This document shows positions 1 to 32,000 of a DNA stretch of 32,000 bases, piece by piece. Position 1 is the stretch's first letter; each line of letters begins with the position of its first letter. The DNA comes from an uncultured archaeon (GTDB lineage: Archaea; Asgardarchaeota; Thorarchaeia; Thorarchaeales; CAZPUN01): positions 1-32,000 of the forward strand of contig CAZPUN010000048.1 in assembly GCA_964589775.1 (NCBI GenBank). Direction: 5' to 3'. Both the position numbers and the translations under genes were made by a program. The notes under the pieces were generated by a model. That model searched no databases. It saw nothing but the letters and a program-made list of their open reading frames with translations, and was not told where the DNA came from.

Positions 1-212
1 TATAATTGCTGAGTCGTCACGGGAATATAAAACAAGTACGCAATATAATAAAAGCCATAAAAGATCTCAGAGAGCAAAAACATCAATCCAACGAGCCAGA
101 AAAAGCCAATTACACTGTTCCGCTTTTTGTATAAAGCATAGGAAACTATTATTAGATAAATAACCACAGGGAGCAGAAATATCGATAAATTAACAATTGC
201 ATAAGCTTGCAT
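1..212 (-). CDS. Multi-pass membrane protein, N-terminal part (runs off the window start)
   Basis: Manual translation from ATG at 212: MQAYAIVNLSIFLLPVVIYLIIVSYALYKKRNSVIGFFWLVGLMFLLSEIFYGFYYIAYLFYIPVTTQQL..., open to position 1; two hydrophobic segments separated by KKR; GGGTGG RBS-like motif upstream. Not in the ORF track. Confidence 0.75.
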   Translation of the reverse strand, partial: MQAYAIVNLSIFLLPVVIYLIIVSYALYKKRNSVIGFFWLVGLMFLLSEIFYGFYYIAYLFYIPVTTQQL

Positions 213-313
213 AAGTATAAACCACCCAAACTAAGAAAAATAAATCCTATTATTAAATCTTTTTTAATGAAAAATTTTGATAAAAAGAAAGGCAGAGGAA
301 AACGATCTGCCAA

Positions 314-766
314 TTATACCGAGACAATAAGTTTTTCCATCAGGTCTTGGGTAGTAGGATTAGCATCCGTATTTAGGAAACTTACACTTCGAGCAGAGTT
401 TATGGATGACATAAGATTAACAGGATCGATATTGACTTTTCGATGCTCTATGACTATAGCAATCGGAATATCTCGACCAATGCGATTTACAAAGTCTTTC
501 ATTTTGAGTTTAACTTGAATTGCTTGCTCAATATCAGTTGAAGGCACGACATATATAATGCCATCTACATTTTTAAAGATCAGATCTTTCATCATTTTCT
601 TATACTGAGCAGTGGGCGAAGACAAAATTTCATGATATCCACTTGCACTTAAGAATCCCAGATCTACAGGATGCCCCCAGTTCTTAATTGCGTCTGACAG
701 AGATTTTAAGAAATATTTTGCCACGGAATCATCAAATCCAGTAACCATAATTGTTTTTCGGTCCAA
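314..766 (-). CDS. Degenerate small-GTPase-like protein (pseudo-GTPase)
   Basis: Ras-fold strand pattern (KTIMVTG, VDLG, NVDGIIYVVPST, IPIAIVI) parallels the GTPase at 8003 (KIVVTG, LDHG, ADGIIFVVDSS, LPCVVAANKQD), but GKS/T, DxxG and NKxD are missing. Likely start TTG at 766 after GGTGG; ORF track start is 778. Confidence 0.65.
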   Translation of the reverse strand: MDRKTIMVTGFDDSVAKYFLKSLSDAIKNWGHPVDLGFLSASGYHEILSSPTAQYKKMMKDLIFKNVDGIIYVVPSTDIEQAIQVKLKMKDFVNRIGRDIPIAIVIEHRKVNIDPVNLMSSINSARSVSFLNTDANPTTQDLMEKLIVSV

Positions 767-840
767 TGAAACCACCAAAAAACAATAATATATGTATAGA
801 ACATAGGTCTTTGTAATACCACAAAATTACTAACACTATA

Positions 841-1078
841 TGAGAAAGCATCGCTTAAAAGCGACGTCGAATCGCAATAAGAATCCATAAGTGCATGCAT
901 ACAAAAATCAACTAATTTGAGAATTTATAGGGTGCGACTTGAATGTAATGTGTCGCATCCAAAAACATCTTCAAAAGCTGGAGCGATAACAAGATCCCTC
1001 ATCGGGGGCACGGCGAGTATATGCGTGAATTGGCTATCATGGGAAATCTATAACACAAAATCATCGTATTTCAATACG
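841..1078 (-). repeat. Dispersed hairpin-rich intergenic element, copy A
   Basis: Reverse complement shares colinear blocks with 20446-20665: CTCAAATTAGTTGATT (16/16; 906-921), AAGCGATG(C/G)TTTCTCA (15/16; 841-856), TGA(A/G)GATGTTTT, CATTCAAGT, CG(C/A)ATATACT and a CGTAT..ATACG hairpin. Confidence 0.8.
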
Positions 1079-1092
1079 GAAAGTCAGTAACT

Positions 1093-1112
1093 AAAAAAGT
1101 AAGAGAAGAAAG
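1093..1112 (-). terminator. Pyrimidine/oligo-T terminator after tldE
   Basis: CTTTCTTCTCTTACTTTTTT on the minus strand just after the stop codon. Confidence 0.5.
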
Positions 1113-1115
1113 TTA

Positions 1116-2447
1116 TTACTTCTTTGAACGCGTAATGTTCAAGTCGCGAATTAGAACAGGCGGTGTCAGTACGGAAGTATCGACCTCCCACCATTTAATT
1201 TGCTCGGAGTTTTTACCGATCTCGTCAATCTGTTGTAGAACGTGTAGCATGTTTTCAGAGATACGAATCTCCTTTATTGCACCAACGATTTCGCCATCTT
1301 TAATCAAGAAAATGCCATCACGTGGGATTGTAGAGAAGTCTCCAGTTTGGTGATTCTGGAATCGGGTATACCAGTTACTGGTAACATAGATGCCTTTCTT
1401 AACGCTCTGGATCATTTCATCAAGTGTCATAGAACCGGGTGATACAATTGAGTTCCAGCTCCTTGGAATTCCATCACCTGCATTACCGGTACTTTCTGTA
1501 TCAAATTTCTTTGCAGTTGAAGTATTGTGTAATAAGCCTTTTAGAATCCCATTTTCGATAATTACCGTTTCTTGAGTTGGATGCCCTTCGGAATCATATT
1601 TTCGACTTTCATAACCATTAGGAAGGACTCCAGAGTCAGTTATGGTTAATTTTTCACTTGCAACCTTTTCGCCGATTTTATCCATAAAGAAGCTCAGTCC
1701 AGAATCATAGAAGAAACCATTAGCGCTCATTATTACGGTGTTTATAAAGTTTCCAAACACAGCTGGAGATAAGATTACATCATATTTTCCAGGTTCGCCT
1801 TGTTCCTGTTTTTCGCAGTCTTTCGCAATTTTACCGGCTTTTGCACCTGCAGCTTCTGGCTCAAATTTGTTCAGAACGCGAGATACTGAAACTCCCATGC
1901 CTGATGCATAACCTTCCATGAATCCACGGACTGTAAGTTCTAACCATGTACCTTCTTGCTCAGCATCGAGACCATTTGAACCATATGAATAATCTTTAGA
2001 ATGAGTTGCATACACAATACCCGCAACACGCTTTGCACCATTTTCTAATGCTTTATTAATTGATGCATGTGCAAGATCAACCAGCCCTTCACCCAAATTG
2101 ACAACCTTTTTGTCGAATGTTTCAGGAATTTCTTTGTACTCAAATGGGCCCTGCGCAACACCATAAAAGTCTTCATTTGGCTTGAGCTTTTCAACAACGT
2201 GTGATAGTTCCTTTACAGCTTTTTCTAAAATATCATCACGCGGATCTTTCAGATCGAACATTGCGATTTTCTTGTCCTTTTCGGCATATACTTTTATGAG
2301 AATCTCATCCCATGAATTTGTGATTGTAATTACATTATTGGCAAAGCGTACCTGATTTCGCTTCATCAATGTAGCATGAACAATAGTATGAACACCTTGC
2401 TTTTCTGCTTCTTTCACAATATATCTAGGTATTTCCGCAATGTCCAT
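1116..2447 (-). CDS. tldE: TldE/PmbA family protein (non-catalytic partner of TldD)
   Basis: 443 aa; QVRFANN N-terminus, GKYDVILSP, GEKVASEKLTITD, YDSEGHPT, STGNA, TGDFS; no HExxxH motif; start overlaps the tldD stop (TAATG). Confidence 0.88.
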   Translation of the reverse strand: MDIAEIPRYIVKEAEKQGVHTIVHATLMKRNQVRFANNVITITNSWDEILIKVYAEKDKKIAMFDLKDPRDDILEKAVKELSHVVEKLKPNEDFYGVAQGPFEYKEIPETFDKKVVNLGEGLVDLAHASINKALENGAKRVAGIVYATHSKDYSYGSNGLDAEQEGTWLELTVRGFMEGYASGMGVSVSRVLNKFEPEAAGAKAGKIAKDCEKQEQGEPGKYDVILSPAVFGNFINTVIMSANGFFYDSGLSFFMDKIGEKVASEKLTITDSGVLPNGYESRKYDSEGHPTQETVIIENGILKGLLHNTSTAKKFDTESTGNAGDGIPRSWNSIVSPGSMTLDEMIQSVKKGIYVTSNWYTRFQNHQTGDFSTIPRDGIFLIKDGEIVGAIKEIRISENMLHVLQQIDEIGKNSEQIKWWEVDTSVLTPPVLIRDLNITRSKK

Positions 2448-3889
2448 TATGAACTACCTCCTATACGAATACCTCTTACCAAAGTACGCTCGGGACCGCC
2501 CGTCCATACTGGAGCACCTTGGCTGGGGTCTGATTTACCACATGTGGCTGCTACAAAATCTAATTTCTTACTACTTCCAACAACTGAAGAATAGAATCCA
2601 GGTGTTGTAATTTCAAGCACGGGACGATTAACTGGATGCTTGATTTCACCATTCTCAATCAGATATGCCTTACGACCAATGTACTTCTGGTTGAATCGAC
2701 GGTCATCAATATTCCATTCACCAAATGTTTCCATCAGAATCCCAAATTTGACTTCCTCTATGATTTCATCAGGATCCCAATCGCCCGGTGCAATAAACGT
2801 GTTTGCCATTCGTACAATTGGTTCTCGATTAAAGCCAATACCGCGAGCCGCACCATTTGAGTGAGTGCCCATTGTTGCTGCAGTTTCACGATTATGTAGA
2901 AATTCGGTAATTATGCCATTTTTAATTAAATAACGAGCCCTAGCTCGTACGCCTTCATCATCATAAAGATAGTATCCATACGAGCCATCAAGCGTAGGGT
3001 CGTCTATCACACTCACGTTTTCACTACCGATCTTTATACCAATATCCTCGGGAGAGAGATAAGATTCACCAGCTTGAGCGCCTTCACGACCCAAGATCCT
3101 GTCGGCTTCACCCGGATGACCTGCAGATTCATGTGCAATAATTCCTGCAACCTCAGGGCCGATAACTAAATCCATTTCGCCTTCGGGGCACGGCTTAGAT
3201 TTTAGAATCTGTTCTTCAAGTGCAGACAATGAATCTGAAAGTCTATCAGGTATATTAAGCGCTTCTAATTTTTCCCAGCCGCCAGTCTCACCGTATTGTT
3301 CGAATGTTTGCTCTGCGCGATTATTACCTATTGCAGTAATAACACCAATCAATGAAAATCGCGGCAGATTTGAATATATCTTGGTACCATCAGAATTTAC
3401 AAAGTACTTCTCATTAATCCAATCAGTAAACATGAATATACGTGCTGGAAATAGAACATCACTCTTACGTGATAGTATCATTTCATCAAGATCTAAGAGT
3501 AATTTTAATCGTTCATCGTTTGAGATATCCAGAAATGATTTTTTCATCTTAACTTCATAAGAATCGTCATAACTTTTCTCTTCCGAGAAGCGAATGGGTT
3601 CTTTACGTGCTTTCCCGGATTGCTTCGCAAACTTTACTGCTTTTTCAACTGCATCTTTGATGTGATCTTTTGAGATAGTGTTCACAGAAGAAAAAGCTAG
3701 ACCCCCAGAATGAATTACGCGAATACCGATACCATATTCAAAAACAATACCAAGAGTTTCAGGAGTTGAATTTTTTAAAATTACACTATGACCATTTGTC
3801 TGCTCAAGACGGGCTTCAGCATAAGTAGCGCCGAGTTTTTGAGCATACTCGACAGCAAACTCAGCTAAGTCAAGATTTATTATAAGCAC
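2447..3889 (-). CDS. tldD: TldD family metalloprotease
   Basis: HESAGHPGEAD (HExxxH zinc motif), YDDEGVRA, PIVRMANT and C-terminal CGK..QGAPVWTGGP. The ORF-track start (4000) overlaps the divergent gene; the real start is near AGGAGGTG at 3887-3894 (GTG 3889 or ATA 3880). Confidence 0.92.
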   Translation of the reverse strand: MLIINLDLAEFAVEYAQKLGATYAEARLEQTNGHSVILKNSTPETLGIVFEYGIGIRVIHSGGLAFSSVNTISKDHIKDAVEKAVKFAKQSGKARKEPIRFSEEKSYDDSYEVKMKKSFLDISNDERLKLLLDLDEMILSRKSDVLFPARIFMFTDWINEKYFVNSDGTKIYSNLPRFSLIGVITAIGNNRAEQTFEQYGETGGWEKLEALNIPDRLSDSLSALEEQILKSKPCPEGEMDLVIGPEVAGIIAHESAGHPGEADRILGREGAQAGESYLSPEDIGIKIGSENVSVIDDPTLDGSYGYYLYDDEGVRARARYLIKNGIITEFLHNRETAATMGTHSNGAARGIGFNREPIVRMANTFIAPGDWDPDEIIEEVKFGILMETFGEWNIDDRRFNQKYIGRKAYLIENGEIKHPVNRPVLEITTPGFYSSVVGSSKKLDFVAATCGKSDPSQGAPVWTGGPERTLVRGIRIGGSS

Positions 3890-3961
3890 CTCCTTAATAG
3901 CATCATAAAAATATGAAATTGAGACAAATATATATACTATCGGACTTGAGCAAAAAAAGAG

Positions 3962-5050
3962 ATGAGTCCAATGATACTGGACAGAATTAAAAATCTTCAA
4001 CGATATATGGACATAAATGATATAGATTGGACATTTTTAGTCCCTTCACCGAACTTTTTCTATCTGACGGGTGTTTCAATCGATACTCACGAACGATTAA
4101 CTGCACTATTAATACCAAAAGATGATATTCCGACAATAATAGTACCAAGTTTTGAAAGAGAACGATTAGAACAAGATACAGAAATCGCCAATATTGTCAG
4201 CTGGCAAGATGGCGAAAATCCTTATGATTATGTTAAGAAGATTACAGGTAGTGAAATTAAAACAATTGCTATAGAAGATAATGTACCTTTTGGAGTGCTA
4301 TATAATTTGGATACAAAGATCAAGATATCACAAAAGGTGCCAATTACGCCCTATATAAGCGAGCTACGTCTTAAGAAAAGCACAGACGAAATTAATTTCA
4401 TGAAGCAAGCGGGACGAATAATTGAAAAGGCACTTGAAGACGGATATCAATACGTTAAAGAAAATATGAGCGAATTAGACTTGGCCAAATATCTAGAAGA
4501 CCGAATTGTGGAATATGGTGGAACCCCAACGTTTACAATTATTCAATTTGGTCCAAACTCTGCAATTCCACATGCCGAATCATCCCGTAAGAAATTGAAA
4601 AAGGGCGAAATCATCCTAATAGATTTTGGTTGTAGTTATAAAGGATACAATACAGATCAAACAAGAATGGCAGTCTTAGGAAAAGCAACCGAGAAACATA
4701 AGGAAATTTACAGTATAGTACAAGAAGCTCAAGAAGCAGCAATAAAGTATGATAAAGAAGGAGTTTCAGCAGAATCAGTTGATAAAGTAGCCAGAGATGT
4801 CATTGAATCAAAGGGGTATGGAAAGTACTTTATTCACAGATTGGGACATGGCATCGGAATTGAAGTCCATGAGCCACCTTATATTGTGCAAGGAAATAAA
4901 CAGATCCTAGAAGAAGGAATGACACATAGTATTGAGCCTGGAATATATATATTAAACGAGTTTGGCGTTCGTATTGAAGACCTTGTAGAAGTTAAAAAGA
5001 ATGGGGTAGAAATTATAACATTCTCCAAGAAGGAGTTAAGGGAGATCTAA
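3962..5050 (+). CDS. pepQ: Xaa-Pro peptidase / prolidase, family M24B
   Basis: Creatinase-like N-domain; SAIPH, IDFG, YNTDQTR, HRLGHGIGIEVHE, SIEPGIY and GVRIED metal-ligand motifs. Confidence 0.9.
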   Translation: MSPMILDRIKNLQRYMDINDIDWTFLVPSPNFFYLTGVSIDTHERLTALLIPKDDIPTIIVPSFERERLEQDTEIANIVSWQDGENPYDYVKKITGSEIKTIAIEDNVPFGVLYNLDTKIKISQKVPITPYISELRLKKSTDEINFMKQAGRIIEKALEDGYQYVKENMSELDLAKYLEDRIVEYGGTPTFTIIQFGPNSAIPHAESSRKKLKKGEIILIDFGCSYKGYNTDQTRMAVLGKATEKHKEIYSIVQEAQEAAIKYDKEGVSAESVDKVARDVIESKGYGKYFIHRLGHGIGIEVHEPPYIVQGNKQILEEGMTHSIEPGIYILNEFGVRIEDLVEVKKNGVEIITFSKKELREI

Positions 5051-5056
5051 GATAGA

Positions 5057-5446
5057 TTGACGCAGACATTCAAAATTTATCCGGTAGGTATGATCCATAA
5101 GAAACATAACGTACAAATCGAAATTTATCCAGAATTCCACGATTGTTTGACCGGACTGGAACAGTTCAATAAAATCATTGTCTTATGGTGGTTCTCAAAA
5201 AACGATACACCAACACTTAGAGCAATAAGACAAGTTCATCCACAAGGAAACGTATACAATCCGGTGAGGGGGATTTTTGCCACACGATCCCCCTTCAGAC
5301 CGAATCCGATTGCATTTTCAGTTGTCACGATGCAACGGTTAGATATTCACAACAACATAATCTATATAGATGATATAGAAGCCTATGATAAGACACCAGT
5401 TATCGATATTAAACCATACATAAGATCCATAGACTGCCCGAATTAA
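5057..5446 (+). CDS. trmO: TrmO/TsaA (YaeB/AF0241-like) SAM-dependent tRNA m6t6A37 methyltransferase, single-domain form
   Basis: GIFATRSPFRPNPI and TPVIDIKPY signature motifs; 129 aa, TTG start. Confidence 0.88.
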   Translation: MTQTFKIYPVGMIHKKHNVQIEIYPEFHDCLTGLEQFNKIIVLWWFSKNDTPTLRAIRQVHPQGNVYNPVRGIFATRSPFRPNPIAFSVVTMQRLDIHNNIIYIDDIEAYDKTPVIDIKPYIRSIDCPN

Positions 5447-5497
5447 TACTTCATTATAATAATGAAATGCAGTACAATAAAAATAAAAATAGGGAGT

Positions 5498-6040
5498 TTA
5501 TTTTTTCTTATGGACAATTTTAATAGCCCATGTACAGTGGTTTCCTTCTACAGCGGCGCACTCGGTCTCTTCAACTGTTATAGTGCCTTCAACTTTGTTG
5601 CGTTCGGAAAAGTATTCAACCATTGCTTCGATGAATCCCGTTAAGAAATAACAAGAAGGCTCATCTGTTTTTGTTCCTGAAGCGTATGGATTGTCGTAAA
5701 TCGTAATTTCAGAATAATCCTCATTGAATACGTGATGCAATCTAGTAATTTTTACATCCGATAGGGGAACAATTATCAAAGTTAGAATTCGATGGATTAG
5801 TTCAATTGTTTCTTTAAACGTCTTAGGCGGAGGTTGCTTTCCAATGTTTAAGTATTCTCTCTGACATTCAAGAGCTGATAATCGTCCAGCTGAATAATAT
5901 ATGTCTTTCAAACGATCCGGAAACATAACCTGTATTCTATCACCAAGTTTCGCCCATGTCTTTGAGAATAGGGCGCGCACTAAGTCAGAACCCTTAAGTG
6001 ATTTCTTTGCTTCCCACCATGGTATTATTTCACTTGTCAT
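5498..6040 (-). CDS. V4R / Bet3-fold domain protein
   Basis: YSAGR helix, ITIYDNPYA, PSCYFLTGFIEAMVE and VEETECAAVEGNHCTW, which are V4R-type Cys motifs. Confidence 0.8.
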   Translation of the reverse strand: MTSEIIPWWEAKKSLKGSDLVRALFSKTWAKLGDRIQVMFPDRLKDIYYSAGRLSALECQREYLNIGKQPPPKTFKETIELIHRILTLIIVPLSDVKITRLHHVFNEDYSEITIYDNPYASGTKTDEPSCYFLTGFIEAMVEYFSERNKVEGTITVEETECAAVEGNHCTWAIKIVHKKK

Positions 6041-6107
6041 TCAAATCGCCTCATTGATTTAATATTAAATATAGTTAAACCAAGTAAAAATACTTTTGGC
6101 TCCTTGA

Positions 6108-6635
6108 TTATTTTCGGCCCTTTATACGAATAACCCATGTGCATTTGTCAGCCCCTGTGGCTTTACACTCTTTCTCATGCACAGAAATATTCCAGCCATA
6201 AATATCTAAAAGATATTCGATAATACCACTAAATGTTTCACAATAATGTAAATCGGGCATTTCGCCTAATTTAACATCTTTACAGAATGCACAATGAGTA
6301 TCGGATGCTTCAATTAAATCGCCACTTCCGCTTATCTTAATATCAGAAAGTTCTTGGTTTGTATGCATCTTGTAAATTAATGCAACACTCTTTGCAACAT
6401 CCTCTAATTTATTAATACCTGATTTGAAATAATCAACAAATCCACTTGTAATTACTAAACGCTCGCCCATGTTTTTACCGAACCTCTTCAGAATCTCATT
6501 AACTTCTTGGGGACTCTTTCCATCCTTTAACAAATGAGAAACAATCTGAGAATAAACACCGCCGAACAGAGCAATACTAATTTTATCTTCGCGTTTCTTA
6601 GAACCAATAATACTCTTATAACTCATTTTACTCAT
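6108..6635 (-). CDS. Bet3/TRAPPC3-like protein with V4R-type cysteines
   Basis: KISIALFGGVYSQIVSHLLKD...EVNEILKRFGKNMGERLV matches the Bet3 N-terminal pattern (ELFTLTYGALVxQLCKD..VNKQLDKMGxNIGxRLI, recalled); also YKMH, DVKL..LHYCETFSGII and ECKATGADKC. Confidence 0.8.
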   Translation of the reverse strand: MSKMSYKSIIGSKKREDKISIALFGGVYSQIVSHLLKDGKSPQEVNEILKRFGKNMGERLVITSGFVDYFKSGINKLEDVAKSVALIYKMHTNQELSDIKISGSGDLIEASDTHCAFCKDVKLGEMPDLHYCETFSGIIEYLLDIYGWNISVHEKECKATGADKCTWVIRIKGRK

Positions 6636-6717
6636 CTCCTCGTCTATAATAATTTAATGTTCATTATAGTATTTTAATTTATATGCTAAGATAATATAAA
6701 AAAAGAGCAAAAGAGGC

Positions 6718-7620
6718 TTAAATCATTCTTCTTATGATCCTGATTTTGTCGTTGTACTTGGCAATTACAGACAAAACAAGAGGATATGGTATCTTTAGCT
6801 CCTCAGCAATTGCTTTTGCAGGTTTGGTTCCATCACATTGAGCGAGAATTAACCTGTCATCTTTCTTTACCTTGCGAAGTTCGCCTTCAAACATCGGACA
6901 GTCAGCAAGTACATGTTCTTTCTCAGGAATTTCTACAACAGGTATTGTAACGATTTCGTTTTCTTCTGCCCATTTTAGAATTTCAATCACTCTGTCAGCA
7001 GGCTGAAATACAAGCTCGGATATAGTCGATATAGTCTTCTTATTATCAACTAACATAAGAACATCTAGAGCCATACTGGAAAACTCTTTCTTTAACTTCC
7101 ATACCATTTCAGAATCCATATCTAATATTTCACGATATTTGGGACCACGCTCAGGTACAGATTGGGGAACAATAACTTTTTCCTTTTCAGCTTCTACAAC
7201 TTCAACATCGCCAAGTGCAGAAGTAGTCGCAGGTTCAGACTGGGCAATGACCGCAGCAGCTTCCTCAGCCTCAGCATCAAATCCTTCTGGAGGAGGCGGA
7301 AGCTCAGATTTCTCAAGAATTCTCAATACATTTTTAGTCTTAGCGATCGCCAGTCCTAATTGAAGCTCAGGTACAAACAGAGTTGCAAGTACCCAATGTT
7401 CCCCTATAGGCGCCATAACGACAATACCCTTATCGGTATCGATTGTCATAAGCCGTAGCGAGTCCCTATAGAGTAGAATAGAATCTCTAACCTTTGGGAA
7501 AATATCATCCGGAAACTGAAATGATACGAAGATCTTGCCAGATTTTGTAATCATAGCGTAACCCTGGACTTGATCATCAAAACGTAACTTGGATAAAGCT
7601 TTATCAAATTCACTCAACAT
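6718..7620 (-). CDS. Roadblock/longin-like N-domain + acidic Pro/Ala linker + two winged-helix-like domains
   Basis: VQGYAMITKSGK...MTIDTDKGIVVMAPIGEHWVLATL...LGLA (roadblock pattern); ELPPPPEGFDAEAEEAAA linker; VLMLVDNKKTISTIS and ILAQCDGTKPAKAIAEEL (wHTH-like). Likely ATG at 7620 after GGTGA. Confidence 0.7.
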   Translation of the reverse strand: MLSEFDKALSKLRFDDQVQGYAMITKSGKIFVSFQFPDDIFPKVRDSILLYRDSLRLMTIDTDKGIVVMAPIGEHWVLATLFVPELQLGLAIAKTKNVLRILEKSELPPPPEGFDAEAEEAAAVIAQSEPATTSALGDVEVVEAEKEKVIVPQSVPERGPKYREILDMDSEMVWKLKKEFSSMALDVLMLVDNKKTISTISELVFQPADRVIEILKWAEENEIVTIPVVEIPEKEHVLADCPMFEGELRKVKKDDRLILAQCDGTKPAKAIAEELKIPYPLVLSVIAKYNDKIRIIRRMI

Positions 7621-7670
7621 TATCACCTTGCGATCGCTAGACTTTAATACAATTAGTTTTTTGTTCGACC

Positions 7671-7688
7671 TTAATTAAAAAGTTTCTG
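7671..7688 (-). promoter_or_regulatory. Candidate BRE-TATA promoter for the roadblock-wHTH/Bet3/V4R genes
   Basis: CAGAAACTTTTTAATTAA on the minus strand about 50 nt upstream of the ATG. Confidence 0.4.
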
Positions 7689-7940
7689 ATATGAAATAAA
7701 TGAAATTATAAGAAATATATAAAAAGTTGTAATATTGAATTGCATTCTGAAAATTATTTTGCATATTTTGATTTTAGTTTCGTCAATATTAAAACAATTC
7801 GAACCAGTGACCCGTAATTCTCAAAAAGTTTATGAGAGTCCATGAAATTAATAAAATATAGAATACAATTATTAAATGAAAGCTATATACCAAAAAACAA
7901 ACTATTAATACAAATAGTTCTATAAAATAATGTGGAGATT

Positions 7941-7959
7941 AGCAAAGGCTTTTATTTAA
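7941..7959 (+). promoter_or_regulatory. Candidate BRE-TATA promoter for the small GTPase
   Basis: AGCAAAGGCTTTTATTTAA about 45 nt upstream of ATG 8003; AGGAG RBS at 7989-7993. Confidence 0.4.
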
Positions 7960-8002
7960 CAAAAATTAAAAACAGATATATAATGCTCAGGAGCCACACG
8001 TT

Positions 8003-8713
8003 ATGAAAATTGTAGTAACAGGACCTTATGCAAGTGGCAAATCAGAATTAATACAATACTTAACTGATGGAAAAGCAATTAACATTTCGAAAAGAGGAAC
8101 CACAGTTGCCCTAGACCATGGTATAACCCAGGTACAGGGCATTAAGACCGTCTTGTTCGGGTTCCCAGGTCTAATTAGATTTAGAATTATTAGAAAGATA
8201 CTTGCAGAAGGTGCCGATGGAATCATATTTGTAGTTGATTCTTCAAATAAGGAATCAGACGCTCGAGCAAGATTATTATGGAGAGAAATTGGATTTTTCC
8301 TACCTGGGCTACCATGTGTAGTTGCGGCAAACAAACAGGACATTGAAGGCGCTCGTGATATTAATGAAATACGTAAAGATATGAGCTTCCTGGTAGGAGT
8401 CCCAATGATACCAACTTCTGCAACAAAAGGCACAAACGTTAGAAATCTACTTGGAACCCTTATGTATCTCATAGTTATGCAATGGTCTACTGTATTTAAT
8501 GCATTTGCAAAATACTCGGGAGAACCAAATGGAATTGAAAAATTGATGAAAGAACTAAAAATCAGCGAAGATAAAGCAGTGGGATATCTAAAAAGATTCG
8601 AAATCCGCCGCATCATTGAAGTTAGTTTAGACAACAAATCATGGACTATGCCAGATGAATTGAAAGACATATTGACAAATCCGGTTTCACTAATGAGCGG
8701 TCTACCCAAATAA
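8003..8713 (+). CDS. MglA/Ras-like small GTPase with C-terminal winged-helix-like extension
   Basis: G1 GPYASGKS, G2 TTVALDHG, G3 LFGFPGLIRF, G4 NKQD, G5 TSA; about 80 extra C-terminal residues (IEKLMKELKISEDKAVGYLKRFEIRRIIEV). Confidence 0.92.
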   Translation: MKIVVTGPYASGKSELIQYLTDGKAINISKRGTTVALDHGITQVQGIKTVLFGFPGLIRFRIIRKILAEGADGIIFVVDSSNKESDARARLLWREIGFFLPGLPCVVAANKQDIEGARDINEIRKDMSFLVGVPMIPTSATKGTNVRNLLGTLMYLIVMQWSTVFNAFAKYSGEPNGIEKLMKELKISEDKAVGYLKRFEIRRIIEVSLDNKSWTMPDELKDILTNPVSLMSGLPK

Positions 8714-8881
8714 TTAATATCGCCGCTATCTCTTTTTTATTCTATATAACAAAATATTTGATTTTGTGTTATTTTTCTTTAATTTTGTGTGCTATAGAGA
8801 ATGGCTAAAATTCATCAATACGATAATGTTAAAAGTAAAAATCTAAAATACCAACTTGTTGAAAATATTGAGGTTTGTCCG

Positions 8882-9799
8882 ATGGGCGAAGAAAAGGTAC
8901 AGATCGATATTGATTCGGAAAGATTAGACGACCCATATTATGCAAAAGATAAGTCAAAAGAACTATTTGAACTTGGATACTATTTAGATGCTGCACGTTT
9001 GTATAGCCATGCAGGAAATATTTTCTCAAGCAATGAAGATTTTGAAAACGCGTATGAGTGCTATCTTAATGCACTAGAAGCATATAACAAACTTGAAGAT
9101 CAAGCATCTATAGCAGATGCTCATTATAATATAGCAGTCGCATTAATTAATCTTGAGAAGCCTGACGAAGCAATTGACTATTGTAACAAAGCAATGAAAG
9201 TTTATGTGGATATGAATTTTAATGAAGGTGTAGCAGATACATCATATGCCCTCGGACTTGCATATCAAGTAAAAGGCGATACCGATAAAGCCATAGAATA
9301 TTTCCAAAAGGCAAAACGACTTTATACAAAATTAGGAAACAAAGAGGGCGTAGCATCAGTTTTGGTAGATATTGGAAACCTACACCTTGAAAAAGGCAAT
9401 ACAGATGATGCAATAAAGATGTTCAAGGCAGCACTCAAGATATATACTGAACTTGATGATAAGCAAGGCATGGCAGACATATCAAGCTTAATCGCAGAGA
9501 TATATGATGAAATTGGAAATGTCAGAAGCGCCTCAGACTATTATGTAAAGGCTGCACAATATTACATTGACTCAGAGGATTTTGAAGTCGCACGAGATAT
9601 CATAAGCCAATTAGAAAATAGAATGTTTGATCTTCCAAAGGCTACAAGAAGACGAATCAATAAAGCATTAGATGAATTAATCGAAAAACTTCCACCAAAG
9701 CCTCCTGAAGAAGAACTTGATGAGGATATAGAACTCGAAAGCGATGAATTCGCAGACGAATTTTTCGATGAAGAATTTGATGAAGATCTAGAAGAATAA
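8882..9799 (+). CDS. Tetratricopeptide-repeat protein with acidic C-terminal tail
   Basis: Repeated ~40-aa TPR units (IADAHYNIA, VADTSYALG, VASVLVDIG, MADISSLIA); tail EEELDEDIELESDEFADEFFDEEFDEDLEE. Likely ATG 8882 after GAGGT; ORF track start is 8801. Confidence 0.88.
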   Translation: MGEEKVQIDIDSERLDDPYYAKDKSKELFELGYYLDAARLYSHAGNIFSSNEDFENAYECYLNALEAYNKLEDQASIADAHYNIAVALINLEKPDEAIDYCNKAMKVYVDMNFNEGVADTSYALGLAYQVKGDTDKAIEYFQKAKRLYTKLGNKEGVASVLVDIGNLHLEKGNTDDAIKMFKAALKIYTELDDKQGMADISSLIAEIYDEIGNVRSASDYYVKAAQYYIDSEDFEVARDIISQLENRMFDLPKATRRRINKALDELIEKLPPKPPEEELDEDIELESDEFADEFFDEEFDEDLEE

Positions 9800-9803
9800 A
9801 CTA

Positions 9804-9820
9804 TTTGCTTTTCTTTTTTT
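9804..9820 (+). terminator. Oligo-T terminator after the TPR gene
   Basis: TTTGCTTTTCTTTTTTT directly after the stop codon. Confidence 0.55.
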
Positions 9821-9909
9821 AATTCATATTGTAAATCTATAAAAGTAGGTTCATCTAGACTAGGTTTTTATATGTAGATAACATAGGAATATTATTAGAT
9901 AAAAGACTC

Positions 9910-12900
9910 ATGGGAGAAATAAATATGAAACGGATTTGTACATTTACGATTATTTTGTTATTCATATTTTCAAGTACACCAATTATGATACCAAATTATT
10001 CCACAGGTAGAAGTATAATTAATAATTCAATAAGCCAGATGCCTGATGAGAATAATATTGTACCATTACGAAAAGTTGTAATCGTAAAAGATATACCAAC
10101 AAGTTATATTGATGATTTTTCGTATATTGCAGCAGTACCTACATCTATTTTTATGTACAGCGGAAAACAATATATTTCACCAGTTGTATACTCTGAGAAT
10201 ATAGATTCAGCAAAATGGTTGTTAGGTGATTGGGGAACCTACTTATCCCAAGATAGTGGAGAGATCCGTGCGACTGCAATAGGTGAAATATCATTTGAAG
10301 AGCGTCAAGCTGCACAAAACTATTTGAGAACAAAAGTGTTCCCAACGATTATTGGAGATACTTCTGCAGATATTGCAGCACAGCTTGCAATTAATGATTG
10401 GGAAACTGCAAACCATGCAGTGCTTGCGTTAAGTAAAGATGATTTTGGAACGTTACAAACAACTACGGGTGAATTTCAGTATCATTTTACGAATGCTGTT
10501 GAGCGTAACATTACATTTTCAGGCACAGTATCAGAGGGAAGTTCTTATACGAATAGTTTTACAACAACCGATTCAGATGGTTGGATTTTTGGCTATGTGA
10601 ATTGGAGTAGAGGTACATCAACACCGGGACCAATATTAACACATCTATTAGTGGACCCATCAGGAAATAAAGTAGATTATTCATTTTTGGAAAGAGTCTA
10701 CTTTGAACGAAATCCGGCATATTCAGGTTCTGTGATGCCATTATATTTCTGGTTCCCAAATACACAACCAGGAACATGGAATTTGACCGTCTATGGCAAG
10801 TATAATTTAGCAGGAACCGTTTCTTATGAGGGAATAGTTAAATTATGGCCCGGAAAAAGTTTTGAAATCGATGTCCCACAAAATGCGAAATATCTAAATG
10901 TTTCAACTTTCTGGGAGAGAACATCTAAAAACATAGATATATTTTTGGTAGATCCTGATGGCCACGTTGGCGAATGGGGCGTCGGGAAAAACCTACTAAC
11001 TGGAGCACAGGAGAGTCTATCGGTTCCATATCCTAAGGCAGGTAAATGGAAAGTATGCGTAATTTGGGAAGAACCAGATGGGACGAACCTTGATGGCACA
11101 ATTAATTACAAAATACAGACATTTAATGGAGATTTACCAAAATATATGGAATCTGCAGCAAATGGAGCCGTAATTGCATCACTGACAAACTCACCATTAC
11201 TTTATATTAATCCCGATTCAATACCCTCCAGTACATTAAATGCACTTCAGAAACTTTCAGTGTCTAGTATAGAAATAGTGGATCCACATGGTCTTGTCGA
11301 AACAACAGTAGTGAACCAACTTCAATCAGCAGGATATACGGTCTCATTACTCCAAAGCTATTCTACATTAGTTCCTCGAATTCAATCATTATCATCAGAC
11401 AATGATATTGTAGTAGTACCAGTCATTGGAAATAACACCTCATATTTCCCAGCAGCTACGCTATCTGCAGCATTTCATGGAGCTGCAGTCTTTAGTCTAT
11501 CAGGTGAAGAGCAAACATTAACAACACGTATTGAAGGCGCCTGGTCTCCATTTAAGATAGGCCCTGAAATTAATATTTATGTTACAACACAATATGCTAC
11601 AAGAAACGAAAATGGCTGGATCGATGAAAGAATCCCTAACATCTATATGATGGCACGAACTGAAATCGCTTTTGAAGATTGGCTAACAAATCATTCAGCA
11701 AAAAGTGGTGGAGTTCAAAGTATAATAATATTCTCACCAACGGATCTAATTAAGACAACATTCGATCGCTCAATAATAGGTTCATATCGCCCAGGTCGTA
11801 TCTTAGGAAAAACTGCAGCAATGGATGCGATTATGACATCTAGGGCAATCCTACATAGATTTTTAGCAACCGTCGCCACAGGAAAGGATACTGCATTCCT
11901 AACAATGTACGCTTATGATTATGGAACTCTCGTGCCGAATAATTATGGAACAAGTGAACAGATCTTCGAACGCCAGATGATTCGAACTGCTTTATCCAAT
12001 GTAGGTTATTCAATTTCAGAACACATAGGAAAAGATGCTGTAATAGCTGCATTAAACCAACAGCCCGCCCAATGGTCAATTAGCACTCATGGAACATTAA
12101 CGGAAGAACCAACAGATCCACCAAAAAGACCTGATGGAATTGGTGTTATGTCTCTTAGAGATGAAGACGCACCATATGGTTTTGAAGGAAATCAATCAAC
12201 TCCAGATATAAACCATGACAAGATAGTAAATCCAGTAATTAGCCAAGATGAATTATCAAAACATGTAACTCTTACAGGACCTGAACTTGATGCAGCATTA
12301 AATAATATAGGCTCAACTATAGTTGGCTTTACAGCATGTCTTATTGGAGGTACAAAAATACCTTACATTTTAATGAAACATTCTGCAGTCGGAGTAATTG
12401 CTTCACCTAGAACAGTATACTTTAGACCTGCAGGTTATTTGGCTGTAGAATTCGTAAGACAACTCGTAGCAGGAAATACAACGGGTGAAGCATTGAGACT
12501 AGGAATTTTATTGACTTCTGCAACTTATGGACATACAATTAAATATCTAGACTATGCGAACCAGCATTACTTGGCAGGAGATCCAGAAATTCGTTTATAT
12601 AAGCCAAGTGAATTAACACACATACCTTCCGTTGATCCTAATTCGCTCGATCTTGCAGGACATAAGCCAAATTCAGGATTACCATCTATTGCTGTTATTG
12701 GTGGAGATGGTACATTAGCTCACACACTTAAGCTATTAGGAATTAATTATGACTATTTTGATTCTACAAATGTTAGTGAATTCATTGATAATTTACTTCT
12801 ATATCCGACAAGCATGTTTGCCTCCGGTGCAGTGAACCAATTTAACACCGTACTGACTCAAAATTCTGAAAAAATAAATTATTATTTGATGGGCGGTGGC

Positions 12901-13695
12901 ACCATCGAAATTTTAGGCGCAAATACAACAATTTCATGGCTACAATATTCTCCAGATGTTTCTGTGAAATCCGGTACTTCATTCACATTTGATGATACGG
13001 GACATCCATTAGTTTCATCACCAAACACATTATCGCCAATGGCATACCAATATGTATTTTCAAACATATCGCCTAATATTACAGTAATCGCCTCTGATGG
13101 CAATGATGCTATCTGGATTGCAGGAATTGTCGGTCTTGGAAAACTAACAATTACAACACTTCAAGTGGATAGCAATCAGAACTATGTTGAAAATCTTGCA
13201 TCATGGTATGAAAAACCAAGTATAATCTTGCAGGCTGCAATATATAGCGAGGAAATCATATGGTCGGGAGATACATTCCATATAACATTCAAGTTAACTA
13301 ATATTTACGGCGAAACGATAACCGGAATAAATCTGACAATATGGCTAAATACAACACGTATTTCCATCTCAGATTCCGGAAATGGAACATATGTCCTTAA
13401 TCTTGATGCAGAATGGACAAAGACACACGAAGGATATACGAGCCTGAGATTAGTCGCTTCAAAAGCAGGTTATGATACATTGACACTCTCACTACCAAGC
13501 ATATATATCAGACCATTAGGATACGGTATATTAATGATCGCATTAGCAGTTGGAGTCGTTGTATTATTCATTATGGGATCTTGGGCATTAGGCAAAATCC
13601 GTAAAGGACACAAAACAGAAAAGAAACGAAAACCAGAAAAGAAAGAATCAAAGTCAGAACCTACAGATGTGAAAGATATATTGGGTGTAAGGTAA
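9910..13695 (+). CDS. Large secreted, C-terminally anchored protein with CWB2-like motifs, PPC-like beta domains and a C25/gingipain-like peptidase domain
   Basis: Signal peptide MKRICTFTIILLFIF; IIGDTSADIAAQLA and GAVIASLTNSPLLYINPDSIP (cell-wall-binding-2-like); IDIFLVDPDG..PKAGKWKV (PPC-like); STHGT, FTACLIG and LAGDP (clan CD pattern); C-terminal TM helix and Lys-rich tail. Confidence 0.72.
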   Translation: MGEINMKRICTFTIILLFIFSSTPIMIPNYSTGRSIINNSISQMPDENNIVPLRKVVIVKDIPTSYIDDFSYIAAVPTSIFMYSGKQYISPVVYSENIDSAKWLLGDWGTYLSQDSGEIRATAIGEISFEERQAAQNYLRTKVFPTIIGDTSADIAAQLAINDWETANHAVLALSKDDFGTLQTTTGEFQYHFTNAVERNITFSGTVSEGSSYTNSFTTTDSDGWIFGYVNWSRGTSTPGPILTHLLVDPSGNKVDYSFLERVYFERNPAYSGSVMPLYFWFPNTQPGTWNLTVYGKYNLAGTVSYEGIVKLWPGKSFEIDVPQNAKYLNVSTFWERTSKNIDIFLVDPDGHVGEWGVGKNLLTGAQESLSVPYPKAGKWKVCVIWEEPDGTNLDGTINYKIQTFNGDLPKYMESAANGAVIASLTNSPLLYINPDSIPSSTLNALQKLSVSSIEIVDPHGLVETTVVNQLQSAGYTVSLLQSYSTLVPRIQSLSSDNDIVVVPVIGNNTSYFPAATLSAAFHGAAVFSLSGEEQTLTTRIEGAWSPFKIGPEINIYVTTQYATRNENGWIDERIPNIYMMARTEIAFEDWLTNHSAKSGGVQSIIIFSPTDLIKTTFDRSIIGSYRPGRILGKTAAMDAIMTSRAILHRFLATVATGKDTAFLTMYAYDYGTLVPNNYGTSEQIFERQMIRTALSNVGYSISEHIGKDAVIAALNQQPAQWSISTHGTLTEEPTDPPKRPDGIGVMSLRDEDAPYGFEGNQSTPDINHDKIVNPVISQDELSKHVTLTGPELDAALNNIGSTIVGFTACLIGGTKIPYILMKHSAVGVIASPRTVYFRPAGYLAVEFVRQLVAGNTTGEALRLGILLTSATYGHTIKYLDYANQHYLAGDPEIRLYKPSELTHIPSVDPNSLDLAGHKPNSGLPSIAVIGGDGTLAHTLKLLGINYDYFDSTNVSEFIDNLLLYPTSMFASGAVNQFNTVLTQNSEKINYYLMGGGTIEILGANTTISWLQYSPDVSVKSGTSFTFDDTGHPLVSSPNTLSPMAYQYVFSNISPNITVIASDGNDAIWIAGIVGLGKLTITTLQVDSNQNYVENLASWYEKPSIILQAAIYSEEIIWSGDTFHITFKLTNIYGETITGINLTIWLNTTRISISDSGNGTYVLNLDAEWTKTHEGYTSLRLVASKAGYDTLTLSLPSIYIRPLGYGILMIALAVGVVVLFIMGSWALGKIRKGHKTEKKRKPEKKESKSEPTDVKDILGVR

Positions 13696-13907
13696 ATTAA
13701 CTTACACTTTTTATTTAATTTTTTTATTGAATAATACATGAATTTTAAAATGAAGTTAAATATTATATATGTAATTAATATATATTATAATTAGAATAAA
13801 CAAGAAAATGCTTAAATCAAATTTACAAAATAAAACTTATAAGAATTAAATAATCCCAACAACATGGGACCTTTCAAAGGATAAATCTAATAAAACAGGT
13901 GTTCAAT

Positions 13908-14306
13908 ATGCTTGAACTTGAACAGAAAAAATTAGAGGATGTTCGGAAAATACTAAAAAATATAAGAAAAACGCCGGGGGCTGAGGGAGTCACATCAAGT
14001 ATGTTATTGAGTAAAGAGGGATTACCAATTGTATCTGCACTTCCGGCAGATGTGGAAGAAGCAGAAATGTCTGCAGTCGGAGCAAGCATATTGGGAGCAG
14101 CAGATCTTGCAGCTGAAAGATCAGACCAAGGAATGCTCAAAGAAGTACTTATTACAAATGAAGAAGGACAAATTGTTCTGACAAATTGTGGTGAATCCGC
14201 AATCATAATGGTTTGGGCAGATAAGGATGTAAGATCAGGCTCATTAGTATATGCTGCACGAAAGGCATCAAATGAAATAAAGGCCATATTATGGCCTCAT
14301 GAATAA
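13908..14306 (+). CDS. Roadblock/LC7 (MglB-like) protein
   Basis: GVTSSMLLSKEGLPIVS, MSAVGASILGAA, GMLKEVLITNEEGQIVL; likely ATG 13908 after AGGTG. Confidence 0.9.
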   Translation: MLELEQKKLEDVRKILKNIRKTPGAEGVTSSMLLSKEGLPIVSALPADVEEAEMSAVGASILGAADLAAERSDQGMLKEVLITNEEGQIVLTNCGESAIIMVWADKDVRSGSLVYAARKASNEIKAILWPHE

Positions 14307-14312
14307 AATAAT

Positions 14313-16346
14313 TTATTTTTTGTCTATTAGCCAGTTAATAATATTCATAGCTAATTTTTCATCATATCGTGATGCATAATTCCCACTCATACCATAATTA
14401 TCAATAAAGAAGTTAGTACCCGTAATCACAACACGACCTGTACTGATATTTAGTGCAACTAAGACTGGAGGATAATGAATACCCGAAATGGTACTATTTA
14501 TCTTTCCAAATGCGACTGCAGTGGCATTTCCAGTGATATTCAAGCATGCACCATAATAATCAAATGAGAGCACGCCATCAGTTATGGGATGTGATGTAAT
14601 ATTATCTACCAGATAAGTTCCAACTTTACCGTTAATTACAAGCGTAAACGCAGGCAATTTCTCATATGAGAATTGAACACCAAATGGAGCAATTAATCGA
14701 TTTGCCTCTTTAATGTTTATAGATTCATTATCTAGACCCGCAATGAATAAGCTACCACCTGCAGCTACATAATTATAATAACATTGAACTTCAGCATCTG
14801 TCCAATTTGCCCAAGTGAGAGAAGTGCGATAGTTCTCGTCGAATTTTATAGACCAACTGCTGGGGTCTGGAATAATAATAGCATCATACCGCATTAGATT
14901 AGTCAAATTAATCTCAGAACTATTAGTGATCATTTCCACGTTTATTCCAGAGTATATCAAATTTATGTAATACATTCGAAACTGACCATATATTGAATCC
15001 ATCTGCCAGAACGTATGCGAAATATCAAATGCTACATTTGCCTTGGCATCTATAAAACTAATCTGAGATTTTACATGTTGAATCGTGAAGTTTACCGCAT
15101 AAAATTCCAGATCCACAAAATATGTGTCTGCAGAAATGTTGTCGGGAACATTAAATTCAACATCAATTAATCTTGTTTGATTTACAAATACATGACCAGG
15201 AATTGTTATTATATTATTATTGTCCATAACTTTATGAATATAAACATAAGTCGGTTTTGATGTAATGACAGTTACATAAAACTTCGCATATGAGCCGCGG
15301 AATAATTTCATGAAATTATAAGGCAAATATTTTGGAAGTACAACCATCAGATTTGGAATTTGATCAGTAAATTCGTAAAATTTACTAGCATATTCCAGTG
15401 CATTTTTATTGTTTATGTAACCTGCACCTTCCATCCAATCGGAATATCCTAATTCAACTGCAGAGCTTAAAATGATTCCTTTAATTAGCCCTGGTGTATA
15501 TTTTACGTTACGCACCTTAAATTCATGAATTATATTCGCAACAATTGCAGCAACACGAGGTGTAGCAAATGAAGTACCAATCACTTTAGTCAGCCCGGTT
15601 GTAAAATAACCTTCAGCCACTACATCCGGTTTTAGATAGCCATCACGTACAGGTCCAGTACTACTATACCATGCAATATGATTCGTTTCATCTATTGCAC
15701 CGACAGATATAGCATATGGACTTGCAGATGGTGAATTTATATTTCCAGTACCTAATCCGTAATCTCCATCATTACCTGCAGCACAAACAACGACAACGCC
15801 ATTACTAAATGCCCAAGAAACCGCATCAAGTAATGGATCCTTAGGCAATGTCACAGAACCACCAAGAGATAAATTAATCACATCTGCGCCTTCCTCAACA
15901 GCCCAATGAATAGCAGCAACAATACCTGCAACAGTAGCATGATCCTTAGAGGTGACTACACGCGCATTCAGAATAGCAGCATGCGGCGAATTTTCAGCTA
16001 CAACCATCGCAACATAAGTACCATGCCAATGACCATTAGGGGACGAATCCATAGTAGAAGTATCATTAACATCATAGCCATATTCAGTTGTTATGAAACT
16101 TTTTTCTGAAACTATTCGATTCATTAGCACACCTTGTTGTGAGATACCGGAATCAATAACTGCGACTTTTACATTCAATTGTGATACTATTAATACAGGA
16201 ACAACAAATGCAAAAACAAACGCAATAATGATAATTCCTACAATCAAACCAGCAATTAATTTATGCTTTTTACTGTATGTTACATGATGTGGTTCATAGA
16301 CATCCCAATCCATTACCATAGATAGCACCACATAAGAAGTAGACAT
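14313..16346 (-). CDS. Membrane-anchored S8 subtilase with SKI-1/site-1-protease-like C-terminal region
   Basis: Triad VIDSG / HGTYVA / GTSFATP and oxyanion AAGND; N-terminal TM helix; C-terminal GATase-like domain (YDAIIIPDP, GGSLFIAG, GRVVITG). Start may be 16319 or 16313. Confidence 0.88.
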   Translation of the reverse strand: MSTSYVVLSMVMDWDVYEPHHVTYSKKHKLIAGLIVGIIIIAFVFAFVVPVLIVSQLNVKVAVIDSGISQQGVLMNRIVSEKSFITTEYGYDVNDTSTMDSSPNGHWHGTYVAMVVAENSPHAAILNARVVTSKDHATVAGIVAAIHWAVEEGADVINLSLGGSVTLPKDPLLDAVSWAFSNGVVVVCAAGNDGDYGLGTGNINSPSASPYAISVGAIDETNHIAWYSSTGPVRDGYLKPDVVAEGYFTTGLTKVIGTSFATPRVAAIVANIIHEFKVRNVKYTPGLIKGIILSSAVELGYSDWMEGAGYINNKNALEYASKFYEFTDQIPNLMVVLPKYLPYNFMKLFRGSYAKFYVTVITSKPTYVYIHKVMDNNNIITIPGHVFVNQTRLIDVEFNVPDNISADTYFVDLEFYAVNFTIQHVKSQISFIDAKANVAFDISHTFWQMDSIYGQFRMYYINLIYSGINVEMITNSSEINLTNLMRYDAIIIPDPSSWSIKFDENYRTSLTWANWTDAEVQCYYNYVAAGGSLFIAGLDNESINIKEANRLIAPFGVQFSYEKLPAFTLVINGKVGTYLVDNITSHPITDGVLSFDYYGACLNITGNATAVAFGKINSTISGIHYPPVLVALNISTGRVVITGTNFFIDNYGMSGNYASRYDEKLAMNIINWLIDKK

Positions 16347-16373
16347 AAAATGTTTAAATCTATCGACTCACGC

Positions 16374-18473
16374 TTAATTGTATTTTAACGCAAATATCCG
16401 AATATATGTATCATGCGCCATATTATATTCTTGGAATACTAATCTTAATAGTACATGCCCGGAGTGCGAAGGTATTAATGTATTATTAACAATAGTATAC
16501 GTTTCGAATAACTGTAAAGTTATATTGTAGATATTAATTGAAGAATATACATTCTTGAAAGGTACATCGATAAGTAAATAATTCGGGTGAAGCTCAAGTA
16601 AAAGCATATAAAGCACATTATAAGTCATTTCTTGGTTAGGTTCAGAAGCATTGTAAAACTTTATCGCAACATGATTTGTAAAATAGGCAAGTTCACGCTG
16701 CTGAACACAGGCTATTGACTCATTATATGGTACATTTTCATTTATCCATGGAACCGCATTGGACCATCCATAATCAACAATGGGATTTCGATAATCGATA
16801 TACGCAGCCCGATCAACGTATGCATAAGAATAATTTAACACAATTAGAACGATAATAAAGGATAATAAAACTCTATTATAATAGTTCCGTCGTCTAAAGA
16901 ATAGTTTGCTTATTAATAATGATACACCGATTATACACATTGTATTTGCAATATGGAAATATCGACCAATATCGTATAAATAAGTAAAATCTAAAAGAAA
17001 TGGTGAGGGCGATAAATAAGTTGCAAATAGCCCAATATTAATAATATAACCAGCACCAAACAAAAGCGTCTTTTTGTCCTTTAAATTGAATAGAAAATAG
17101 CCAACAGCTATAATTACAAGAACTATCCCAATGTTAAATGAAGAAATAGCTATAGTTTTCATTATAGACTCAAATGTAGGAAGCAAAACTGGAACTATCC
17201 TTGAGCTAGGTCTTACATTACCATACATTAGTCTTTGGAAAATATATGCAGGCACATCGCCCAATCGAGATATGATTGAAAATATGAATACCCCCAATAA
17301 TTGGAAAATCCGGTCATGCATAATTAAATTATATCTTAGTATAGAATATGCAAAAATAAATGAGAACGCAAAAATTATTGAAGAAAAGATACCGAATTTT
17401 ACAAGCCCATTTTGAACAGTTATGAATATTACAGAGAATATTTCAAAAATAATTAATCTAACAAATGAATCCAAAAGATTTCTTTTAGAATTATATAGAA
17501 ATATAAATGGTACAAATAGAATAAATGCATAAGTTGCAGGGAACCATACCATTTGAGAAATACCCAACAGTAATCCGGATAAGATAATTTGTAATTTACT
17601 AGGCGGATCATGTAATAGCATATCAAATATTACCATTAATAGTAAAATAGCATTGATCTCAGGACCATGTAATACTGCAGAAAAATAAATGAAAAATGGA
17701 CTAAGTAGAAATAATAATGTGGATACTTGAGCTGCGAATCCTGATTTTATTCTCTTTAGAATCTTATAAATTGGAACAAAAACAAGCAAACTAGGAATTA
17801 ATACAGCAATTCTAGCCCCGGTATATGAAACGTTAGATATGATCATAGAAAATGCAATCGGAAATGAAACAAACTCATGCGAAATAAGAAAACCAAAATC
17901 GAGAGATGCAAATGCAAAAATCTCGTCATTTAAGGATTTAGTGTAATACATGAACTCTTCTACAATATTTCGTGCATAATCAAAGTATAGAGCACCATCA
18001 GGAAGAATTGTCTGTAAGTTGTAAAAGATGTAAAATAAACGAGCTATAAGTCCTAAAAGAACTGCAAGTAGTATAAAACGATTCGAAAACAAATAATCCT
18101 TAAACTTTGAAATTTTAAAATCTATATCTGACTCGCTTATTGAATAAAGCAACACAAATACAATAAAGGAATTTCCAATGATCAAAAGAAAAACAGGATT
18201 CATAATGACGTGTAATGTCCAATATAAAGTGAATCCAACACCAAATATGAAATATTGAAATATATAACCCCAGATTATAGCATCAAAAATAAATGTTGCA
18301 GATTCATAATTTCCAATGCGCTTTATGATCAAAACCCCGGGAAGCAAAATAAAGCCAAAAATACCAAAAATGATTTTTAGTGGTATTACTGAAAATAAAT
18401 AACTAATATAAAATAGAGTAATCGCAAAAAAATAAAATGATATATATTGAAGCTTTTTATTAATATATATCAT
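16374..18473 (-). CDS. GT-C fold integral membrane glycosyltransferase (ArnT/PMT-like)
   Basis: Many TM helices; PDGALYFDYARNI acidic motif after the early TMs; HGPE, GRY and soluble C-domain WINENVP..ELAYFT. Confidence 0.7.
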   Translation of the reverse strand: MIYINKKLQYISFYFFAITLFYISYLFSVIPLKIIFGIFGFILLPGVLIIKRIGNYESATFIFDAIIWGYIFQYFIFGVGFTLYWTLHVIMNPVFLLIIGNSFIVFVLLYSISESDIDFKISKFKDYLFSNRFILLAVLLGLIARLFYIFYNLQTILPDGALYFDYARNIVEEFMYYTKSLNDEIFAFASLDFGFLISHEFVSFPIAFSMIISNVSYTGARIAVLIPSLLVFVPIYKILKRIKSGFAAQVSTLLFLLSPFFIYFSAVLHGPEINAILLLMVIFDMLLHDPPSKLQIILSGLLLGISQMVWFPATYAFILFVPFIFLYNSKRNLLDSFVRLIIFEIFSVIFITVQNGLVKFGIFSSIIFAFSFIFAYSILRYNLIMHDRIFQLLGVFIFSIISRLGDVPAYIFQRLMYGNVRPSSRIVPVLLPTFESIMKTIAISSFNIGIVLVIIAVGYFLFNLKDKKTLLFGAGYIINIGLFATYLSPSPFLLDFTYLYDIGRYFHIANTMCIIGVSLLISKLFFRRRNYYNRVLLSFIIVLIVLNYSYAYVDRAAYIDYRNPIVDYGWSNAVPWINENVPYNESIACVQQRELAYFTNHVAIKFYNASEPNQEMTYNVLYMLLLELHPNYLLIDVPFKNVYSSINIYNITLQLFETYTIVNNTLIPSHSGHVLLRLVFQEYNMAHDTYIRIFALKYN

Positions 18474-18570
18474 AATAATACCAACATTCTACCTTTTTCA
18501 ATTAAAATTTGTTAGGTATTTAAAATAAAAGATTTGTCTTTAACCAAAAAAGTTAATTGTGAGATTATTT

Positions 18571-19893
18571 TCATTTCCAATCCAATAATCTCTTCTGACC
18601 TTCAAGCTTTCTCAGATCTGTGATGTCCTGAGTGATTTCTATTGTACCAATGTAATTGTTCTCATTATCGAAAATTGGTAAATACTTGATATATATAAAT
18701 CGGCCCATAAATTGAATCCAGAACTCTGCCTTTTTACGCTCGCCACTCTTGAAACCCTTGAGGATCTTATCGACAATATGAACACTCTTCGGAGGATGAC
18801 ATTGATGAACTTTTCGGCCCAATATTGATGGTGATCTTCCAAATATTCGATGAGGACCATTTGAGAAGAAACGCACACGGTCATCTTTATCAATGAAAGA
18901 TATATCGACAGGTAAAATTTTGAAAATTTCAATTAATTCCTTCACAGATAGGAATCCCGTTCCAAGATCGATATCACCTTCACGAACTAATTCATAATCG
19001 TCCGGCATGAGACTTTCTTGGTTCATAATTGCTGTTTTTACTTCATCAGGGATAGATAACATCTTTTCCACAGGAATCTTGGGATCTACTTCGTAAACAT
19101 GTAAAGGCTTTGCAGATGGTTTCCATTCATCACCCGGTGTGACCTTGAAATAACCAATGTCGGGCTCCTGTTCCTTAATCGCAACCCATTCGCCTTCTGA
19201 AAGTAAGAAACTTAACGTAGGATAAAGAATGTTGTCTTCCCTAAAAGTCATATCAACAAGCGCTTCAATTAACTCATCAACTCGCTTCTGAACACGAGAC
19301 ACAAAATTACTTACGGTATCAGCTCGTTCAAATAATTTGGACAATACACGGATCGCATAACGGATTTCATCATGCTTAGTCCATAAAACAGTCGGAACAG
19401 ATGTAATACCACGCCTCTCTAAATATGGGAAAATTAACATTTCTTCACGTTCATAGTGCTTGCGTATATCACTCAAGTCTTTGAGAATGTTCTTAATAGA
19501 TTGTATAAGATTTTGTTTCGTCTTATCATCAGGTGCATTTGCTAACGAACGCGCATATAACTTCAAAACTTCTGTAATCTTAATGATTTCCTTATTCTCA
19601 TCAGATAAAGTCTTCAACGGATGCCCACTTGGCAATTTATCAAATTTACCTGCACCAGTAACGGATTCTCTAAATATTTCTACGTGTATATCACACATTG
19701 CTGCGATTTCAGCAGGCGTAACACCTTCCATAACTAATTCTTGCTCAACAACAGGAATTTCCAACGGACTAATACTTTGAAGTAGATCCTTGAACTTTTT
19801 CTTTAGCTCTTCTACATTCTCACCTGCTTGAATAGCCTTCAACATCTTCTTCATTTCTTCTTTCTTATATTCTTCATTTTGCAGCAGTTCCAT
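18571..19893 (-). CDS. DUF438 - hemerythrin-like - PAS domain protein
   Basis: ISPLEIPVVEQEL..MCDIH (DUF438); GHP, HYEREE..FPYLE, LWTKHDEIR, REDNILYP (hemerythrin-like); PVDISFIDKDDRVRFFS..CHPPKS (PAS). ATG 19893 after AGGTGA. Confidence 0.9.
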   Translation of the reverse strand: MELLQNEEYKKEEMKKMLKAIQAGENVEELKKKFKDLLQSISPLEIPVVEQELVMEGVTPAEIAAMCDIHVEIFRESVTGAGKFDKLPSGHPLKTLSDENKEIIKITEVLKLYARSLANAPDDKTKQNLIQSIKNILKDLSDIRKHYEREEMLIFPYLERRGITSVPTVLWTKHDEIRYAIRVLSKLFERADTVSNFVSRVQKRVDELIEALVDMTFREDNILYPTLSFLLSEGEWVAIKEQEPDIGYFKVTPGDEWKPSAKPLHVYEVDPKIPVEKMLSIPDEVKTAIMNQESLMPDDYELVREGDIDLGTGFLSVKELIEIFKILPVDISFIDKDDRVRFFSNGPHRIFGRSPSILGRKVHQCHPPKSVHIVDKILKGFKSGERKKAEFWIQFMGRFIYIKYLPIFDNENNYIGTIEITQDITDLRKLEGQKRLLDWK

Positions 19894-19903
19894 TTTTATC
19901 ACC

Positions 19904-19923
19904 TATATGACACATGTCATATA
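19904..19923. promoter_or_regulatory. Perfect palindromic operator candidate TATATGACA-N2-TGTCATATA
   Basis: 9-bp perfect inverted repeat with 2-bp spacer between the TATA-like TTATATATAAAT (~19930-19942) and the RBS of the DUF438 gene. Confidence 0.75.
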
Positions 19924-19997
19924 TCACTTATTTATATATAAGGTTTATGATGTGTTCGAAAAAGTACAAATAGAGGTAGTATTCGTACCAAAAGGTT

Positions 19998-20017
19998 AAT
20001 ATGCCATGCGTCATATA
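19998..20017. promoter_or_regulatory. Second, degenerate operator copy AATATGCCA-N2-CGTCATATA
   Basis: 15 of 18 arm positions match the palindrome at 19904; ends about 10 nt upstream of the regulator ATG at 20027. Confidence 0.6.
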
Positions 20018-20026
20018 TCTATAAAC

Positions 20027-20416
20027 ATGAAAATAAATGCATTTGAAGTCGCGTCGAGATATGTTTATCCATCTATCCGAAGACGGATTGTAGAGATTTT
20101 GTCCAATGAACACAAATTAAATCAGCGTGAGATAGCTCGATTGATCCATATCACTCAATCTGCGGTATCGCGATATATTAGACAAAATAGAGGAACATAC
20201 ATTGAGATCGAGCAGTTCAAGGACATTGATGAAGAAATTCGCAAGATGGTTCAATGGATTATTAAAGACGAGCCAAACGAATATGATTTGCATAAGAAGA
20301 TCATTGAGATTTCATTAGAGATGCTGGGGAAGGGCTATGTGTGTGTATTTCACCATGAGATCGATGAATCTGTAGATCCATCTAGTTGTAAGACATGTAT
20401 TGATCTTTTTGGTTGA
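20027..20416 (+). CDS. Archaeal HTH transcriptional regulator (COG2522-like) with C-terminal Cys/His metal site
   Basis: YPSIRRRIVEIL, QREIARLIHITQSAVSRY helix-turn-helix, CVFH...CKTC. Likely start ATG 20027; ORF track start is 20006. Confidence 0.85.
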   Translation: MKINAFEVASRYVYPSIRRRIVEILSNEHKLNQREIARLIHITQSAVSRYIRQNRGTYIEIEQFKDIDEEIRKMVQWIIKDEPNEYDLHKKIIEISLEMLGKGYVCVFHHEIDESVDPSSCKTCIDLFG

Positions 20417-20445
20417 AATTCGCCCTCGTGAGAGCAAGATATCTG

Positions 20446-20665
20446 CGTATAAAATACGTTGTAATAGATATTTAGCGAATATACTTCGAATCTCGGCGAG
20501 ATGCTTGGATATCACTCAAATTTATTCTGAGGATGTTTTGGAATGTGATGCATTCAAGTTTCGAGCCATTATGAATCCTCAAATTAGTTGATTGATGTTA
20601 TATGTTTGCTCTTTTTTGAATATTTAGGCTATTTACTGCCGCTTTCTAAAGCGATGGTTTCTCAC
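20446..20665 (+). repeat. Dispersed hairpin-rich intergenic element, copy B
   Basis: Colinear similarity to the reverse complement of 841-1078; hairpins CGTAT-AAA-ATACG, ATCTC-GGC-GAGAT, GAATG-N5-CATTC and CGCTTT-CT-AAAGCG followed by TTTCTCAC. Confidence 0.8.
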
Positions 20666-20758
20666 AGTTTATTTGTAAGAATACGTAATAACAAACTTTT
20701 ATTAGAATAAAAAATGAATAGATAGTCGTAAAAATGGGAGAACAGGTAGTGATTTCTA

Positions 20759-21541
20759 ATGGTTTTTGATGAAGATATAATTGGTCCCAAAGACAGCATA
20801 GAATTAGAATTAAGTGATAGAAATACTCGCGAATCAAATATAAAAATGACAATACTCATTCCGATAATTGTAGTTATATTAACGTTCATATCATTTGCAT
20901 TCATTTCTGCGATTATATTATTAATTATAAATCCTAACTTTCTCTATACAGGAATTATCTTACCATGGCAGATGCAGCTGCTTAGTGCATTAGAACTATT
21001 TTTCTTAATTGTACCAGTAATTATTTTTCGTAAAGATTGGAAAAGAAAATTAGGATTCCATGCAGAAAATATAGAAAAAATAATTTCAGAAAGTCTAATG
21101 GGGATTTTATTTGGATTTATTGTTTTTGGCGTAAATATATTAGTTGGATTTATTCAGGAAATTATCACGCCGAATACATCTGAACAGATTGACTACAGCT
21201 TTATGGTTTCAAAAGATCCAATTTCTTTAATCATTTGGGTTATAGTTATGGTGTTCTTTGTTGGGTTTAGCGAAGAAACATTATTCAGAGGATATTTACA
21301 GAACCAATTCAAGAGGGGATTCACAAATAGATATGGTCCCCACGGAAATATCCTTGCAATTGTTTTAGCGGCATTTATTTTCGCATTAGTTCATTTAAAT
21401 ATCGAAGGTTTCTTGGCATTATTCGCAATGGGTATCGCACTTGGAATAATTTTTGAATATAGAAAAAACATATATACAGTCGCAGTAGCACATGGAGTTC
21501 AAAATGCCATTGTAATTCTAATTATTTCTATGACGCTATGA
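20759..21541 (+). CDS. CPBP (Rce1/Abi) family intramembrane glutamic protease
   Basis: EETLFRG, FALVH and AHGVQN motifs within a multi-TM protein. Confidence 0.9.
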   Translation: MVFDEDIIGPKDSIELELSDRNTRESNIKMTILIPIIVVILTFISFAFISAIILLIINPNFLYTGIILPWQMQLLSALELFFLIVPVIIFRKDWKRKLGFHAENIEKIISESLMGILFGFIVFGVNILVGFIQEIITPNTSEQIDYSFMVSKDPISLIIWVIVMVFFVGFSEETLFRGYLQNQFKRGFTNRYGPHGNILAIVLAAFIFALVHLNIEGFLALFAMGIALGIIFEYRKNIYTVAVAHGVQNAIVILIISMTL

Positions 21542-21584
21542 TAGTCCTCCTCTTTATATTTTTAAAAAAGAAAAAAGCAAAATA

Positions 21585-22748
21585 TTATGCAAGTCTTCTA
21601 CGCATTGCAAAGACAATTGTTGAGAATATTACAGCGAACAATGTGAACAAAAGAACTTTAACTATCATAATCCAGTTAGTAAAGATTGAAATTCCTCTGA
21701 ATGCGGCATCCATGATTAGCATTCGACCTTGATTCATAGGCATGATTTCATCAATTATTCCAACATCGAATACGCCACCACTTAAAATGAAGTTGGCAAA
21801 CAATAAGAAGAGAAAACCTTGGTTCGCCTGAAGTCTGGTACTAGTCAGGACAGATATTATAACGCCCATTCCAGCACCTGAAAGAGACATCAGAGCTAGA
21901 ATAATTGTTAATTCAAGATAACTCGCATTAAGTTGTAGATTAAACAAACCAATCCAGAGCACAAGGAGAAATTGACCTTGAACAAGCCCGAAAATTGTAT
22001 GCCCAAATAATTTACCAACTATTGCTTCGAACTTTGAAAGAGGTGTGAGAAGCATTCGCCCTAATGGAATATCACCTACAATTGATTGCGCGGCTGTTGA
22101 TGCGACTGCAATATGCGCGGCAAAAACAACAATAAATGCGCCTATAGTAGCACCTGCAAAATTCCCACTGGGTAGAAATTCACGAACTGTTCGAGTCTCA
22201 ATCTCACGTTGCATCCAGCCATGATCAGAACGAAATTCATCAACTACTTTTTGAAGAACATCAACCATTTGACCTTCATAATTTAAAGAAGAACTACTGA
22301 CATGCATCGGAATGAAAGCAGCAATCCCCGCAGTAACATTTCCTTCAAATCCATACGGTATCACGATATAGAGGTCTATCTCATCATAGTACAATGCCCT
22401 TTTCGCATCATCTTCACTATTATAATAATGAACTGTCAAGTCTTCCTCCAATTCAAAATATGCACTAAAATTCTTGCTCAAATCCTGCCCGGGATATGTG
22501 TTTGTCGGATCTTCGTCTACAATACCCCACTCTAGATGTTTAGATATCGATTCAGTTCTGGAAGTCCCTTGTGAAACCGCCACATAAGTAGTCAGCATAA
22601 TCATTCCTGGTAGAACAAATACCATAATTAACGCAGTCTTATCTTTTGTGATCGTTCGAATTTCCTTAATTATTATAGAATAAATGCGGTACAGAAATTT
22701 GCTTTTTGATTGCTGCTTCAGTACACTTTCTTTTGAACTCATAGACAT
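21585..22748 (-). CDS. ABC-2 type transporter permease
   Basis: IIIKEIRTITKDK..VLP N-terminus, extracellular loop (GIVDED, YIVIPYGF), RMLLTPLSKFEAIVGK and ILSGGVF. Confidence 0.85.
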   Translation of the reverse strand: MSMSSKESVLKQQSKSKFLYRIYSIIIKEIRTITKDKTALIMVFVLPGMIMLTTYVAVSQGTSRTESISKHLEWGIVDEDPTNTYPGQDLSKNFSAYFELEEDLTVHYYNSEDDAKRALYYDEIDLYIVIPYGFEGNVTAGIAAFIPMHVSSSSLNYEGQMVDVLQKVVDEFRSDHGWMQREIETRTVREFLPSGNFAGATIGAFIVVFAAHIAVASTAAQSIVGDIPLGRMLLTPLSKFEAIVGKLFGHTIFGLVQGQFLLVLWIGLFNLQLNASYLELTIILALMSLSGAGMGVIISVLTSTRLQANQGFLFLLFANFILSGGVFDVGIIDEIMPMNQGRMLIMDAAFRGISIFTNWIMIVKVLLFTLFAVIFSTIVFAMRRRLA

Positions 22749-22830
22749 CTCCCGTTAAGATTTAAGCAAAAACATTGATAAATCCATTGCTTTGATATAC
22801 TCCAAACTTTGAATACCACACAATTGGCTA

Positions 22831-23742
22831 TCATAAGAATCCCAGAACATCTGCAGAGACCAATAAATAAAGTACAAGATTCCTAATAGATATTTTCTCA
22901 TGCCATCGCTGAGAAATTTGAATCACTTCAGATCTAGTAGCAGTCTTTCCATTGAAATATATCTTTCCAATAGTTCTACGGATTCCAAGATCCCCATAGG
23001 GAAATGTATCAAACCTTCGAAGCCCGGACATTAAAGCGATTTCAGCTGTCCATTTTCCAATTCCTTTAAATTTAACGAGATACTTTATTGCATCTTCAGT
23101 ACTTAATGATGAAATATATGAGAGGTCTAGATTTCCATTAATTATTTCACTGGCAATGCTTTTTACATAATTCACTTTATATCCAAGTTTGAATGATTTT
23201 AGTACTTCTTCATCGGCATTAAATAATTCATGAACGTTAGGAAATCCATGAATCGTGATCCCATTCATCTTTTCTGTGGGACCGAGACCAACAACGAGAT
23301 TATATGTCACAACATTGGCAAACCGATAAGATATTTGTTGTTGAATTATTCCTCGAATCAATGCTTCAAAAAAAGTATCGAATGTGTAGGGATGGGCCCC
23401 TATTATTTTATTATATATGTGGGAAATTTTACTATCATCTCGTATTGATTCATATACTTTAGTCATATCGTAATTCGTTCCCAGAATCCATTCAACTTTT
23501 TCTTGAATTTTATTCTGATACGATTTATATTCCACTGGATAATATACGTCAAGTTGTCGTTCATTGATCTGTTCAACATGTATTGGAATACGCAGGTTTT
23601 CAACAGTAATAATTCGGTTGAAAGACGTAGCAGTTGTTTTTTCCGGTGTAGGTTGAATATCCCGATAAATCCATGAATGAATTGTAAGATCTAACGAATA
23701 TACATTCTTTGAAGTGATTGTGAATTTATGGACATCGGACAT
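22831..23742 (-). CDS. alkA: HhH-GPD DNA glycosylase (AlkA/OGG1-like)
   Basis: FEALIRGIIQQQIS, LVKFKGIGKWTAE helix-hairpin-helix and FPYGDLG catalytic Asp. Confidence 0.85.
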   Translation of the reverse strand: MSDVHKFTITSKNVYSLDLTIHSWIYRDIQPTPEKTTATSFNRIITVENLRIPIHVEQINERQLDVYYPVEYKSYQNKIQEKVEWILGTNYDMTKVYESIRDDSKISHIYNKIIGAHPYTFDTFFEALIRGIIQQQISYRFANVVTYNLVVGLGPTEKMNGITIHGFPNVHELFNADEEVLKSFKLGYKVNYVKSIASEIINGNLDLSYISSLSTEDAIKYLVKFKGIGKWTAEIALMSGLRRFDTFPYGDLGIRRTIGKIYFNGKTATRSEVIQISQRWHEKISIRNLVLYLLVSADVLGFL

Positions 23743-23755
23743 CTTAAATTGACCC

Positions 23756-24586
23756 TCATATTAAGAGTAATACTATAAATGCATCAATTGTTGCATGAAG
23801 CATTATAGGTGCAATTAGATTTTTCGTTCGTTCCCAAAGATAACCAAACATTATTCCAATAACAGCTTGAAAGACAATAGAGTGAGCAAATGCATATAAT
23901 ATGCTATGTGTCCCAAGATATAGAATGGGAATATGCATCAAACCAAAGATTATCGCAGAATAAAATATTCCTGCTTTTGCAGATTTAAACAAATTGGAGA
24001 TACGAGTCTGAATAACACCACGAAATAGAAATTCTTCAGGTAGTGCAGCAGCTAAGAAGTAAATAAATAAACCAATTAACACGTTAGTTATATATATATA
24101 AGGATCAGCAAACATGTGAGATGCAAAATATGCAATTGCTAAGATTACGCCAATAATCAGGGAGAGAATTCCACCTACAAAAAGATTCTTTTTCAGATCA
24201 TTCGTAGAAAATCCAAAATCGGGTAAACTGTAAGTTCTATATAATATCAGTAACGGAAATATAACCATAAATACATTTTTCCAAAGAATAGAGAACCATA
24301 TGTCTGAAATATTTAAAATAATTCTAAAGTAAATTATTGATGCGACAGCCAAGATAAGAGCAAGACTCAACTCGTAGATCTCATTGGATGTCTGAATTTG
24401 AATAACACTCATATTTTTTGTCAACTTTGTAATTGAAGGAATGAGAATTAGAAAGAATAAGCCAAAAAACACGATAAATAAATGGAAGGGATAAAATATT
24501 ACAAATATACTTAAGGATAGTACATATAATATAATAAATAACAGTATAGGATTTCTATGCTCATCATTTTGAAACATTATGATCAC
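23756..24586 (-). CDS. Second CPBP family intramembrane protease
   Basis: PEEFLFRG, FGLMH and LHATID motifs; the start may be the ATG three codons downstream of the listed GTG. Confidence 0.9.
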   Translation of the reverse strand: MIIMFQNDEHRNPILLFIILYVLSLSIFVIFYPFHLFIVFFGLFFLILIPSITKLTKNMSVIQIQTSNEIYELSLALILAVASIIYFRIILNISDIWFSILWKNVFMVIFPLLILYRTYSLPDFGFSTNDLKKNLFVGGILSLIIGVILAIAYFASHMFADPYIYITNVLIGLFIYFLAAALPEEFLFRGVIQTRISNLFKSAKAGIFYSAIIFGLMHIPILYLGTHSILYAFAHSIVFQAVIGIMFGYLWERTKNLIAPIMLHATIDAFIVLLLI

Positions 24587-24643
24587 ATCTTTTTTAGTGG
24601 TGTTAAAAAGTAATCCCTATGTATAAAATTATTGGTGAGACTT

Positions 24644-24778
24644 TTGGTACAAAAAGCAGACAGAACCAAATGCGAAATATATTCAAGAGTGGTGGGATAT
24701 CTAAGACCTATTGATCAATGGAATGAAGGCAAATATGAAGAATTTAAAAATAGAAAGAAATTTGATTCTGTGAAATAA
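24644..24778 (+). CDS. Stand-alone 44-aa NrdD-type glycyl-radical domain peptide
   Basis: TTG start after GGTGA; MVQKADRTKCEIYSRVVGYLRPIDQWNEGKYEEFKNRKKFDSVK contains the class III RNR C-terminal signature YSRVVGYLRP..WNxGK.EEF..R. Below the ORF-track length cutoff. Confidence 0.9.
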   Translation: MVQKADRTKCEIYSRVVGYLRPIDQWNEGKYEEFKNRKKFDSVK

Positions 24779-24793
24779 AAAGAAAAAGAAAGA

Positions 24794-24901
24794 CTATTCT
24801 TCCTTCTTTTCTTTCTTGTAGGGGTTTCCTTTCATAGGGTTCTTGGGCTTGTGTATCTTAATTGAAAAGGTTTCCTTTAATTTCTCCTTTATAGAAGACA
24901 T
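24794..24901 (-). CDS. Small Lys-rich hypothetical protein (35 aa)
   Basis: GGGAGG RBS (24912-24917), then ATG: MSSIKEKLKETFSIKIHKPKNPMKGNPYKKEKKEE*; followed by a T-rich tract on the minus strand. Confidence 0.55.
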   Translation of the reverse strand: MSSIKEKLKETFSIKIHKPKNPMKGNPYKKEKKEE

Positions 24902-25053
24902 ATTTTAAGATCCTCCCATTTTGTTACTTTTATAAGCACTAAATTATATGCACACACTACCTTATATATCTAACTACAATATCTAAAATTTTCCAGATAT
25001 ACTAAACCATAACATTCATTAGAGATTATTTTTTTCACGATACAGGTGATTTT

Positions 25054-25533
25054 ATGAGCTCTGAAACAAAGCCAAAGAAAAAACGAATTGAACGAATGGA
25101 ATACGAATTTGATATGTATTTAGAAGGCAACTATAAATTCCATATCACCTTTGATCTACCGAATGTACCAGAATTCTTAATGGATGAACCACCCGAAATT
25201 GGTGGTGAGGGCGCAGGCCCAAATGCGGCACGTGTTGTTGCAGCAGGTGTTGGAGATTGTTTGAGTGCCAGTCTGATTTTCTGTCTTAGAAAAATGAAGA
25301 TCCCAATCAAAGACTTCAAGACGCATGTAAAAGCAGTAGTCGAGCGAAATGCAGATGGGTATTTAAGATTATCACACATTTATGTTACACTAAATCCAAA
25401 AATCGGAAAAGAATATGAACAAAAGAACCTAGAACGATGTATAAGTATTTTCCAGAAATATTGTATTGTATCAGATGCTATACGACATGGCGTTCCAATT
25501 GATGTGGATGTAAAGCCTGAAGAAGAGGCATAA
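25054..25533 (+). CDS. OsmC/Ohr family protein
   Basis: MDEPPEIGGEGAGPN, GDCLSASL and KYCIVS two-Cys pattern; AGGTGA RBS. Confidence 0.88.
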   Translation: MSSETKPKKKRIERMEYEFDMYLEGNYKFHITFDLPNVPEFLMDEPPEIGGEGAGPNAARVVAAGVGDCLSASLIFCLRKMKIPIKDFKTHVKAVVERNADGYLRLSHIYVTLNPKIGKEYEQKNLERCISIFQKYCIVSDAIRHGVPIDVDVKPEEEA

Positions 25534-25552
25534 GCCTCTCATATATTATTTT

Positions 25553-26284
25553 TCATATAAACACAAACGCGTTTACTAGAATGTTAGCAACTACACTAGC
25601 TGTTAGGGTTATAGTTAGGTTATCCAACCCGTGAGGAGATAATGCTTCAACAAATCCTACGCTTAATCCCACAAAAATCGAAACTATAATACTTAACAGA
25701 AAATCAAATCCGATACTAAGAGCGATTATAGAGCCGAGAGTAGACATAAAGATCACGGCAGCACTGCCTTCTAAACTTCTGTAACTAACAATACCGGTAA
25801 TTGTTGGAACACGATATTTATGTTTTCCAAAACGAACACCAAAGGGTTCTCCAACGGCATCGCCAACACCGGTACAAACCAATCCAACAAGCCATGTTTC
25901 AGGCCAGAAGAAATATGCAATAACTGAGCCCACAGCGCTACTAAGATAGGGTATTAATAGATATAACCAGCGAAGAGGTTCATCTTGCTCGCGCGCTATG
26001 GATTCATAAATTCGATTTCCATTACCCCATATTAAAGCACCAAGTCCGATAATACCAATTGCTCCGCCATATATCTCAACAATTCTGAAAGGCAAAGTAA
26101 TAACAAAGATCCATCCAAAAAAGTAAAGTGAAAAATGCACTACCTTGCGTGTGTAATTTGTTTTCCATGCATACGAAATCTTCAAAGTCCCTGCAATATA
26201 TCCAACTGCAAAAACCAAAAGCACAAACAATGGCAAATAAGTAATGTATTCAATAAATGAAGGAAGTTCGATGTAGTCGATCAT
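25553..26284 (-). CDS. Phytol/farnesol/dolichol kinase-like membrane protein (CTP-transferase family)
   Basis: TRKVVH, GVGDAVGEPFGVRFGKH, RSLEGS and LDNL motifs. Confidence 0.82.
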   Translation of the reverse strand: MIDYIELPSFIEYITYLPLFVLLVFAVGYIAGTLKISYAWKTNYTRKVVHFSLYFFGWIFVITLPFRIVEIYGGAIGIIGLGALIWGNGNRIYESIAREQDEPLRWLYLLIPYLSSAVGSVIAYFFWPETWLVGLVCTGVGDAVGEPFGVRFGKHKYRVPTITGIVSYRSLEGSAAVIFMSTLGSIIALSIGFDFLLSIIVSIFVGLSVGFVEALSPHGLDNLTITLTASVVANILVNAFVFI

Positions 26285-26496
26285 TATGAAACTATATTTA
26301 ATAAATACAAAGATAAATTATTCGTTTTTAATCAGAGAAAATAGATTTTCAATACATTCTCGGAATAAAATTTACGAAATGTACTAAAATCACCTATTAT
26401 TTTTATATTTTTAAAATAACTTTTTAAATGGAGAGATTTCTTAGTGAAAAAATTTTATAAATAAATTTTACATATATGAAGTAAGGAGGAGCTATT

Positions 26497-26901
26497 ATGG
26501 CTGAACTCGTTTCAGATTCACAAACTAAGATTAAATTGGAACCATTTGTATCAAAAACTATTGCGATTATTTTAGCGATAGTATTATCTACCGGATTAGG
26601 TGTAATAACAACTTGGGGTACATTGATCACGGGAGTGGTCGTAGGATTTCTAGTAAGAGATAGATGGGATGGAGGAAAGTATAGTTTCTTAGGGACATTT
26701 ATTGGTGGAACTCTATCGATTGTAATTATATTCATGACTGGAATTGGTCTTATTGCAATCCCTCCAGAGTACATTAATTTATTAATGGCGTTATTAATAA
26801 TCATAGCACCATTAGGCGGACTTCTTTTAGGAGTGTTGGGATTCATCGGTGGATTTTTGGGCGGCTTAATTGCAACATCAATCTATGCAAACCAACAATA
26901 A
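26497..26901 (+). CDS. Small Gly-rich membrane protein (DUF5518-like)
   Basis: AGGAGG RBS; about four hydrophobic helices; GVVVGFL and GFIGGFLGGLI glycine-zipper pattern. Confidence 0.65.
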   Translation: MAELVSDSQTKIKLEPFVSKTIAIILAIVLSTGLGVITTWGTLITGVVVGFLVRDRWDGGKYSFLGTFIGGTLSIVIIFMTGIGLIAIPPEYINLLMALLIIIAPLGGLLLGVLGFIGGFLGGLIATSIYANQQ

Positions 26902-27153
26902 TAAGTCCCTCTTATTTCTATTTTTTATACCAATTTCTCTTACAGTTTTTTAAAAGCAATCGAGTAGTAATAGAAAAATCAACACTCTGAAAAAAATACC
27001 GGACACTACCTAAAATATACATCATTAATAAACTTCATGAGCATGCATAATATGTGAAATACTTGTCTGATTGATGATTTACTTTTCACATTCCATACAT
27101 AAATTAAATGAGAAAACAACTACAAAAAACACAGACTTATTCAGAGGTTGCAA

Positions 27154-28284
27154 TTATGTATCTACAGGAATTATTATTCCATCAAATCTTCCACGAGGAC
27201 CAATTGCAGGAGGTCTCATAGGGTTTCCGAACATAAACCACTGAACAACGGAAAGGAAATTTTGATGATCAACAAAAATATTATGTCCGGTCATAAGCAA
27301 CTCGTATTTTTTAAATAATTTATTTGGAAGATTTGAAATAAGTTCTCGCTCAACAGCTATTTTTGTTTCTCCGATCGTATTATGGGAATCAAGTTCATCG
27401 AATAATCCTATTTTAAACCCATCAGCAAAGAGACAGTTTTTCCAAGATTTACATGGTTCAAGATTATTAAAAGTATCTCCGGTGGCTGCTATATATAAAG
27501 CCTTTGAGTTCAAGAACCCTTTTACCAATTTACCAAATTGACCGGTTTGACATGCCTCAGAAAATACCAAAGGATATGCAATAAATGAATACTTGTTCAG
27601 GGTATTCCCATCCAAAATTATATCCGAGTGGGTCAGCCACATATCTGGAGAACCATGAACACGCCCATATATAGGGCCATCCGAGAATTGTATTATGATT
27701 TCAGCGTAGTTAATCAGTTCTCTATTATCAACACTAAAAGTGGGAAGTGAATAAACATTAAACCCAAGTGATTTTAGTATTTTTTCATGACGAGCGGCCG
27801 ATGTATTTTTCGCATTAAATATTAGAGCAATATCAGTATCTGCAAGTTTTGGATTTATATGAGATATTATCGTCGGGTAAGAACCGAAAACACGCCCCAC
27901 AGGAGTGTCTGGAAGCAAATCATCGTCTAAATCCTCATAAATTAAATCAGAAAAGGTTTTAATATCAACTGGTAGTGGAGGAATGACTTGTGCATCCCCA
28001 ACTAAAAGGAGAGCCTTCGTTGAGTAATCAGATGCGGCTTTTTGAATTTCCTTTTTTATTTTAAATGTTTTTCGCTCAGTTAATGCAACATATGGTAATT
28101 CGTTGTTCTTACAATAATTTATAATCTTTTCACGAATATTCGAACTTATTTTACCTATTACAATGAGCATCTCACGTCGTTTGCTAATATCAATCTCACT
28201 AATTTTAAGGTCGTCAAACTCTGGAGCTTTTATCTTAACGATACGATTTGTTATATTTCGCTCTATTCGGTTAATTGGTTTCAT
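27154..28284 (-). CDS. Cytoplasmic C25/gingipain-like (clan CD) cysteine peptidase
   Basis: LLLVGD..IP, SDLIYEDLDDDLLPD..VGRV, VHGS, SEACQTG and MFGNP motifs; no signal peptide. Confidence 0.72.
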   Translation of the reverse strand: MKPINRIERNITNRIVKIKAPEFDDLKISEIDISKRREMLIVIGKISSNIREKIINYCKNNELPYVALTERKTFKIKKEIQKAASDYSTKALLLVGDAQVIPPLPVDIKTFSDLIYEDLDDDLLPDTPVGRVFGSYPTIISHINPKLADTDIALIFNAKNTSAARHEKILKSLGFNVYSLPTFSVDNRELINYAEIIIQFSDGPIYGRVHGSPDMWLTHSDIILDGNTLNKYSFIAYPLVFSEACQTGQFGKLVKGFLNSKALYIAATGDTFNNLEPCKSWKNCLFADGFKIGLFDELDSHNTIGETKIAVERELISNLPNKLFKKYELLMTGHNIFVDHQNFLSVVQWFMFGNPMRPPAIGPRGRFDGIIIPVDT

Positions 28285-28395
28285 AATAGATCTCCGATTT
28301 TAATTAATGTGATTATAAATATAGAAAATAATTAGTTTGTTTGGAAATATAAAGAAATCGGAAAATAAAAAAATGTGGGGATGAATTATCCCAGA

Positions 28396-30825
28396 TCATT
28401 TCTTGCGCTTTTTGATTACAATAATACCGCCTACAACTACGACAACTGCAACAGCACCGATGATTAATAACATTGGATCAATACTAGCGATAATTCCGCC
28501 ACTCTTGACAACATATGAGAAACCTGTAACTTTAGCCCAATTTCCAGAGAAATCTTGGATATAGTATACCACAGTTACATTAGTACCTGACGGAAGTGCA
28601 GGAATTGTCGCAATCCAAGTTTCATTCGCAATGACAAATGCCATTGTGACATTGATCCAGGTTGTTCCATTATAGTAGCTTAGGATTATAGTATGAACGC
28701 GGCTCTGATCTGTTGCAGAAACTGTTACAGAAACTTCTTGGCTCGAAGTAGGCTCAGCGGGTGATGATATATTAGATACAAGAACAGGAGGAATTTGATC
28801 CATTGGTTTCATAAGTGGCTTATCGTCACTTTCACCAGTTTGAATAGTATATGCAGTATCTCCAATGCCATTGTGGTCTAAATCTAAGCCGGTATAGTCA
28901 GACCAATAGTTTCCATGGGTTCCATTTGTCCAATCAATTGTACTTGTGTTAAGATTAGTATGGCGTACATTTTCAATGAACGTATTAAGTGAAATATTTG
29001 CACTATTTGAGGTCCCGTATATCGCTTCAGTGTTATATGCAAATACGGATTCAGTTATACGGCCATTTGTCGAATAAATTCCAAGTGCTTTTATATTTTC
29101 TGCTAATACTGTATGATACATGTATAATTTGGATATTCCAAACAGTCCTACAGCATTCTCATTGATCAAAAAGAATGAATCTGTAATGTTAATAGTATCT
29201 ACAAGAATGCCGAATAATCCAAATTTGTCATTATAGGCACGAACATTAGAAACTGAGACGTTGGTACAAAAGCCCACACCTATGCCATATATGGAGTTAT
29301 ATAATAATGCATCATTAACATATAAATTAGTTGAGCTAGCTAGATATATTGCAAATGGTGAGTTTGAGATTTTTAGATTCTCAAAATGAACATCATTTGA
29401 ATAATATATAGTAAGTAATCCGGAATCAATATTTAGATCATGTACTAAACTGTTAGTTACATTGAATAATATCAGCATACCAATATCGCCTGTAATATCC
29501 TGACTTATCTTGTTTTTGATATATACAATTGGATGCCCATTGACAAAAGAGTTTTCAATCGTGAAGTTATTGAATATTGCATAGCTTCCAGATAGAAATA
29601 CAATGGGAATTTCTCTAATATTGTTAAAGTGTGAATTTCTTAATATTGTTGGATATGGACTTTTCTGGTATAGCGATTTATTACAATATTCGGTATTAAG
29701 ACCATCTATGACCAAGTACGAATAACTATTTGTTATTGCATTTGTAGAATTATTAGCAGTTACTCCAGTTATATTTACATTTGAACTGGTTACATATATT
29801 CCATAACGTATATCATGGATTTCGATGTTACTCATGGAGATATTGTGTGCATTTTGGAAATATATACCATATGTACCAGTATTAGTGAGTGTAGCATGAT
29901 CTATTATAGAATTATTTGTACTGGATAGGTTAATTCCATATTGTTTTCCATTTGCAAGATTTATATTTGATACAGTGACATTTTCATCTTGGTATAAGTT
30001 TATTCCACGGCTGCCCCATGAATTCGCGATAACATTCGATAATACAATATTTTTAGATTTTGAAATATCAACACTAGTAGTGTTTGTATCGTAAGATTTT
30101 AAGTCAGTAATTGTAAGATTCCCACAATCCATAGAGTAAAATCCATATTTTGCGTATCTTGTAGTTATATTAGTGAATTCAGAATTGTAAGTGTATCTCG
30201 AATAAATTCCGTAAGAGGTACCATTGTAGAAAATATTTGAAACAGTAATATTGTCGCTTGAATACGAAAAAATACCGTATGCAGATATAGTGTAAAATTT
30301 TACATTTTTAACAGTAGAATTATCCGAATTATATAGATATATGAGTCGGTAGCTACCATTATATATACTTAAACCATCAATATGAACAAGCCCATGATTT
30401 GAGTATATAGCAGAAAGTCCTGAAGCACCAACATCATATAAAGTTGAATTTTTAATATATAATTCGCCACCTACATAAATACGATAATGATATGCAGAAT
30501 TATTTGATTTTATTACACAATTGTTTAATATTAATTTGGCATCAGAGTCTATATTAATTCTATGTTGCATATCTTTAGTCAAATGCATATATAGCATAAC
30601 ATTCGTCAAATTTAGTGTTGCACCAGACACATGTATATTTCCATCGATATGAAGCGTCTCATCCCATACGGAGGTATCACTTGTAATATCCCAATCACCA
30701 GTAGCAGGAGGGGGGTATCCACCACCACTACCACCGGCGCTAACATTTACATTTACAAATGAGAACATAGGAACGAGAGCTAGAACCATAACTAAGTATA
30801 ATGCTCTTATTTTTCTTGTGCGCAT
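28396..30825 (-). CDS. Right-handed beta-helix (NosD/pectin-lyase-like) cell-surface glycoprotein
   Basis: Signal peptide; ~22-23-aa YGIY/N-I-T repeats; GNYWSDYTGLD..GIGD cap motif; Ig-like domain; C-terminal TM helix + KKRKK; many N-x-S/T sequons. Confidence 0.85.
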   Translation of the reverse strand: MRTRKIRALYLVMVLALVPMFSFVNVNVSAGGSGGGYPPPATGDWDITSDTSVWDETLHIDGNIHVSGATLNLTNVMLYMHLTKDMQHRINIDSDAKLILNNCVIKSNNSAYHYRIYVGGELYIKNSTLYDVGASGLSAIYSNHGLVHIDGLSIYNGSYRLIYLYNSDNSTVKNVKFYTISAYGIFSYSSDNITVSNIFYNGTSYGIYSRYTYNSEFTNITTRYAKYGFYSMDCGNLTITDLKSYDTNTTSVDISKSKNIVLSNVIANSWGSRGINLYQDENVTVSNINLANGKQYGINLSSTNNSIIDHATLTNTGTYGIYFQNAHNISMSNIEIHDIRYGIYVTSSNVNITGVTANNSTNAITNSYSYLVIDGLNTEYCNKSLYQKSPYPTILRNSHFNNIREIPIVFLSGSYAIFNNFTIENSFVNGHPIVYIKNKISQDITGDIGMLILFNVTNSLVHDLNIDSGLLTIYYSNDVHFENLKISNSPFAIYLASSTNLYVNDALLYNSIYGIGVGFCTNVSVSNVRAYNDKFGLFGILVDTINITDSFFLINENAVGLFGISKLYMYHTVLAENIKALGIYSTNGRITESVFAYNTEAIYGTSNSANISLNTFIENVRHTNLNTSTIDWTNGTHGNYWSDYTGLDLDHNGIGDTAYTIQTGESDDKPLMKPMDQIPPVLVSNISSPAEPTSSQEVSVTVSATDQSRVHTIILSYYNGTTWINVTMAFVIANETWIATIPALPSGTNVTVVYYIQDFSGNWAKVTGFSYVVKSGGIIASIDPMLLIIGAVAVVVVVGGIIVIKKRKK

Positions 30826-30935
30826 TTTATCTCTCTCCTAGGACGCAAAAAATTTTTAGCAAATCAATGCAATCCTATTGTTTAATATAAAAATTATTTG
30901 AATATAAAGTTATCTAAAAAAAGGAAAAAATGAGA

Positions 30936-32000
30936 TTATTTGGTTAAAATTTTCTTTAATGTTGTACCAATATATTCAATTTGGTCGTCTGAAACACGCG
31001 GATGTATTGGTAATTCAAAATGCTCATTGCCCACTAATTCAGCATTTGGACAACTTACCTTTGAATAATCAGGATACTTGACGAACTTTGCCCAACGCCA
31101 ATTCTGAATGTCTTTATAGGCAGGTTGTGCATAACATGGAATTGAATAGAGAGTTCGTGCACCGATATCTGCATTGCGTAGCTCTTCAATAAGTTTATCA
31201 CGCGAGATTTTATTAGTTGTGAGTCGAGGCCCAAAGACATGCCACGCAGATCTGTATCCCTTAGGCTCTTTTTGTATCTTTATCCCATCTAAGTCCCCAA
31301 TTATATCAACAAGATGCTCTACATTTTTGCGTCTAGCATCAAGGAATTTGGGCAATTTCTTAAGTTGATTTACGGCTATGGCAGCTACTAGGTCCATCAT
31401 TCTAAAATTGTATCCGATACGATAATAATGATATCCACCATGGGCTCCTCTGCCATGATTCTTCACAGCTTTTGCAGTTTCGATCATCTCTTCATTGTTC
31501 GTTAAAACAATACCGCCTTCACCAGACATCATATTTTTAGTTGCATAGAATGAAAATGCGGCTATGTCGCCGAAAGACCCTACTTTCTTGCCGTCTATGG
31601 TTGCTCCATGTGCTTGGGCACAATCTTCAATTACGAGTAGATTATGTTCTTCAGCGATTTCCATAATTGCTTTCATATCCGCAGGCAAACCAAAAATATG
31701 TACAGGCATGATTGCTTTCGTCTTAGGTGTGATCTTTTTCTTTATGCTTTCAGGGTCGATATTATAGGTTTCTGGGTCAATATCTGCAAAAACTGGGATT
31801 CCACCTACAAAAAGTATAGCATTTGAGGATGCGATAAACGTAAATGGTGTTGTGATTACTTCATCACCCGGTTGAATTCCAGCGGCTTCTAGTGCAACAT
31901 GTAATGCGGTTGTACCACTTGTTGTTACTGTTGCATATTTAGTTCCGATATATTTAGAAAATTCTTCTTCGAGTTGGCGAGCATATTTATTTTCCACAAG
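30936..32000 (-). CDS. DegT/DnrJ/EryC1/StrS PLP-dependent sugar aminotransferase (5' end outside the window)
   Basis: SGTTALH, EDCAQAHGA, FSFYATKNM (PLP Lys), GEGG and GYNFRM motifs; frame stays open to position 32000. Confidence 0.93.
   Translation of the reverse strand, partial: LVENKYARQLEEEFSKYIGTKYATVTTSGTTALHVALEAAGIQPGDEVITTPFTFIASSNAILFVGGIPVFADIDPETYNIDPESIKKKITPKTKAIMPVHIFGLPADMKAIMEIAEEHNLLVIEDCAQAHGATIDGKKVGSFGDIAAFSFYATKNMMSGEGGIVLTNNEEMIETAKAVKNHGRGAHGGYHYYRIGYNFRMMDLVAAIAVNQLKKLPKFLDARRKNVEHLVDIIGDLDGIKIQKEPKGYRSAWHVFGPRLTTNKISRDKLIEELRNADIGARTLYSIPCYAQPAYKDIQNWRWAKFVKYPDYSKVSCPNAELVGNEHFELPIHPRVSDDQIEYIGTTLKKILTK

Follow-up and report, generated by a model that had tools for sequence, protein, structure and literature searches.

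What is the diverged, hairpin-rich element that lies between genes at two places on the same archaeal contig? The window analysed here is a stretch of 32,000 nt from an Asgard-type genome, and two of its intergenic regions, here called copy A and copy B, resemble each other. A sequence-only reading offered two answers. Either this was an undescribed family of structured non-coding RNAs or leaders, or it was a decayed non-autonomous mobile element. The second answer was the right one. With a probability of about 0.93, both regions are non-autonomous elements of the IS608 type within the IS200/IS605 family (PATEs), derived from a tnpA-tnpB element by internal deletion, which retained the omega-RNA region and are now most likely relics. 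The family is a previously undescribed sequence family belonging to a known class of selfish DNA.

The resemblance between the two regions has been corroborated. Copies A and B are homologous and colinear in a MAFFT alignment, and the two blocks picked out in the sequence-only reading (22/24 and 15/16 matching positions) are both there. The proposed similarity searches were significant as well: with copy A as the single query, copy B is recovered by nhmmer (E = 3.5e-8) and by blastn (E = 1.5e-5). Over the family alignment the two are 59% identical to one another, and their identity to the family consensus is 78% (copy A) and 70% (copy B). However, the element does not occur just twice. Iterated nhmmer over the whole genome (2.16 Mb in 64 contigs, 35% G+C, a bin that is 96.75% complete) converged on a family model of 258 positions, with 51 matches corresponding to about 46 loci, 32 of which are near full length (~260 nt).

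All copies of this mini-element are intergenic and without an ORF, and both ends are present in 26 of them. Their length is about 260 nt or, in a short subfamily, about 210 nt. The short form lacks a stem that is a relic of tnpB (see below) and has a different short middle piece instead. Its five copies in this genome (C27:30228-30436, C23:117128-117341, C39:51994-52211, C50:898-1109, and C53:621-825) are the most alike, at 81-87% identity. Pairwise identity among all copies has a median of 60% and a maximum of 87%, the median identity to the consensus is 75%, and many copies are truncated or carry hairpin-breaking changes. Column conservation is uneven, with 43 columns at least 90% conserved versus about 16 expected. 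Extra right-end fragments are found at C21:44443-44481 and C64:26146-26219. They lie 10-35 nt past the right end of a copy that is either complete or has an internal deletion, so that right ends occur in tandem.

Could the element be a leader? The two window copies are suggestive, each with a downstream ORF start 49-81 nt away and in the same relative orientation. That shared orientation was correctly described for the window, but it does not hold for the family. Twelve loci lie between convergent genes, 10 between divergent genes, 10 between tandem genes in the sense direction, eight between tandem genes in the antisense direction and six at contig edges. Orientation varies so freely across loci that a 5' leader, or a regulatory RNA at a fixed position, is excluded for the family. 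The common arrangement of copies A and B is a coincidence.

One clue to the identity of the family is where the similarity begins and ends. The left boundary is sharp at TTAC in 21 of 32 copies, with TTAT in another four; the genome background is 0.45%. On the right, similarity stops at ...GGGG-AGTATG-TCAG. The consensus left end consists of TTAC, the 18 nt AAACACTCTGCGAG-AAAG and then an imperfect hairpin. The consensus right end consists of GAAC, a hairpin ending in GGGG and the 10 nt AGTATG-TCAG. Compare this with IS608 (ISHp608), an IS200/IS605 family element of Helicobacter pylori. IS608 is cleaved at TTAC and TCAA under the guidance of AAAG and GAAT, each of which is 5' of a hairpin foot; its TTAC is part of the flank, outside the element, only the top strand is used, and the hairpin-to-end distances are quoted as 19 and 10 nt (PMC3201880, PMC5934647). 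The IS608 left-end oligonucleotide contains TTAC, CAAACTAACGCCTT-AAAG and the hairpin, and the right-end oligonucleotide contains GAAT, a hairpin ending in GGGG and AGTATG-TCAA (PMC5934647 supplement).

The family and IS608 therefore have the same TTAC target and left cleavage site, the same AAAG guide and the same 18-nt register between TTAC and the left hairpin, when IS608 is counted from the published oligonucleotide. Both have imperfect subterminal palindromes, no inverted repeats and no target duplication. The match is not perfect. The right-end guide is GAAC in the family and GAAT in IS608, the 10-nt tail after the right hairpin is AGTATGTCAG rather than AGTATGTCAA, and the hairpin sequences differ (CCTCGC...GCGGGG versus CCCCTAGC...GCTATGGGG). 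Also unlike IS608, the window's copies are gene-less and the hosts are archaea.

The subterminal hairpins of the family are direct, both on a single strand, and their distances from the ends are unequal (18 nt versus 10 nt). They have a common foot, CxTCGC/GCGGxG, whose conserved T.G wobble is a mark of the top strand, since in the complement it would be an A.C mismatch. The element reads on the strand opposite to the one first claimed for each copy (minus for A, plus for B), so that copy A is on the + strand and copy B on the - strand. Boundary alignment found no terminal inverted repeats at the family termini. A target duplication of at least 3 nt was not seen either. At all boundary offsets, 3-mers are shared in at most 3 of 26 copies and 6-mers or longer in none.

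These observations bear on whether the family might be a classical MITE, with terminal inverted repeats and moved by a DDE transposase. The termini are weakly alike when one is reverse-complemented (about 10/17 positions by eye). Nevertheless, this idea is almost certainly wrong. It was rejected because no such target duplication is seen, because the hairpins are direct rather than inverted and spaced asymmetrically as in IS608, and because full-length relatives have a Y1 tnpA and not a DDE enzyme. At the sequence level the family has what is expected of an IS200/IS605 member: a specific target in the left flank, guided hairpins, and no terminal inverted repeats or target-site duplication. The Y1 TnpA expected of full-length members is found in relatives, but not in the window's genome.

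Where are those relatives? A blastn search over 40 relatives of the window's genome found no copy outside it, and R1, a covariance model of the right end, had no match in another 86 genomes from the order and 150 genomes sampled across the phylum. The nearest genomes have only the order in common with the window's genome, and the family is absent there. Exact IUPAC patterns are a poor probe because the copies are so diverged; the best specific ones match only 3-10 of the genome's own copies. However, one degenerate right-end pattern matched two records. The first is a metagenome contig (L090) with only a right-end half, at the very start of the contig (118 bits). No locus of the window's genome is its orthologue, and it supplied no empty site. 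The second is a contig of a 1.2-Mb MAG titled 'Thermoplasmatota archaeon TVZ.SD19.224' (G210).

G210 has 26 R1 matches, six Y1_Tnp and six TnpB genes, and in five places the R1 match is directly 3' of tnpB on the same strand. Its contig C122 contains a complete element, in the order left end, tnpA, tnpB and a right end that finishes with GGGAGTATGTCAG. This tnpA encodes 129 aa (Y1_Tnp, 117 bits) and tnpB encodes 407 aa with HTH_OrfB_IS605, OrfB_IS605, and TNB domains (Pfam). In a PDB comparison the G210 TnpA matches Y1 transposases of Sulfolobus best (2f4f, 2ec2; E about 1e-38), followed by ISHp608 TnpA (4.7e-21). The left terminus of the C122 element departs from the family pattern, its hairpin being separated from TTAC by 25 nt. 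In G210, left ends that are linked to tnpA run from TTAC through 18 nt ending in AAAG, a hairpin and a TATA-like stretch to ATG.

How do the mini-elements relate to these longer ones? In five G210 copies, model positions 1-171, which represent the last 171 nt of the mini-element, run on without a break from the 3' end of tnpB through the right end, whereas nhmmer places positions 174-258 upstream of tnpA. When G210 TnpB is compared with the window's genome by tblastn, only residues ~357-407 align, and only at mini-element loci. In copy A, residues 369-397 match window positions 955-1041. This layout, together with the tnpB relic, makes the mini-element a deletion derivative. The deletion would have fused the left end, as far as approximately the start of tnpA, with the last ~171 nt, made up of the final tnpB codons and the right end.

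Such elements are already known. PATEs have been defined, and attributed to core deletion of IS605-type elements (PMC3119063), and they 'often encode omega-RNAs' (PMC10055086). The present mini-elements are too short for a transposase and keep both IS605-type ends. Like the PATEs of Haloquadratum walsbyi (PMC3119063) and Geobacillus stearothermophilus (PMC10055086), they have near-terminal palindromes, no inverted repeats or target duplication, and an origin by IS605-type core deletion. They differ in being another sequence family in other hosts, in the absence of an autonomous partner from the host genome and in the strong divergence of the copies. If they moved as IS608 does, a Y1 TnpA supplied in trans would bind both subterminal imperfect hairpins on the top strand, and would cleave on the 3' side of both the flanking TTAC and the terminal TCAG. 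A single-stranded circle would be released and then inserted 3' of another TTAC, with no target duplication.

With this plan in hand, the parts of copy A can be assigned. The mini-element spans 831-1087 on the + strand (257 nt; 193 bits with the nhmmer family model), which is wider than the 841-1078 originally given. Boundary alignment places its TTAC target and left cleavage tetranucleotide at 827-830. The left end (831-907) was mapped by alignment column and compared with the published IS608 left end and the tnpA-linked left ends of G210. It contains the guide-like AAAG that closes the 18-nt spacer (845-848), the left imperfect hairpin IP_L (849-866; CATCGCTT-AA-AAGCGACG) and an A/T-rich stretch that precedes the tnpA start in full-length elements. 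The middle (908-977) was delimited by tblastn, nhmmer, and counted stems. It holds the relic of the last tnpB codons, which encoded D-L-N ... N-I-L-K at the zinc-ribbon end. Positions 916-922 pair with 969-975 in a long-range stem that encloses an inner stem, GCGA/TCGC. This middle is presumed to be the 5' part of the omega-RNA scaffold. The right-end half (978-1087), defined by the R1 match (87 bits over 978-1090), the supported helices and column mapping, has four helices followed by the right terminus. Column mapping resolves the terminus into a guide-like AAAT where the consensus has GAAC (1058-1061), the right hairpin IP_R (1062-1081) and the tail AGTCAG, which has lost three bases of the consensus AGTATG-TCAG (1082-1087).

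Copy B has the same parts on the - strand. It spans 20674-20413 (262 nt; nhmmer 153.5 bits) rather than 20446-20665, and boundary alignment and column mapping put its TTAC at 20675-20678. Column mapping assigns the left end to 20674-20592, with AAAC replacing the AAAG guide (20660-20657) and IP_L at 20656-20637. The tnpB relic and middle stem follow at 20591-20522. The right-end half (20521-20413) is also matched by R1 (59 bits at 20411-20520), and includes IP_R (20439-20420) and the tail ATT-TCAA (20419-20413). These assignments affect the claim that hairpins occupy equivalent positions in the two copies. Not all of the hairpins named are homologous. CGTAT..ATACG of copy A is the right-end hairpin, but its look-alike in copy B lies elsewhere and the true counterpart is the one at 20439-20420. 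In the family as a whole, five helices are conserved.

These five helices make up the structured right-end half, and helix 5 is the TnpA hairpin. In the window's genome taken alone, the proposed helices are paired in 79.0% of cells versus 76.6% in shuffles, and about 40-46% with the partner slid. A value just above shuffles is as expected from the decay of a well-paired ancestor. The signal is clearer in 54 right-end halves from the window's genome, G210 and L090, with 84.6% paired versus 76.3% in shuffles and 35-47% with the partner slid, in an alignment fitted to the model and thus favouring structure. In the same alignment two-sided changes occur in 29 of 31 pairs and in 173 cells, versus 70 cells in shuffles, counts that refer to sequences and not to events. 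The pairing and the two-sided changes together indicate that the five helices were maintained during diversification of the family. RNAalifold on the 32-copy alignment with flanks gave the right-end hairpin only, and a usable consensus structure required trimming and dropping deletion variants. The consensus fold is more stable on the top strand (-34.5 versus -22.9 kcal/mol on the other), and G.T outnumbers A.C among the copies of the window's genome (232 versus 167, reversed in one helix). Together these give a modest strand signal, partly biased by the way the structure was derived.

Do compensatory changes in several helices, and two window copies set similarly beside genes, mean that the family is an independent one that serves the host through structured small RNAs or 5' leaders, and not transposon DNA? 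That is extremely unlikely. Orientation and position relative to genes vary freely, with 12 loci between convergent genes, the termini resemble those of IS608, and the body shares homology with the 3' end of tnpB together with the right end. Nor does Rfam recognize the element, with no match at gathering score in the window, and no credible one over the copies even at E values up to 1-10.

The transposon reading offers another role for the structure. The reRNA of TnpB comes from the 3' end of tnpB together with the right end, and about 16 nt of flanking sequence serve as its guide (PMC8612924). In ISDra2, the TnpB reRNA scaffold is encoded at the position taken here by helices 1-4 and the middle stem (PMC8612924). 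Judging from position, homology and covariation, the structured part probably encoded the transposon's own omega/reRNA, a known class. The retained 3' portion would encode the scaffold of the TnpB guide RNA, a transcript that ran past the right end would gain its guide from the neighbouring flank, and TTAC would serve as the target-adjacent motif. The parallel with ISDra2 extends to the layout (tnpB 3' end and right end, then guide-supplying flank) and to the protein, since G210 TnpB aligns over its whole length with ISDra2 TnpB (8bf8, E = 2e-32). However, the family RNA has no detectable sequence or Rfam-model similarity to the ISDra2 reRNA, and the predicted target-adjacent motif is TTAC instead of TTGAT. 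Unlike their ISDra2 counterparts, the family omega-RNA and its target cleavage are predictions from sequence.

Is the family still active? In one lineage it appears to be, judging by gene content and identity. It is present in 7 of 41 relatives of G210. G210 and its relatives G211, G212, and G213, whose genomes measure 1.0-1.2 Mb, have 24-33 matches each, intact tnpA and tnpB genes, and minis that are nearly identical. Within G210 the closest pairs of minis are 98-100% identical over their right-end halves, and tnpB-linked right ends have 91-97% pairwise identity. The G210 minis have no tnpB relic, which is the layout seen in the short subfamily of the window's genome.

The situation in the window's genome is different. 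Profile searches with Y1_Tnp, OrfB_IS605, and TNB found nothing over cut-off, and tblastn found no TnpA or TnpB body. The earlier statement that no transposase is present was correct, and extends to the whole genome assembly. Because tnpA and tnpB are absent from the assembly and the copies are strongly diverged, the copies in this genome are most likely relics. Most simply, they would have been left behind by an old invasion, or when the autonomous element was lost. They would be immobile remnants of past activity, or of transfer from a lineage that is still active. No empty site or presence/absence polymorphism was seen, and mobility in the window's lineage is inferred by analogy with IS608.

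What if the autonomous element was simply missed? In a bin of 64 contigs that is 96.75% complete, assembly could have missed a copy of tnpA or tnpB; bins of this kind often lack repeated insertion sequences. In this scenario an unassembled or unbinned tnpA/tnpB element of the same organism would still mobilise the copies and use their RNAs. The uneven column conservation is compatible with functional constraint of this kind. Nevertheless, the scenario is unlikely. In addition to the negative searches, the closest copies are 87% identical and the median is 60%, in contrast to 98-100% among G210 minis, where the genes are present, and many copies are truncated or have broken hairpins. When contig ends were checked for a common insertion sequence beside copies, none was found. 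Another possibility is that the host, with tnpA and tnpB gone, has co-opted some of the ~46 omega-RNA-bearing copies. Beside genes, they would carry promoters or work as structured regulatory RNAs, or else they would guide a protein that derives from TnpB and has escaped recognition. Such co-option is very unlikely.

The transposon reading has practical consequences. The loci are transposon DNA of a known class, and should be annotated as mobile-element remnants instead of RNA genes. This IS608-like family with TTAC as its target has intact tnpA and tnpB in a Thermoplasmatota-labelled lineage, and in an Asgard-type genome it is represented only by diverged copies without genes. Such a distribution suggests either transfer or that the autonomous element was lost. 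A guide-RNA scaffold and a TTAC motif are predicted for G210 TnpB, which makes it an ordinary candidate RNA-guided nuclease for study.

Other repeats are present at contig ends of the window's genome. Perfect 36-38-nt repeats with a 75-nt period occur at the ends of C48 (46171-46358, beyond the 32-kb window) and C54 (58-317), and look like a CRISPR-type array split by assembly. An unrelated short repeat is common to the contig ends C1:834-1069, C28:14377-14611, C32:378-438, and C7:1-52 (85-98% identity over 50-236 nt).

The neighbours of the two window copies can also be described. Adjoining copy A are two neighbouring genes for TldD/PmbA-family metalloproteases of 443 and 517 aa (window 1116-4000, - strand). 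On one side of copy B is an ArsR/SmtB-like ORF (20006-20416), whose TGA stop (20414-20416) overlaps the terminal TCAA of the element (20413-20416, - strand). The element thus provides the present end of this gene, and the C-terminus of the product may have been altered when the element inserted. After copy B comes a gene encoding a CPBP-family intramembrane protease (20759-21541).
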